Below the pieces are notes generated by a model, which saw only the letters and a list, made by a program, of their open reading frames with translations, ran no database searches and was not told the origin of the DNA. A stretch of 62,102 bases of DNA, counting the filler, from Asterionella formosa (taxonomy: Eukaryota): the NCBI GenBank assembly GCA_002256025.1. It is 17 parts of 17 records of this genome, joined end to end, with 100 filler letters (N's around TTAATTAATTAA, not from the genome) between each part and the next. Parts side by side here need not be neighbours in the genome. Positions count along the whole stretch, not along the records: positions 47,615 to 51,162 come from NKIB01014060.1; positions 51,263 to 54,809 come from NKIB01014061.1; 15 more parts are not named here. The stretch is one strand, 5' to 3'. Shown piece by piece: positions 1-62,102 of the stretch. A program made the position numbers and the translations under genes. Numbering within the stretch: the stretch's first letter is position 1; the number at the start of each line of letters is the position of its first letter.

Positions 1-567
1 ACGGGTACAGTACCGGTACCAGGTACCTGGTACTGTAGTGTCGTATGTAGTGATACGATCGGATTGATTTTCGGTTGATACGAAGCAATGCATGTTTCGC
101 ATGCATGCATTCTGTGCCTATGATTTACAGCACACAAGAAGTAGAGGCTTCGTCAACCGGTACTTGAAGAATTTAAATGTATACTCCGGTATGAATATGA
201 TGCATTCAGCAAAGTGACGATATTAACGATTTGTCACTGGTAAGTAAGTACTGGTACCGGTAGAATCGTCTAAAGCAAAACCTGTCATTCTTACTCCTAC
301 ATTATATACTTACGTCGTTTTGTTGGCTGCATGATTGATCGAGTTGATCCATTCTTCCTTTGACTTCGATACTATTCGTTCGATGAGGAACAGGTCGATC
401 CTTATGGATGAGCCTGATGATGCCTCGTTTTCGTCTCGTTCTTGTTCGACAACAATCATCTTCTCCATCGAAGAGTGTCTACGGATTATATTTTATTCGA
501 CTGCCGGTATACCTGCTGCTTAATACATAGTCCATTTATTTCTCATCTGACCATCTCTCCAACAAGC

Positions 568-1406
568 ATGTCCCTCACTGTAAGCAAACGGAAATGTGCT
601 CCTCCACTGCGCCGACTACCGTAGTTGAGTCGGCATTGCGTCTCAGTTCGTTCGCTCTATGCTAACTCGCTTTCCCCTATTTTGGCTCTCTTGCTTTCGT
701 CAACATTCATCATCAGTCCTTCCAAACTCGCTCCAAAAAGGAAGCTACCGCGGTCCTCGCCAATGCCAAGATCACGCTTGAAGCCTTGGATGCAACCTTT
801 ACTCAACACTTTAGCTCCACGTCCATTTCCGCGGTCCAGACGGGCTTCTCAGATAAGAACTACTTGACTCAGAACCCAGACCTTCTCGCAGCCTTGGCAG
901 CCACGGAAGATTCCCTAGCCAGTGGGCTCCGTGACTTTGCCGTTCTTGAACAATACCTAACTCTAAGTATCCCGAAAGTTGAAGACGGCAATAACTTTGG
1001 CGTCACGATTCAGTTGCAAGCCCTGAAGCAGCTTCAAGATGTTTCCGAGGCCGTGTTCAAGGACTTGGACCTGCTTCCGAAGTACTTTGCGGCCCGTGCC
1101 GACGCCATGGACAAATTGGGCTTGCCAGTCAAGGCGATCAGCGAGAGTACCAAGGTAGAGACAGGAACGGAACCCAAAACTACGTCAACCAAGGAAGAAA
1201 GCACCAAATCTGGCGGGGAACCACCCTACTATCGGGTCCAAGCAGTATATGCTGTGGATGCACAGTATTATACCACTTGTCAAAAGGCGTTTCGTGCCTT
1301 GATGACGTCGTATCTTGCATGCATTGACTTTCTATTGAAGAATCAAGCAAAGATTGATGCGCCAAAGGGCGATGATGGCGGAAAGGGATTTACTAGCATG
1401 TACTAG
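568..1406 (+). CDS. Proteasome activator PA28/REG (PSME3-like) subunit; exons 568-579 and 717-1406
   Basis: Motif YLTLSIPKVEDGNNFGVTIQ matches the PA28 activation-loop region. Intron 580-716 (gtaagc...gctaac...catcag) joins MSLT in frame to SFQTRSKKE. Confidence 0.85.
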
Positions 1407-1682
1407 TCAAAGACAACATTTTCATATAATATACTATGTTTGCACCAACCAGAGCAAGTTGGGGGATTCACTTGCCATTACCATTTCATTTCATTTTAGA
1501 AAAAAACTCAAATAGAGTAAGTGGTATGAGCACATGACAACAATATTTTATACACTGCAAGGTGAGGCCTGTTGTCCATGTTGGGTTGTCACATTCCTGC
1601 TTGTTTGTCTGCACCAACAATGATTCCGACATTGGTTACCTAAACATACTTAGTGATCGAACACAACACATAGCCAGCTCAG

Positions 1683-2112
1683 NNNNNNNNNNNNNNNNNN
1701 NNNNNNNNNNNNNNNNNNNNNNNNNNNNNNNNNNNNNNNNNNNNNNNNNNNNNNNNNNNNNNNNNNNNNNNNNNNNNNNNNNNNNNNNNNNNNNNNNNNN
1801 NNNNNNNNNNNNNNNNNNNNNNNNNNNNNNNNNNNNNNNNNNNNNNNNNNNNNNNNNNNNNNNNNNNNNNNNNNNNNNNNNNNNNNNNNNNNNNNNNNNN
1901 NNNNNNNNNNNNNNNNNNNNNNNNNNNNNNNNNNNNNNNNNNNNNNNNNNNNNNNNNNNNNNNNNNNNNNNNNNNNNNNNNNNNNNNNNNNNNNNNNNNN
2001 NNNNNNNNNNNNNNNNNNNNNNNNNNNNNNNNNNNNNNNNNNNNNNNNNNNNNNNNNNNNNNNNNNNNNNNNNNNNNNNNNNNNNNNNNNNNNNNNNNNN
2101 NNNNNNNNNNNN
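1683..2112. other. Scaffold gap (N run) inside the first contig
   Basis: About 430 N with no linker motif. Confidence 0.95.
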
Positions 2113-2336
2113 TGTACCGGTAACATACCGGGTATCTTGATTTATGTTTTGGATACAATTACCGGTATTTGGACCATGCGATCTTAACATAAATTACACC
2201 GGGAAATACTCCTACATATCATATGTACTGTGTATGTGCCGTAGACTATATCCATTTGTGAGTTGATCCCTCCTTGCCATTATTTCACCCTTGCCAGGTT
2301 CCAGCAAACTATTCCACCGGTACTGAAACAAGCAGA

Positions 2337-3539
2337 ATGAGAACGCTACCTCTAGTCTCCATGTCCCTCATCATGTCAGCGACCACTGAATGGACCAGCG
2401 CATTCAGCCTCCATCGGACACACAACGCAATACGACCTTTACTGCGCATTCCAATGCACCTAGTACCCCTGAAAGCATCCTCTTCGAAGGCACTCATCAA
2501 GCCTCACAATGCGTCTGCCAGTGCTGGAGAGGGAGCCATGGATGCTGGAAGCATGGCGTCGTACTCGAGTCGCCGTCCTAATAGCAGCAGTTTGCCCTTT
2601 TGGAAAGTCCTGTGGCAATTCACAAGACCTCACACTCTGATTGGCTCTGCGTTGGCCATTCCGGCATTGCATGCGCTAGCAGCAACATCAATGTCCAGTT
2701 TCTTTTCGGCTGCAAACGCTATTGCCATGATATACGCCATGGTACCGTCGCTATTGATGAACTTGTACATTACAGGTTTGAATCAAATCACCGACGTGGA
2801 AATTGACAAGGTCAATAAACCAAACTTACCCATTGCTGCTGGCGAATTATCGTCAAAAACAGCCACTCTTGTTGTGGTTATTGCCTTAATCGCATCGCTC
2901 TGGATGGGACAGGCTCATACATTACTAGGATCTCAGGGACTTAATGTTGCACTTTGGGGATCGGGCATTTTAGGGACCCTATACAGTTTGGAGCCATTTC
3001 GCTTGAAGAGATTTCCACTCTTGGCGGCGTTTTGCATCGTGGCAGTACGAGGGACACTCATTAATGCTAGTTTCTTCGCACACGCCAAAGCAGCAGCTTA
3101 CGAGTCTACAGGGAGTGTCTTGCACTATCTTGCCAATGACCCAAAGTGTCGTTTAAGTTGCCTCTTTTTTGGTGTCTTTGGCGTTGTCATTGCCTTGATG
3201 AAGGATGTTCCTGATGTTGAAGGGGACGAAATTGCACAAGTCAGGACGTTTTCTGTCAGAGTTGGTCAAGACAGGATCTTTTCGTGGATGAAACGTCTGC
3301 TCACATTGCTATTTATGAGCTATGGTGCTGCATTTTTTCGTGCAGCCTTTACTGCAACATCGACCATTTTGGCATGCTCCAGAACCCTCGTGGCTACATT
3401 GGCTGTCATTGGTGCTATTAGTGTCAACAAAGAAGCGGTTGGAGTGGATCCTAAGGATAGAAGCCAAGTGTATGGATACTATATGCACATGTGGAAGTTG
3501 TTCTATTTATGCTATGCCATACTACCGTTGGCAAGGTAG
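2337..3539 (+). CDS. Plastid-targeted UbiA-family homogentisate prenyltransferase (most like homogentisate phytyltransferase, tocopherol synthesis)
   Basis: FTRPHTLIG, NQITDVEIDKVNKP, IALMKDVPDVEGD and MWKLFY motifs. Signal peptide ending TSAF, resembling the diatom ASAF motif, followed by a transit-like region. Start placed at ATG 2337. Confidence 0.85.
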   Translation: MRTLPLVSMSLIMSATTEWTSAFSLHRTHNAIRPLLRIPMHLVPLKASSSKALIKPHNASASAGEGAMDAGSMASYSSRRPNSSSLPFWKVLWQFTRPHTLIGSALAIPALHALAATSMSSFFSAANAIAMIYAMVPSLLMNLYITGLNQITDVEIDKVNKPNLPIAAGELSSKTATLVVVIALIASLWMGQAHTLLGSQGLNVALWGSGILGTLYSLEPFRLKRFPLLAAFCIVAVRGTLINASFFAHAKAAAYESTGSVLHYLANDPKCRLSCLFFGVFGVVIALMKDVPDVEGDEIAQVRTFSVRVGQDRIFSWMKRLLTLLFMSYGAAFFRAAFTATSTILACSRTLVATLAVIGAISVNKEAVGVDPKDRSQVYGYYMHMWKLFYLCYAILPLAR

Positions 3540-3571
3540 TTATACGAACAGAATAGATGCTCAATATAAAC

Positions 3572-3671
3572 NNNNNNNNNNNNNNNNNNNNNNNNNNNNN
3601 NNNNNNNNNNNNNNNTTAATTAATTAANNNNNNNNNNNNNNNNNNNNNNNNNNNNNNNNNNNNNNNNNNNN
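3572..3671. other. Artificial contig linker N44-TTAATTAATTAA-N44 (first of 16)
   Basis: The identical 100-nt unit also starts at 7234, 10903, 14572, 18240, 21908, 25576, 29239, 32896, 36552, 40207, 43865, 47515, 51163, 54810 and 58457. It gives stops in all six frames. Confidence 0.97.
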
Positions 3672-4587
3672 CAGTTGGTAGATGCTACGTATCTGTAGCT
3701 CTCACGCAGTAAAATTTGCTAGAAAAATGTTTCTACACAATTTGTTTGTTTTACTTTGTTTGCTAATAATTGTTTTTATAAAAGAGTGAGCTTAATGTAA
3801 ATTTGAATGTATGATTTTGAAACTTCCAAGCTCATGCATGTTTCAAAATAGAGGTGATCTTTGGAGGCGAGGTTCATTTGTGTTCCCAACTTGAACTGAG
3901 AATAAACTACATCCTCTTCCTAAATACACATTTGTCTTAATCTTGGCCTGTCTCAACTTAGGCCAGATGCTGTTTGATCGAAGACTGCTTACAGAATGAT
4001 CCTGTTAATCATAACTAGATCATACCTAGTTTGCTTCTTTAATGTTCCTTGATGTTGCGGACATATCTGTAATTGTCTAGTCAATCATTTATTGATTTGG
4101 CTTCTAGGTCTGATCGTCTTCTAGAGTCCATTTAACAGGTTAGAGAGAACTTCTCCTGAAAGTTCCTCTCTCAACTGTGGCATTTTACACGCGATATTTA
4201 ACCATGTAATCTTGAATCAATCATCTAGTGGATTGTGGTACATGTTTCTAATCAGGTCACTAGAGGCGAGAATATATTGACACTCATAACCTGATCAGGA
4301 ATCAGGAATCTCTATGTGTTTCAACTATATTGAATCAAATACCGGTAGTCTACCGGTAAATCAAAAAGAATATCCTCAAGATAAGAATTCGAAAACCATC
4401 TGCACCAGCAGTGAAACCCATAATTCTGCTATCAAATCCTTTATGTAGGGGCGATCTTTACAGAGATTATGTCCAAACTTTTATAAACCTTGAATTCCAT
4501 GGTGAGGAATCTTACTTGAAGATTACCACAAACAGAAGAAACACAAGAAGAACCAATGGAATGGATCAGCACTGCGCATGTGCCCCA

Positions 4588-4743
4588 CTGCCCCAAAGCA
4601 ATTCAGCCAAGTCCAGCTACATTTGCTTTTTCATGGCCAAGCAGTCTGTCATCAAGGAGGAGTTGGGGGGCAATGCAACTGTGCCAGAAGTTTCGAAAAG
4701 ATTGGCGGAAATGTGGAAAAGTCTATCACCTACCTCCTCATGA
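4588..4743 (+). pseudogene. Truncated HMG-box fragment
   Basis: AKSSYICFFMAKQSVIKEE...TVPEVSKRLAEMWKSLSP matches HMG-box helices 1-2 and stops before helix 3. Confidence 0.5.
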
Positions 4744-5050
4744 GGCGGTGACTACCTGGTACCATTATCCACTGCCCCACCATATCTTGGCCATGGAGTG
4801 TAATGACCACAACTCCAAAAATAAATGAGTAAGAATATGCTACAAAAATGATTGACATGTATATATATGGATGTATAATATTTTTAAAACATCCCCTCCT
4901 TATTTAACAGCCATGAGATTACCCAAGAGTGGGGACAGGCCTTATGGGAATACTACACAATATGCTACATCCAACACATGCAATTGAATCTCCTTTGCTA
5001 ACCTTATAAGTAAAATAGGAAATCTTCCAAGCATACTTCACAGCAGAATA

Positions 5051-6830
5051 TCACCAAAACGACCTTTCTTCTGGCATCAATACCTTTTCAGTTCCATTGC
5101 ATTCAATAACACTGGGAAGATTGTGATAATGGCAAGAAATTAAGGGTTGGGCTGCACAACATGAGGTGGTCAATGAACCATGTTGCATTGTCATTAATGT
5201 TGAATTTGTTGTGATACCAACGCATGTATCCTTCACAAACCATGCCCCCATTTGCTTAAAGTAAAGTAGTTTTTCTTTCTTTGAGATTGTCCAACTCATA
5301 TGAAACATGAATGGTTGTTCTACTGTTCCAGACATAAACAACTTCATCCAGCTTTTATCATGGTGGAATACAACACCAGTAGGGAACATATGTTGGTCTA
5401 AGATCTTGACCCGCAATCCATATCTGGAGGCAAATTCAGCCATGAGATGATTAAGTTGACATTGCTCATCTTTTGTAGAGTAATCAAAAAACAAGGAATT
5501 GATTAGACTTTTTGTCTTGGCACTGTTCCTAATATAGAAATAGCCGCTGTTGGCCCTATAAGGAAGGCTAGGTTCAATTTGTTTCAAGAAAGAAATCAAA
5601 AAATTAGTTGGCACAAGGCAAAACATTTAGAAAGGTGTACCTTCTCCACACTTACTATAAATTCAATCCATTACCATCATCTTCAGCCATGACATCAAAA
5701 TGGGAGAGCGATTTGTTTTGAAAAAAAGGCAGGGGGTCTTTGAACCAAACCACATCAGCATCCTGGAATAGAATATCATAGCCCAACATGATTGAAAGTT
5801 GAAGGCAAATTAGCTTCCCCATCATCATGTTTTGAAAAGTTTGGTCTCCATAAGATGCTGCAGCTTTTGATGGCAGTCCACCAAAGTTATGTTCATCATA
5901 AAAGACAGTCAAACCCAAACCCTCTAGCAATTCTTTTGTTTCAAGGTCAGTGGCAAATACCAGAATGCCAGAAATGTCCAAATTTCTAGCACGTGCATTG
6001 CAACAAAAGTTAATAATGAGCTCTGATTGTCCATGATTCGAAAACATGACAACCAGCGTATTCATTCTGGCTATTTTGTGGGCAATAGGATACAACTTCT
6101 TCAACATTGCATCTCTGCTATTCATAAAAATGCGTATAAGTTCCCAATGCTTGAGTCTTTCTTGATCATCAGGCTGATGAAAATCATTACTACCATCAGT
6201 ATCCATCAATCGTCCCACATATTCAAGAGGAGCCTTGGAATCGACTGTGCCATCGCGATTAGGAGGTATCCGCATCCATCTCTGAATATGAAACGATTCA
6301 TGTTGCCCCACAATGGCCACACATTGTCGTCGTCCTTGCCCCACATCCGTAAGAATGACATTTAGAAAGTCACAATTGGCAGTCGCTTCGTTACTGTCGG
6401 CTATGAGTGGTACATCGCCTTGTCGGGTAGTTGAATAGTCGTTGGTGGGTTGGGCGTCCTTGCTGTAGAGAATCAGTACTTTATCATTTCCTGGTTTCGT
6501 TTGTTGAAGCGGAACGCCCATATCGAACTTGCTCGTAAAGTCTGCGCGTGGCACCAAAGTCATCCCAACCGCAATCTTGTGTATCGAATCTGGAAATCTC
6601 GGCGATTGGTGATTATCTGCACTGTTCTTGTTGTTGTCCTGCTCGCATCTTATAACATCAATATGAGGAGGCAGAGGATTCAAGATATTGCTCTTGTTGC
6701 AAATCTGATGTGCGCAGGCCATGAGGCCGACATGGTATCCAGCAAATGCTGTCAAGCAGAATGCAACTATAACGATCACTACGAATGAACGAGACGGTCC
6801 CCTCGTCGTTGTGGTCCCTTTGCTCACCAT
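5051..6830 (-). CDS. Nucleotide-diphospho-sugar transferase (GT77/PF03407-like); exons 6830-5656 and 5567-5051
   Basis: N-terminal signal anchor, GYDILFQDADVVWFKDP (DxD), ANSGYFY and MFHMSW motifs. Intron 5655-5568 (gtaagt...cctag) restores the frame NL-Y-LPYRAN. Confidence 0.85.
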
Positions 6831-7334
6831 TATGACATTTCAACTATCAGGTAATACCGGCACCGGTATGTGAACGAGTCGGTACCACTACCCTTGATGG
6901 ATGGTACTGTTGCTGTTTCCTGGGTGCTAAATAGTTACGCTATGTACCGGACACCGGTGTACCATTATGTATGCATCGATCACGACAAAATGAGAACTAT
7001 TTTGTCAAAGAGTACCGTATATAACTAAGATATTATGAACGTACCCGAAAATAAATCAACTCTCAGCGCAACCTTTTATGGCCATACATATAGTCGTAGC
7101 TATGTACTGCACTGGTAGTTAACTAGCCCCTTCGACAAAGCTCGCGATGTACATATACCGGTACTTGAGTACAGGGTAGACTGGGTACCAGATACCAGTA
7201 CATATAGTCGTGGCTTTGTTGTGCACCGGCACCNNNNNNNNNNNNNNNNNNNNNNNNNNNNNNNNNNNNNNNNNNNNTTAATTAATTAANNNNNNNNNNN
7301 NNNNNNNNNNNNNNNNNNNNNNNNNNNNNNNNNA

Positions 7335-8000
7335 AGAGCCTCCAAGCATTCATACGAAGGATTCCTTCCGAATCTTGCTGATCTCCGAAGCAGGCATCCC
7401 CCTCAGAACCACGGGGAAGCAACAAATCAACACAAAGGCTCGTCACCGAACCAATGGAACAGTGCATCTTGTGAGCAACACGAGCAGCCGACACCTCAAA
7501 ATCGATGGAACGGACAGAGTCTAAATAAGTATGTACATACCAGTCATCCGTTTGCGCTTCATTTGGCAACTATTTCCCATCAACCATCAGGCAACTCTCA
7601 CAATGCAAATACTGGAAAAGGAAAATATGCTCCGGGAAACTTCACCAGCAACGCTTTCAATGCTAACATATACCATGGCGAAGAAGAGAGTAGCGGCGAA
7701 GAGGATACATCTGAACAATTTCAGTGGGACAAGCCTCTGCGCCTTCCATCAGAAAGAACCTCGAACCAACAACCCCAGTCATGGGACACGGAGTCGTATA
7801 TTGAGTCAACACCGCCGGGTAAGCAGACAGAACCTTCAGTACTTGAGAATGCAAGTGAATTGCTCTCCCGGAACCAGCTGCTTGAGCTCCTTGGAGGTGA
7901 GCTACTTTCGCAAAATGCTGTCATCGCCTCTCATGCCGTCCAACCGAGTGTTGCCTTCTCCACCGGACGGTTCAATGGGTCGTGCTGCGTGCGCAAATGA
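7335..8000 (+). CDS. 3' part of a low-complexity hypothetical protein, cut by the contig start
   Basis: The frame is open from the contig edge to the stop at 8000 (about 220 codons) and converges on the MATE gene. No recognisable domain. Confidence 0.4.
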   Translation, partial: RASKHSYEGFLPNLADLRSRHPPQNHGEATNQHKGSSPNQWNSASCEQHEQPTPQNRWNGQSLNKYVHTSHPFALHLATISHQPSGNSHNANTGKGKYAPGNFTSNAFNANIYHGEEESSGEEDTSEQFQWDKPLRLPSERTSNQQPQSWDTESYIESTPPGKQTEPSVLENASELLSRNQLLELLGGELLSQNAVIASHAVQPSVAFSTGRFNGSCCVRK

Positions 8001-8143
8001 TTCAAGGGTGGGCTTTGAATTCGTTTTGACGTACGCGTTCGACTCTTCCTCCGACGAAGGGGAGCATCTAAAGACAGTGGAGTGTAGAAAGAATGGGAAA
8101 CACTAAATTTGTCTATACATGTGCATTGTAGTAGAAGCCGTGT

Positions 8144-10722
8144 TTATACCGAGCTACGCATGATTGATGCTGGTGTGTTTATCACTTCCATGCCTTCCTC
8201 CCCGTCAGATGCAGACCCGTCATGGGAGCTTTCACCTGATTCCAAGTCGGATTCCATCATGGCATTTAGCTCTTGCAGAATTCTAGCGAGACGGTCCCAA
8301 TCACTCCGCAGCAACACGTAAGCCAGTGCAAGGCCTGCAGTAGCGAATCCAATTATCAGGGAAGCCAGAACACTATTAATGTCTAGATCGAAGGCAAACA
8401 CAACTATGATGGCACACGGCAAAGTAACGAGCCACCTGGCAAGCAATATCACCAACGTTGCCAACCGATAACGCCCCTGGGCTCCAACCAAACTCCATGT
8501 GACCAAACCATACGTCATGACGACGTTTCCAAGTCCGAGCATAGTCATGGAATCATTAAGCAAATATTGTAGCGTAACATCGGATGTAAGCCATTTCGAT
8601 AAATTTGTTCCGCCCATTAAGAGCATCGCCGAAACGAATAAGGAATGAATTGCAGCCACGAATATTGCCTTATAGGAAGCAAGCTTCGCCATGGCGGGAT
8701 TATGGTGTCCAAGGTGATACGCAACTCGAATCGCAGCTGCTTCACCAATCCCCTCTGTCGAAGATTCTAGAATCTTCCAAATGACTCCAAGTATACTCCA
8801 GGTTGCGACTTCTGCTGGTCCCAAATGAGGGACGAAGAAAAGGAGAATTTCCCATTCTCCGTATTCTAAGAATGCACCGACGAAAAGAGGTAAAGAAGCC
8901 ATCAGCAATGCCTGGACGGCAGAAACATTCTTGGGATAATGGGGGGGGGGGGGTGAGGGGAAATCGCATAGCCCAGCTTGGCAATCAAAGCTGCAATACC
9001 AATCAAGAACTGAATCCATGCCACAGTTTCTAGGGTTGCATCATGGGCCATTGCTACCACAATTGAAATGATGACCACCGTAATAATACTTTCGCCCAAG
9101 CCGAACCTAGTTTCGAACAACTCATTTCCTGTCAATTGGAATAGAACTGTAAATATTCTGGACATAGACTGCAGAAAATGATGAAAAACAATTATTGTTG
9201 AATATTTCTTGGCAAGCAGGGCAGTACTTTCTGACTTGATGAACCAAAACACAATGTCCTCCATTGTGAGAGCCCACATGACAAGCAATGGAACCGAAAA
9301 AATCGAATGCGTAACAATAGAAATCTGCACGTACTGTCCGGCAAGGAAAAGCTGACCGGTTGACAAAGCATAGGAACATAATGTATTTTCAGCATCGGAC
9401 ACAGCACCAACTAGCTCATCAGTGAACCCAATTAGCAAGTTCACAATTACAAATGCAACCATGGCATCCGTTCCAACGTAGTTTGAAATAAACCCAACAG
9501 TAACTGCTTTGAAGACTGGCTCCGACATGGCACCAAGAGTCAGTGGCAGTCCCAACGTAATAATTCGCTTCATCTCGGTATCAGGCTCTGCAAGGTCAAC
9601 GAGGCCATCAATAGCCATGAGAATGACTCTTGGAGTCCACAACGCAGCGGGTCCACAGCACACTGTGATTTCAATATCCTCCGCTTGTTCAAAGGAATTA
9701 ACTCTCCCTGGATCCCCTGCATCCGCGGCATCATTCGGAGAAATATCATCTACCAACGATGGAAACGCACTCCCACTCGATATGCTGCGTCCTCGGCGAT
9801 GAGCCATGTCAATAATGACCCGTTGCCCCGGATTGTCATGTTCCTCCGTAGTAAGAATACTGCTTGCCACCTCACTCATTCCCCTTGACGCTGTCGACCT
9901 GATTGGCGGTCGACTTTTCCGTGACGATGTATGGGATCCAAGTTCAGGCCGAAGGAAAGTACGAGTTCGTGCTTCCAAATTGGATGATCCCATTGTTTCC
10001 GTCTCGGCCTGAATGGCCTGCTGAATGCCAGCAGGCCGACCAATCGGTCGTCGATGTTTCCATCGTCTTGCGCCCACATCCCATACTTGTGTTTTTGGAT
10101 TTGGCCTAGTTGTTTCATAGAGTCGTGAAGTTGTTGCGGCAGATAAGACATTGGACTGTTCTGCAATTGAAGGAATGGTCGAGGGCGTCATTGAAAGGCC
10201 TCGTGCTCGACTGCGCTGCTGTTGAGAACCAGAAATGACCGACATGAAATCTGGATCATCGTCGGGATAGCGTTGACTGACTCGGTCCAGCTCTCTAAAA
10301 AAATGCATAGGTATTCTTCGTCGAAAGGAATTGCTCCTTGATGGGCTGCGTTGATCAAGATGAGTTTCTCCCTGAAGATGAGTTTCTACCTGTTGCAGTT
10401 CCGCATTCCGTGGGAAATCATGCGGATGAATCCTTTGTACAGGTGGAGACAGGTGTAGTTGTTGGTTTTGCTGTTGCAGCTGTTGCTCTTGCTGTTGTAC
10501 TAATGGATCCGGAAGTGGTTCGAGACTTCGAAGGTAAAGATTGGATTTGGCAAACGCTTTTTGTCGCTGCTTTTCATGCTTGCGACCCCAAACTACCAAT
10601 GGTGCAATCAACAAGAACGATAGCGCGGAATATATCAATACGAAAATGTGGACCGTTGATCCAGTGTCGTTGCAAGTTGGCACGTAATTGGGGAAACCCT
10701 CAAATTCTTCAAGCGTTGACAT
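8144..10722 (-). CDS. MATE-family transporter with a long N-terminal extension; frame broken at a homopolymer run near 8940-8960
   Basis: Two MATE halves (KRIITLGLPLTLG...; FLEYGEWEILLFF...GIGEAAAIRVAYHLG) lie in ORFs 8902-10722 and 8144-9019. Confidence 0.8.
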
Positions 10723-11002
10723 GTTCCGACGTTAACTCCTTCTGCTTAAACCCAAAGAATTATCGTCCTTCTCGATGCTGCATGCAACATTCCAGGGGTA
10801 CAGAAGATGTCTTCTCTATCCTTGCCTGTGTCTCGATGGAAACAATGTGCAAATCAAAAGGCATCAATGCTATTAATGATAATAAATGAAGTGTGGGGTA
10901 TGNNNNNNNNNNNNNNNNNNNNNNNNNNNNNNNNNNNNNNNNNNNNTTAATTAATTAANNNNNNNNNNNNNNNNNNNNNNNNNNNNNNNNNNNNNNNNNN
11001 NN

Positions 11003-12238
11003 GCGCGAGCAAAGATTCGTTGCAGACGCTTGCTAAATGGATTGGGTTCAACAGAAAACACGCTGCGGCCTTCTGTGAAGCCTTTAAAAAGGCAATGGAA
11101 GTTCAAACAAGGCAATTGTTATATTATCATGTGATCGATGAGGTCATGTTGCTGGAAAAGGGAAACGCCAAATGGGACAAGCTGCAAGACATCAGAACCA
11201 CGCTTGGGGAGACTGTTGTCGCATCCGAATTCGAGAAACTTGACGACGTCAATGTGATTGACCAATTGAAGGTTTTAGTAGACCAATGGGACAATGCAAA
11301 TGCGTTTGGAGGGCCTATGCTTATTCACCGACTGCGGCAATTGCTGAAGACCTCCTCGAAATCAGGGGATGTTGGGGCTCCTGCACCAGATTTAAGACTT
11401 GCTGAAGAAACGACCGTAGCCATGTCTGAGTCAACCTCAGACGTGCTAGAAATTTCTGCCATTCAAGCAGAAGAGAAGCAGATAGAAAATATCCTTGAGA
11501 TTGCAGTGAAGCCGAAGTTGGTAACGCGCGAAGAATCCTCCAGAAGTTTAGGTGAACAGGAAGAGGTATCATTTGATTTCGAAGCTGAGGTACGTATCGT
11601 CGGCTTTGACTGCACTGGATCGACAATTGTGACGCTTCGATTGACACTCAACGCTATGATTTAACATTCAGGGGATACCTCAAGGAAAAGTAGACGCCAA
11701 AGAATTTCTCGAACCTTGCAAAGCATTGGCCACTTTTCAAATAGCACGCGACCTTCGAGCCGATACTGCTGCCCATCTTTCATCGATCCTTTCGGCTGTT
11801 TCTGATGAGATCAAACAATCCTATCAGGGGTTGAGTAGTGACGATCTTTCACCCGAGCTAGTTCAGAATCTTTCAATTCGATTGACAGATAATGTTCTTG
11901 ACATGGATATTGATGAAGCGCTTCAGAACGTTGAGACGTTTCGCGAACTAGTACAGAAGCAACACACTGCTAAGCAGCGCCTAATTAACCTGCTCCTCAA
12001 GTCTAGGTGCCAATTTGGATCCAATGAAGCAGCCGAAGCTTTCTATGGGCTTGAAGATATTAAAGCGAAACTCCAGCGTAGGAAAGATCTCCTTTCGGAT
12101 GCCATGGAATTGGAGGGCCTCGATATCGAAGAAGGTGACAAGGCCGAAGGGGAAGATATTATTAAAAGCTTGGCTCCACTGACGTGGTACAAAAGCAATG
12201 ATGTTGAACCAGAGGCTAAACGAGCTAAGATAGAGTGA
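11003..12238 (+). CDS. CID-domain (RPRD1/Rtt103-like) protein, 5'-truncated; intron 11590-11671
   Basis: SKDSLQTLAKWIGFNRKHA and LLYYHVIDEV resemble the Pol II CTD-interacting domain. The GT-AG intron joins the two ORFs in frame. Coiled-coil C-terminus with NLS-like EAKRAK. Confidence 0.7.
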
Positions 12239-12525
12239 TGATAAGACGTCGTGTAGGAGTTGTTGGAGGCAAATGAATACAGTCTAGCAAGTTTCAAACA
12301 TATCCTCTGATGAATCATTGCCTCCGACGATAATGGTCAACGACTCTTAACGAGCTACCCAATAGAGCTGGTTCTAAGTTTTCGACAGCCGAAACCAACC
12401 AAACCAGGAAATTTCTTTGAAGATGCTTTGTTAGAGATGGAATGAATGTTGGTGTGTTTTGATATCATGACAAGGGAATTGGAACTAACTTATAACTTAA
12501 GTATGTTCATTCAAGGACCAGCCCC

Positions 12526-13854
12526 TTACCCTTGGTTTATTCTAGCTATTCTAGCCGCCTTCGGAGACATCTTACCTTTTCGACGAAGTTTGACAGTAGA
12601 AGCATGAAACGATGATTCTGAAATGCGAAATGGGTGAACTCGACCATAAAGATCCATATTTTCTAGAATAAACTCAGCATCCAAGTCGCGGGACTCGCAC
12701 CATCGCGCGAAGTCAGCTGGTTGAGCCAAGTCTCGCGCTGTTCCTAGCGAAGCAGTTCCAGAATCAAGTTTTAGAATTGATTCTTCCGGTGGTAGCGTCC
12801 ATTCATCAATGGCATGCCGATCAACTAATTTGCGGCACCGCTCGACATGTTGCCGCGCAAGTGGTAGAAACGAGGCAGTCAACATTTCCTCCACCGCCAC
12901 ACCCATTGCGACCAACGCAGATGTACTGAATGATTCCGACATGCACGTTTCTGTAACTTTGACCCTTCTTAGAAGAGGTACAGTCACATCTACTGAACGC
13001 GTGGGCTTGACAGATTTAAGGAGTTGGTATGTTTCATCCTCACTATCGTATGCCCATGTTTGCCATTCAAGTCGTTTCAATTTTCTGTGGGTTGTTACCG
13101 CACTTGGTTGCTCAATCTCATGTTCGGATTGAGTCAAAAAAGTTATCTTTTTCCACATGATAACTTCAGTTTTCATCCTTTTTGTCGCTCGTTGCGCTAT
13201 CCAGTCAAGGTGACTTGAAGGCATTGGAGTGTTGGGTAGGTCCAAGTACGGGTTCAGTTCCTTGATTGAAAATTTTCTATCTTGCTCGTCACTCGTTTGG
13301 TGATGTGCCCAACCAACTGCAGAACTGATTGCTGACACAGACATTGCATTGAATATAGGTTCGTCTGCCCACCATGTTGCCCTTCCTAGCTGAAGCCAAT
13401 CAATACTTCTCGAATCCGGATCGATGCTGTCATCCTTGTCCAGTTCGTCGTCCGAGGAAGATTCTAGTCCGGTAGTTTCATGCCCTGCTAGTTTTAAAAT
13501 CTCTCTAGCATCTCGGTGTCTAAGTCGAACCTCTTTGATAAGATGCTGTCCATTAGAGGCGAGCTGTCGTCGGTATTTCATCTCAGAATCAACCTTCTTG
13601 ACGGACTTGACAAACACCCGACCGAGGTTCGGCTTGGAACCAGAGCGTGGGACTCCAGGATAAACGAATCCATCGGACGCTTCCTTGATATATTCCTGAA
13701 GAGGCCTTAGCGGGGGGCGTGGTGGTGCTGAGTCCGTTGAACTAGTACTTGATGCGCTCGACTTCGGTTGGGAACCATGCCAGTCCGGTTCGTCCGATGA
13801 TGAAGCATAGGAAGCCGAGGACGAAGAGATGTCACTGCCGTCATCGCCGTTCAT
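12526..13854 (-). CDS. Hypothetical protein (442 aa)
   Basis: Long uninterrupted ATG-initiated ORF with an acidic/Ser-rich N-terminus and basic C-terminus. No family recognised. Confidence 0.65.
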   Translation of the reverse strand: MNGDDGSDISSSSASYASSSDEPDWHGSQPKSSASSTSSTDSAPPRPPLRPLQEYIKEASDGFVYPGVPRSGSKPNLGRVFVKSVKKVDSEMKYRRQLASNGQHLIKEVRLRHRDAREILKLAGHETTGLESSSDDELDKDDSIDPDSRSIDWLQLGRATWWADEPIFNAMSVSAISSAVGWAHHQTSDEQDRKFSIKELNPYLDLPNTPMPSSHLDWIAQRATKRMKTEVIMWKKITFLTQSEHEIEQPSAVTTHRKLKRLEWQTWAYDSEDETYQLLKSVKPTRSVDVTVPLLRRVKVTETCMSESFSTSALVAMGVAVEEMLTASFLPLARQHVERCRKLVDRHAIDEWTLPPEESILKLDSGTASLGTARDLAQPADFARWCESRDLDAEFILENMDLYGRVHPFRISESSFHASTVKLRRKGKMSPKAARIARINQG

Positions 13855-14673
13855 CAGGCCTTATGTATGATGCATGCCAGGGACAAGCGCAGTCGTTGCT
13901 TGTAGTAATAATGGCAGTGGAGGTGATGCGATCTATAGGCGACATTTGGATGGTCCAGTTTGGAGTCCATCATGCATCCCTGCAAGTTGCGGTAATTTTG
14001 ATACCCGTAGATCTATTTCCACGTATTTCATACGAATTCGTGCCGGTAATACTCTATTCCAATTCCAAAAATTCATTCAGGTGTCTCTTCTTGACTCCAT
14101 TTAATTTACCAACCCAGCCAGCTTGTTGTTCCAACATGTAACAATATATCAAAATATAGTCCATTGACATTTCCAAAATGACTCTTTAGTTTATGATTAC
14201 TGATCCAGTTGGTGACTACTACCAGTGCATACAACTAGAAATATGCTGACAACAACTAGATCTTGCTGTCAACAATCAGAAATTGCTGACAACCATGACT
14301 AGAAGTTACTGATTGATGAATTCCATTAGTAACAAGCAAACCGTCTTCCAGTTGCTGAATACCATTACTACTAGAAGTGGGTGAACACAATTTCGATGAT
14401 CAGGTGATTCCATTTGAAATATTTAAATCAGTGGAAAATTGTGCATATCTACATAGATTCCTTTTCGAATTTGCTAGATAAATTGTATATAAATAGAAAA
14501 TTCATCACTTGATGAATATATATCCTGTAATACAATCAACATATATGTGTTAGACCATACAAGCTAGCAGCNNNNNNNNNNNNNNNNNNNNNNNNNNNNN
14601 NNNNNNNNNNNNNNNTTAATTAATTAANNNNNNNNNNNNNNNNNNNNNNNNNNNNNNNNNNNNNNNNNNNNCT

Positions 14674-15480
14674 TTCACTTGTGGTATCGTCATCTACTTT
14701 GTCACAGATGACGCTCCCAAAGGAAACTACACAGAGTTGAAGAAGAATGGTCTTATGCAACCGGTTTCGGCCGCTGCATCCTTCCGATCTGGTGCCCTGA
14801 ACTTGAACACTTGGATTATGTTCATTCACTATGGCTGCTGCTTTGGTGTTGAGTTGACCATGAACAACGGCGCCGCCCTTTATTTCAAGGACAAGTTTGG
14901 TCAGAGTACAGAGTCTGCCGCTGCCCTTGCCTCTATCTTTGGCTGGATGAATCTTTTCGCCCGTGGTCTAGGAGGTTTTTTGTCTGACAAGTTTAACGCG
15001 CGAATGGGTATGAGAGGACGTATTTTGATCCACACTTATATGCTACTGGCTGAGGGAGGTCTTGTGTTGATCTTTGCACATACGAATACGCTCGGTGGCG
15101 CCATTGCCGTCATGATCGTTTTTGGCATCCATTGCGATGCTGCTTGTGGAACCTCTTATGGTATTGTCCCATACGTTGACCCAGCTTCTACTGGAGCCGT
15201 TTCTGGTATTGTTGGTGCAGGAGGTAACTGCGGTGCCGTTGGCTTCGGACTTGCCTTTCGCAATCGAGGCTGGAAGCAGGCGTTTATTATCATGGGCGCC
15301 ACAGTGATGGGATCTACCATCCTCAGCTGCTTCATATTTATCAAAGGCTGTTCATCGCTCCTTTTCGGCGGAGAAGATACTATTGGCCAGAAGGCCGTCG
15401 CTCTTGAAGTTCCTGGACCTGAGACGTTTACCAAGGGGAAGGAGGCCGATGAGGATGATAATGTTGAGGTTGACGCTTAA
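14674..15480 (+). CDS. NRT2: High-affinity nitrate transporter NRT2 (MFS NNP family), C-terminal half
   Basis: DDAPKGNY, YGCCFGVELTMNN, FGWMNLFARGLGG, SYGIVPYVDP and SGIVGAGGN motifs. The frame is open from the contig edge. Confidence 0.92.
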   Translation, partial: FTCGIVIYFVTDDAPKGNYTELKKNGLMQPVSAAASFRSGALNLNTWIMFIHYGCCFGVELTMNNGAALYFKDKFGQSTESAAALASIFGWMNLFARGLGGFLSDKFNARMGMRGRILIHTYMLLAEGGLVLIFAHTNTLGGAIAVMIVFGIHCDAACGTSYGIVPYVDPASTGAVSGIVGAGGNCGAVGFGLAFRNRGWKQAFIIMGATVMGSTILSCFIFIKGCSSLLFGGEDTIGQKAVALEVPGPETFTKGKEADEDDNVEVDA

Positions 15481-16653
15481 GTGCCTATTCTGCTCTCCAA
15501 AATTCCCTTGGCACCATTGTGGTGCCCCTCCGATTTGCGTTTGCAGTTTTTTTACCATTGGATTGGTTGCAACGAAAACCGGTCTTCCTACATGCTTATA
15601 TTGACAACATTATGAAATAGTCAATTTTGGTTTGGTTATCTATACTAACGTCTAATTTTGGGAACAGCATACCTGTACACTCAAATATTCAAATAGAGAG
15701 ACTTGTAAGACGGCAGTAATTGTAGTGACCTCATTGGAACTAGGCAGGGCATCGACTAATTTCGATTCATGGTTGTACGTAGTCGCATTCCGGTAGACTC
15801 TCGGAATTATCTCTCAACATACATACCGGTAAGAATGTGTCAAGAATTTTGATTTGTATAGTCACTGACCATGATATCAATATTGCTGCCAAGCAATTAT
15901 TTTCTTGTACTAATGCGCTGTGCTACCTTTCTAATCAGAGTTCATATCACATGATACATATCAATATTCAGCTAGGGAGATTCGATAGTGGAGCAGCCTG
16001 GCAATCAAGCTTGCTCAGAATGGAATGATTGGAGTTGTTTGGTGGGAGGAACAACTGTGGGCGGAAGGACTTGTGTCAGGCTATGGCTGTGTTCATGGTT
16101 GCAGCAACCAGATTATCTACACTATATAACAATGCAAATCTCAATTGGGTTCAGCTTTTTCTTCTTTTCAGTATTATTTCGCTCTTCTGTTCTGTCATGG
16201 AAAAAATTCAATGTTTCCTGTGTAAGTACTACAATTTAATTTCTCATTTGATGCTACTTATTATATTGCATATCAAACTTTGGTTGCTCCAAACATCATG
16301 TTCAATTTTCATTGATATTGTATGTTGCAGTAATTCTCATGTGTTTGACACTTGTTTTACCATTTCTATGAATATTACCGTTATTCTGGCTGTCATGCTA
16401 AAATATGCCATTTTAGTGCAAAAAAATTCGAATTGCCCCTAATTAAAAATTGCTTCTGAAATTATTTAGAGCTGAAAAATTGCTTAGAAGTAACCGAGTG
16501 GCAAGTTGATTGCTGGTGGAGCGGGAATCGCTTTAGTACGAGTTTTTAAATTTTATTTTCTCTCACCTACATACTGTGCGTATCTGATTCTGAATGATAA
16601 CACGCATTCCATGATATGTGTAACAATTGATATACCGGTATTAGGACTATTTA

Positions 16654-16845
16654 TTATCATTTTGGATAGGGCATCATATTATTTGACAAAGTATCATGCA
16701 ATGGCTACTCAATTTAAACGAAAATTATTCATTCTCCACAATAGAGCCCCCGTTCTTATCATTTTGGAAAGGGGATCATATTTTTTGGAAAAGTATCACG
16801 CAATGGCAATTACTTGATTTATACTGAAAATATTAATTCTCCACA
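16654..16845. repeat. Two imperfect direct copies, period about 102 bp
   Basis: ttatcattttgga...gcaatggc...attctccaca at 16654-16740 and 16756-16845. Confidence 0.7.
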
Positions 16846-18339
16846 TTAAAAAAATCGTGTCACCCAAAAGTGTCACGAAAATTCAATGGTTACGGGCTGG
16901 CTACAAACATGTGCTGCTTGTCACTCCAGACCATTTTGATAATTATCCAGTACTCAAACCATGTAGGAAATCTACGCATATGTGGACAAGTATAGAATCT
17001 ATGCATAGTGGAAAGTACTGGTACTTTAATCTATCTACATCAATCTACTTGCACATAGTATATGTAAACACATAGAATTTATGCATCAAGCAATCTGTTA
17101 AATTCTTGATTGGCGATGTAACATGCTCTGGCATAAGTTGAAACACATATGCAAGAACCGTCAGGTTGTTATGCACAAGAACTTTTAGGTTGCGTATGCA
17201 CTCGCCTGAATTCACCAGTATCACTGATAATGTCTTTGGAGGGAGTCAAAAATGGTATCATTTTTGTATCAATAATACTGCATTGATACCATTTTCTTTC
17301 CATTGCCAAGGCCTTTGCCTACTGCACCGGATAATAAATCATGACTCACATTTTTTCCGAAAACCGTTGTTGGCCATTCCTTGCCACATCGGAAACTTGT
17401 GTTTTTCGGGTTTTGATTTCCCGAAACTCAAAATATTTTAAGTCACATCCGAAAATCGTCGATTTCTTTGGAAACTTTAGTCACATTCGAGAAATTGATT
17501 TCACACCCAAAGCACTAGATAGAATAACATTAATAATAGATTTTGACTAGACCAACTCTTCATCTATACATAAAAACCAGTACGATTGCAATCAACAGTC
17601 ACTCACTCATCTGCCATGGCCTGCTTGTCCTCCTTGCAGTCCTCCCAGAGGGATTCTATTGATTGTCCTTGGCAAGATATTGTCTACAATGCCATAGTCA
17701 ATGAGGCAGCCATTGAACTTGATTGCTGAGGATAACTCAAAAGATGAAGAAAAGACATTGGCACTGAAGAAACAAGCATCAGGACCTCCAAGAAGTAAGT
17801 GATGACCAGCAGACTGGTTATTGTTGCACATCTTTGTCCACCAGATCTCACTCAATTGTCCATTATTCATACCCCTTCTTTCTCACAAAAGCAGCAATAG
17901 CAAGCAATGATAATAATGATACAAGGAATGGGTTAATTTGCAAGAAAACTGGCGAAATGTTTTGAACGGTCCTGTAAAACTGATATTTATCATCAGTAAT
18001 GTATGTATGTCGTATGTAACTCAACGAAAAGGCGCGCCAAAAATATTGGAACGAAACGAGGACGAGCTGTTGGGGCAAAATATTATCACTCTTCAATAAT
18101 TTGTATCGGTAAGACACAAAAAGATAACTTCCCTTTCTTCCCTTGACTGTATTGCTTATCACATGAGCGAGCCAATTGATCTTGGCCTGGACTCTGACGA
18201 GGATCACCCTCGTCGATTAATCGCCCTGCCCGGAGACGANNNNNNNNNNNNNNNNNNNNNNNNNNNNNNNNNNNNNNNNNNNNTTAATTAATTAANNNNN
18301 NNNNNNNNNNNNNNNNNNNNNNNNNNNNNNNNNNNNNNN

Positions 18340-18555
18340 GATGTACTGGAGTACACCTGCTGATAGCGGAGGGATGATCGATTTAAAGGAGTTAGGATGT
18401 GATGCGCTTACACTGATTTTTCCGGGAGCTGCTCTGCTTTCGCAAACTTTGGCTACGTCGACTTCGTTGGAAACTGTCGTTGCTGCGTCCTTTAATTTCA
18501 CATTCCCTTCTTGCTTTTTTCTGTCTCTCGCCTTCATTGTCTTCGCATTCACCAT
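18340..18555 (-). CDS. Possible 5' end of a gene running off the contig
   Basis: ATG-initiated frame MVNAKTMKARDRKK... is open to the contig edge. No domain recognised. Confidence 0.25.
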
Positions 18556-20266
18556 TCTTAACGAATTATTTTCACTTGTTGTTGATCAATTGGTTGAACA
18601 GGTGAGAAGAGTACAGTCAACTGGAAGCAGAATATGTAATTATCAATACTGTCGTCGTGATGGTGGGCGCATCGACTGAAACCATTATTGCTATCAATTG
18701 TTTTCTATATTCGGCTCAAGAGATACCCAGGTACCAGGTAGCTAAAGAGGATGGAACCACTATACCGGTAACTATTTTTTTAATATGTATATCGGAAATA
18801 CATACCGGCATGTAAATGTAGTCTGGAATTGGGTGGACGGCGATAGCCTACCGGTATAAAACCAACGCAAGTCTGTCCACGTTCAGTACAATTACCCGGT
18901 TGCTAAACTGTAGACGTACCCCTAAATAGGCAGTTGAAGTTGGTACTACACATGCGTCGGGACCAGGTTCCAGGAATAGGAAGCCCACGTAGCTATTAGT
19001 CCAACCACTCATGAATTATGTACCAGTAGTTCATCACTTTCCATCACACCTGACTGTTTTGCACTTGAGCTTATCAATAATTTTTCGACTTTTCGAATGA
19101 CAATTATTTCAACATAGTAGGCAGTGTTGAAATGCACCCAAGGCAAAAAATATAATATTGCTTTTGGGATGAGAGTCACAAGGGAATTTCTAGGGAAGCC
19201 TCTTCCAGACCCTTGGTTGTCTACCATATCCACAATGCCACAATGGAGCAAGGCGAAGCAAAGCTCCATTGCTGCAATCCTTGCTCCTCACAAGTCTGAT
19301 GCTATCCACCATTAAAAGCTAGCTATGCAGTAAAGTACCAGCTGGCATGCTCAGTACTTTTTCAGGAAATTTTCCCGCCTTTCTCACAAGATTAGGTATC
19401 CTCCATCACCTCTCCTCCGCTACATCAAGGTAGGTGTCACCATTCACATTTGTTGGGGATCTCTACTACATTTATCGCAAAGTGGCGTTATGCATTCTAT
19501 GATTCTATCCCTGTATTTTACATTTAAGGCGCCATAAAAATGAAGTTATTTAATATCATATTTGTAGGATCAGTGTATCACACACTACTAAGTGGCACAG
19601 GTTTTTCAGCATCTGATACTTTTGCTATAATTTGTATGATCACATGATCATACTTAAAATGGTAATAGGATCACACTCAGCATACCACTGGTTTCTGTTA
19701 TTTGTCAGAAACGATTCTAATGCATGAAATAAGCATTGTAATTATTGCAACATCTTCTAGTTTGAATTAGGGCCAGTGATTTTATGATAAAATTCATCTG
19801 CTATTTACAATTTTATCACAAAATGAACATACAATATTTATAAATTGCTCAGAAACTTTTCTTATCAATATCATCAGCAAACCTTAGTATTAGGGGCTGA
19901 GACCAACAACAAGACGAGAAACGCAACATGTAAGCATTATGGTGATCGTCAATTCGCTTATGTGAAACTCGGTCTACTTGGTCATGCGCTTATAGGAGAA
20001 TATTTTCAAGGAACCTTGCCAATAGTTTATGAAATACAACCAGTATGATATGCTAGATAAAGCAAACCGGTATGAATAACACAACGAAGCAAAATTACCG
20101 CAACTTGCAGGTACCGAATCAGCTTAATGCATTTATATTATGGATAAGGACGGACGTGATGTGGTCATACCAAATATCCATGTGAAGCAAATCGAAGGAG
20201 TCCGGACTGAGAAATTGAGATACCGACAATACAACTATTAAGTGCTAGCTACCACCGTTGCCAGGT

Positions 20267-20496
20267 TCCTGGTGAGCGTTGTTAGACTTCGTGCTAACAT
20301 AATCAGGTCCCGTTAGGGGCCTCACGCAAGTGAGGCATTTGATGGGGTCCCACACACCTCCACAGTCCAACGCCCCGATGGATAGGGCAGACCGCGTACT
20401 GGTCAAGACTGGGGCTGCCCACAGGTTTTTAGTGAGTGAAAGTCTCACACTAACTCGCCCAGGTGGAGGGGCGGGGTGCCTTGCTGGACACCAGGA
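20267..20496 (+). ncRNA. Structured RNA-like dispersed repeat, homologous to 50640-50878
   Basis: Shared blocks with compensatory changes, GNRA loops and a closing helix tcctggtg/caccagga. Confidence 0.55.
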
Positions 20497-20759
20497 CATC
20501 AAATCAACCACAACAGGGCAGCTACTTCTGCAAATTAAAAGAATCATTTATATCGATCAAGGGTATGGTAAACTTAGTGGCACAGCCCATGATTTTTCTG
20601 TATATAATGATAATTTTACTGCTATTTCTATATAGAACATATAGATTATGGTTTGACCCAAATATATTCCTGAAAAAAAGTACCATAATATTTTAGAAAA
20701 GTAAAAAATGCGTCACTTTAGACAACATAAATTCGAAAAAGTGCCGTAAACAGCGTCTT

Positions 20760-20872
20760 AGATTTAGTTGAACAACCTCGAGATAAATAGTTGAACAACC
20801 TTCAGATTAATTCTTGAATGACCTTCAGATAAATAGTTGAACGAACTTCTGATGATTAGTTGAATGAACTTC
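20760..20872. repeat. Minisatellite, about 5 x 23 bp (agataaatagttgaacaaccttc)
   Basis: Units start at about 20760, 20781, 20804, 20827 and 20850, with no spacers. Confidence 0.8.
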
Positions 20873-21018
20873 TTCGGAAAAAATGAGGCTTAGATGTGCA
20901 ACCAGACTATGATGACTAATACAAAGGGGAATGGTCTAGCTTACCTCATGAGGTGGCGGGTTCCTGCATTCTCCATCTGTCGTCCTTTTATGTTGTCCCT
21001 GGGTTCTGGTGTGTGAGG

Positions 21019-21137
21019 CTGACAAAGAGACAGGTTCCGTTGTACCATACAGATGAATAAAACTGATACTAATTGTTTCCATTCAAGTGGGCACAAGCGT
21101 GATTATTGATAGCTTTAATGTACTATAAAATTTAATT
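21019..21137 (+). repeat. Dispersed repeat of about 120 bp, copy 1
   Basis: Aligns with 34923-35048 (ctgac.aagagacagg...gtactataaaatt). Confidence 0.8.
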
Positions 21138-22007
21138 GACTTTTATGATGACTAAAAAAGGGTACTACTCCTATGTGAACAAAAAGAAAATTAGTACCAT
21201 GGATGCTCACATCCCCCTGTACCATTAGTGGACATGCACAATACAAGCTTGAATAAGAAGCTAAGATGAATTGACATGACACTATTTGGTCAAGGTTTCT
21301 TCGTAGATCCAAGCAAACACAGGTCAATCATTGATCAAGGGATACATGAAGTGGCTAGCAACAGGAATTGGGACAACATAAATAAGACCACACATTGTTT
21401 AACCCAGACTTCCTTTGAAGAAATGACCACCACCAAGCAACGCATCCATTGCCCCACTTTACAGGGGCCATGGATTGCAATGCAGACGATTCTAGAAATA
21501 ATCTATTTTTAATGCGCTAAAGGAATGATAACTAATATCCATTTTATCCTTTACTTACCATGAATCATAAGAGTTTTGACGATCTCTAGATAAGTAAAAT
21601 ATCTAGATCAAATTCTGTTTGCTAAATACATTTGTACAACGCAAAGTAACATAATTCATGTTCGATAAAATTTTAAAAGATATGGTCCATTATTAGTGAT
21701 ATACAGCTCTGAAAGTCCATCATCAGTCACAAGAACATCAAACACGCCGCGAAAACGCAACAACAGCCAGAAAAAATCAAATACTTTTGTGTTCAACGAC
21801 GAGCAATACATGTTACTACAGTGTATGCAACAGCAACGATCGAATACACAACGCACAATATCTAGGAGCAGAGTAGCACTACAAAACAGGCTGCAGCTTT
21901 AACGCTCNNNNNNNNNNNNNNNNNNNNNNNNNNNNNNNNNNNNNNNNNNNNTTAATTAATTAANNNNNNNNNNNNNNNNNNNNNNNNNNNNNNNNNNNNN
22001 NNNNNNN

Positions 22008-22245
22008 TGAACGATGATGGCCACGTTGGCGGGGAGACTGGATTTCTGCGATTACTGAATGCAGAATCCTTTGCCGAACTCCAAAGCTTTGCCTTTCAAG
22101 TTTCAAGGGCAATGCGTTTTCTTTAAATTTCCAATTGCTTGACGGAAATATGGATGATTTGTCCCAACATGCGTCCAAACCGGTTAGAGAAAGAAAGTGG
22201 CTGATTAACTTGTGGGTGTGGGATCAGAACTATCAATCTTTCTGA
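22008..22245 (+). pseudogene. Frameshifted C-terminal fragment of a prolyl-4-hydroxylase-like 2OG-Fe(II) oxygenase
   Basis: NDDGHVGGETGF, then in another frame DGNMDDLSQHASKPVRERKWLINLWVWD. Confidence 0.6.
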
Positions 22246-22536
22246 GAACAATTTCCTGAAGGTATCGTTTTGTACATAGACCTTGATAAAGAAGAACTTA
22301 GAGACCATCTAGATTATCAACAAAGTAAGTTCACAGCTATTCTACACACGTGTTGCTTTAGATTTTCAGTCGAAATGTCATTACTAGTTCTTGTGAAGAG
22401 ATCTGAACTTCCCCATGAAGGAGCAAAATTAGCTTGAAATATTATATGTTTTAAATTTTTAATAGGTTGACTTATTAAATCCAAGTTGATACGTAATATA
22501 GAAGCTGAACTTCACACCGGAGGGTGGTGGCTGATC

Positions 22537-24987
22537 TCACTTTGTTGAAGAAAGGAGGGATGGGACATCCTGAATGTCTTCCAAATATATATCCAAGACG
22601 CTTTCATCCGCCTCGTCGCTCACATCAAGCTTCGAGTCAGGAGGAATATCTTCATCGTCGTCGTCCATTGCAGGAGGACCCTCTTCACGGACAACACCAT
22701 CTTCCAAGTCATCAGAATCAGACAATTCTTTTCCAGCAAGATACTCTGTCTCGCCTTTCCTTGCGACGACTGGTGGGCCCTCGTTGTAGGCGTGTTCCCA
22801 TGCTGCAATTGTGTCTGTGCGGAGGTCATTTAACTCAGAATCTGCACCTTGTCTACGAATGTAGATTTCAACAAAGATATCAAATTGACCAGTCTTTGAG
22901 ATAACGGGCTTGCAGACAAGAAAAACGAAAGCAAAACACAATACAATCCCAATCAAGATGCTAATGGGATTGGGCCACACATCGTAACCGACCGGCAACG
23001 TTCCAATCAAAACAGAGATGATAATAATATACACAGCATAAGGAGTTTGCGTGACCACGTGCTGAAAAAGGGAGCAATCTGAAGCCAATGCTGACAATAC
23101 CGTTGTATCGGAAATTGGCGAGATGTGATCACCAGCAACTGATCCACTCAAGACACCAGCAGTGGTTGAGTAAAAAATAAGCGCATCACCATTAGACGCA
23201 ATCCATGTGGGGACTAACAGAAGGGGGAATACCACACTCATTGTTCCCCAAGAAGTCCCAGTTGCCAAGGCCATGAAAAATGAAATGATAAACGAAAGGG
23301 ATGGCAAAAACTGGTATGGAAGACCAGAGTCGACAATCCAAGAGGAGAAAAGTCTGTCTGTTCCGACAGCTGTCATGATGGATCCACTTGCCCAAGCCAA
23401 GGTTAAAACTATCAAAGCAGGGAAGATGCGTGCCATACCGATCAAGAAGGAATGCACACCTTCATACACAGTCATGAGCGGAATAGCTGGCTCCTCATGG
23501 TCCTCATAATAGGCGCTGCCCCGAAAGAAACTCTGGAGGTAGTCCCAGACGACACTTGGATAAGGGAGGACAAGCTCTCCATCCTTTTTGAACTGAATCA
23601 TGTAGAAAAGGTACGCGATCAAGGCAGCGCCCATAGTTCCCCAAAGCAGAGATGAGTACGAGTCAGCCTGTTGAAGCTTTTGGATGAAAGATAGTTGGCC
23701 AGTTCCATCATCACCAGATTGAACCAAAATCCATAGGATGAGGAAAACAAGGATACTAATGGGAAAGAGCATGTTCCACCATTTTTGAGGAGTTCCTTCG
23801 TGGGGTGCGTTATGGTCTGAACCAATTGATCCACCTGGTCCACGCCCGTCGCCCCCGTCTGTCCGTTTGTATACTTGAGTTCTGCGCTCGGCAATCAACA
23901 ATGGTCCAAAGTCACGCTGCAGCACGATGGTAGCTGCCAGCAGAAAGAGCATGAAGATTGGATAGTAACGATACTTGATAGACTGAAGGAATACACCCAA
24001 ACCGGAGTCGCCAATTGAAAGGTCCGTTGTACCCTCAAGAAGGACGATACGGTCTATTTCAGTTTGAATGAGACCAACCTCAAAACCTACCCATGAAGAG
24101 ACAGGAGTAATCGATGCAATGGGGGCGGCCGTCGCATCGCAAATAAATGCAAGCTTTTCACGAGACGTGTAGACAAGGTCGAGGAGGGGTGACATGGATT
24201 GACCAACAAGCAAAGCACTGGCGTAATCGTCGAAGAAGATCATCAGTCCACAGCAGAAAGCAGCAAACTGACCAGTTCTAGGACTCTTGGCAAATCTTGA
24301 GACTTCCTTGGTAAAACCATGCATCCCTCCGCTTTTCTCCATCATGGCGACTGTACCGGAGAGGAAGAGAGTGAAGAGATAGACATAACCGTGTTCGATC
24401 GAGGACACTGCTTCGAGAATGTAGACGCTAAGCGATTCTTTGAAGCCACCTATAACAGATCCCGCCACCATGCATGCTCCGACACCGACGGAACAACCAA
24501 GTGACAACTCAACCTGATGGGTATACAATGCAAGGAGAAGAACAACAAGAAGTGGAATCAACGATGCAGCGGCTGCAAACGCTTGGTAGTGGTTTTCCGT
24601 TTCGATAGGATCCTCGTCGACAGACAGTACGACGTTAATGGTGTGAGTTCCACTAGTGCTGACCGATACGTTTCCTACCTCCACAGATGTGGGAAGTTCA
24701 CGGCCAACACCAGCAAGGTCGAAGGATCCTTCGGCTTGAAGTATCCCGTCCACGTATGTCTTATAAAGAATGCTGTCTGTACTGTTGGCAATCGTATCTT
24801 TTTCACCCCATTGGATTCCAATGACGCTCACTGTAACAAACTCGTTCTTGAAGAGGGTAAGAAGCCCCCGGATTCCAGACTTGACGTCAACCAGAAACAA
24901 GCCCTCCGTGCTGGTTATATTGTAATCGAACGCGACGGAAAACTGCACGCCGACCAAGAACAGGATAGCGCTCAGAGCCTTGATCAT
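22537..24987 (-). CDS. NhaC-family Na+/H+ antiporter-like membrane protein (816 aa) with signal peptide
   Basis: IFFDDYAS, SREKLAFICDATAAP, ATGTSWGT and GDHISPISDTTVLS motifs. Many TM segments and an acidic tail. Confidence 0.88.
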   Translation of the reverse strand: MIKALSAILFLVGVQFSVAFDYNITSTEGLFLVDVKSGIRGLLTLFKNEFVTVSVIGIQWGEKDTIANSTDSILYKTYVDGILQAEGSFDLAGVGRELPTSVEVGNVSVSTSGTHTINVVLSVDEDPIETENHYQAFAAAASLIPLLVVLLLALYTHQVELSLGCSVGVGACMVAGSVIGGFKESLSVYILEAVSSIEHGYVYLFTLFLSGTVAMMEKSGGMHGFTKEVSRFAKSPRTGQFAAFCCGLMIFFDDYASALLVGQSMSPLLDLVYTSREKLAFICDATAAPIASITPVSSWVGFEVGLIQTEIDRIVLLEGTTDLSIGDSGLGVFLQSIKYRYYPIFMLFLLAATIVLQRDFGPLLIAERRTQVYKRTDGGDGRGPGGSIGSDHNAPHEGTPQKWWNMLFPISILVFLILWILVQSGDDGTGQLSFIQKLQQADSYSSLLWGTMGAALIAYLFYMIQFKKDGELVLPYPSVVWDYLQSFFRGSAYYEDHEEPAIPLMTVYEGVHSFLIGMARIFPALIVLTLAWASGSIMTAVGTDRLFSSWIVDSGLPYQFLPSLSFIISFFMALATGTSWGTMSVVFPLLLVPTWIASNGDALIFYSTTAGVLSGSVAGDHISPISDTTVLSALASDCSLFQHVVTQTPYAVYIIIISVLIGTLPVGYDVWPNPISILIGIVLCFAFVFLVCKPVISKTGQFDIFVEIYIRRQGADSELNDLRTDTIAAWEHAYNEGPPVVARKGETEYLAGKELSDSDDLEDGVVREEGPPAMDDDDEDIPPDSKLDVSDEADESVLDIYLEDIQDVPSLLSSTK

Positions 24988-25675
24988 CTCAACTGCCTTT
25001 CTAACGCTAGCTTGTATAATGCCTTTTCTATCTACACCTTTGTAAACGATTTCGGTGTCGAGAAAAGAAATGTGATCATGAGGGGGTGAATCAGCTTGAA
25101 ATTTATTTCGGCATCACCATGGTACAGTACCGGGGTAATAGTAGGTCTAGGTGTATAGATATGTACGGGTATATCGGAGTGGAGTACGTATTATTATTCA
25201 ATTTGCCTATGTACGGTACGGTATCTCCTGTACTCAATAAATTTAGGGGCAATTTAAAGAAGAATATCTTGCGTTGTGGAATCTATACACAGTACTGTTT
25301 AACTAATTCATACTCCTGTGAATAATACGACTATATAGCCCTAGGCTCTCTCCTACATACATAAGTACATTTGAATTACCGGAATGCTCTACCGGTAGTC
25401 GTGCTACTGCCTGTACATATGAAGTCTGAATAATGGCCAGCCAGCAACTGGCATGCTCCTTGCTGCCTTTTCTGTGACCATCATTGGACGATCCTCCGTT
25501 CAAACATGCCGCAGAACAACGAAGGTGTCAAAGTTCCCGAATATGGAGGGAACACCAGTATGTGCTCGTACCCTCNNNNNNNNNNNNNNNNNNNNNNNNN
25601 NNNNNNNNNNNNNNNNNNNTTAATTAATTAANNNNNNNNNNNNNNNNNNNNNNNNNNNNNNNNNNNNNNNNNNNN

Positions 25676-28600
25676 CAATGCAAGAGTCGTAAGGGTTTAA
25701 CACAAAACCCATCTCTTTTAGGGTGTTGTGGAATAAATCATACCATAGTAGGGCAGACTTGACGCACCCATAGATCGCTTTCACTAGCCTGACGTACAAC
25801 ACCTTGTTTCCTTTCTCGTTGGACACAAATTCGTGTGCTCTGGGTTCATGTTGCATAATATATCGACTGATTCACCAGTGAATTTCATGACAACGAAATC
25901 ATCCATATCTGCTTTCAAATACGCACCCGCCACATCTGCTGTGGCGACATCTCTTCCTTCATGTGCATCAATCATGATGGACAACATGAGTGCATCGGTG
26001 GATACTGTTGGAGATGCCGTCTGCGACTTGTCATAAAGCGATCGCTGCGGTCTCCCGTCAGCTACTGTACTTCCCTTGAGGCGCCAGTCCCTCTTCTCTT
26101 TGATGAGATTGATGGCTCGGAGCGCTCCCATCCTCTGTTCCCTGGTAAGGGAGTTCGCACTTACGGGTTCGTACACATCCAGCTCCTCTAGTTATGCAAA
26201 TTCTTTCATCAGGGCGGCCTCTGCCGCTTTCCCGTGTTTCTTTATTCCCGCCTTCGCGGTCATCTGGTTCATTACATACCCAAAAATATGTTTACTTGTG
26301 TTGTCGTCTGCGTATGGCATCGTTGTTCGAAATCCTCGTTGTACGAACTGTCTTGGTGGAAAGTATGACTTGTTGCTATGCGGACATCAATGGCCTGCTT
26401 GAACTGTTCACTTATGGCTGCCCGGCGTGGTTGTCGGAGATTATATGGTCTGTGTTCCTCTTCCGCCAACGCTCCTTGATCTACCACCTCGTAGTCGTTG
26501 TCAGAACCCCCGCTTCTTGATTGGCTACTTCAATGATCGCTGTCTCTTCCATAGGCGCTCCTTGGTTTTCGTCGATAGGCGCCCCTTGTTCCAAGTGCGC
26601 TCCTTGGTTTTCGTTGTGTTCTTGTTGTATGTAGTCATCGTAGACAAACGCGACGTCATCAATGTCGATCGTGTTTGTGTTTGGGTCTCCTGGGTTCGGC
26701 TCGACTGGATTTGGCTCGGCTAGCGGTGCATCGTCCAAAGCCGTAGGGTGTGGCCCGTCATGGAGCAGATCGGCAACTTCGTGATCATCGATGGCATCAA
26801 AGTCCGTGGGGTTAAAATCGTCAATAGGTTGGCGTGCGGCAGGCTTGTAGTCCCGGTCGTATTCGTCGTTGTCGATGTGGTGATTGGCGCGCCATTATAC
26901 AACTAGGCCTCTGACCTGGATGGGGGGCTGCCCCTCGTGTACCGTGAGCGCCTCCACGCGGGCAATGGCGGTGTCCGTCATGGGCAACTCCGTCCAGTTG
27001 TGTCGGGAAATCTTTTTGCCGGTTGCGAGAGACATGAAGTAGTAGTCACCTTGGGCATTGCCAGTGGGGGTGAGGGCAATTGCCCCGAGGGAACGCGCTT
27101 GAAGGGTGTTGGATGGGTCGTTGTCTTCAAAAACTTGGACGTCCCAAACTCAATGCGCATTTGGTTGTATTCTGGGTTGGCAGCGCCCGTGACAATGCAT
27201 GCAGGGCTCATGGTGTCTGAGATGCCGTTTGCCCATGGGAACTGGTTTAGACATCGAACGGCATCGATCACCATATGGTTGATGATCACCCGTGGAAGAC
27301 GCTTGAAAGGTAGGCCGTGTGCACACGAGCGTAGTCGCTCCTTGATGGTTCGGATGGACCGTTCCACTTCACCAACGTGACTGTCAGCAGGTACAATGTT
27401 TAATGCGATAGGTTGCAAGTCCTCACGAACGCACTCGAGTTGGACCGCACTCCGAATTTTGCGTAGAATGGTAGTCTTGGTCCGGTCGGGAACCAGGTCC
27501 ACGGTTCGGAAACCAATACCGCGTGAGATGGTATGAAAAAATGGTAGACCCTGCACAAAGAAGAAATCGGCGCACAACGTCACGTTGTGGTGATGCTCCA
27601 GGATTGGGGCAGGAATCGGTTCGGCCACAAACGTTGGCGCTCTTGGAGCGGCGCGCGACCGCGTAGTTTTACCTTTTATGGCAGCGATGTCTGGACCGTA
27701 AATAATGAGGGCGCGCTTGGCGTCGTCTGGCGTCACTGGGCAATTTCTAATCAAGTTGTTCCGTAGGATGGATTGGAATTCCGCCTCGGCAGGCCGCCCG
27801 ATCTTTCTATACAAAACTCTGGCTGCATTGGCTGATTGAATTTCACGTTGTGAGAATAGTTTCTTCTGTTCTGCTACTGTGGATAGCATGGTATAACCTG
27901 TAACACTGTCGTTAGTATCGTTGTTGCAACTAAACACATATAGTCCTGAGGGGTGCTCAAGAAATTTCATCACAGTTCCATCGAGTCTATGGACAAGCAT
28001 CGCGGGCTCGTCCGCAGAGTCCATGGTGACGCGGCATACCTTGCGCACCTCAGCAAGGGAGAGGATGTTGGCAATTGATTCACGGTTGTACCAAACCTTA
28101 CCCAAGTTGGGAAAATCTCCTACCATGTTGGAGTCCTGGTAGCCTCCATTTGTGAGCGCCCTGAGTACGTAAGAGCTACGCCGGATGTTGCTGAGCATGT
28201 CGGTGTTCTTGAACACGGAGATTGTCGACTGCGAGTCGAGAAGGATCCACTTAGGATCAATCCCAGGGTCGCCGGTCTGTGCAAGCATGTATGCATACTG
28301 CGTCAATGTAGTGCCTGAGTTCGTCGATCCCTGCCTGTCAGGGCAGTCTCCCACGTAGTGTCCTAGGCTTTGGCAGTTGTAACAGATGATGCCATCATGT
28401 AACACTCCATTATTGCCTGCGATTTCGCCACGGCCGTTGCGCAAACGTCATTGCACTGGCCTCAGGGCTTCCAGTCGGCTGGGAGCGTGGTGTATCTGTC
28501 CTGACGCTGGTGTTTGTTGGAGTTCTGTAGTTGACGAGAAGGCTTTGTGCTGACAACAAATCGGTGGGGTACTGGTCAATTCCCATTGCATACTGGTTTG

Positions 28601-29238
28601 ACAGGTCAGTGATGAGGGTGCCATACCTGGTGGGGTCAGCACTTCGAATCAAAGCGATTGCAAGGGTGCGTTCACGTGCAATCTCCTTTCGCTCTTCAGT
28701 GCTACGCCCATTCCCGTCGTGATCCTGGAAGGGTACCAGTTTGTAATTTGCTGCCACGGTACCGCCATGGTACTCGATGGTCTCAGCCCATCCTCGCAAA
28801 CACTCGACGTAGTCTTCTGCGGACTGTCCTTGTAACTGACGACAATTGAGGAAACTGGTCTGGGCGTCCAAAAGTGCAATGAAACCATTCCTGCTCTGAT
28901 CGAACTGTAAAGTAATCGACTTGATCTGTTTTAGAAGCCAAAAGCAATCGTTGTTGGCAGTCTTGTCCTTGTAGTCATCGTGCGTTTTGACCTTTGCCTT
29001 CATGTCATCACTACACTGGCCCCAAATCACCGCATACACTGTTGCTAGGTTGCTCTTCAGGGTATGATTGCGCTTGACATACGTTTTTACTTCTTCTGCG
29101 AAAATCATTTTCATGGTCAGTCCTGCATCGTCATCTAGGTCATCTGGCATGTCTACCATGGGAACCGCCATGGTGTCGGCAAACAAAGGGGCAAGGTCTT
29201 CAGAGTACTTCAGTGTTTTCCTCACATATCCGTCTAGA
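25676..29238 (-). mobile_element. Ty1/Copia (CoDi-like) retrotransposon internal region, defective
   Basis: Gag, Zn knuckle CYNCQSLGHYVGDC, protease WILLDSQST, integrase LCADFFFV...HVGEVERSIRTIKER and RT ADVAGAYL/KAIYGCVKSALLWY, in Copia order. Several frameshifts; the central integrase segment appears deleted. Confidence 0.93.
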
Positions 29239-29859
29239 NNNNNNNNNNNNNNNNNNNNNNNNNNNNNNNNNNNNNNNNNNNNTTAATTAATTAANNNNNN
29301 NNNNNNNNNNNNNNNNNNNNNNNNNNNNNNNNNNNNNNGGTGAGGCACAAGCAAGTGATGGCTGATTTTGGTTACTAGTGCTTTAAACACAAAAGGATTC
29401 TTGATTCCTGATTCCCAATTAGGTTTCCACTTTTGTGCATATTTCATAGACAACATTTCCCTACTATGTTCATTGTGTTTGATGGAACAACACACAATTA
29501 TGTACCAAGATAAATAACCTTCAGACATTTGATAAAGAACATGTTGACTACCGGTAGTGAACTCAAAGCACCCACAGGAAAGAGGGTATACTGATAGTAA
29601 ATCTCAAATGGTGAAAGGCAGGTTTCCTCAATGTTTACCAACCTAGTTCACAATACCTTAAACTGAGAGTGATAGGAGAGATTAATCAGTTTTTACAAAG
29701 GATTGATGAACAATCAAATAATCATCCTATTGGTGACACCTGAAAGAAGTATTCAGTCAAGGAACAATCATGTCCTAGAATCTATATAGTAGGCTAGATG
29801 GATATATATACTAGCTATGTTGCAAGGAAGAGGATGTAATCTACTTTGCTACACCTGTA

Positions 29860-30615
29860 CCATTCAATTATTGGCATGTTGATGTACTTGTCCACAAATG
29901 CCCTGCCAGACATTGCTTATGATGCCATTCATCAAGCTGCTAGATTCTGCCACAGCACATAAAACCATGGGGCTTAGTATCATGTTGAATCCAACAAACA
30001 ACAAGTAGATTGTTATGTCAACGCCGATTTAGCTGGTCTCTTTGCTGTGGAAAATAATGAAGATCCATTTTGGTCAAGTCCCATACTGGATATGTTGTGG
30101 CTGCTGTGCAAACAAGGCAGCCCTCTCCTCTTGATATCCAAGATGCAGACTCAAATTGCTGACAATAGTGGTAGCGACCATGATGGAGGCCAAATATGTG
30201 GCTCTTTCTCCTCAGGCGATGCGCAACCTCATTCCAATTTGTGAATTACTCAAAGAATTCTTGGCCATTATCTTCGAAATTCAACCAAGTATTGCGTATC
30301 ATGCGCATTCCAAATCATTCATGAATGCTGCTTCTGAGCAAGGTTACTGTTCCCTATCATGCCTTTGATCAATCAATCCGCTATGAGGATTACCATGCTT
30401 TTCTATTTGCGCGCATGGCACAATTATCTCCTTACAAAAAACACATCGCCATTCCATATCACTGGTTTCGCATGAAGATTGTCAGCAAGCCTATTGACAC
30501 AAAAGAACAGCGCGCCAATCAGTTCACCAAGCAACTATCTATACACTGTCAAATTTCAGGTTGATCGTCTGCTTCTTATGGGTTGGTGACCACAAATTAT
30601 TTTGGTTGAGAGGGA
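29860..30615 (+). mobile_element. Degenerate Copia RT C-terminus/RNase H with probable PPT
   Basis: IIGMLMYLSTN.PDIAY, CYVNADLAG, EAKYVALS, KHIAIPYHWFR and IDTKEQRANQFTK, with stops. Purine tract gagaggga at about 30607. Confidence 0.8.
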
Positions 30616-31559
30616 TAGTAACAAAAGTATTAGTGATGCATGGTTTACATAGCTAGTATGTATATTATTATTTCATTGCCGGTTATGCAAACGTTACGAT
30701 GGAATATTATAAGATGGGGATGTCAGAGTTGGATATTTGGTTTTGAATCAAATATACTGCCATCACTAGCTCCTCCCTTTATCGCTATCACTTCCAGTAT
30801 GTAGTATATAGCTCACAATTTCTTTAGGAATTAGTCGTCATTACAAATCTTCCGCTGCTATTACAATCTAGAATAACCTCAAGAGTCCACGTCATCCTGG
30901 AGGAGCGTTGATTTAGCAGAAAATTGACTGGCAGGTCTATCCAATGCAGTTTTGGCTGACATCCAACAATCCACCAAGATTCTGATTCTTGAGAAGGACA
31001 AATTCTCCTTCATAAAGTGAATTTGATAACAAAGCTTCTATAGCTAAATATAGAGTTTCTACTGTTGACTAGCTAGTAGTGCACTACTAGCTGTTTCTTG
31101 AATAGTAGCAATAACATCTTGTTTCTTATTAGCTATCATCCTGGATGAGACTTGTTGTAAACAAAGAACAAGCAATTCACATTGAGAATACCATGGTGAG
31201 TCGGAGGTTCAGCCATCACAAAACAAGGGACCTGATAGCTTGCTGAATCACCAGCCAGGAGTCGACTATCAAAATTGGGAACAAACAAATTAATCGCTTC
31301 TCTAAAAAAGCTAGTAGATGACATTCCCATGGGTGACATGGTGGTAGGAGATCAAAACTCCTACCTGTATGACTGGGTGCACAAAGAAGACTAAAGTTTG
31401 GGTAGCCATAGTAGCTACTAGTAGATCTGGTATGTTATTTTTTAAACTTTCGGTTGGATGCATATTCTATCATTTCATTACACTTGCTTTGTTCCATCTG
31501 ACATTGGTGGCAAATATCTCCAGATCTACTTTGTTTCCTGTGTGCACCGATAGCTTTAG

Positions 31560-32250
31560 GGACTACCTCTATCAATGAAAGAAATCGTTCAGCCTTGGAA
31601 TTAAACCTGAAATAAAAGGAATCAACACCAACAAGGGGAATAACAAGAAGGAGTGAGTGCAACTGTGTGTTTTGCATGAGATTCCTGCAGTCATAAATAT
31701 TTTTATGGTGGGAGGCAAGAGAAAAGGGTTTGCTGCAAGTTCTTTGGGAAAGAGGGTTCATTGACAGCACAAACCTAAACAAATAAACACTTACTGGAAA
31801 GAGAGAACTCGGAATTATCAACAGCTTGAGACACATCATGGGAAAGTGTGCTGCCTTTTTAAATGAACAGGGCATGCTGTAATATATTGTAACCAATATT
31901 GGCATCACAGTCCTCCTGACACCGAAATGTCATGCTGAACTTGCAGGGGAAGCAATAGAGTAACTCCAATGCAAGTGTGTGCCATGTTCTTTCAGAGCAA
32001 ATCCTCACAGTTTGAAGAAAATGAAAGTTCACACAGGGTGCTCATCAGTACTTTATGGCTTACCATGCCATTAATTCTGGTCAAGTTGACCAACAGACTC
32101 AAGACGGCTATTCCAAATATGACCCGCCTGTTGCATTGACATGGCTCATCAATGAGTTCAAGACACATCGATGTCCCTTCTACTTTGACTAAAAGTTGTT
32201 TGGAGTCGCATACTAGATCTAGGTTGGCTACCCAATCGAGTCCAAGCATG
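31560..32250 (+). mobile_element. Degenerate IS630/Tc1-related DDE transposase
   Basis: KGLLQVLWERGFID and VLLTPKCHAELAGEAIE (PxxHxEL..IE catalytic-Glu motif) with in-frame stops. Confidence 0.6.
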
Positions 32251-33916
32251 CACCCAGCCATGAAGACAAGTGCTTCAAGTGTGATAAATCAATCATCGAG
32301 ATGTCAGTATGATGTCAGTGGAAGCTGATCTCATTGCCCAATAAGAAGTGCCAGGAGGGGTCATCCATATTATACTTAATTACCGGGAAACTGTATACCT
32401 TTACCCTGATAATTATATACCCGAACTCGAGTACCAGTACCAGGTACTTTGTGTTTGTGCAGTATACATGATGTAGGAATGCGCGCATTTTCTGATGTCT
32501 GATTGTTCCTCTGGACAATACATATCAGTTGCTTCTTAAATGTACGCACTGGGAACAACAACGCACTTCTTTTAGTCGTCATTGCGACAAGTGTCAAGCA
32601 TTGTCTATCTATCTCTAGATATGTATACACGCATGCCAGTACATATGTAGGATAATATCCAGTTGCTCCTTCATGGGACAGTGCGTCCTATGTACTGTGC
32701 CAGTATGTATAAACACAACTCGCAATTCATCACTGTGACGTATATGCCGGGTACCTGGTAGTGGATTGACAGACGATGACAAAAGTTGTCATCTGAAACA
32801 GGTGGCACGCTGGACTGAAGCTGAAGGCAAGATTTCCAGACGACGAGTCTTGAAGTACCGTAGTTTTCTGAAAATATGTATGTTTCTACGTAACCNNNNN
32901 NNNNNNNNNNNNNNNNNNNNNNNNNNNNNNNNNNNNNNNTTAATTAATTAANNNNNNNNNNNNNNNNNNNNNNNNNNNNNNNNNNNNNNNNNNNNATAGG
33001 CAAGCAAACGAGATAGGAAAGAATCACTCTGTAACCTCATTTTTAGACAAATATATCTGCGCTCCTCATCTTTTTTATTGTATAGTTACGCACGCTTTGT
33101 TGGACATGACATCTGCAGCGAGCTATACTCCATGTTATCCTACTGCCCCAAGCATTTGTCAAACATTCCTGTGTCTGTCATGCATTACATTTTTTCGCTT
33201 CCATAACTCATGACAGTCACAGTTGTTTGGTTGTCTGGAAAATTCCAATACATCATGGAATTAGTTGGAGATTCCAATTGTTACACATCGATGCAGCCAA
33301 ATTTGAAACATTTCTTCTGTTTTCTATATTTTAGGCTTGGCTTGCAAAAATAAGCAGCTAATGAGCAGCAGGAGAATCAAATCAGGATGGCTGCTCATTG
33401 GTTATGGGTAGCAATGAATTCCTACTACTCTTCTGCTTCGTAGGAATATCATGATACCCCTAATTCAATGGTTGTGTATGATTAATACAACTCTACAAAA
33501 AATTGATTGGGTTTATGTTTCTTATTTATTGATCAGCCCAATGCTGGGACTGGCAACAATCTAACAAAATGCCAGGGGATAAACTGAAAGTGGTCGTCAA
33601 ACACAAAAGGGCAAGTTTTTAATTCCTGTTACTCATTGGGTGCTCAGCAGTTACATATTGTCTAAACTAGGAGCTAATTCCCTCTATGCTCGTGGGTGCT
33701 CTCATCTGCAACTCTGGGTTCACAATTTTAAATTAAAGTTCCAAATCACCTGCAGTGTGGAAGCATAGCAATGGGATTGCAATGGTACCATGTCTTGCTA
33801 TTCCTCTGTCATGTCTAGGGTATAGTAACCATGTTAAAGTCATACCTTGGTGAACATAGTAATAACCATTTTATTACTTATTTATTTATTACTATATATA
33901 CCAGTATGTAAATGAA

Positions 33917-33987
33917 TGGAATGGCTTAGTTGGTTGAGCACCTTGCCTTTGATCTGAAGTTGCGTGGTTTGATTCCTCCAATTTTTT
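33917..33987 (+). ncRNA. tRNA-like Pol III head (possible SINE or tRNA pseudogene)
   Basis: A-box TGGCTTAGTTGG at 33922-33933, B-box-like GGTTTGATTCC at 33966-33976, then a T6 run. The cloverleaf is imperfect. Confidence 0.45.
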
Positions 33988-34922
33988 AGAAGCAATTGTG
34001 GAGTTCAACTCCCACATTCGTCACCATCAGTAGCGTGGGAACACACAATCTGGTTTATCTATGAACCATTTAGTGTTGAGCATGGCAGATCCTCGCCTAC
34101 ATGACCAATAGATTCACGTGGAAAAGCTCTTGAGCTTGATAGTGGGCAAGCTAGAGCTGAAACTGTACAGGACTACCTCAACTACGATTCTATAGCAGTT
34201 ACAACGAAGCTACTAAAACGATTTCACGCCCATAGCTGTGAAATGGACTTTGATTTCAACTTCATCATGAATGAACTCAACCAATGCAGAAGCAAAGAGA
34301 TCGGATAGTGCAATTATTTAAATGTAAACATAAAATTTAGTCATATGCATCATCTTATTTATGTACAAACCTTCACTTAAGCTCAAATTATGTTGTACTG
34401 GTACTTACGGTGGTTACCTAATGTAGTTTTAGGATGCACCCAGTAATAGTATTGAAATGTATGTCTTCGTGCCTGCTATATTCCAATTCCAAAATGATAA
34501 ATTTTTATCTCTTCTATATTAATTTAATAAACCAACCTGGCTGGCTTGTTGTTCCCAATCATCTTTAGCTAAATCTGATTTATCCAAAAATATTAAGACC
34601 AATCTGTTTTACTTATTGTTGCATTTGCTTCCATTGATTTTGCTTTATTTTGGATTTTTCTGCGTTATGTAATAGGACTGTTTGACTGTTTTGCTTCATC
34701 CAACTTTGCTTGTCTTTTTTTGCTTTACTAAGTGCTCTAAGTAGCTTTGCTTTGTTTATAAAGCAACGTTACTTACTAAGTGCATCACTATTTTAACCCA
34801 ACTACCATCACAACCGCTAGTATAACGATACTACTGGTAAATAACACAAGATGACTGATGGTGAAGAAAACAATGTATTGCCTAGACGTATGGCTAGATT
34901 CATGCTCACCAGGGCACTGCAT

Positions 34923-35048
34923 CTGACGAAGAGACAGGTCCCATTGTACCATACAGACAAACAAAACCGATATTAATCGTTTCCATTGGTTATGTGGACA
35001 CCAGTGCGATTATTGGATAGCTTTGTTAGCGTACTATAAAATTAAATT
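34923..35048 (+). repeat. Dispersed repeat of about 120 bp, copy 2
   Basis: Aligns with 21019-21137. Confidence 0.8.
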
Positions 35049-36089
35049 TCAATTTCAATCAGACTATGCTTTAAACAATAACATGAATAATTGAAGCATA
35101 ACAAGGTTTGAACAAAGGTATTTATCAACTGAGAATTTATTTATTGGTGTATTGGTATTTTGTGTAGTCGTGGAAGCCGACAAATGGGAAGTATGTCAAA
35201 AATGATGCCCTAATATGTGCCTGCCCTTTCCGAGTGAAATTTCTACTATCAGGACAATTAAAATCTTAGAACCGGCGGGGCTAAGAAGGGGCTGAGCGCA
35301 ACGCGTTTGAGCCACCTTCAGAGCACTACTTGCTGAAACGCTAGTAGGGCTCTTGCTTAATGGCTGCTTCAGACTGGCTGTACCAGTTTTGATTGAATAA
35401 AGGGTCGTCGTTGAATGAGAGTTGCAGTGTAAATGTCTTTTTCCTGCAGAAGTGTGTTGTACTTGTCTGAGACAATTATGGGTTTGAAATGTTTGCTAAT
35501 TGTATTGTGGAGTGTGCTCATGAATGCAATGAACAGGAATATTCCCCAACAGCAACATTGAGTTGCTTGCGTTGACAAGGGTGTTGGCCAACTTATCATC
35601 CATACTTGGAGGATATTTAATGTTCCTTTGAAATTGGTTTTATTCATAAAGAGATGTAAATGACACTTAAATTTTAAAGTATTGGAAATTTTGATGTATC
35701 ATTGCGAAATTGATAATTCTCTATTCCACACAAGCTGATGAGGGAATGAGGATTGACAGTTTCCTATCAAACCAACCTGAAAGCGGAGGTCAGTTGTATG
35801 ATTGTTTCACTTCTCAAATGTGGCTACAAAAGGGCCTATGATTGGTGCTCAAACACTTGATCCTCTGTAAATGGAAGCGAACTATAAAATCGTGTCGCTG
35901 GTGTTCAATTTGCGCTTCTGACGTTCAAAGTTGCTACAGTTCCCCAGGACAACAAAAACAGCCAATCATACAGACAATTTTAGAGTGAATTGATGAAGTT
36001 TTCTATGTAAATAAACGCCTGTCCTGCGTCACGTTATCAATTTCAGCAAAATGACCGCAGCTTGTTGGTACCACCTGGGTATATATATA

Positions 36090-36182
36090 CCGGCAAGTTG
36101 CGGTAATTTTGATGATCTAAAGATTTAGTTTTCTTTATCCTAGATGGAATTGTTGATTTAAGCAAAATGACCGCAACTTGCG
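36090..36182. mobile_element. Small MITE-like element with 19-bp terminal inverted repeats
   Basis: gcaagttgcggtaattttg (36093-36111) and caaaatgaccgcaacttgc (36163-36181), with TA just outside. The same TIR occurs at 13982-14000, 20090-20108 and 36047-36065. Confidence 0.7.
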
Positions 36183-38552
36183 TAACCTGTCATTTTTTTA
36201 GTAGCTTACATATTATGTCGCTCACACCTGATGCATCGTCTATTGCTCAAGATGGTTCCAGCTATTTCCTGTAATATGCTATATGCACGTATCATCAACG
36301 AACGAAGATGACGACGGCATTGCAGAATTTCAAACACATCAGGACGAAGGCTGCAGATGAGCTTGTACACCGCTTCTCGAGCAGGATGTCGTCCAAAAAT
36401 CCAAAAGATACAATATTTCACTAATAGTCAGCGATATTTGGCAGGTGGATCCAAACTGACAGCAAACAACAAGCAGCAAGGAAACAGAAACGCTCGCCGA
36501 ATAGAGGGACGTGCTTCAAACAAATCACCTAGATCTACTCCAAGAGATTTANNNNNNNNNNNNNNNNNNNNNNNNNNNNNNNNNNNNNNNNNNNNTTAAT
36601 TAATTAANNNNNNNNNNNNNNNNNNNNNNNNNNNNNNNNNNNNNNNNNNNNGAGACTTTTTCAAGATAATTTACAGATTAACTCACTGGGGGAACTACTT
36701 TTGAATATATTATGATAGCATCAATAGCAATTTTTTTCTTGTTACCTATATGACAACCACCAATTTCAGGTCACCAGAAGGTATTATGATATAAGATAGT
36801 ATCAATATCTTCGAAAGGACAACATTTCTATTACCTGATTACATTATGTCTTGTATGATTAACCATGCTAAGCATAGCCCTATCTTGATAATTTATAATC
36901 ATCAAGTAAACCTAGGAGGGCCCAATTTTCGCGTACGGGCGCATTGCTCGCATTGTTCTTGATCAGTATACTGTACGTAATATTTACCAGTATCAGTATA
37001 CCAGTATACTGTTGGATTGGAATAAAGTAACTGTAATAATAACTGGTGGGACTCCCCAATACCATACTGCCTCACGTTAGTAGAAGTATAACTGGTATAC
37101 TGCTGGAAGCCAAAAAATGGCTCGCAGTTAACTGCAGTATAAAATCACCGACCTATGCCAGGTACTGTATCTGGTACCACTGCATACCAGATACCGGTAC
37201 CTGGTACCGTTAGTCTACCTGCACAAGTATACCGGTACTGTTATTTATGGACACACAACGGTAACAGGTCTGATACAACCGTAATATAAATCGCTCCGCC
37301 CGTGCCGTAATATGATTTCCACCGGAAATACGTTATTTCGATGATACCACCAGGTACACATCGCTCGACAGGTTCAAGAGTCATGAGAAAAGCCTGATGC
37401 GCCTGCAGTATCCGAACTCCCAAAGGTGCAGCAGGTTGGTAGAGTAAAGCAATCCTTGTTTGCAACATGAGATAAATCGAAATTTCTTTTAGCCGAGCAG
37501 TTTCTGCACTGCTCCAGTTTTGGGAAAGGAAAATAGGTTAGTTGCCATTCACTTTCCCCTGGTCTTACATCTATCTCATATGAAACCATGTAACAAACCG
37601 ATTTTGAATTGCAACTTTCGAACCAGAACTTGATACATTTTTCTTCATATGGTCGCCTTGTTTATTTAAAGTATTATACCATAGAGACTTGACCATGATT
37701 CGTGCTTCCTCTGTTCCCAAGTTTCGGATTTGGTCAAGTGACAATATCTTCAGGTTGCTTGGTAGCGGCATTACATTTGACACAGAGCAGTGTCACGGAA
37801 GTCTAATGGAGCGTTTCCAGAGAGGCAGGAGATGGGAATGCACCCCTTTCTGTATCTGTTGCAGCAGAAGATGCATGAGATCAATGTAAAAACTGATTTT
37901 CTTCAAGTTATGAGTTGTTAGGCGCCTTGCAACAGATTCATCAGCGTTCACTGTCACTCCAGGAGATCTTTGTTGCGTGAAAGCCTTGAGCTTTGTGATC
38001 CACTAGACATCAGGAATGATTCTTTGCTGCCAGGAGACAGAGGAGGACAGCTGTTCCATGTTGTAACCACCATGTTTGAAAGAAAAAGTGGCTGGTTATT
38101 GGAAGTAGCCAACATTGACAAATATGCTGATGATGCTAAAAATCATCATGAATAATTTATAATTTTATATTACGCTATTGTTAACGAACTCAACTTTGAG
38201 GAGGATGTGAAGTCGCACCTGGCCCCCCAGCCAGGGCCCTAGACCTGCTTCTTGTCTGCCACACAGCACCCCGGATCCCTGGGGACTACATAAACAAATT
38301 GCAACTCACTTAAAACACGCTTTCTAAAACCATGGAGTTACACGTGGAATTTCATAGCATGGCCTGCAGACCACCAGTCTGTGTGCTTCCCTAGTTTTGT
38401 GAGCATAGGTGAGTCCCCAACCATCTTCCGCAAAAGGTGATTTTCTTAGCCAGAGCGTTAGGGGAAACTCTGACTGCCTAGGAAGGCGGCACACTTCTTG
38501 TAGGGGGGAAACCCACTTTTCCTTGCACACCAGGCATACAGACTTGTCAGCA

Positions 38553-39560
38553 CATGATTTTGTGAGGTATGGAATTTGAATCTCCGGATGTAATAGGAGA
38601 TGTTCTTCTTGTCCTGATTCCAGTTTTGTTATTCTAAGCGAAATGTCCATCAGTTTGGCCACCTCATCGTCAGCGTATTTATGGTACAGGAAGCCTTCCA
38701 CTGCACGGGTACCCTGCTCCACTGTGAGGTCTACCATGCTTAGAGCTCCTCTCTCCATGGGGCCATACACTGATGCCTTTGGGAAATTTTGATTGAAACC
38801 CATTTTAGCTAGGCTCGCTCTGCGGGTATTTTTTTGAATGCCTTCGAGTTGTTTGCCCATCATACCGGTGAGATGGGTAGCGAATATGTCATGATCTGAG
38901 GTGCCCATATGATTCTATGGGCTTGGCGTGCATCCTGCCTTTGAAGTTGGTGCGACATTGTGAGGACTGCATGTGTGTTGCTTTTGATTTTCAGTCTCTC
39001 TTCCTCGTCTCTCCACTGCCCTGACGGACTTGTCGAAATGCCTAGTGATTTATTGCTGAGATTTGCTGCTCTGCTGTGCTTGATTCTTTTCTTGGTAGTT
39101 TCTCAGCCCGAGCTCAATTCCAGTGCTGAATAGGTTCCTGGAGTTGTTTCATAAAATCCGGTGTCTAATGAGTCCATGGGTTGCAGGCTAGACATTTGCG
39201 GGTATCCCAGGGAGTCCCAGCCCAGTACCAGTGGATCAGCTGGTAGTAGCACTTTGAAAGTTCAAACAGCAGTTTTTCCCACAGCCAGTTGAGCACATTT
39301 TGTAAGTGTGGTTGTCATATAGGAGAGGTCCATGGGATCTTGTCCTGTGGGCCCAGTGAAACACAGGGATGTATCATCAACAAATCCGTCTGCCTGACGT
39401 TGCGAAAGTATCGTTTTTGTGGGATCCTGAAATTGTAGGCTATGAGTGGTGTTTTGTGAGTATGCTGTTAGTAACACTATGCAGATGGAGAGCCAGATTG
39501 CTGGTGATGCTCCGCTGCCTTGGCCTGTTCCTGCCAGTGGTTCCTTGTTGCTTCCTGTGT
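38553..39560 (-). mobile_element. Non-LTR retrotransposon (LINE) RT fragment, degenerate
   Basis: GTGQGSGASPAIW and GFVDDT RT motifs, then KMGFNQNFPKASVYGP, with frameshifts. Clade (possibly Ambal-like) not determined. Confidence 0.85.
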
Positions 39561-40306
39561 AATGGTCTGTGGAGGTGCCATAATGCCCAGTCTGAGTGGG
39601 CCATTATGGCCTCTTTGGGCAGTCCAGGGGCTGTGCTATGAAAATTCCACGTGTACCTCCATGGTATTAGAAAGCGTGTTAAAATTGAGTTTCAATTTTT
39701 ATGCCACTGTGTATTCATGACAGTTTGGTTCTGAACGTGAAATTAATTAAGTTTTTGCCAAACATTCTCAGGGGGGAAATAAAGCCAGAGAAGTTAGCCA
39801 AAGTGTAATTAGTGTAGGAAAGAATTGATGTGAGATACATCCAGGACCTGAATGATATGTGTAATATTTATATTAGCATTAAGCTTATATTTTGCCATTG
39901 CTGATCCATATAATATAGTTACTCAATGAAGCATTGACTGGTATTGTCATTACTGAGACTGGTGTGCTTATCTCAGCCTGTTAATTATTGAACGAAATGT
40001 TTTAAAACATGAAATTTTTGTGCTAATCTTACGCTGGAATACAAATCCCTGTATCCGCAACCAGACAAAATATTTACTTCAGCAATGATGATGAAGAATC
40101 CTTCACAATCTCCAAAATTATTTCACCTCTGTATATATCATGTACACATTCCTATTTTCGATTTGCTCTTTCAGGAATGCCAGAATTGTCCGCAATCACA
40201 TCCATCNNNNNNNNNNNNNNNNNNNNNNNNNNNNNNNNNNNNNNNNNNNNTTAATTAATTAANNNNNNNNNNNNNNNNNNNNNNNNNNNNNNNNNNNNNN
40301 NNNNNN

Positions 40307-41358
40307 GTTGTGCCTCAAGATCACAATCAGACAACGATTCTTCTGACTGTCCTTTTAAGCCACTCATCCAAGAGTCCGCAATTCTCAACAAGGACATACT
40401 TACATGGTCCTTTGCATCAGGATAAGGAAGCTCAACATCAATGTAAGTATCAATTTGTTTCTTTGTTCGTTTCCAGCGCCCTCTGAAGTCAATATTGTCT
40501 TGTGAGCAGCCGCATTGTTGTGAATATGTCGATGGATACTGTCGTAGACTGTGTGTTCCAATCGGACCACTATTTAATCCCTGGAACTCACCATTGTTCC
40601 ATTCCTCCTTCAGGATCTCATATGCCCTCTTTTTCGCAACTATTGGATTGTTGGTTTCAAGAGGGATGACCCAGGGATTTTCAGGGGATGCGCCTCTGTC
40701 CATTGATTCCGTCTCAAGATGGATCGACATGGAAAGAAGAACACGCACAATAGAGCGGCGATATGGCTCCAAGGAGAATTTGTTTGGGTGCCTCTCTCTC
40801 CTCTTTCACATTCTTAGACCAGCATAGCTGGTAGATCAGAGCAAAGGGGAAGCGCACACAGGGCAGTACATCTTCTTTTTCTAGTTGACAACAATCATCA
40901 ATGCGGCCAACCATTTGAAACTGGAATGTGCAAAGTGCAGGCATCTGGTAGCGCCGGACGCCATCAGAGCATGATCGAAGGCAAGTAATAGTGTTGGTGA
41001 ACTCATCCAACTCCAGAAGCCGTACTGCTGCTGATTTTTTCCCTTGTTTTCTCACCTCTTTCTTTTTCACTGCCTTGATCAGTTCATTGACAGGAATTGA
41101 CCTGGTTGGGTTGCCACACCTGATGAGACTATTCCAACTGGCAAGTTTGTTTGGCATAAAGTATGACAGTGCTTTTTTATAGTACTGCAGGGAAGTTGAT
41201 CGGCCTAATGTTGGATTGTCATCGCCATTTGGGTCTGGACGACCATACACTTTGAATGCCATCCATTTGTAGATGTCCTCAGGCTGCAATTCACCTAGCT
41301 GCTCTTGACTAAATTCAAAGTTGAAATCATAGTCCATTCCATCTCTATAGGACATCAT
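40307..41358 (-). mobile_element. CryptonS-like tyrosine recombinase transposon gene, frameshifted near 40740-40770
   Basis: GNPTRS..VN.LIK.VKK.EVR, VGRIDD (R), WSKN (K), GTHSLR (HxxR), RGRW and DTYID (Y). Confidence 0.82.
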
Positions 41359-41769
41359 AGCAGCTAGCTAGTATCCTCTTATATTGAGCCCATTGTTGAG
41401 GCTCGTTCATTCCTCTTGTCCTTGTCATGATGATTTTATTATTATATTATTGTACGCCCTTATCTGCTACAGGAGGTATTCTTGATTCACAAGGCATGTT
41501 TTTTTGTTGATAACAATACAATGGGTAGAATTTTCGCCCTGGAAAATATCACTGTTAACCCTAACCTAGTTATTATGATGAGGTAGAATATGCTACCCAA
41601 ACGAGTGAAAAAATTCTACCAAAAATTCTACTCGGTAGAATTTTGAGCTGTTACATACCTCATACTGACCACGTAAAAATTTGCCAATACCTTGGAGGTA
41701 TTTTCTTTCCTCAGTAGAAGACTACCGAGGCCTACGGTATGCCGGATCAAATATCTTTTATATTTCTGA

Positions 41770-43864
41770 CGAGCAATTTTGGACAAGGAAATTCCAGAGC
41801 TGAATGACTATAATGCTAACTCTTCGTTCATTCTCCGGCTTGATGCGCAGTTGTATGGAAAAATGCAGTTGAATCATTGGATGCATCGAATCGGTTTCTG
41901 GCACCAAGTTATCGGAACTTGCTCGGCGTTTTGTTGAGGGATACATGCACCAAGTTATTGGAATTCTCGTATAGAGCAAACAGCCTTTAACGATCTGACA
42001 ACATGAACGTAGTAGTTGTGTGGAAGTAAGTTTGGAGTTTACGACCGTGATCATTGCGAACGACATTAAGATCCAACAAAAACGCAAAGGCAAGTGTTCC
42101 TTGCATCCAGTTCTTAGCTCTTATTTTCAATCGAAAGAAAGCTAACTACAAAGGGAATTGGAATGTGAAAAAATCACTTGAATGGGCTTTTTGAAATTCG
42201 GGTCGCGAGGCATGATTCAATGGTTCCATGCTAAAGGCGGTTTCTCAACGCTTGCTGACTATTTGTCAGTCAGGATCAATACACCGCTTTTCCCTTTGTT
42301 GGAGTTTTTGCATCAGATTCTGAACGCACTCGTTTGATGCCGTTCCCAGTCGACAAATTGGAAACGATGACAAGTCGTCTGCAAAGGAGATGGAAGATCA
42401 TGTGATCATGTGATCATGGTATCACAAGCTGTGATGGATTACATGAACAGCTTCACCAATGAATCCCTCAAGAAACAACCACCGGAGCTGATCATCAACT
42501 GTCGCGAGTATTTGCAGAAAATCTTTGATCGTCTCGTTGTCTCTCGTCGTCGAAAGCAGATATATAAGTTTTATTCGGTTTGGCGCGGTCTGATTTTGAT
42601 GTGATCACGTCTCGATCACTTCCCTTGAGACTAACTGGTTGGGAACAGCTCAAGGATTGTATCGAGGCATGCAAAAATCATCGTCCACCACCAAAGATGT
42701 TCGAGGTGTCTCAAGCAGGAGGTCTCCCGATTACAGCTGACGGGTATGCCCGGTGTTCCCGGAAAGGACCTGACACTGTTTCGTTGTACAATGCGCTCAC
42801 AGCAAAAATGGTGGTTTCTATCTGAGGCAGACGAAGAGCAACTGGGAACGGATAGAGACATTAATTATTACCAGTACAAGTCGAAGGATGATGAGGAGTT
42901 GCAACCTCCCCCTCGCGTGGATGGGTAACATGCCGAAATGCCGGCATTGATCCTCTACCGCAGTTGTGGGGCGGAGGTCTGATGGTAGGTACCAAAGGGT
43001 GAAGAGTACAATACTCTCGAGCACTTACTAGCAAGATGGGCAATTGAAAATAACATTGTTGAACTTTTCTTGGGCGCATCGTTGCACCATGAAGTTGTAA
43101 ATAGATCAACTCCAATTGATTGACTGTTTTGCCTCCATGTGCGAGCACGATGAGCCAGTCAAGGGGGTACCGGATGGTGGAGTCGGTCCTAATGCATTTT
43201 GCTTGAAAGCAGAGCATTTGCTCCTTGCTTGGAGAACTTGTGCAAGCAAGGCCGATGCAGCTGTCTCCGATGAGATTTATCACATGCTTGTATCCATTCT
43301 TGTCCATCGCTTCCAAGAAATCTCCATGCAATATCGCTTGTCCGGGCTGTGGAGGACACTTTAATGCTGCAAAAGGTAGCTCACTGTTTGAAGTTGCCGA
43401 GTTTTGTGGTGCACTTGCAACATGAGCAAACATGGACGCCAAAGCAGGGCAACTTGGTGTGCACTACTTTCGCTCAGAAGTGGTCCGCGTTGAGGTACTT
43501 ATGCTTCTCTGGGCTGTACTGACCCACCCAAATGCGTCCGCTCTGAAAAACTACGAGATTTTGAAGCAGTATGTTACCAACGAGCTTCGTATTGACCCAT
43601 TGGGTGGATCGTATCGTGAAACATTCCTTAAATCATGCACAAAATCGCTGGCATTGAATGCGGAACAATTGGCAGGAGGTACACCCGTTGACGAGTTTTT
43701 AGCTTTGCGAATGGTGCACTTGACCGTTTTTGTGTTGGGAAGCATGCCCACCTGAACAGGCGATGGCCATTTGTCAACGCAAATCAAGGAAGGTTGGCGT
43801 CCCTTCTTTTCAACGAATTAACGGCTTACTTGTCAAGGCATAAGGCTGATGTGAAGTCATCACC
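41770..43864 (+). pseudogene. Decayed N-terminal region of a USP9/24/34-like ubiquitin-specific protease
   Basis: Fragments WFHAKGGF, SRSLPLRLTGWEQL, FRCTMRSQQKWWFLSEADEEQ, WAIENNIVELFLG and HLLLAWRTC across frames, with many stops. Family call is from recalled similarity only. Confidence 0.5.
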
Positions 43865-44915
43865 NNNNNNNNNNNNNNNNNNNNNNNNNNNNNNNNNNNN
43901 NNNNNNNNTTAATTAATTAANNNNNNNNNNNNNNNNNNNNNNNNNNNNNNNNNNNNNNNNNNNNAGTATAGCTAATGAAAACCGTAATTAGATGAAATGT
44001 GACTTCCGGTTTCTAATATTGTACATTGTTGCACTAATGAAACTTGAATCCATAAATGGGCATTCAACTTGTGCTTGCTTCTTGCATTTTTGCAGTATAG
44101 ACTGGCTGGTGGGCGATAGGCCAAGCAAAGTGTCTCGCTTTTCATGAACATCTACAAGGTAGCTACTAGTGCTTTTGTCGAGGTTTGTGTCTAAATCCAA
44201 CTGCTGCCATCCATTGAAATATTCCAGATACATCAAAGAATAGCTACGCTCCTGTCTTCAAAGGTAAGGAACTAGTACGATGACAAAGAAAATCTAATGA
44301 GACATGAAAATTTCGAAACCAGAATCACTCTGTTACTATAAATAGACGGCACAGTCTCTTGCCACCAACATCAGATGTATCGATTTCATCGTTTGTCCGA
44401 CGAAATATGGATGATGCGACTACATGAATACCTCGAGAAGACAAGCAATCCAACAATCAACAGCATCCATTAGGCAAAGAATCGCTACTGGCATCATCGC
44501 GGAACTGATTTCGCTTCAAACCAGTCATGATGGAAGATGATTGGCATGGTGAATGGTGAATTGTTGGAGTCCACTTTTCAGGAGACGAACAAAAACGAGG
44601 TGAATTCTAGATATCATCAAAATCTGTATAGTATATAAAATGGTTTCCTTAAGTAGACCCCTTGCCGATTTCGGCAATCCCAGGGCTGGAAAACCGAGGG
44701 GCAATTGGCGTCTGTTGTCTTGCCAAAATGCGAACATATGTATTTTAATGATGGGCAATATCGGACCTTTGGCAATTTTCGAGGTGAAGATAGGAAATCT
44801 ACAAAATATATTTTATATGATGGGCAATAGTAGGCTAAAATTGACATTTATGCTATATTTGTGGGCAGTAGGTAAGCGAATGACGCCATGATAGCTAGAG
44901 CGGGAATTGCCTCAA

Positions 44916-45094
44916 CAATACCCTTCTCGGCGGCTACTTGCCTTCTCGAATACATGTGTTCTCGACTGGGATGGCACTCGTTGGGTGACCTTCTCGCAGC
45001 GCCGGGGTGCCACTCGTACGGTCAACCTACTCGCGCCACCCAGCCTCGAACACATGTATACTCGCAGGCAAGAGACCACCTCGGGCGTGTATTG
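44916..45094 (-). other. Long foldback hairpin with five opposed CTCG (minus strand CGAG) motifs
   Basis: Arms cttgcct/aggcaag, atacatgtgtt/aacacatgtat, ctggg/cccag and caatac/gtattg, with ten symmetrically placed CTCG. Confidence 0.75.
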
Positions 45095-45260
45095 CCTTCA
45101 GCAGATGTTGTATACACGTAGCAACAGTCTCAACCTAAGTAGACTGCTGGTAGTCCATTCGAGATTACAGTATAACATTGAAACGTTTGTTTGATCTTTG
45201 TCTCTTCACGAGATCTTTACAATTAGATCCTTGTCGTTGTTTTCCGGTGGTTCTTCTGTC

Positions 45261-47514
45261 ATGCATAACTATGGAGGCTTGATGCGCTTCAACCGCACCG
45301 GTCGTCTCTACGGTCGAAGCAGAGAAGTGAGTATCCTATTGGATGCTTTTACACGTGTCAGGATTGGTGCAACTGAAGCGGTCCTTGTTTCAGGCGAAGC
45401 AGGCGCTGGAAAGAGCAATGTCGCCGAATCCCTTCGAGGCCCTGTGACTTCGATCGAATTTTCTGGTTACTTCATCGCTGGAAAGTATGACCAGCTTAGG
45501 CTAAACGAACCCTTTAGTGCGATTGTGAACGCGTTCAATGACTTAGCTGAAATCATAAGTCTCACAGAAGGTTCTCATTCACGAAGAAGCAGCATTAAGG
45601 AAGCTCTTGGGGATGAGGCTTGTTTGCTCTGCAAATTGATCCCGAATATTTCAAATTTGCTTGGACAAAAGAAAAATCCAGAGGAGGAAGTGGGGGGTAA
45701 CATGATGGACATTGTTTCCAAATTGACTCTGGCCTTTCGAAGATTTGTAGGCGTTGTTGCCACAAAAGAGAGCCCATTGTGTATATTCCTTGACGACATT
45801 CAATGGGCAGATCAAGCATCCATACAAGTGATACGAGGCCTTATTACGGACATTAGGAGCAAACATGTTCTTTTAGTATTGGCCTATCGAGATAATGATC
45901 TGAACGCTGCAAAAGTTGACGAGTTCTTTCAATGTTCCGAGAATGAAAAAATGGTGCATTTGACCAAGATATCAATTGGTAATCTTGATGTCGAGTCAAT
46001 TCATGACTTGATTTGCGATCAATTGAAAATGTCAACTTCTGATGAATCTATGAAATTGAGCGAATGCACATGGAAGAAGACTTCAGGAAATCCTTTCTTT
46101 GTACTTGAATTTCTGGATGAGTTACTTGGCAGGGGATTCATCGTTCGAACCGATTCATCGTGGTTGATGGATTTAGAGAAAATTCAAACCGAGACCAATG
46201 TGTCTGTCAATGTTGTCAATACGATCTCTAAACAGATGAAACGGCTACATCCCCATATAAGAGCTGTTTTAACATATGCCGCACATCTTGGCTTTCAGTT
46301 TCGACGCGATGTACTGGAAGCCATTGTGATCTCTGAACACGTATCGTCCAGTTTGAAGTTGATTCCATTGCACATAGAAATTGCAGAGATCAAGGGCCAA
46401 TTTACACAAGATCAATACCATGACAGAGTTTCCAGAATCCTGGATGCTGCAACTGCCGAAGGTATTATCGAAAAGTGTGATGATTCTGGAATCAAAATGA
46501 AGTTTGTGCATGACTACCCTCAGACTGTTCTTTATAATTCCATTCCCGAAGGAAGGGAACGGGCAATGATACAATTGACAATTGGTATTTATATAAGAGA
46601 GATGCTGCTACCAAAATGTAACGATTTTCTATTTCCTGTTGTGCACCATCTAAATCATGCATCGCCATACTTGGTTGAGGAAGGTGATCGTGTTGGCTTA
46701 TCACGACTCAACCTTGATGCAGCAAAGTTAGCAATAAGCGAGAAATCTGCGTTTTTGAGTGCCTCCGAGTATTTGCGATATGGTATCGATCTTCTTGATG
46801 CAGACACCATGTGGAGCAAGCATTACGAACTTTGTCTGAGACTGTTTAGCCTTTCTGCAGAGATCGGTTATCGTATTGGAGACTTTGCATATAGCGATAA
46901 AATGGCAAAAAGCATCATGGTAAATGCACGAACCATCGAAGATAAAGCATCTGCCTACTATTCGGAGATCGATGCACTGAATGCGCAAGCCATGCACACG
47001 CAGTCAATTGACAAATGTCTTTCAATTCTACAGGAATTGGGAGTGAAAGTGACAAGACATCCAACTACATTTGCCCTTCTTTGCTCATTTGCAAAGACGA
47101 AGAAATTGCTTCATAAGAAATCAGATGATTTCATTCTTTCATTGCCCCTTCTTGAAGAAAATGCGCAAGCTATTATGATCATGACCATTCTCATCAAAAT
47201 TTGCTCTGCAACCTATTTCCTTGGAGAAATGAACCTGGGGACATTTGCTATTTTACGCGTCGTTCAATTGTCCCTAAAGTATGGTATTTCATCAATGTCA
47301 CTTCCTGCATTTGCTGCTTATGGTAGATTGGAATCAACGCTGGGAAATTCAGAAAGTGCATATCGGTTTGGCATGCTTGCACTCAAACTACTGGACAAAC
47401 AAAGTTGTCAGAAGAAGCACATCTGTATAACTATGGTGTATTCATGGACTTTCAATTTACATGGGAAAAGATCATTAACCGAAGTTGCCGACGCATTCAA
47501 ACAAGCCCAAGTTG
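45261..47514 (+). CDS. AAA/STAND-type predicted ATPase (COG3899-like) with helical-repeat C-terminus, 3'-truncated
   Basis: LYGR, Walker A GEAGAGKS, Walker B IFLDDIQWAD, TSGNPFF and FVHD motifs. The true start is uncertain. Confidence 0.85.
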
Positions 47515-47614
47515 NNNNNNNNNNNNNNNNNNNNNNNNNNNNNNNNNNNNNNNNNNNNTTAATTAATTAANNNNNNNNNNNNNNNNNNNNNNNNNNNNNN
47601 NNNNNNNNNNNNNN

Positions 47615-49076
47615 AGGCCCGGCTGATTCTAGGAGGTCACATGATCGATGCCTCAGGACACGATACATACACGACCAACATGAAAGGAATCAGTGCCAGA
47701 ATCCTCATGCTTATTGCAAGTGCAAACGAACTCAGGGTATTAACAGGGGATATAGGGAATGCGTATTTGTATGCCAGCACAAATGAAAAAAAATTCTGCA
47801 GGCTAGGAGAAGAGTTCAGCATAGCAGGGCATGGGGCAACTGGAAGGATTGCAGTGCTTGAAAAGGCACTGTATGGCACCAAGAGCGCTGCAAACCGATG
47901 GCATGCACATCTAGCAGACACCCTACGATGTATGGGTTTTGCAACAAGCAGATATGATGCAGAAATTTGGTACCAAGCACGTAGTGATGGCTCTGGCTAT
48001 GATTACATCGGGACAAATACTGATGACCTGATGATAGTGGCAAAGAACCCGGAAGGGTACTTTGAGGTGCTACAGGAGAAGTATACGATAAAGAAGATTG
48101 GCCCATCTACATTTCACCTGGGATGTGATTACGTAAGGGGACCAGATGGTAAATGGAGCATAGGAACAGAAACCTACGTCAAGGAAACCCTGGAGAGAGT
48201 GAAAACCATGCTAGGCCGGAAGGACCTTGGCAAGGATGATGCACATATCTCACCAACATTCCATCCAGAGCTAGACAATTCACAACTACTAGATGTCGAC
48301 CAACACAGGTTGTACCAACAACTAGTTGGAATAGCCCAGTGGTTGATAACATGTGGTAGGCTTGATTTTTGCTATGCCATTTCGTCTTTAAGTCGATTCA
48401 GCTCTGCACCGCGGATAAAACATCTAAATGCACTGGAGCGAGTATTCAAGTATATCAACAAGAATAGAGCACTGGCATTAAGATAAATCCGGAAAATTAT
48501 GTCTTACCAAAGCATGACATCATGTACGAGAGCGCAGATTGGACTGAGCAGTACCCGGGAGCAATCGAAGAAATGGATGAGAAGTTCCCTACTCCACTAG
48601 GGAAGGAACTTAGCACAACCTTATACTTTGATTCAGACCACGCCCATGATCAGAAAACGAGAAGCTCTATTACTGGGATGATTGCCTTCATAGGATCTAC
48701 CCCAGTAACATGGGCATCGAAGCGTCAAGGGGCAATAGCAACTAGCACTTACACTGCAGAGCTATGTGCGGGTAGAACGGCTGCTGAGGAAGCCATCAGC
48801 ATTAGATACATGCTGAGATCTTTAGGGGTGCCCGTGACGACACGAACGCTATTATTGGGAGACAACCTAGGCTCGCTCCAAAGTACCTCGAATCCTGGGT
48901 CTGAATGCCATAAGAAACATAGTATGGTTAATTACCACTGTGTGCGAGAGTGTTGTGCATCTGGAATCATCCAACTCGCAAAGGTAGACACTAAGTTGAA
49001 TCTTAGCGATGGCTTTACCAAAGCTATCGAGAAGTCTATCTACCTTGATCATAGAAGATGCCATTTTGCAGCGTGA
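47615..49076 (+). mobile_element. Ty1/Copia RT-RNase H, frameshifted near 48486
   Basis: GDIGNAYL, LEKALYG, TNTDDL, YFDSDHA, WASKRQGAIATSTYTAE and NLSDGFTK motifs. Confidence 0.92.
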
Positions 49077-49147
49077 CATATATGATAACGAGGCAATGTG
49101 GTAGATTCACCATTACTTTAGAGGCACTACGTTCATAGCTTGAGGGG

Positions 49148-49544
49148 TGGTCAGGTACACATAGTACATTGTCATGTAGCTCCTACGGGCAAGCGATGGA
49201 AGTAGTGATTCCAACTACTGTAATATATTCACTGCCTGATCAAGGACGGGGTCACACAAAACCTCGTGGGGAGTAATCCCCCTTTGTGTGATGGACTAGG
49301 ACTACCTCCAGGTTTAAGTCTATCGGGTACGTAGCAATATGGAGGGACTGCATCTATACGTACGTTGTGATGTGGGTAGCAGGAGTCGTACGGCGAATGC
49401 GATGCTGCAGGAGCATAATAAACCTGCACAGATCCATGCACCAACCGGGAGTAACGCACCCGGAGGGTACGGAAAGCTATTTTCCAGCAGCAATGGACCA
49501 CCTGACCCTCTTGGAAGAGGCCTAAAGTAGTCTAGATCCTGACA
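49148..49544 (+). repeat. Probable 3' LTR of the Copia element
   Basis: Follows the purine tract gagggg. Termini tggtcagg...cctgaca are near-inverted. No second LTR is present to confirm. Confidence 0.55.
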
Positions 49545-50068
49545 CAAAGATGGAACAGAGCTGTGTACAGTCGGGTTTTTGGGAAAGAACATTGCTACTT
49601 TGGAGAAAACAAAATTTCAATATTAAGACAAGTTTGCTCCAATCATTGAGCTGTATGATGAAAGTGACAATCAAACAAAGAAGATTAGGAGCAACCACAA
49701 CCTTGGCTGGAGTGGCTTCATTTCGACTTTTTGATGACATCCAAAATCATGAGTAATGGATTGTTCTAAATGGTGCTTCTTTGAAAAAGGTTCAAAAATC
49801 TTGATTGAACAAGGATAGATTCAATACAAATTAACTAGTAGCTGAACATTATAAGACTTTAAACTGGTCATTGATTTAATTTCTATTTGTCAACAAAATA
49901 AATAATATATTTTCCATTTGCAAGTCAGACATGTAGTTTGAAAACGATATATTAAACAAATAAAAGATTTAATCACTAAATATTATCCAAATATACTACA
50001 ACTAAAGTAGACCAGCTTTGTATCCAATACTGGCTCAGGTCTTTGTGATCAACGACACAGTTACCTTG

Positions 50069-50172
50069 GCCCCTCACGGGATGGAAACTTGGCCGTAGTT
50101 GAGGGGCCCTCTCCCTTGATGTGTTGGCGGAATCTGCGTATTTCGTCCACACAAGGTGACCAATGTCCATCC
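50069..50172 (+). ncRNA. Candidate HDV-like self-cleaving ribozyme (variant)
   Basis: P1, P2, P3, L3, P1.1, P4 and J4/2 (CCAA) occur in the canonical order at the 5' junction of the insertion. Confidence 0.55.
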
Positions 50173-50983
50173 ACGAGCTGATAGGAGGCCGCTTTTCGCT
50201 TATAGGCGATTTAACGCTTATGTCCTGGGCCGCCCTCTTCTAAATAAAAGAGGGTACATTATCCAAGGCTTCTCTGGTCATTTCCAAAGAAGATATATTA
50301 GGGTGAAGCGTACATGGGGACCCAAAAATCTTGTCCCACGGTTACTAGGTAGGGGCTCTGGGACTCCCAGAGTCCCTGTCCCACCATCCTCTTGTCACTA
50401 GAGAGGAAAATTGTGAGGGTAGAAAAGAATGCTAAGTCCCTGGGGTGTCGGGACATGATGCCTTAATCTTGGGTAAGAGGTTGCATTTATGGGGTCCCTC
50501 ACTGTGCAGGGTGGTTAGACCAAAAAACCACCAGCCACAAGAGCAAATGGAACTGTTCCGCGGAGGGAGCAGCCCATTTGTTGGGTAGTTAGGTATGGGA
50601 CAGACGCAACTATGAATGACAGCCTAGCAGGCATAAGCCCCTGTTGGGCGTCAGTTCAGTGCTGTAAGACTTTGTGCTTACAGAAATGGGTCCCAGATAG
50701 GGGGGCTCCGCTCTGCTCCTCTCCTGGGGTCCCACACACCTCCACGGGCCAACGCACCAATGTGTAGGGCAGACCGAGTACTGGTCAAGACTGGGGAGTC
50801 ACAAGGTTTTTTAGTGAGTGCAAGTCTCACACTGCTTCGCCACCGTGGTGGGCGGCGGGGCGCCTCACCGGGCACAGGTTTGACAAACCTGTGGATGAAG
50901 TAGGAATTCTTTCTCAACACGCTATGACGTGAAGAGACCGGATAGGTTTTTTCCCTTGTCCCTGTGAACAGCCAAAAAAAAAA
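50073..50983 (+). mobile_element. Non-autonomous poly(A) retroposon (about 0.9 kb) with a 15-bp TSD
   Basis: cagttaccttggccc at 50058-50072 and 50986-51000, and A10 at 50974-50983. Removing the insert restores the pogo frame. Confidence 0.85.
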
Positions 50984-51523
50984 CCCAGTTACCTTGGCCC
51001 ATGGAGCCTCCACCCATTGCGCAACATTATCCCTTATAACTTTTTTATTTTCTATGTTTTGAATCATAAAATTCTCCCATGCAGCCTGCACATAGCCTTT
51101 GAATGGCTTGTTGACGCCCACATCCAGTACTTGAGCGAAGCTGGGATGTGTAGCCAGGGGTTNNNNNNNNNNNNNNNNNNNNNNNNNNNNNNNNNNNNNN
51201 NNNNNNTTAATTAATTAANNNNNNNNNNNNNNNNNNNNNNNNNNNNNNNNNNNNNNNNNNNNCTTCATACATAAATATACAGATATGTTGATCAGACCGA
51301 TCGAAATTCTGACGTGGTCACCTCGACAGAATTCTTCTTCCCGATTTTCCTCGGAACTAAATATTGCATGGTTTATAACACTTTATAATTTTAGTTTGTG
51401 TTTTCTCCTTCTTTGATCGTCGCTTCAAACTCTTTGTATTCCTCGTGAGCCTCTTCAATCGTTAGCGTGTTTGTTGAGATCGGAACAAATTGCTGATAAA
51501 TTTTCAAATGATGTGATACCCAA

Positions 51524-51789
51524 TGTTGAAATTGCGTCCCGAAGCACTCTATGCTTTCTTGTATCCTGTAAGGAAACGTCAGGGACCAAATAGGCTGTAG
51601 ATATGAACAACGATGTATCCGTAATCGATTGTAATCATTCCTAAGAGTTTTAATAGAATTGTGGGTTTTACTGTTGGCGTAGATTGTTTTCGAATTCTCT
51701 GGTACCATATTCTTTCTTGATTCATTCGATTCAATATGTAGTAGGTAATTCATACCAGGATTTTCTTTCCTAAATTAATTTCTCCAACA
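51524..51789 (-). mobile_element. Solo LTR (266 bp) with 5-bp TSD cccaa
   Basis: TG...CA ends, cccaa at 51519-51523 and 51790-51794, and high similarity to the LTR at 59508-59774. Confidence 0.92.
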
Positions 51790-51969
51790 CCCAATGCAAA
51801 ATGATAAGAAGGGCTCTGACAATTATTTTGTCAAACAGGAGAACAAATTTAGACATCGACGAACAGCGTACCAGGTACAGTAACTCCGAGGCCGTGCAAG
51901 CAACGTTGATTATTTTAAGCTACCTGGTATCGGTATTGCTTTTCTGAACGGGTTCAAGATCCTCATGGG

Positions 51970-52860
51970 ATGGCTTCAATTCGATTTCAAATACTATTCC
52001 TTCTTGCAGGGCTTCTGCTATTGGAAATACTCCAGAGCCTTAAAACAGGTTTCCAATTTCAGGGGTACACGGAAGTGGAGGAGCAAGAGGCAACAACACC
52101 GGTCAATGCAGTTCCGATTGAACGAATTCCACATACTCTGTGGTTCACGTACAAGCACAACATTCTCGCGACAAAGCAACCCACGCATTACTACAACAAC
52201 ATCGTCAAGACTATTCATGCCTATCATGATGTGTGGAACAATGATACAGAAATGGAAGTCCACTTCCTGATTGACAGTAACTGTACAAATCTCTTGAAGC
52301 AAGTGGACGAAGAACTAAATCTCAGTCTCACCAACGCCTTTCTCGGGGAATCCTACGGACAATTCAAAGCTGACTTGTGCCGCATTGCCGCATTATATTT
52401 GCATGGTGGCTACTATTTTGATATTGATATCGAGGTCTTTCAACCCCTGTTGCTTGTCAATGAGGTGTCATTTAGCTCAGTAATATCAGCCACGAACATT
52501 CCAGCCTTTTTCCAGGCATATTTAGCCAGCGTTCCACGACACCCAATCATACGTCGAAATCTTGATACACTGGATGAGTTCTATAGAGAAGAAGGAGAAT
52601 GTTGGATTCGGGATAATAGAGATGGGCATGTTGGATGTTGCACATTAATGTCTGCTTGGAATCAAACAAAGAATAAGGGAAATGTCAAGATGCTCGAGGA
52701 AATCTATTTGAATCATGACATTCATGATGGGGCATACAGACATGTTCCATTTAGAGGAAGCACAGATTTATGTCACTACATTGTTCACGATCCCGAAGAT
52801 CATCAGGTATATTTCTATTCCAGAATGCCAGGGAGCAGAATTTGTGATCCACTATTTTAA
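51970..52860 (+). CDS. GT32 (Och1/Gly_transf_sug DxD) glycosyltransferase
   Basis: Signal anchor, IPHTLWFTYK and KADLCRIAALYLHGGYYFDID. Confidence 0.85.
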   Translation: MASIRFQILFLLAGLLLLEILQSLKTGFQFQGYTEVEEQEATTPVNAVPIERIPHTLWFTYKHNILATKQPTHYYNNIVKTIHAYHDVWNNDTEMEVHFLIDSNCTNLLKQVDEELNLSLTNAFLGESYGQFKADLCRIAALYLHGGYYFDIDIEVFQPLLLVNEVSFSSVISATNIPAFFQAYLASVPRHPIIRRNLDTLDEFYREEGECWIRDNRDGHVGCCTLMSAWNQTKNKGNVKMLEEIYLNHDIHDGAYRHVPFRGSTDLCHYIVHDPEDHQVYFYSRMPGSRICDPLF

Positions 52861-52960
52861 TATATGTGCATGTTGATGGTGGAGCTTTAATTAGTGAATT
52901 CATCATCACAATAGGCCTGAATTTTCCTGTGCCGCATTGTGCAAGGTTATACATAACTTG

Positions 52961-54145
52961 CTACTGAATAGGCTTGTCTCCTACAGCAGATGTCACCTTT
53001 GCGAGTCCATCAATCATTGCTGGTGGCCAGGAGACAACATTTTTCAAATAGTTTTGATCGACATATTTAAGCCTTGCCCTGTCCGGGATTTCCAAGTACT
53101 TTCTTTGGGCGGCAACTTGTTCACCAGATGCAGCTAGGAATGTTGCAAAGGCAGCGCGAACTTCAGGTACTTCTGGAAAGCGATTCTCCACTCGCTTCAA
53201 CATATCGAATCCACCCTTCAGGTCCCCCAATTGAAATTTAACTAGAGCCGACTTCAACCAGAATGGATTGACTTCATTGGAAGTCATAGAAATTGCCATA
53301 TTGTAATCATTGTCTGCTTGCCGATACATACCATTAATCTCCTTGGCTCGTGCCAAATTTTGCGAGATGATTCCGTCAGGACGGCCTCGCAAAATGGTGG
53401 CTTGTTGCAGGTCGGCGAGAGCTTCTTTTGGTCGGCCATTGTTGAGGCGAAGACTGCCCCTATTCAAAAATAGTACATATAAATCGTCGCACTTTCTAAC
53501 TCCAAAGCCTGCATTTTCCGTCTCTTTGATATTCTCTTTGCAAAGCTTGATAGCTTCACTGTATGATTCATCAGCTGGATCGAGAGTACCGAGTGCAACT
53601 TGAGTATTTCCCAAATTGCTCCAGCCATAAATGAACTGAAAGCAAGTGTATGGAAATGACAGCGATGAACGTGAGTTGTGAGTGTGCGTATACATAAACA
53701 TCATAGCTATTAGAGCTGTGCATGTGGTAATATGCTCTCGTTGTAACTAGCAGTAGGAGCAGCAACTGTAACTCAAACGTACCTTTGGCGAAATCTTTGT
53801 TGTCTTGATGTAGAGTCGTTGGGCTGCTGCCATGTTTCCTTGCATCTCGTACGCTCTTCCTTCATTAAAAATAGATTTGGCAGCCCCGCTCGCCACAACT
53901 TCCACCTCTGAAAAGGGCGGAGCACCATCGACTACCGGCGAGTCGACAGCGTCAGCTAGTACCGGCGATGCAGTTGTGCCGACCAGACAAGTTGCGCATG
54001 TCAGAACGGAGGAAATTATTGTCTCTCGTCGCGAGAGCGGAACGGAAATCTTTGCCAACGAAGGCCATGCTACCGATAGTGGAAATGACCAAGCATGGAC
54101 GGGAGAAATAACCAATGAAGTGAGAATAATGAGCAGCTGTCTCAT
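52961..54145 (-). CDS. TPR-repeat protein, probably plastid or thylakoid-lumen targeted; intron 53782-53636
   Basis: Signal peptide (MRQLLII...HAW), SRRE twin-Arg motif followed by a hydrophobic stretch, and TPR-like helices (GWSNLGN, FLNRGS). The GT-AG intron is in frame. Confidence 0.8.
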
Positions 54146-54983
54146 GTTGAGCGTGACGCCTTCGCAAAGGATGGTTTTGTGATGTCGGGAATGATTCAAC
54201 CGGTACTGGTACCAGTTACAGAAATAAGGAGAGCGACAACGAGTCTGTGATGTTATGTACGCATGCTACCGGTATGTATCTGTTACCAGGTACATACGAG
54301 GGAGTAATTGGTCGTGAATGATGTGAGCATGATGATGAACGATGGTGGCAGTTCGTATGCACTACATTTTGTAGTCGAAGAAGACATGTACTTACCACCT
54401 GGCCGTATGCATACAGCTGCATCCAAATAGCGGTAGCTGTACATAGTACATAAATAGTTTACCGGTATGTGTTTATCCAAATGCATATTACCTGGTACCG
54501 TTATATGTACCCTTACGTAGATACCTGGTGAGCAATCCTGCACATCGATATAGATATATATAGAGTTGGGGTTATGTCAAATATATCGGAATTCAATAAT
54601 GAGAGAACTCGACTAACACCCATTCTATACTTTGATGTCAGTTCAGGAAATGAGTTATACATAAGGATTAATTAATAAGCTCATATATTCAACAAATACT
54701 ACTACTTCTAGTTAGATACTTCACTTTGAATTCAAAAAGAGTCGAATTAGAAGACAACAAACATGGCAATGTATTCAAGGGTTCCTGTGATTCCTTTGAT
54801 CAAAGACTANNNNNNNNNNNNNNNNNNNNNNNNNNNNNNNNNNNNNNNNNNNNTTAATTAATTAANNNNNNNNNNNNNNNNNNNNNNNNNNNNNNNNNNN
54901 NNNNNNNNNAATATGTCTCATGTCCGACTCAATCTTGCTTGATGTTTCATCATGGGGCTTTCAGGAATTCATTGAAGGGTCCA

Positions 54984-56142
54984 ATGGCGACTCTACCTCC
55001 TCCTCCAGCGACCAACGTTGACAACGACAGTCGCGATCATGGGGCTGTAGCAAATCCACCACGAAGCGAAGCGTTATTGCCGTGGGGATATTCCTTTGCT
55101 GCTGTCGTTCGAGGTGTGTTTTCTACTTGTCAGACCTGAGAGGCACAGTGGTGTGACTTGAATGATGATTACCGGGCGCTACCATAACTTAATTTTCCTT
55201 CTAACCATGTCATGCGATGCAGCTGCTCTATTTAGCATGAAGAAAGGAACCATCATGGCATATGTCAAAAAGCGAGCCTTTCTGCGATTAGGAGCTCTCA
55301 CTGCACGTGATGGAGTCGCGACGCCCAAGACTCAGGGCTACCAAGAGTACCTTACAGGTAGGAGTGTGCGCCCAGAATTCATGACAATCCTGAATTTTGC
55401 CCTAGTCATTACAGTAGTCTGATATTAAATATCTTGTTTTCGAAACCAACCAGACATGATGAAGAACACGATCCTAGGTATGTCTGTTTTTGGTAGCTAC
55501 GAGTACATTGCCTACCATTGGCTAGCCAACAAATGTCACGGCTCCATCACAACATCATCATCAATTCCACCTCAAGACGACAATGATGATTATGTTCTAT
55601 TCAACGAATCAATTTACATAAAGGCTGCAGAGAGGTCACCAGTCGTTGCTCATTTTGGAGCTGGAGTTTGTTCAGGTCTAGCCCAATCCACTGTCATGAC
55701 TGTTTGGGAACAACCGTCACGGGCAAAATGGCCATTAGTTGGTCGACGAGCCATTCATCATGCTATTGGATATGCGTCACTTTTTGGATCATATGAAGGT
55801 TTTCGAAGATGGATTAAAAGTGGAATTCAAACGTATCTAGTCACACATGAATATCAACGAGATTTTATATTTACCATCACGAAGGAGGACCAATACTGGA
55901 CACAACGACAAGTGGTACCATTGATCACGTCGTTTTTGGCCGGTGGATTCGCAGGTCAAGTGCACCACTTGGTGCATCACATTACGTGGCATTGGAAAAA
56001 ATCATCACGTCCGCATAGACTCCTACCGCCATTGAGAAGTACATTGGGAGCCTTTGGACCAACAGCGTTGGCATTTGTTGCGTTTCAATATGGTGGGGAA
56101 CTAACGGAACGAATGATAGAGGAGCATTCCTCTCGTTTATAA
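54984..56142 (+). CDS. Hypothetical membrane protein, weakly mitochondrial-carrier-like; introns 55114-55222 and 55358-55453
   Basis: Two GT-AG introns join three ORFs in frame. Repeated FGSYE and (H/S)F.AG..(S/A)G helices. The start is uncertain. Confidence 0.6.
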
Positions 56143-56285
56143 CAGAATGATGATTAATGACTCAATGTCCCTCTAACTTATCGTCTTGTAGTAGTAATAT
56201 TTATCCCAAATTGCAGAAACAGACAATATGCGGTTTGTCCGTGTGATGAACCTCGGCGACTGATCCAGTACATATTCGAATGTTC

Positions 56286-56349
56286 CTGTATCGGTCTGGA
56301 GTTGTCTCCTTAACAAACTGTATCGGTCTGGAGTTGTCTCCTTAACAAA
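56286..56349. repeat. Perfect tandem duplication, 2 x 32 bp
   Basis: ctgtatcggtctggagttgtctccttaacaaa occurs twice. Confidence 0.9.
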
Positions 56350-56683
56350 TACAATTTGCTCCTCTGGCCTTGGGGGTTAAGAGTCAAAATGTCATTTTCT
56401 ATCCATTTGTTTCTAATGCGAGGCTCGAACCAGCTTGAGATCCGAGTTGGACCTTATGCTAGGGACTAACTCGCCAAAGAGCTGAAATGCAAAACACTAT
56501 CTCAATAAAACCAAGTTTAGTTTAATGGGGTGTGGCATCATACCCAGTTCCACTTCTGGAATGAGCTTTGCAGCGATTCGCTTCTCCCATGTACATACTG
56601 CTACGCTAAACAATCTATATTACCTACAACAAGTCCTTCACAATTAGACAGTACAATACTAAACAATCATGTTGTTTTATTCT

Positions 56684-58276
56684 TTATAATGTTTTTTCCT
56701 TATACCTGGCAAGAGGCCCAATTTTGAAATGATGTACCAAGACACCTACGGCTTGGATGGAACAATAAATGGCCATGCTCGCCAGAATTCCTTCCAATCG
56801 GTTGCCCAATGGTGAATTGATTAGAAGGACATTTATGAGAACGCTAAACGCAGTCAACGCTGCCAAGTCTCGATACTGTCCCATCCCCAACATGACACCT
56901 TCACCAGCAAACACAGGGCCATTGATCAAATGCACGATACAAGCCACCATGGCAGGCACTCTGACGGCGTTTTGGACTTCAGGGAGAGTACTGAAGATTG
57001 GAATCAAATATGGTAAAGCAAAATATTGCGTTACACCCAAAAGAGCTCCAATAAAGGCGCCCCAGACAAAGATCCGGTCAGCCATATTTCTCGCTTCTGG
57101 CAGTCCCTTCTTAGTAAGTGTCGATGGCACCAAGGCAGCCGCCGTTCCTTGAATGGCCACGTGGATGACAATACCAAGACTGTACAACTGCATAACGATC
57201 CCAAAGGCTGCCGCTGACACTCCAGTGGGATCCATGGCTTGTGCTCGCCGTGCGGCAGCTACAATACTAATGTTAATGGCAGCTTGTCTTGTCAGCATGC
57301 TGGCTCCCCCTTGAAGGATTGGCTTCAAGGATGCCCACGACGGTGGCTTGATAAGCGATTTCCACGCTGCAAGTTTTCGTCGCATTAACAATTTGATATA
57401 CACCACACCCGAAAACGCCTCAGCAATGGCAGTGGCAAGAGCCGCTCCAACAAATCCCAAATTTCCCGGAAAAATCAATATTGGGTCTAATACTAGATTC
57501 AAGGCGTTGGTAGCCATCGATACCTTCAGTGGGGTAACAGTGTTCAATTGACCTCGATACGCAGCAAAGCCAGTGGACGACCAGAGTACTGGAATCAAGG
57601 AAAGGGCTCTCAAGCGAAGGTATGGAACAGCATAGGCAATAGCGGGTGCATCACTTGACAAAACCATCTTGAGCGGTATATGGGGGAAGCCCACCATAAG
57701 GACAGTGCCAATTGCTCCAAATACGTTGCACAGGAACAGGGCTTCGCTGACTCGTGCCTTGGCTTCTTCGTTCGTCTTTGCTTGTGCCACGAGAGGAGCT
57801 GTAATCGTCGGGAGAAAGGCCACTAGGAAAAAGAGAGTAAAGAAGACGTTGTTGGCTGCCGCTTGTCCCGCAAGAGCCAAGGCGATTCCCATGCGGCCCA
57901 CCCAAAACGTATCGACACTGTTGACGAGAGGCACCACTGCCAAGTTGGCAATCGAAGGAAGCGCCGTAGACAACACCATTTTATCGTTCGGGGAAAGCGG
58001 AAAGGAAGGCAGCGCTCTGCGGAAGCGCGACCCCGCTGTTGAGCTAGCAGTGTCTGTGTCAGATTTAAGAATGTCCGAAGAGGTTGTCTCTTCGCTCTCC
58101 TGACGTTTGTTGTCAGTGTTCTCGTCAACGTTCGACGAAAGGTAGAGAGGCTTAGGGGAAGCTCGGCTGGTCACCAGTCGAGTGTTCCTCAAGGAGAACG
58201 ACGCCGTGAACTGCTGCAGCAGGAAGAACAACAAGAACGTCAAGGCGGCGCTTGTGAAGAAGAGGCGCCGTGTCAT
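56684..58276 (-). CDS. MATE/DinF-family transporter, probably plastid-targeted
   Basis: PLVNSVDTFWVGRMG, YLRLRAL, RGQLNTVTPL and NLVLDPILIF motifs. Bipartite-like leader ending TASF. Confidence 0.88.
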   Translation of the reverse strand: MTRRLFFTSAALTFLLFFLLQQFTASFSLRNTRLVTSRASPKPLYLSSNVDENTDNKRQESEETTSSDILKSDTDTASSTAGSRFRRALPSFPLSPNDKMVLSTALPSIANLAVVPLVNSVDTFWVGRMGIALALAGQAAANNVFFTLFFLVAFLPTITAPLVAQAKTNEEAKARVSEALFLCNVFGAIGTVLMVGFPHIPLKMVLSSDAPAIAYAVPYLRLRALSLIPVLWSSTGFAAYRGQLNTVTPLKVSMATNALNLVLDPILIFPGNLGFVGAALATAIAEAFSGVVYIKLLMRRKLAAWKSLIKPPSWASLKPILQGGASMLTRQAAINISIVAAARRAQAMDPTGVSAAAFGIVMQLYSLGIVIHVAIQGTAAALVPSTLTKKGLPEARNMADRIFVWGAFIGALLGVTQYFALPYLIPIFSTLPEVQNAVRVPAMVACIVHLINGPVFAGEGVMLGMGQYRDLAALTAFSVLINVLLINSPLGNRLEGILASMAIYCSIQAVGVLVHHFKIGPLARYKEKTL

Positions 58277-58556
58277 GGTTGGTTTGCCCGATGTGATGCC
58301 ACACAAACACAAGCTGCTCACTTCTTGCACTGCTATTTATGTGACCGTGACCGGCACCGGCACCGGCAGGCAAGTTGTAAGTCTGTGTTGAGTCAAACAA
58401 TAAGAGCAAACCTTGAATGCACAGTTCAGCACAACACAGCACAGTACAGAACTAGGNNNNNNNNNNNNNNNNNNNNNNNNNNNNNNNNNNNNNNNNNNNN
58501 TTAATTAATTAANNNNNNNNNNNNNNNNNNNNNNNNNNNNNNNNNNNNNNNNNNNN

Positions 58557-58850
58557 TCTTGCTGCTACACTGGAACGGAAGCGAATTTCAGACATTGTCA
58601 TTAGTACAAAAGAAACAAAAAGGCAACAAGAATTCAATACACTTCGCGGAAAAGTACTTACATTGAAGGAACAGAACAGAACAGAACAGAACAAAAGAAC
58701 AGATGTCTGTGCCAGAATTGAAATTAATGGTGCGTTGGTACAAACGATCAGGTGATTTGCCGGTTCCGCAAACAAGGCAAGCTCTGATTACAAGATTCGA
58801 TGACACCAATCACCGTGGTGACCAGCAGCCGCCATTCCCTCTCCATACAT
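58557..58850 (+). pseudogene. C-terminal fragment with a SAP-like motif, probably a DNA-transposon ORF, disrupted by a (cagaa)n run
   Basis: MSVPELKLMVRWYKR...TRQALITRF, with a microsatellite at about 58670-58692. Confidence 0.35.
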
Positions 58851-59507
58851 ACACCTCCTATTGCTGTGGTTGTTGTTACTGCACCTCCTCCTGTTGCTAT
58901 TCCCTCTCCTTCTACAACTGCTACTGCTGATCCACCATTCCGTGATGAAGTTTGAGACTTCGCCAGCAAGTAATTGGATGCAAAGAAGCTCGAGATTTTT
59001 TTAATGCATCAGAAGAGAATTCTCCGACGATGATGCTGCCCTGCAAAAGTGTAAAACGTAAAGTAATAAGAAAATAATTTTTGCAGTATTAACGGAGAAA
59101 AAATAAACACGGTTTGGGGGGAAAATGTATACATGTACAGATAGAAAAATATGCACTGGCTGTAAGCCACCGCTATGCAGTAATATTAGTGACTTTGGAA
59201 AATTTTTTTCTTCATGGCTAGATACACTGAATCAAAACTGATTCCTTAATAGTATAGCAGTGAGCATTGCCTAACATAAGCTTTGTGCTTGCGTCAAGTT
59301 TTGATCGTTGAATTACATAAATATTTTTAGTCGAAAGATAAAGTAAAATAACGGTGGCTTACAGTTTTTCAGTGTTACCTGGTACCGGTGCGACCGTTAT
59401 AACAAAATCAGGGTTGGAGTGGTGCTGGTTACTAAAAAGGCCGCCCAGGCGCAGTCTAGTCTCCGGCAAATGTAACTGATGTCGATTCGCATGGTACCAG
59501 GTACCAA

Positions 59508-59774
59508 TGTTGGAGAAAATATTTTAGGAAAGAAAATCCCGGTATGAATTACCTATTACATATGGAATCGAATGAATCAAGAAAGAATATGGTACCAGAG
59601 AATTCGAAAACAATCTACGTCAACAGTAAAAACCCATAATTCTTTTAAAACTCTTAGGAACAATTACAATCAATCACGGAGACATCGTTGTTCATATCTA
59701 CAGCCTATTTGGTCCCTGACGTGTCCTTACAGGATACAAGAAAGCATAGAGTGCTTCGGGACGCAATTTCAACA
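59508..59774 (+). repeat. 5' LTR of a Copia element
   Basis: TGTTG...CAACA ends. Boundaries are defined by the solo copy at 51524-51789. Confidence 0.92.
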
Positions 59775-59907
59775 GTTTTAATAGAATTAGCCGGCCAGGA
59801 AGAGCCGTGATACCACGATCAACAACAGGCGGACCATTGAGAGTCCGGAGACAAGATCTGAGGGTACCAGACCATCCAGAGTCTGAAGAAGTCGCAAATG
59901 GCGCATC

Positions 59908-62102
59908 ATGAGTGGCAAAGGAAAGTTTACCAAGAAGACTCAAGCCAAGGGCAAGTTTCAAGCCAAGGGAGGGAGCAATATTGCTTCTCACTCCATCAAG
60001 AAGTCAGTCAATGACTATAACTACTTCCTCGGATCATCGAAGCAGGCATCTGACTATGAGACTACTACTGAGTTCCTCATCAATCACATCAAGAAAGTGT
60101 TTGACTATGGCAACAACATAGAAACCGCGCTCAAGTTATTAGAACCAATGAGCACATTGGCATGGAAGCCAAGAATGCAAGTGAGCATTGCAACATCAGA
60201 AGAAGATCGGACTGCAGAGAATCGACAATATGAGATTGAGTTCAAGGCTGACTACGACACCTACAGTAAAAGGGTACAGGCCTACGAAAACAATGATACC
60301 AAGGCGTATGCATTGCTCTGGGAAAGATGCAACAAAGCCATGAAGAAGAAGATCGAAGCAAGATCCGATTACAATAGGATCAGAAATAACCCAATAACAT
60401 TGCTTATGGCAATTAAAGAACACACACTAAATTTTCAAGAAAATCGATATTCTATGTCAATCATTTTAGATGCGATGAGAACGCTTTTATTTACAAAGCA
60501 GAAGAAGGAGAAAGTCTACAAGACTACACCAAGAGATTTTGTGTGGCACGAGATGTGCTCAAGTCACACATGGGAGGACCCATTATCCTCACCAAGTTCG
60601 TTGAAGCCATGGATGGATACAACGAGACCGACATCAAGCAACGAGATAAATTTCGCGAACAAGCTTTCAGTCAATTTATGGCATATTTATATCTCGACAA
60701 TGCCGATCAGGCCAAATACGGATCAATTATGACCGGGCTGAACACTCAACAATCACTCAGAAATGATCAATACCCAAAGAGCATCACCAAATCAAATAAT
60801 GTTCTCAGCAATCATCGGTTTGATGTAACAAATAAATCTGTCTACAAGAAACCAGGAGATAATGATAAAGAGAGGAAACAAAAGGATGCAGGGAAGGAAG
60901 ACGGAGATGTGAACTTATCGTTTGCACTTTTAGAAGGAAAATGTTACTGCTGCGGAAAAGTAGGTCACAAATCTCTTCGTGCCAAGACAAGAACAAACCC
61001 AAAGAGGAATTGGCAATTAACAAGGTTCAAAGCCATGCAAAGGCACAGGCTAATACATCTGACACAAGTACAGTTACCTCTGTTAATTCCAACAACCCGC
61101 CATCATCACAGGCTTCACAACAAGCAAATGTCAATCAATTTGGATGGGCGGGAGCTCATATGAAACTACAATTTTACCAAGCATCTGACATGTGTGACTG
61201 GATACTATTGGATAATCAATCAAGTGTCACAGTCTTTTGCAATCCAAAAATGGTTGAAAACATTCAAATGTCAACCAATGGAAGCATGCACCTGGCCACA
61301 AATGGTGGATCCATGGTCACTAATATGAAGGCTGATCTTCCACAGTGGGGAGAAGTATGTTTTAATGAAAAGGCAATCACAAACATCTTCAGTTATGCCG
61401 AAATGGCAGATAGGTACAGAATTACCTACGTATCCGAGAAAGAAGATGCATTCATTGTTCATTTGCCTGACAAAACAGTTCGATTTGAAAGCATTGGGAT
61501 GAGCTTATATGTTTTCAAGCCAACTACAAGAATTAGAGCGGAGAATGCTCAATTGTTAAATACACTTGAAGAAAACAAAACATTTTACACTGAACGCCAA
61601 TTTCAGAGAGCTAAGCGAGCTCGTGATCTATTTCATGCCTTGGGTACACCGTCAATTAACGATTTCAAGGCTATAATTCGTATGAATACAATCAACAATA
61701 ATCCAGTGACTACCGATAATATCAAAATGGCAGAGAAAATTTTTGGACCTGACATTGGAACACTAAAAGGCAAGACAACTTGTTGCAAGCCGCTGCCAGT
61801 CGTGAACGACTATATCGAGATTCCTAAGGAGCTTATCCAAGCTCGCTCAATGCGAAGTGATTCTTTGCATGGATGGAATGAAAGTGAATGGACAATCATT
61901 TCTCAAGACAATTTCTCGAAACATTATGTATAGGACAGCGCAATGGGTCAAGAATCAGACAGCTGAAGTCTATGGAGATGCTTTGATTCAAGTATTCCGT
62001 GTTAATAATACCGGAGGATTTAAAATTACAACAATCCACTGTGACAACGAGTTTCGACCTTTGATGGAACAAATTTCCAATGAATTTCAAGTCACTATGA
62101 AC
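59908..62102 (+). mobile_element. Ty1/Copia (CoDi-like) gag-protease-integrase, frameshifted and running off the window
   Basis: Gag, CYCCGKVGH knuckle, protease WILLDNQSS and integrase IHCDNEF, with at least three frameshifts. Confidence 0.92.

Follow-up and report, generated by a model that had tools for sequence, protein, structure and literature searches.

Diverged copies of a very probable LINE 3′ end, one of them within a probable non-coding derivative, in the diatom Asterionella formosa

Most LINEs are held to be 'stringent', in that their reverse transcriptase (RT) recognises a specific stem-loop in the 3′ tail, a tail that is shared by the partner SINEs, whereas mammalian L1 relies on poly(A) instead (PMC4176376, in the part concerned with template recognition). 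The same part of that source describes the eel element UnaL2 and the zebrafish elements ZfL2-1 and ZfL2-2, in which an autonomous LINE and a non-autonomous SINE have the 3′ tail in common, hairpins lie in the 3′UTR upstream of the tail, and recognition by the element's own RT has been proposed (PMC4176376). In Trypanosoma cruzi the autonomous L1Tc is accompanied by a truncated, non-autonomous NARTc (PMC5814959). In R2, a structured 3′UTR is bound by the element's protein to start target-primed reverse transcription (PMC11194090). Diatom genomes are dominated by LTR elements, and the only non-LTR family named in the pertinent part of PMC2806351 is RTE-like and belongs to one species.

The stretch of DNA analysed here, which we call the window, is 62,102 nt long and is built from about 17 contigs of Asterionella formosa, short ones of ~3.55 kb, joined by N44/12-base/N44 spacers. 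The initial annotation had described 20267–20496 (copy A) as the diverged second copy of an RNA domain of about 230 nt, the other copy (copy B) lying at 50640–50878, and had ascribed to this domain covariation, a possible pseudoknot and three alternative functions. We argue that the conserved stretch very probably represents the 3′ end of a LINE (non-LTR retrotransposon) in the diatom genome. The explanation that we favour, and consider very probable as a whole, is that it combines the coding C-terminus of the LINE with a UTR tail that may act as a signal for the RT, copy A being dead and copy B non-autonomous. A LINE 3′ end together with a non-autonomous derivative is a repeat of a known kind rather than a novel RNA gene.

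Like UnaL2 and the ZfL2 elements with their SINEs, the diatom has an autonomous LINE and a non-autonomous element with a shared 3′ tail, and 3′UTR hairpins upstream of that tail whose recognition by the element's own RT we infer from the sequence. Unlike theirs, which end in short repeats, the tail of the diatom LINE ends in poly(A); its best-conserved block is not a terminal stem-loop but spans the stop codon, 100–270 nt from the 3′ end; the non-coding partner, a unit of 0.9 kb, is without a tRNA-like head and resembles an internal-deletion derivative; and the clade differs, the nearest named relatives of the diatom LINE being found in brown algae. With L1Tc and NARTc the diatom pair shares the combination of an autonomous non-LTR element and a shorter non-coding version, in an unrelated host and with unrelated sequence. 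NARTc is reportedly a shorter non-coding version that retains the L1Tc ends. Similarities to human LINE-1 include an ORF with endonuclease and RT, an A-rich tail, target-site duplications and 5′-truncated dead copies, although one long ORF only is seen in the diatom LINE, with which the 0.9-kb unit has specific tail sequence in common, something not required of the L1 passengers Alu and SVA. As in R2, a structured 3′UTR with protein recognition may be envisaged, in the diatom as a proposal from the analysis; however, R2 has a restriction-like endonuclease and an rDNA site where we find an apurinic-type endonuclease and varied flanks, and it shows no sequence or Rfam similarity to the diatom stretch.

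Two copies and the LINE to which they are related

Blastn aligns 20343–20481 with 50725–50865 on the + strand at 82.3% identity over 141 nt, a weaker similarity continuing upstream of this core, and a family profile search of the 62 kb recovers 20254–20499 (E = 4.7e-83) and 50637–50878 (E = 2.6e-68). A 20-mer shared at 20344 and 50726 occurs twice in the window against 0 expected in 100 shuffles, and neither blastn nor the profile search finds a third copy there. The existence of a homologous copy on a different contig, as originally claimed, is thus borne out, and the window holds these two copies only. A search of Rfam had been proposed as a check, and no family is matched: there are no hits at the gathering score over the whole window, and at E up to 10 both copies return short chance matches only, for example an 18-nt hairpin to Chlorobi-1 (E = 0.15). 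Likewise, a viral contig collection scanned with a 19-mer gave no matches, and prokaryote genome contigs scanned with an 18-mer gave eight loci, each matching over 19–24 nt only, which by our own estimate is about the number expected by chance.

Metagenome contigs scanned with an 18-mer from the 3′ half yielded 15 loci, nine of which, from eight contigs, are true homologues. The other six (L012, L014, L015, L018, L021 and L023) were rejected, having only an 18–23-mer in common and unrelated flanks; tblastn of these six with 121 LINE proteins gave no matches. Seven of the nine homologous loci form a major type: among themselves they are at least 99% identical, over as much as 4.3 kb, and they agree with copy A at about 92% over 20253–20499. 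In these contigs a long ORF of the same orientation terminates within the homologous stretch (seen in L019 and L020). The ORF, pieced together from two loci that overlap on one contig, has 1475 aa when read from a GTG, so that the true start may differ, and it contains the domains Exo_endo_phos (1.6e-12) and RVT_1 (2.6e-27). Its best relatives of solved structure are human LINE-1 ORF2p (1.9e-25) and R2 proteins (3e-14), and the first of these matches hints at membership of the L1 clade. The stop codon, TAG, aligns with 20383–20385 and is followed by a 3′UTR of 269 nt and then by a run of at least 8 A, which in two loci is continued by TAAA repeats. Beyond this run the flanks differ among L009, L010, L013, L016 and L019, which argues that the end of the A run is the true 3′ terminus, and LTRs are absent. 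An ORF for RT and endonuclease, an A-rich end and varied flanks together identify the element as a non-LTR retrotransposon.

Among 8000 candidates scored in a protein search, 221 proved to be related to the LINE ORF. They fall into subfamilies at 76–79%, 53–59% and ~40–45% identity, and those with a named source belong to brown algae (Ectocarpus, Pylaiella), a red alga (Galdieria) and fungi. A C-terminal motif, …GQRPxG-stop, is kept in 24 of the 120 relatives listed, many of the others being incomplete, and persists down to ~40% identity; we know of no described function for it. Read depth over the LINE is 287 in run X6 and 231 in run X13, compared with ~3–4 for the flanks of copy A (DNA runs), and an RNA-library run, X15, contains one LINE contig of 4609 nt, which could be DNA carry-over. 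We estimate the family at roughly 70 copies, and it is apparently active.

Some LINE copies are arranged head to tail (L009 at 1–360 on the minus strand, L022, and L019 at 1–55). In L009 and L022, no more than 13 nt beyond the A-rich tail, there begins sequence that leads to the start of the next LINE ORF via two tandem repeats of ~84 nt, and in L019 a 5′-truncated LINE copy begins directly after the A run; such arrangements could reflect insertion into A-rich tails or an effect of assembly. A further variant, at 3926–4146 of L017, has lost the last codons before the stop through a 16-nt deletion and the 5′ arm of the CGCCC hairpin through one of 10 nt, and, since rearranged pieces of the ORF adjoin it, it is taken as a decayed copy.

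Copy A lies on a contig (18340–21907) with a GC content of 0.40 and without long ORFs. Of the interval originally annotated, 119 nt on the 5′ side derive from the last codons of the LINE ORF and the remaining 111 nt are proximal 3′UTR, so it is no self-contained RNA domain. Translated in the frame of the ORF, copy A yields the LINE C-terminus (80–84% over 45 residues). In addition to the normal stop codon, copy A carries a premature TAG at 20314–20316, where the other copies have G at 20315 and thus a Trp codon. When contigs of four public runs are placed on 19900–20900, a high-depth contig covers 20251–20499 only, at ~93% identity, and the high-depth contigs diverge into unlike sequence on both sides; GC is 0.58 within copy A and 0.38 in the rest of its contig. 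Because homology stops at 20499, copy A is without the last ~160 nt of the UTR and without poly(A), and no word of 7 nt or more is shared around it as a target-site duplication. With both ends missing and an in-frame stop, copy A is a dead internal fragment, the limits of which are truncation points and not the ends of an RNA, and it cannot be under selection at its present place. Downstream of it, at a distance of 270 nt, lies a tandem array (20765–20872; 23-nt unit, 4.3 copies, 80% matches). Depth in other runs is also raised at parts of 20614–20885 and at 20070–20137, from which we conclude that these parts belong to other repeat families.

The remainder of the window is consistent with a diatom host. 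Long intron-free ORFs elsewhere in it indicate a gene-dense eukaryote, and an ORF for homogentisate phytyltransferase (2274–3539) has its best named relatives, at 62–64% identity, in pennate diatoms (Seminavis, Phaeodactylum, Bacillariaceae and Epithemia). Tblastn of the window with 242 proteins related to the LINE found nothing beyond the 45 codons of copy A. More retroelement remnants occur at 25784–29225 (−) and 59908–61933 (+): ORFs on the contig 25676–29238 contain a CCHC zinc knuckle and an RVT_2 fragment (under the Pfam cut-off), and the last contig has gag-like ORFs without Pfam matches. Small shares of cover in river, sediment, runoff and estuary sequencing runs are no evidence of habitat. 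The features are collected in the table.

Table. Coordinates in the window of the LINE-derived copies and associated features
Feature	Position	Strand	Evidence
Copy A, internal fragment of LINE 3′ region	20251..20499	+	~92% to 7 metagenome LINE copies
Last 45 LINE ORF codons, remnant	20251..20385	+	tblastn 80–84% to ORF C-terminus
First 114 nt of LINE 3′UTR	20386..20499	+	alignment, pair counts
Ty1/copia-type pol remnant, two ORFs	47641..49076	+	RVT_2 match 1.4e-14
Target-site duplication, left, 15 bp	50058..50072	.	15-mer recurs at 50986–51000
0.9-kb non-coding retroelement containing copy B	50073..50983	+	target-site duplication, empty site
Copy B, homologous to LINE ORF end and proximal 3′UTR	50636..50882	+	alignment, profile, translation
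Terminal block common to LINE, directly before poly(A)	50932..50973	+	82.7% over 52 nt to L009
Target-site duplication, right, 15 bp	50986..51000	.	matches 50058–50072

The non-coding unit around copy B

Copy B belongs to a contig (47615–51162) that also carries two Ty1/copia-type pol ORFs, and the unit of 0.9 kb that contains it was inserted into sequence downstream of this pol remnant. The pol is divided between 47641–48486 and 48522–49076, so that this copy looks broken. The unit ends in A10 (50974–50983), and the corresponding empty site is found in L017, where the same flanks are joined, with the 15-mer present once and without the insertion. The A10 tail, the 15-bp duplication and the empty site together imply that the 0.9-kb unit was itself inserted by retrotransposition; as regards the two copies, a target-site duplication and an empty site are seen for the copy B unit alone. 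The same unit is also present in L020, with a much longer A run.

Copy B keeps the stop codon TAG at 50765–50767, the LINE reading frame being lost upstream of it, and the unit as a whole is without the LINE ORF, and its matches to proteins of the LINE relatives extend over no more than 13 residues. ARAGORN detects no tRNA-like head in 50000–51000, and the unit is accordingly not classed as a tRNA-derived SINE. Near its 5′ end, ~52 nt are 94% identical to the sequence directly after the LINE A-rich tail in L009 and L022, which there leads into the start of the next LINE's ORF; we infer that these ~52 nt represent the LINE 5′ end. The copy B unit is probably a non-autonomous, internally deleted derivative of the LINE.

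The extent to which the LINE and the non-coding unit agree varies along the tail. A core of ~90 nt around and after the stop codon is 87% identical, the former coding part upstream of it 57–73%, and the last ~40 nt before poly(A) ~80%, and the alignment has a gap of 40 nt in the mid-UTR. Just after the core, at 50873–50893, there is a perfect hairpin (cacaggttt/aaacctgtg), which is confined to the copy B type and stands in place of ~40 nt of the LINE mid-UTR.

Hairpins, covariation and the alternatives

The RNA model was examined on an alignment of 11 sequences, 10 of them distinct (copy A, the seven of the major type, the L017 deletion variant, copy B and L020), equivalent to ~2.15 effective sequences. 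Several of the small hairpins originally drawn are indeed present. The stem tgttag/ctaaca (20280–20285/20294–20299) undergoes a two-sided change from U-A to A-U in copy B and has G-U in L020, and the gacc/ggtc hairpin is invariant in all 10 distinct sequences. So is the gtgag/ctcac hairpin, in which the change from GAAA to GCAA is real; its loop, however, is of 7 nt (UGAAAGU/UGCAAGU) and not the GNRA tetraloop that had been proposed. The larger architecture fares less well: the closing helix tcctggtg/caccagga has one pair unpaired in 8 of the 10 sequences and gaps in copy B, the long-range helix cctccac/gtggagg one pair unpaired in 7 of the 10, and, with neither helix conserved, the global fold and the pseudoknot are not supported. 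The covariation claimed for this fold comes down to one pair, which on ~2 effective sequences is not significant. The + strand, chosen as the sense strand, fits the direction of the LINE ORF, and several G-U pairs are consistent with that strand only.

Could the stretch, then, be a LINE 3′ end and nothing more, without any selected RNA structure or signal, its conservation due to coding constraint and common descent and its hairpins mere by-products of a GC-rich sequence? To this alternative we assign somewhat less than an even chance. Among the 36 pairs of the earlier model 26 never vary, 4 change on one side, 5 depart through unpaired cells only and 1 is compensated, at an effective depth of ~2.15 sequences. 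The covariation term of RNAalifold is +0.27, or no net support, with 7 of 75 predicted pairs compensated; taken by itself, the UTR part is no more stably folded than shuffled sequence (z = −0.40, −0.62 and −0.90, the last of these for 20386–20499 of copy A, which carries, besides a small hairpin of 4 bp, those of gacc/ggtc, gtgag/ctcac and CGCCC/GGGCG); and the C-terminal peptide is conserved in distant LINE relatives. Nor is there a convincing stable terminal stem-loop directly before poly(A), where z is +0.52 in the LINE and −1.40 in the copy B unit. Against the absence of a signal speak the unevenness of the conservation, with the core so much better kept than the part where the frame is lost, and the hairpin at 20280–20299, which stays paired through three different pairs, U-A, A-U and G-U. 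A set of six local hairpins (20280–20299; 20319–20336, which has a genuine GCAA loop; gacc/ggtc; gtgag/ctcac; CUCGCCC/GGGGCGGG; and one of 4 bp at 20484–20494) has 7 of 35 pairs compensated, a figure reached in none of 500 shuffles and compared with 0–1 in slid controls, in a set chosen after the sequences had been seen and with 3 of the 7 pairs dependent on a badly aligned part of L020. When these doubtful pairs are set aside, 4 compensated pairs remain, and it is plausible that some local hairpins form on the sense strand.

A free-standing structured RNA gene, ribozyme or IRES-like element, present twice, is very improbable. The whole stretch does fold somewhat better than shuffles on the + strand, modestly so (z = −2.74 for copy A and −1.90 for copy B, with −2.21 and −0.53 on the − strand), and there is the one compensated pair; however, in 8 independent contigs the stretch is continuous with the 1475-aa ORF and its 3′UTR, its 5′ half is coding, Rfam gives no match at the gathering score and, at E up to 10, none of relevance, and the limits of copy A are points of truncation. 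Among the three functions initially suggested, an element linked to RT fits a LINE 3′ end, and nothing was found that speaks for an IRES or a new ribozyme. Inspection by eye, given the LINE ORF context, led us to reject RNase P/MRP, SRP RNA, snRNA, a hammerhead or HDV-like ribozyme and an rRNA expansion segment; organelle DNA, a first idea suggested by the high depth, was likewise discarded once the ORF context was known. Least probable by far, to the point of being negligible, is a protein gene on the minus strand, with ORFs of 100 aa (20245–20547) and 147 aa (50678–51121), for although both frames are open across the copies and have ~36 similar residues in common, they lack a Pfam match above threshold (best E = 0.19), their amino-acid identity, as we counted it on the translations, is roughly equal to the nucleotide identity, the frame on the + strand belongs to the end of the LINE ORF, and the G-U pairs and the A tail agree with the + strand.

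The shared tail as a candidate template signal

The reading of the stretch as a LINE 3′ end assigns different causes to its two halves. With the ORF's final 45 codons at 20251–20385, about half of the conservation can be explained by coding, this half presumably being conserved because it encodes the C-terminus of the LINE protein. The UTR half and the last ~40 nt may be conserved because they carry a signal for the choice of template by the RT. In such a mechanism the LINE RT would recognise the shared blocks of the tail in the template RNA and begin target-primed reverse transcription from it, and the 0.9-kb non-coding unit would make use of the LINE protein by retaining that tail. We put the chances of a tail-recognition role for the shared blocks at close to even, with a slight lean against it. 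The LINE and its non-autonomous partner do have 3′ tail sequence in common, but descent by deletion would look alike: a deletion derivative keeps the tail of its parent by descent under any mode of recognition, and the A-rich tail together with L1 ORF2p as the closest match suits a 'relaxed', poly(A)-recognising element equally well.

A more specific form of this proposal, which we advance tentatively and would expect to fail rather more readily than to hold, is that the block of ~140 nt across the stop codon and the last ~40 nt before poly(A) constitute a structured cis-signal needed by the RT of this stramenopile LINE, and that the 0.9-kb unit would be a parasite keeping just these blocks. 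A literature search at the level of titles and abstracts brought up no account of a LINE in diatoms that shares its tail with a partner.

What had appeared to be a new structured RNA with covariation is read here as a retrotransposon tail, one half of which is coding, and a false lead is thereby cleared. At the same time, the analysis documents in a diatom a LINE family and a mobilised non-coding derivative of 0.9 kb, and the uneven conservation of their shared tail provides a concrete candidate for the signal by which templates are recognised in this LINE lineage. If the specific proposal is true, the diatom would possess a LINE and partner of the 'stringent' kind in which the recognition element extends into the coding region.

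Follow-up and report, generated by a model that had tools for sequence, protein, structure and literature searches.

The window analysed here, a 62,102-nucleotide stretch of Asterionella formosa DNA (17 parts of 17 records joined end to end, filler included), contains an insert that is very probably a young, recent copy of a non-autonomous non-LTR retroposon of a diatom, ~0.9 kb long, non-coding and with a poly(A) tail; this estimate covers the best explanation apart from self-cleavage, which is graded separately below. The element, termed B, occupies 50070..50985 on the plus strand and comprises ~914 nt (906 nt plus A10), an extent supported by a second copy and by contigs from sequencing runs, and it has neither Pfam nor Rfam matches at the thresholds given below. 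A reading of the sequence alone had proposed that a non-coding element was inserted here by target-primed reverse transcription (TPRT), and the fixed 5′ end found across copies and runs bears this out.

Insertion site, coding capacity and copies of element B

The insert is flanked by exact 15-nt direct repeats, CAGTTACCTTGGCCC, at 50058..50072 (left target-site duplication) and 50986..51000 (right target-site duplication). The repeat reaches 18 nt with one mismatch (50055-72 / 50983-51000). When the 3548-nt contig was subjected to 500 dinucleotide shuffles, one shuffle produced a direct repeat of at least 15 nt within 2 kb. The A10 tract lies at 50976-50985 and is followed by CC and then by the right-hand repeat. 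Both the 15-bp duplication, with its extension to 18 bp, and the A10 just before the right copy had been described in the sequence-only reading and are present, with the CC in between and with the start of the element amended to 50070: a unitig boundary in the contigs from sequencing runs shows that the repeated unit begins there and not at 50073. The CCC of the left repeat (50070-72) is therefore equally the 5′ end of the element; 12 nt are unambiguously duplicated, and a further 3 nt are microhomology.

The target of the insertion is a decayed pogo (DDE_1) remnant. Its upstream half, a C-terminal remnant of a pogo-type DDE_1 transposase at 50984..51160 on the minus strand, leaves the contig at its end (51162) and matches Pfam DDE_1 weakly (E = 0.0046, 17 bits, under the Pfam cut-off of 22). 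In silico removal of 50073-51000 restored the minus-strand frame ...APWAKVT|VSLITKT*, as had been anticipated (WAKVT-VSLITKT); the frame continues after excision at 50035..50072 (minus strand) and runs for only 8 codons, to a stop at 50035-50037. With regard to the empty site, no run contig joins across the insert. Some parts of the AT-rich spacer at 49638-49994 have little or no run-contig cover.

None of the seven insert ORFs tested had a Pfam match at E≤1, ARAGORN detected no tRNA in the insert (0 genes), and no Rfam family matched at E≤1 in the 1.4 kb searched, in agreement with the earlier view that the insert has no credible ORF and no tRNA boxes. In a tblastn comparison of 121 LINE proteins with the insert nothing significant was obtained; among the matches listed, the only recurrent site comprised the last 10-12 residues of the closer LINE proteins (insert 654-689), with a best E of 0.009, and chance-level matches had similar values. 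The first 568 nt of B had no match among LINE sequences, Pfam families or Rfam families, and the body at 50176..50637 (plus strand) has no relative among LINEs or proteins that was detectable by the Pfam, tblastn and blastn comparisons. A canonical SINE, with a tRNA, 5S or 7SL Pol III head and a length of ~80-500 nt, was rejected on the basis of the ARAGORN result, the lack of a relevant Rfam match, the length of 914 nt and the T6 runs.

The hairpins listed in the sequence-only reading can be read in the sequence, and two of them are the inverted repeats I7 and I14. The notion that dense structure distinguishes the insert had to be abandoned: the whole-element MFE z-score was -4.3 and -5.3 in two computations, compared with -6.3 for an equal-length control from the LINE ORF, -5.2 for the LINE 3′ end, -3.6 for the reverse complement of the insert and -2.7 for copia. 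As the control sequences fold equally well, global RNA stability was dropped as a sign of "structured RNA".

Several copies of B have the same two ends and different flanks, the target-site duplication being verified at the window copy only. A second full copy was found in a metagenome contig (L010/L011) with 96.9% identity and a poly(A) of ~70 nt, and a partial copy in L001 with 95.5% identity; a search for copies, as suggested earlier, thus yielded a common 5′ start together with poly(A). In a search of sequencing runs, B was present at full word share in 16 runs, and where contigs cover it, it was identical in four runs from four studies. In all four, one unbroken contig matched from 50070 on with 0 differences, the matches reaching 50983 (X1, X6), 50980 (X15) and 50902 (X17). 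The DNA-run contigs X1 and X6 stop exactly at 50070 and continue into at least 12 further A. The sequence upstream of 50070 differs between the window, the second copy and two RNA contigs, giving four 5′ contexts, three of which are LINE-derived. The 5′ end of B is fixed at 50070 across copies and runs. The LINE-derived upstream contexts could mean that B mostly belongs to larger LINE/B hybrids and is not free-standing.

Contigs of two metatranscriptome studies contain B with 0 differences, a hint of transcription that bears on the earlier suggestion to look for RNA coverage, with the proviso that RNA-library contigs may include DNA. The contig depth of B was 810 and 130 in RNA runs and 35 and 27.5 in DNA runs, and the comparison with the LINE-type module gave 35 v 229 and 27.5 v 59.5 for DNA and 810 v 217 and 130 v 10.7 for RNA; these ratios are a hint of strong B transcription, but contig depths cannot rank genes. 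Two RNA contigs continue upstream of 50070, where LINE 5′ sequence adjoins this position, indicating that read-through precursors, or DNA, are present. Splicing was rejected as the source of these LINE/B RNA junctions, as at neither junction does the LINE sequence that follows start with GT.

The high depth in RNA runs, which as stated cannot rank genes, and a body without TE or protein relative would also fit a processed retrocopy derived from a cellular RNA, whether non-coding or messenger, with an old 3′ LINE fragment, so that B would form a pseudogene family and not a dedicated mobile element. However, there are several copies of 95-100% identity that have both ends in common and lie in different contexts, the terminus is that of the LINE, down to the final 8 bases ahead of the poly(A) (see below), and an intron-bearing or ORF-bearing parent was not seen. 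We consider this origin highly unlikely; in practice it merges with the non-autonomous retroposon that we favor, since such capture gives rise to non-autonomous families.

LINE-derived tail and candidate partner LINE

Fourteen metagenome loci were collected with a 19-nt motif, nine of which are real relatives; the other five (L004, L006, L009, L012, and L014) were chance bacterial matches and were dropped. In most of the nine there is a LINE whose 1500-aa ORF includes Exo_endo_phos and RVT_1, and the solved structure closest to the LINE protein is human L1 ORF2p (E = 8.6e-25). Intact LINEs were found in metagenome contigs only. The sole LINE trace in the window is a 5′-truncated relic of a partner-type LINE on another contig (20248..20494, plus strand), which comprises the ORF end and the 3′UTR module without the terminal tail; it matched residues 1456-1500 of the LINE protein P0001 in tblastn (82%) and the insert in blastn (82% over 141 nt).

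Positions 569-809 of B showed 75% identity over 243 nt to the LINE end (L007 4860-5099), and at positions 863-914 a 52-nt alignment with the LINE terminus was 83% identical. In window coordinates, the first of these segments lies at 50638..50878 (plus strand) and consists of the last ~37 ORF codons, with a C-terminal peptide relic and a relic TAG at 50765-67, and a conserved 3′UTR module. The second, at 50932..50985 (plus strand), is a LINE-type 3′ terminus (...CCGGATAGGTTTT...GAACAGCC) with the A10 tail. B and the LINE both terminate in ...GAACAGCC-poly(A), agreeing down to the final 8 bases ahead of the poly(A). The C-terminal motif ...TGQxxxG* was present in all nine listed LINE proteins that reach the C-terminus (P0002-5, P0008-12), and B retains the C-terminal relic GVPHTSTGQRTNV*. 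The module common to B and the LINE gave a consensus fold with 41 pairs, 3 of them compensatory. Judged by sequence identity (75-84%), only the last ~345 nt of B are LINE-derived, and this part, an old LINE fragment, represents the last ~37 codons, which are no longer coding, the 3′UTR and the exact terminus.

The final ~1 kb of the LINE contained no significant match to positions 1-568 of B (best E 0.14), blastn of whole loci gave no further head-to-LINE match, and the strict ribozyme descriptor described below detected no head in the nine LINE-bearing loci. An element of the SIDE/NARTc type with both LINE ends was therefore rejected with respect to the LINE subfamilies seen as DNA: the recovered LINE lacks the B head, so that B does not qualify as a SIDE produced by mere internal deletion. 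With an identity of only 75-84% between the tail and the recovered LINE, a different subfamily may be the true partner. The earlier proposal of a LINE-mobilised, SIDE- or SIDER-like element accordingly survives in part. The terminus matches that of a LINE with APE and RT domains, and the 3′ end is shared; the 5′ end is not shared with the recovered LINE, and the simple SIDE relationship falls.

The insert might also represent the 5′-truncated 3′ end, with a very long 3′UTR, of an autonomous LINE subfamily beyond those recovered. This would account for the LINE-derived last ~345 nt. Beyond the LINEs seen as DNA there are relatives with protein identities of 77% and 54%, and the ~45 nt upstream of the second copy include a 29-nt piece with 93% identity to the LINE ORF end. 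Moreover, B has CCC/GGCCC microhomology at its 5′ junction, a feature typical of truncated LINE insertions. However, the ends of X1 and X6 exactly at 50070 and the single unbroken, 0-difference contigs in four of four runs are unlike scattered truncation points, the four upstream contexts differ, and in none of them does an ORF run into the element. Furthermore, B has its own ORF-end relic and stop 220 nt from the tail, the 568 nt upstream of this relic would need to code, yet match no LINE protein, and a complete predicted HDV-like fold starts at the first base. We regard an unrecovered LINE subfamily with a long 3′UTR as most improbable. A 5′-truncated copy of the LINE itself was rejected, as colinear LINE homology ends at B 569 and the 5′ end is fixed at 50070. 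The sequence-only reading had itself considered a randomly 5′-truncated LINE 3′UTR; what was found is LINE homology over only ~345 nt and a fixed 5′ end.

HDV-like ribozyme predicted at the 5′ end

The first 106 nt of B are predicted to fold into a complete, HDV-like double pseudoknot whose first base is exactly 50070. This predicted head (50070..50175, plus strand) was drawn by hand and is matched by a strict descriptor, and its MFE fold gives P2 and P4. The predicted helices are P1 (50070-76/50100-06), P2 (50077-85/50166-75, with one bulge), P3 (50087-89/50097-99), P1.1 (50091-92/50107-08), and P4 (50112-50159), with L3 at 50090-96 and J4/2 at 50160-65; C50160 is the candidate catalytic C, and the predicted cleavage point lies 5′ of 50070. 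U50090 and G50095 of L3 as well as C50160, followed by C-A-A, are in place for an HDV-like ribozyme, and the L3 U/G and the J4/2 sequence CCAAUG agree with the canonical positions in HDV numbering. The roles of the L3 G and U and of the catalytic C in HDV-like ribozymes are treated in parts of PMC3774820.

The strict descriptor called for 7 bp in P1, 3 bp in P3 and at least 5 bp in P2, a P4 with C-N-A-A after it, a P1.1 made of two Watson-Crick pairs, and a 7-8-nt L3 whose first position is U and whose sixth is G. An initial form, in which the C had to adjoin an unbulged P4, failed to detect the B head; the rule was relaxed so that the C may lie up to 5 nt after P4, a further post hoc element. 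On both strands of the window the relaxed descriptor matched at 50070 only, and in 126 kb of loci it matched the second B copy only; across ~250 kb of real sequence nothing was found beyond the B heads. In 5846 shuffles (5.35 Mb) there was one match, a frequency whose p-value is optimistic because the descriptor was written after the sequence had been seen and partly on general HDV features. A loose HDV descriptor gave 20 other matches in the window without the P4 rule and 11 with it, and 6e-5 to 1.7e-4 matches per nt in shuffles (~1 per 10-16 kb). One loose match in the LINE 3′ region (L007 4913) was treated as chance, as the strict descriptor does not match there.

The Rfam HDV-type models gave no match at E≤1 on 1.4 kb or at E≤10 on 151 nt. 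The label "ribozyme-headed" given to the insert earlier therefore stands to the extent that a computationally predicted HDV-like fold begins at the first base, and lacks the backing of an Rfam match. The comparison of heads comprises two sequences with four differences, two in the P4 loop and two that keep G-C/G-U pairs; the substitutions n77 and n78 between the B copies preserve P4 pairs. The MFE z-score of the head was -1.1, and the MFE fold recovered P2 and P4. As described in parts of PMC4035085, active trypanosomatid retroposon ribozymes have C as their first nucleotide (C1); how the P1 GC pairs are oriented, and how many pairs P1.1 has and of which bases, sets them apart from HDV. The C at +1 and the altered P1.1 base make-up of B both have a precedent in these active ribozymes, the direction of the swap being our own comparison.

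The discrete 5′ end could instead be a transcription start at 50070, set by an internal or upstream promoter, with the HDV-like drawing being coincidental and B being a tail-sharing LINE parasite without a ribozyme. The absent Rfam match, the head z-score of -1.1 and a post hoc descriptor whose loose versions are common speak in favor of such a promoter. On the other hand, the strict descriptor matches once in 5.35 Mb of shuffles and nowhere else in ~250 kb of real sequence, and its match starts exactly at an independently mapped boundary, the L3 U/G and J4/2 CCAAUG occupy the canonical positions, and RNA contigs extend upstream of 50070 into LINE 5′ sequence. In L1Tc, the cleavage site and the start of transcription from the internal promoter coincide (PMC3185411, in part), which makes ribozyme and promoter hard to tell apart. 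We consider a promoter at this position a serious possibility that falls short of being probable, and we lean, if only just, towards self-cleavage by the B head as predicted from its fold.

The idea of a delta-like circular RNA agent was rejected, as the DNA copies bear poly(A) and a target-site duplication. Neither the tail motif nor the head motif had a match in viral contigs, and the single 19-nt head-motif match in prokaryote genome contigs (L015, a Chloroflexi MAG) was dismissed as chance.

Proposed mobilisation and comparison with known elements

The reverse transcriptase of the LINE presumably recognises the LINE-like tail of B in trans, and we infer that B is trans-mobilised by the LINE. 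The APE endonuclease of the LINE would nick the pogo remnant, the B RNA would be copied by TPRT as far as its 5′ end, and joining of the cDNA end at the CCC microhomology would produce the 12-15-nt duplication. The B RNA would have a single discrete 5′ end at 50070, most likely caused by an HDV-like self-cleaving ribozyme in the first 106 nt that may cut B from longer transcripts just 5′ of the first base, as in R2, L1Tc/NARTc, and SIDER. In its most extended form, B would be a three-part LINE parasite with a working HDV-like C+1 head, a captured non-coding body and a LINE 3′-end mimic, whose source copies lie just downstream of LINE 5′ regions, the arrangement found in the two RNA contigs, are transcribed from the LINE promoter, self-cleave at 50070 and use the LINE RT in trans. 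This full combination we regard as unlikely. If true, a single element of a lake-abundant diatom lineage would combine promoter theft with self-processing and tail mimicry, and would have a C+1-type HDV-like head so far tied to trypanosomatid L1Tc/ingi elements.

Non-LTR elements of diatoms have barely been described, and a LINE with a non-autonomous partner would provide a concrete retrotransposition system; the LINE/B pair occurs in lake metagenomes and, in two studies, among metatranscriptome contigs. Cleavage by the head, if it takes place, would widen the range of retroposons processed by ribozymes from animals and trypanosomatids to stramenopiles, and HDV-like ribozymes would gain a natural variant in which +1 is C and P1.1 is inverted. 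Current covariance models miss such C+1/P1.1 variants, as no Rfam match was obtained for the B head, and work on trypanosomatids has argued that existing ribozyme search rules are too narrow (PMC4035085, in part). Being identical in four runs from four studies over the covered parts, B is also usable as a marker.

In stringent tail-sharing SINE/LINE pairs, such as UnaSINE1/UnaL2 of eel, the 3′ tails are homologous and contain a conserved stem-loop module. B resembles these pairs in its LINE-homologous 3′ tail with a conserved stem-loop module. It differs from them in having a predicted ribozyme head and no tRNA, 5S or 7SL Pol III head, and in its length of 914 nt with internal T6 runs that would end Pol III transcripts.

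For diatoms, the only non-autonomous non-LTR class that we found reported is a "putative SINE" of Phaeodactylum tricornutum with 13 copies, 1,454 bp in total and ~110 bp each; the portion of PMC5859163 used here makes no mention of a LINE partner, a tail or a ribozyme for it. Our literature search found no description of a diatom element of the ribozyme-headed LINE-parasite kind and no report on diatom retrotransposons with self-cleaving ribozymes, which agrees with the earlier suggestion that the family is possibly undescribed in diatoms.

According to parts of PMC3414825, R2 SIDEs have a 5′ ribozyme that sets the RNA 5′ end from a co-transcript and a LINE 3′ end that is bound by the RT to begin TPRT, and B is similar in both respects, its ribozyme being predicted. 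R2 has a restriction-like endonuclease and is specific for 28S rDNA, whereas B has an APE-type partner, a long target-site duplication, poly(A) and a non-rDNA target. R2 SIDEs are short internally deleted R2 elements, whereas B is no simple internal deletion of its LINE.

The NARTc and SIDER elements of trypanosomatids, with their L1Tc/ingi partners, are, as far as the partial accounts go, like B non-coding, poly(A)-tailed and dependent on an APE-type LINE. Parts of PMC4035085 and PMC3185411 describe an HDV-like ribozyme in their first ~77-100 nt that cleaves 5′ of the +1 C, as is predicted for the B head, and in both groups the orientation of the P1 GC pairs and the P1.1 bases differ from HDV. 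The NARTc/SIDER head (Pr77) is, by these partial accounts, common to the autonomous LINE, whereas the LINE recovered for B is without such a head. B further differs in its diatom host, its greater length (914 nt) and its ~460-nt unrelated body, the likeness drawn here being one of anatomy. On this analogy, B may be compared with both R2 SIDEs and NARTc/SIDER, a kind of element known from insects and trypanosomes.

The insertion and its host contig

The 914-nt insert (50070-50985, plus strand) is flanked by a 15-nt repeat, which extends to 18 nt with one mismatch, and carries an A10 tail, as the sequence-only reading had described. When the contig was dinucleotide-shuffled 500 times, a direct repeat of such length within 2 kb arose in one shuffle. 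In silico excision rejoined the minus-strand frame of a pogo-type transposase (...APWAKVT joined to VSLITKT-stop); the restoration claimed earlier thus held across the junction, yet the rejoined frame meets a stop 8 codons on, in keeping with a decayed copy. The target site duplication, the poly(A) tail, and the restored target show that this was a TPRT-type insertion. The G+C content of the insert is 52%, compared to 43% for the window. None of the seven insert ORFs tested matched Pfam, ARAGORN found no tRNA in the insert, and no Rfam family was detected in it at E <= 1. The insert is without coding capacity.

The window comprises ~17 unplaced contigs of ~3.55 kb each, with slowly falling sizes, and is not a single chromosome stretch; contigs adjoining in it are not neighbors in the genome. 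The linkers (e.g., 51163-51262 and 47515-47614) are 100 nt long and read N44-TTAATTAATTAA-N44, and a gap of 430 N lies at 1683-2112. The contig bearing the insert (47615-51162) carries, from left to right, a copia-type reverse transcriptase on the plus strand (RVT_2, E 1.1e-14 in Pfam), an AT-rich spacer, and the C-terminal remnant of the pogo-type transposase on the minus strand (DDE_1, E 0.0046, under the Pfam cutoff). The copia-type element (47615-49543) adjoins the insert and was covered by RNA-run contigs at ~98% identity and with a very high word depth of up to ~1579 (run X17); this LTR element is probably active and transcribed. Ordinary host genes are located on other window contigs (45195-47514, plus; 22540-25113, minus; 2262-3536, plus), namely an AAA_16 ATPase, a UbiA prenyltransferase, MatE transporters, glycosyltransferases, and an Na+/H+ antiporter of 858 amino acids. 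The host had rightly been called a diatom, because all named antiporter relatives among the best 97 matches are from diatoms (Seminavis, Cylindrotheca, Nitzschia, Fistulifera, Cyclotella, and others; ~43 to 54% identity).

Copies, the accompanying LINE, and the fixed 5′ end

Fourteen DNA runs (lake or freshwater) and two of six metatranscriptome runs contain the insert at full word share, the other four metatranscriptome runs having shares of 0.69 to 0.87; the runs containing it come from 12 studies. The element is thus present in RNA libraries. Within the window, its sole recurring piece was one of 141 nt at 20343-20481 (82% identity). Scanning metagenome contigs with a 19-nt motif from this piece yielded 14 loci, nine of them real relatives and five chance bacterial matches. 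A single 6641-nt contig, to which loci L010 and L011 both belong, holds a second full copy, which matches element positions 1 to 911 (counted from 50070) at 96.9% identity and is followed by ~70 A, and locus L001 holds a partial copy with 95.5% identity. Several near-identical copies of the element therefore exist.

Most of the other real loci contained a LINE with a single 1500-amino-acid open frame. Across the family (L007 488-4987; proteins P0002 to P0012) the single ORF encodes ~1475 to 1500 amino acids. The N-terminal region had no Pfam match and is followed by Exo_endo_phos (residues 250 to 456), RVT_1 (residues 809 to 1043), and a C-terminal knuckle, CX2CX9HX4C, with a weak match to zf-RVT (E 0.14). 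Among solved structures, human L1 ORF2p was closest to its reverse transcriptase (E 8.6e-25) and R2 was farther (E 3.7e-14). In the protein collection, 231 proteins were related to it at E <= 0.001, and among the 120 listed, the only named ones were from the brown algae Ectocarpus and Pylaiella (36 to 38% identity). The LINE 5′ region contains tandem ~65-nt units (CCACCGGAAAyGTGG...CTAGGTGG) and an A-rich tract. LINE copies stand head to tail in several metagenome contigs (L007 1-300; L001 and L013, minus strand after the LINE poly(A)), and poly(A) may have created some of these joins artificially during assembly.

Logan contigs of two DNA runs (X1 and X6) and two RNA runs (X15 and X17) were aligned to the whole contig 47615-51162. 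In all four runs, one contig matched from 50070 on with 0 differences, up to 50983 in both DNA runs, 50980 in X15, and 50902 in X17. Both DNA contigs (926 nt) end exactly at 50070 and continue with at least 12 further A beyond 50983, as a de Bruijn graph renders a repeat whose copies share one boundary and differ in their flanks. Both RNA contigs extend 29 to 30 nt upstream of 50070, into two different places that we assigned by eye to the LINE 5′ region. The upstream context of the second copy is different again and combines 29 nt from the end of the LINE ORF with a short duplicate of the first element bases. Four different upstream contexts hence meet the same first base, and the unit therefore starts at 50070; the 5′ end is fixed, and the shared start that the sequence-only reading had proposed to look for among copies was found. 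The CCC at 50070-50072 is common to target and element, and no contig of the four runs bridged an empty site. The LINE sequence abutting 50070 in the RNA contigs could possibly reflect element copies nested in LINE copies, source copies driven by a LINE promoter, or reverse transcriptase template switches from the 5′ end of the element RNA to LINE RNA. LINE and element are repeatedly nested in each other: L001 and L013 (minus strand) contain a 52-nt head fragment (element 49-100) that separates the poly(A) of one LINE from the 5′ end of the next, and in L001 a LINE 5′UTR is joined to element position 681.

A predicted HDV-like ribozyme head

The whole element folded better than its shuffles (z -4.3 and -5.3). 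Real as they are, the hairpins behind its earlier description as densely structured do not count as evidence on their own, because same-size controls also outfolded shuffles (LINE ORF segment, z -6.3; LINE 3′ end, -5.2; reverse complement of the element, -3.6; copia, -2.7).

For the first 106 nt from 50070, a complete HDV-like nested double pseudoknot can be drawn. In it, P1 would pair element positions 1-7 (CCCCUCA) with 31-37 (UGAGGGG), P2 8-16 with 97-106 (one bulge), and P3 18-20 with 28-30; L3 (UGGCCGU) spans 21-27, P1.1 would pair G22 and G23 with C39 and C38, and P4 (43-90) is followed by J4/2 from C91 (C91-C-A-A-U-G). Through nt 43, the helices have nearly the same order and numbering as in the genomic HDV ribozyme. 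The U and the G at L3 positions 1 and 6 and the C-N-A-A that follows P4 occupy the places of HDV U20, G25, and C75-G-A-A. Roles for the L3 G/U pair and the catalytic C have been described (PMC3774820).

RNAfold, which does not predict pseudoknots, recovered P2 and P4 in the head (z -1.1), and Rfam models gave nothing relevant on it even at E <= 10 (151 nt). With loose home-made HDV descriptors, chance matches were common. A strict descriptor built on the features of the drawn fold matched the window, on both strands, solely at 50070, matched 126 kb of loci solely at the second element copy, and matched once in 5846 element shuffles (5.35 Mb); as it was written after the sequence had been seen and was loosened once, the true odds are weaker than 2e-7 per base. 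The match starts at the independently mapped run-contig boundary. Two features of the head are unusual: position +1 forms a C-G pair instead of G.U, and L3 supplies the G's of P1.1. According to a study of L1Tc/NARTc/SIDER ribozymes, active members begin with C1, their P1 GC-pair orientation and their P1.1 pair number and bases differ from HDV and R2, and classic ribozyme search rules were too restrictive (PMC4035085); L1TcRz was likewise found through manual folding (PMC3185411). Both unusual features thus have precedent in active ribozymes. The heads of the two copies differ at four positions, two in the P4 loop and two keeping G-C/G-U pairs in P4, which is too few for a covariation test. 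Of the claim that the element is ribozyme-headed, the HDV-like fold from the first base gained computational support, and Rfam gave no relevant match; cleavage is a prediction.

The LINE-derived tail and comparison with known retroposons

Element positions 569-809 align to the LINE from its final ~37 codons into the beginning of its 3′UTR (75% over 243 nt), positions 863-914 align to its terminus (83% over 52 nt), and both sequences end in ...GAACAGCC followed by A's. A relic of the LINE C-terminal peptide, GVPHTSTGQRTNV followed by a stop, lies at 50725-50767; upstream of it the nucleotides are still ~75% alike and the peptide is unrelated, and the relic is therefore without coding constraint. 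When 121 LINE proteins were compared with the insert by tblastn, nothing was significant, and the sole recurring match among those listed was this relic of 10 to 12 residues (best E 0.009). By alignment, these data show a tail that is LINE-derived down to its terminus. Element 1-568 had no significant match to the last ~1 kb of the recovered LINE at the nucleotide level (best E 0.14), and whole-locus blastn gave no additional head-to-LINE match; of the two ends that the sequence-only reading had proposed to look for in an autonomous LINE, the recovered LINE shares the 3′ end.

The consensus fold of the shared 3′ module in four sequences has 41 pairs, with 3 compensatory and four cells broken, and the compensatory pairs are suggestive but thin support for it. 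The LINE stop codon sits within this conserved, structured module. The LINE C-terminus (...RSRWG...TGQxxxG-stop) was retained in all nine listed proteins that reach it (P0002 to P0005 and P0008 to P0012), even at ~45% overall identity, and may be a functional motif or an RNA signal overlapping the ORF end. In L003 and L008, an unrelated AT-rich tandem repeat (~180 nt) breaks the LINE 3′UTR after ...CATTCCTGAACAAGTGATG, and in L008 two short pieces of the 3′ module are absent, which points to a variant or another insertion.

In the mechanism that we propose, self-cleavage 5′ of 50070 would produce the RNA 5′ end from read-through or LINE-promoted transcripts, the LINE reverse transcriptase would act in trans by recognizing the 3′ module and the terminus that both elements share ("stringent" tail sharing), and the cDNA end would be joined at the CCC microhomology. 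With its length of 914 nt and the lack of a Pol III head, the element is no canonical SINE. Judging from the recovered LINE, it is no plain internally deleted LINE either, because the head and ~460 nt of body are foreign to that LINE. Our literature search for a self-cleaving ribozyme with a retrotransposon in diatoms found no related report; for diatoms, one study was found that describes 13 short "putative SINE" copies (PMC5859163). The element would belong to an already known kind of retroposon, with a testable ribozyme prediction. Its closest counterparts in working principle are the NARTc/SIDER elements, which accompany L1Tc/ingi, and the R2 SIDEs, which accompany R2, in line with the analogy that the sequence-only reading had drawn.

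Follow-up and report, generated by a model that had tools for sequence, protein, structure and literature searches.

A short retroposon and its parent LINE in Asterionella formosa

Here, we describe a short retroposon located on the plus strand of a 62,102-nt stretch of DNA from the diatom Asterionella formosa, further called the window. The element is enclosed by two copies of a TSD and is built of three pieces: a 105-nt module at the 5' end, a body derived from the 5' UTR of a LINE, and a tail derived from the LINE 3' UTR. The positions of these pieces, and of the helices into which the 5' module is predicted to fold, are collected in Table 1.

Table 1. Positions of the retroposon, of its predicted ribozyme helices and of a related LINE fragment in the window
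Feature	Position	Strand	Basis or remark
HDV-like ribozyme module, 105 nt	50070..50174	+	fold, shuffle statistics, same block in other contexts
P1, 5' strand, CCCCUCA	50070..50076	+	+1 base C50070 pairs with G50106
P1, 3' strand (50100-06), followed directly by C50107/C50108, the 3' side of the reversed P1.1	50100..50108	+	
P2, 5' strand, GGAUGGA	50079..50085	+	J1/2 is C50077 G50078, 2 nt
P2, 3' strand, UCCAUCC	50166..50172	+	
P3 (ACU/AGU, 3 bp) around L3	50087..50099	+	50087-89 with 50097-99
P4, long interrupted hairpin, 19 pairs, hexaloop 50134-39	50112..50159	+	minimum-energy fold
J4/2, CCAAUG	50160..50165	+	C50160 candidate catalytic cytosine, C50161 alternative
5' TSD copy, cagttaccttggccc	50058..50072	+	last 3 bases (50070-72) common with element start
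3' TSD copy, cagttaccttggccc	50986..51000	+	15-base repeat
Body from parent LINE 5' UTR	50175..50753	+	alignment to L002
Tail from LINE 3' UTR, ends in A10 (50974-83)	50726..50983	+	alignment to L001/L005
3' UTR piece of a LINE of this family, 5'-truncated and lacking the ribozyme module	20343..20479	+	repeat and LINE alignment

The parent LINE was recognized in metagenome contigs. Window positions 50076-50753 align with the start of the LINE copy in contig L002 (reverse strand, 22-704) at 97.4% identity over 684 columns, and that copy continues into an ORF. At the other end of the element, the 3' UTR following the LINE ORF in L001 and L005 is matched at 83-84% identity by positions 50726-50878 and 50932-50983. 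The two alignments overlap at 50726-53, a short repeat present in both UTRs, which is likely the deletion joint. Judged from these alignments, the element in the window derives from the LINE by internal deletion and is non-autonomous. The possibility of a tRNA-derived SINE head was also considered and rejected, as no tRNA was found in 49900-51100.

Taken together, the contigs cover both ends of the LINE. The module is followed by the 5' UTR and an ORF with an Exo_endo_phos match in L002 and L004, while the end of the ORF, the 3' UTR and the poly(A) are present in L001 and L005. Several database proteins, with lengths of about 1455-1479 aa, represent the full intact ORF; those of 1475 aa carry both APE and RVT_1 domains, and their nearest solved structure is human L1 ORF2p (E 1.3e-25). 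Besides APE and RT, the LINE protein has a C-terminal Cys/His motif, and its diverged relatives show 39-75% identity over the C-terminal 394 aa of the query. RTE-like LINEs have been reported in another species, T. pseudonana (PMC2806351).

Several further features were noted in the window and in the LINE copies. The truncated fragment at 20343-20479 is an 81% direct repeat of 50725-50861 and is 82% identical to the LINE; just downstream of it, at 20768-20882, a unit of 23 nt occurs four to five times in tandem. The LINE 5' UTR in L001 (reverse strand, ~1533-1680) contains two tandem units of ~75 nt (accggaaacgtggttaaac...). The left flank of the retroposon (49950-50072) is itself repeated, since several contigs are 84-90% alike to it, and some of them pass 50072 without the retroposon, i.e., they are empty sites. 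On the right side, at 51164-51263, two runs of N flank ttaattaattaa, which has stops in all frames and looks like an assembly linker; therefore, the sequence to the right of the retroposon 3' flank may not be contiguous. Further on, there are two inverted repeats of ~270 nt (51524-51789 and 59508-59774), which are 94-95% complementary and separated by 7.7-8 kb; the ORFs between them match glycosyltransferase, TPR and MatE. The Atlas clusters nearest to the MatE gene are mostly from Bacillariophyta, in agreement with a diatom host. To the left, 45195-49076 contains an ORF of 791 aa, with an AAA_16 ATPase domain, which continues into ORFs matching a Copia-type reverse transcriptase (RVT_2); this is probably a degraded LTR element adjoining, or fused to, an ATPase gene.

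The 5' module pairs as a nested double pseudoknot

The 105-nt module has the element order P1-P2-P3-L3-P3'-P1'-P1.1'-P4-J4/2-P2', i.e., that of a nested double pseudoknot, and all five helices pair. P1 and P2 consist of seven Watson-Crick pairs each, P1' abuts P3', and P1, P2, P3 and P1.1 are formed by Watson-Crick pairs throughout. The loop L3 is UGGCCGU (50090-96, 7 nt), in which U50090, C50094 and G50095 occupy the conserved U, C and G positions (1, 5 and 6) of the published descriptor, numbered there U19, C23 and G24 (PMC6326823). P1.1 is formed by G50091-C50108 and G50092-C50107, so that the pairing is retained and its orientation is opposite to that in HDV. The closing helix of P4 is 50114-18 with 50152-56, and the minimum-energy fold lengthens P4 outward to U50112-A50159. 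The candidate catalytic C50160 is then placed directly 3' of the last P4 pair, and the U and G of J4/2 are two further bases before P2. The predicted cleavage site is immediately 5' of C50070.

An earlier note on this DNA had proposed an HDV-like fold with these helices, and every pair it assigned to P1, P2, P3, L3, P1.1 and P4 is present, including the swapped P1.1. P1 can indeed be extended to 9 pairs, as it had suggested, if G50068 and G50069 of the flank pair with C50107 and C50108. Two details required revision. The note gave J4/2 as CCAA with a candidate catalytic C; the C is there, and as P4 reaches 50159 the junction is refined to CCAAUG. It also described P2 as bulged. The 7-bp core of P2 holds, while the bulged extension (C50077-G50175, G50078-C50174) is absent from other copies: L003b/L004 have an A at 50174, and the downstream sequence of L001 is different. 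We therefore regard P2 as the 7-bp core.

Thermodynamic estimates were in line with this arrangement. When the uninterrupted stems of the 105 nt were ranked in an unbiased listing, P1 came first (-16.6 kcal/mol) and P2 second (-15.8 kcal/mol). Each of the nested halves is stable on its own, with -28.5 kcal/mol for P1+P3+P4 and -27.4 kcal/mol for P2+P3+P4. There are also competing pairings, namely 50098-106 with 50112-120 (-13.7 kcal/mol) and GGCC 50091-94 with GGCC 50105-08, and in the window copy the lengthening of P1 by G50068/G50069 can compete with P1.1. For L1Tc and R2, extension of P1 at the expense of P1.1 is described to lower cleavage (PMC3185411), and a G at position -1 is given as the poorest neighbour for HDV (PMC3185411, PMC8495972). 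At the bottom of P2, pairing rules suggest that A50086 could pair with U50164, leaving G50165 bulged and J4/2 only 4 nt long; a similar switch in this part of P2 has been described in the antigenomic ribozyme (PMC2175327).

The fold is not expected by chance

The chance frequency of such a fold was assessed with our own descriptor, which was composed after the candidate was known and is broad enough to include it. It requires 7 bp in P1, at least 6 in P2 and 3 in P3, a loop L3 of 7-8 nt, Watson-Crick pairing in P1.1 irrespective of the bases, and a C close to P2. With Watson-Crick pairs only and P2 of at least 7 bp, a search of both strands of the window gave a single site, the 50070 module. 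Among 60 dinucleotide-shuffled windows, again with Watson-Crick pairs only, there were no sites with P2 of at least 7 bp and two with P2 of at least 6 bp. When G-U pairs were allowed, there were two sites in the window (both strands, candidate included) against ~3 per shuffled window.

We also shuffled the module itself 20,000 times, preserving dinucleotides. The relaxed fold appeared anywhere in 24 of these sequences; in none did it start at base 1, have the U...CG letters of L3, or consist of Watson-Crick pairs only. Several features on which the descriptor did not select also fit the candidate, namely the letters of L3, the C-C-A-A of the junction, the fold beginning at base 1, and the ends of the module, including the 3' boundary after P2. 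The observation made in the earlier note is thereby confirmed as real and far beyond chance.

The module departs from the published descriptor of HDV-like ribozymes at the cut site and in P1.1

Rfam models do not recognize the module. There were no matches at gathering scores in the whole window, and searches of 501 nt and 126 nt at E<=10 returned no HDV-type family, only chance-level hits to a CRISPR repeat, mir-939, MEG8 and HCV SL588. With respect to the published descriptor, as given in PMC6326823, the module retains the lengths of P1 (7 bp), P3 (3 bp) and L3 (7 nt), the letters U/C/G at positions 1/5/6 of this loop, the 2-bp P1.1 as a pairing, and the C which starts J4/2. It breaks the descriptor at three places: the G1-Y pair is replaced by C-G, the C(L3)-G pairs of P1.1 by G(L3)-C, and the purine at position 2 of J4/2 by C. 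Thus, the expectation that standard descriptors would miss this module was correct, because Rfam gave no match and the module satisfies the published descriptor neither in G1-Y nor in the orientation of P1.1 (PMC6326823). The unusual +1 base, which had been listed among the caveats, is real as well, with C50070-G50106 in the place of the usual G-U wobble.

J1/2 is of 2 nt, as in canonical HDV/CPEB3-type ribozymes. J4/2 is C-C-A-A-U-G, two bases longer than the 4-nt junction of HDV; it differs from the canonical C-R-R-A and agrees with a catalytic C followed by N-R-A. Its C-N-A-A pattern is similar to C76 U77 A78 A79 of the antigenomic ribozyme, as described in PMC2175327. In HDV, the G-U wobble at this site is regarded as essential in a review (PMC8495972). 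This wobble is nevertheless not universal in the HDV-like family, because L1Tc-type ribozymes, which are active, are reported to have the other orientation of the P1 GC pairs (PMC4035085); they are described to differ from HDV and R2 both in this orientation and in the P1.1 bases (PMC4035085, PMC3185411). An older descriptor was judged too restrictive in PMC4035085, and two fast ribozymes are reported to have U:A plus C:U or U:U in P1.1 (PMC13635239). Our literature search returned no natural ribozyme in which G,G of L3 pairs with C,C following P1. The family itself is known; what is new here is the reversed core pairing, the C-G pair at the cut site and the diatom host.

HDV-like ribozymes have been described at the 5' ends of R2 and L1Tc/NARTc (PMC3774820, PMC3185411, PMC3383444). 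The closest parallel is L1TcRz/Pr77 of Trypanosoma cruzi, which likewise occupies the first bases of an APE-type LINE, L1Tc, and of its non-autonomous partner, NARTc (PMC3185411, PMC3383444). According to PMC3383444, NARTc and L1Tc have only the 5' block and the 3' end in common, which is comparable to the window derivative. L1TcRz is reported to cut 5' of +1 and to travel with each copy (PMC3185411), as predicted here, and its P1 is also described to begin with C-G pairs and its P1.1 to be unlike that of HDV (PMC4035085). Compared by description, the two differ in that the diatom block is of 105 nt and has a long P4, whereas the L1Tc block is of 77 nt. Moreover, P1.1 has two G-C pairs with the Gs in L3, compared to the one (or 1-2) pair described for L1TcRz, and the host is a diatom instead of Trypanosoma cruzi.

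The second parallel is provided by Drosophila R2 SIDEs, which, as described in PMC3414825, are short and non-autonomous and combine an HDV-like ribozyme at the 5' side with the 3' end of a LINE. Microhomology at the 5' junction and template jumps at the RNA 5' end are reported for R2 (PMC3414825, PMC3774820), and microhomology is also found here. However, R2 is described as site-specific in 28S rDNA, with a restriction-like endonuclease and with P1 often formed with 28S sequence, while the element studied here is dispersed, ends in poly(A) and is flanked by a TSD of 12-15 bp, the endonuclease of its parent being of the APE type. The active-site letters of R2, as published, resemble those of HDV with C in L3, in contrast to the G,G present in L3 of the diatom module.

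Independent copies start at C50070 and share a block that ends after P2

Other copies were drawn from public sequencing runs (the runs which contain the stretch are freshwater and lake samples and one organism) and from metagenome contigs. Contigs of four runs were aligned on 49950-50450, with a difference listed only when above 5% of depth. The metagenome pattern search fixed 50143-65 and could thus find close copies only; it gave five loci (L001-L005), all near-identical. Pattern scans of viral contigs and of genome contigs gave no further copies, and a scan of viral contigs with a protein profile of the LINE alignment, with 14 pattern matches, gave no relative.

We found five junctions with unrelated letters upstream, and in all of them the match starts at 50070. 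In one run contig (X3, record 16) 30 other letters are followed by 50070-50174 without a difference. In a contig of the RNA run (X15, record 10) 29 other letters precede 50070-50450, also without a difference. A joint in an X5 contig passes from 50123 through 32 other letters to 50070, and L002 and L003 provide two further junctions, with other flanks, which start at CCCC. None of the five junctions carries an added G. The look-alike flank contigs devoid of the insertion run to 50072 and continue with letters similar to the 3' flank in the window; therefore, the target ended in ccc. As the copies start at 50070 while the empty sites reach 50072, positions 50070-72 represent junction microhomology with the TSD, a phenomenon described at 5' junctions of R2 (PMC3774820). 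Read from the copies in this manner, the first base of the element is C50070, which is the first base of P1. The fold is therefore located at the 5' junction of the retroposon, as had been proposed, and for the ribozyme the caveat that its first bases overlap the TSD is settled, since copies with unrelated upstream sequence start at C50070.

The 3' limit of the module was established in a similar manner. In X5, X3 and X1 contigs the match ends at 50174 and a different sequence follows. The shared block thus stops just after P2. At least three sequences occur downstream of it: the window and L002 have gagctgatagg..., L003b/L004 have gagctgata and then another sequence, and L001/L005 have accggaaacg... 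For R2/R1 hybrid SIDEs, only the ribozyme plus 5-8 nt is described as common (PMC3414825), to which a block ending at 50174 can be compared. Several junctions carry LINE-internal sequence ahead of base +1, which may be the trace of a template jump from the end of an RNA; the R2 reverse transcriptase is described to make such jumps (PMC3414825).

Some rearranged copies were also recorded. On the reverse strand of L003 (1-170) a full module comes immediately after one that is cut at the equivalent of 50168. The contig is of low coverage and has, in its remaining part, ORFs with a bacterial-looking signal peptide; hence, it may be chimeric. Some X5 contigs have 23-25 A's right before 50121 or before 50175, and there is a class of copies which begin at 50175, directly after the ribozyme block. 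In L001/L005 a copy truncated near 50121 directly follows the poly(A) of another LINE copy, thus a head-to-tail arrangement of copies does occur. The ~75-nt units of the 5' UTR are of interest in X3 contigs, where the ribozyme block lies within such a unit, between two copies of tcaccga.

Sequence variation and RNA data

Among the copies, six sites of the module are variable (50124, 50134, 50136, 50137, 50173 and 50174), all of them unpaired in the model (hypergeometric p = 2e-4 for the 82 positions left free by the search pattern, although three sites share one loop, which lowers the weight of this value). All substitutions and indels seen in P4 of other copies fall within either the loop or the internal loop. 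Also unpaired are the 5 bases duplicated in J1/2 of L002 and the small insertions in the P4 loop of some copies. The number of distinct full module sequences was three. In six aligned rows (four full and two truncated) 37 of the 38 pairs were invariant and none showed changes on both sides; the copies are nearly identical, and because of this the conservation proves little. A lower divergence of the module than of the body, indicated by a Fisher test, was withdrawn, since differences of X5-25 within stretches of high depth fell below the listing threshold and the counts were incomplete.

Word depth in the RNA run was 762-810 over the element and 0-5 in the flank, values which stand for neither expression nor copy number. 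The sole RNA contig (X15) extends 29 letters upstream of 50070 and shows no cut end; contigs, however, cannot show ends.

A predicted self-cleaving ribozyme at the 5' end of the element and alternative explanations

The results support the interpretation of the module as an HDV-like fold with a reversed, yet pairing, P1.1 at the 5' junction of the retroposon, because independent copies start at the predicted cut site, the shared block ends after P2, and the same block heads an autonomous LINE. We consider it likely that the module is a working HDV-like ribozyme with reversed P1.1, predicted to set the 5' end of the element.

The following sequence of events could account for the data. The element or its parent LINE would be transcribed from an upstream promoter or within a longer RNA. 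The RNA would then fold as the nested double pseudoknot, with P1, P1.1 and P4 as one set of helices and P2 and P3 as the other. C50160 in J4/2 may act as the general acid, beside a putative metal site on the U50090/G50095 pair of L3, and the chain would be cut just 5' of C50070, giving an RNA with a 5'-OH which starts with the ribozyme. Such an RNA may be reverse-transcribed at the nicked target by the endonuclease and reverse transcriptase of the LINE, hence each full-length copy would begin at C50070 and carry the ribozyme along. The window copy, reduced to the ribozyme, a piece of the 5' UTR, the 3' UTR and poly(A), would have to borrow the LINE proteins.

Among the alternatives, C50070 might be the transcription start of an internal promoter, with the 105-nt block being a structured, non-catalytic element of the 5' UTR (a promoter, an IRES or a handle for the LINE protein). 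An internal promoter also yields a precise common 5' end, as noted in PMC3774820, and in L1Tc the same 77 nt are reported to be both promoter and ribozyme (PMC3383444). Exchange of the block as a unit is expected of any functional 5' cassette, the wobble at the cut site is missing, and the cleavage is a prediction. However, a promoter leaves unexplained the double pseudoknot with U..CG in L3, C-N-A-A in J4/2 and P1 starting at base 1, a combination found in none of the 20,000 shuffles. Reverse transcription of a cap can add an extra G, and a cap-derived G is absent at all five junctions. We thus regard a non-catalytic promoter element as unlikely; the roles of promoter and ribozyme are, moreover, compatible with each other.

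The module might also descend from HDV-like ribozymes and have a reversed core which is catalytically dead or very slow, the family spreading by other means and the fold persisting since the copies are young. All the copies seen are nearly identical, so selection is not evident; neither the C-G pair at C50070 nor the reversed P1.1 belongs to the descriptor core as given in PMC6326823; and inactive R2 ribozymes with intact folds exist, e.g., in the sow bug, as reported in PMC3774820. On the other hand, five independent junctions at the predicted cut site indicate that an RNA end was made there during the spread, and the LINE ORF has stayed intact in database proteins. The reversed orientation of P1 GC pairs is also compatible with activity in L1Tc-type ribozymes, according to PMC3185411 and PMC4035085. 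Given these data, an inactive core seems quite improbable to us. A chance look-alike within a GC-rich 5' UTR is very improbable, as the post hoc descriptor, its ~3 sites per shuffled window with G-U allowed and the lack of two-sided changes in the 38 pairs are set against the absence of the Watson-Crick fold from 60 window shuffles (P2 of at least 7 bp) and 20,000 module shuffles, against P1 and P2 being the two best stems, and against the fit of the unselected core letters, base-1 start and 3' boundary after P2.

Returning to a working ribozyme, a broader proposal may be put forward, though only tentatively and as one which we hold to be rather doubtful. The module could represent a flipped-core subclass of HDV-like ribozymes, in which L3 purines pair with pyrimidines after P1 and a C-G pair stands at the cut site, and which would extend from diatom LINEs to bacterial and archaeal viruses. 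In the present lineage, the 105-nt ribozyme would also act as a mobile 5' cassette, passed from one LINE 5' UTR to a different one through template jumps which start at the cut RNA end.

Implications for the ribozyme family and for the diatom

If this is true, the flipped-core subclass would be invisible to standard descriptors and to Rfam, and both the range of the family and the tolerance of its active site would be wider than catalogued. Searches fix the G-U at the cut site and C(L3)-G in P1.1, thus a working and spreading exception would prove these rules too narrow. The module would also provide a clean test of the tolerance of the metal site and of the P1.1 stack to reversal. Our literature search found no paper joining an HDV-like ribozyme with a diatom, and the module, if active, would be the first HDV-like ribozyme that we found reported for a diatom. 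It would also explain the exact 5' ends of an abundant LINE and of its short derivative in this organism.
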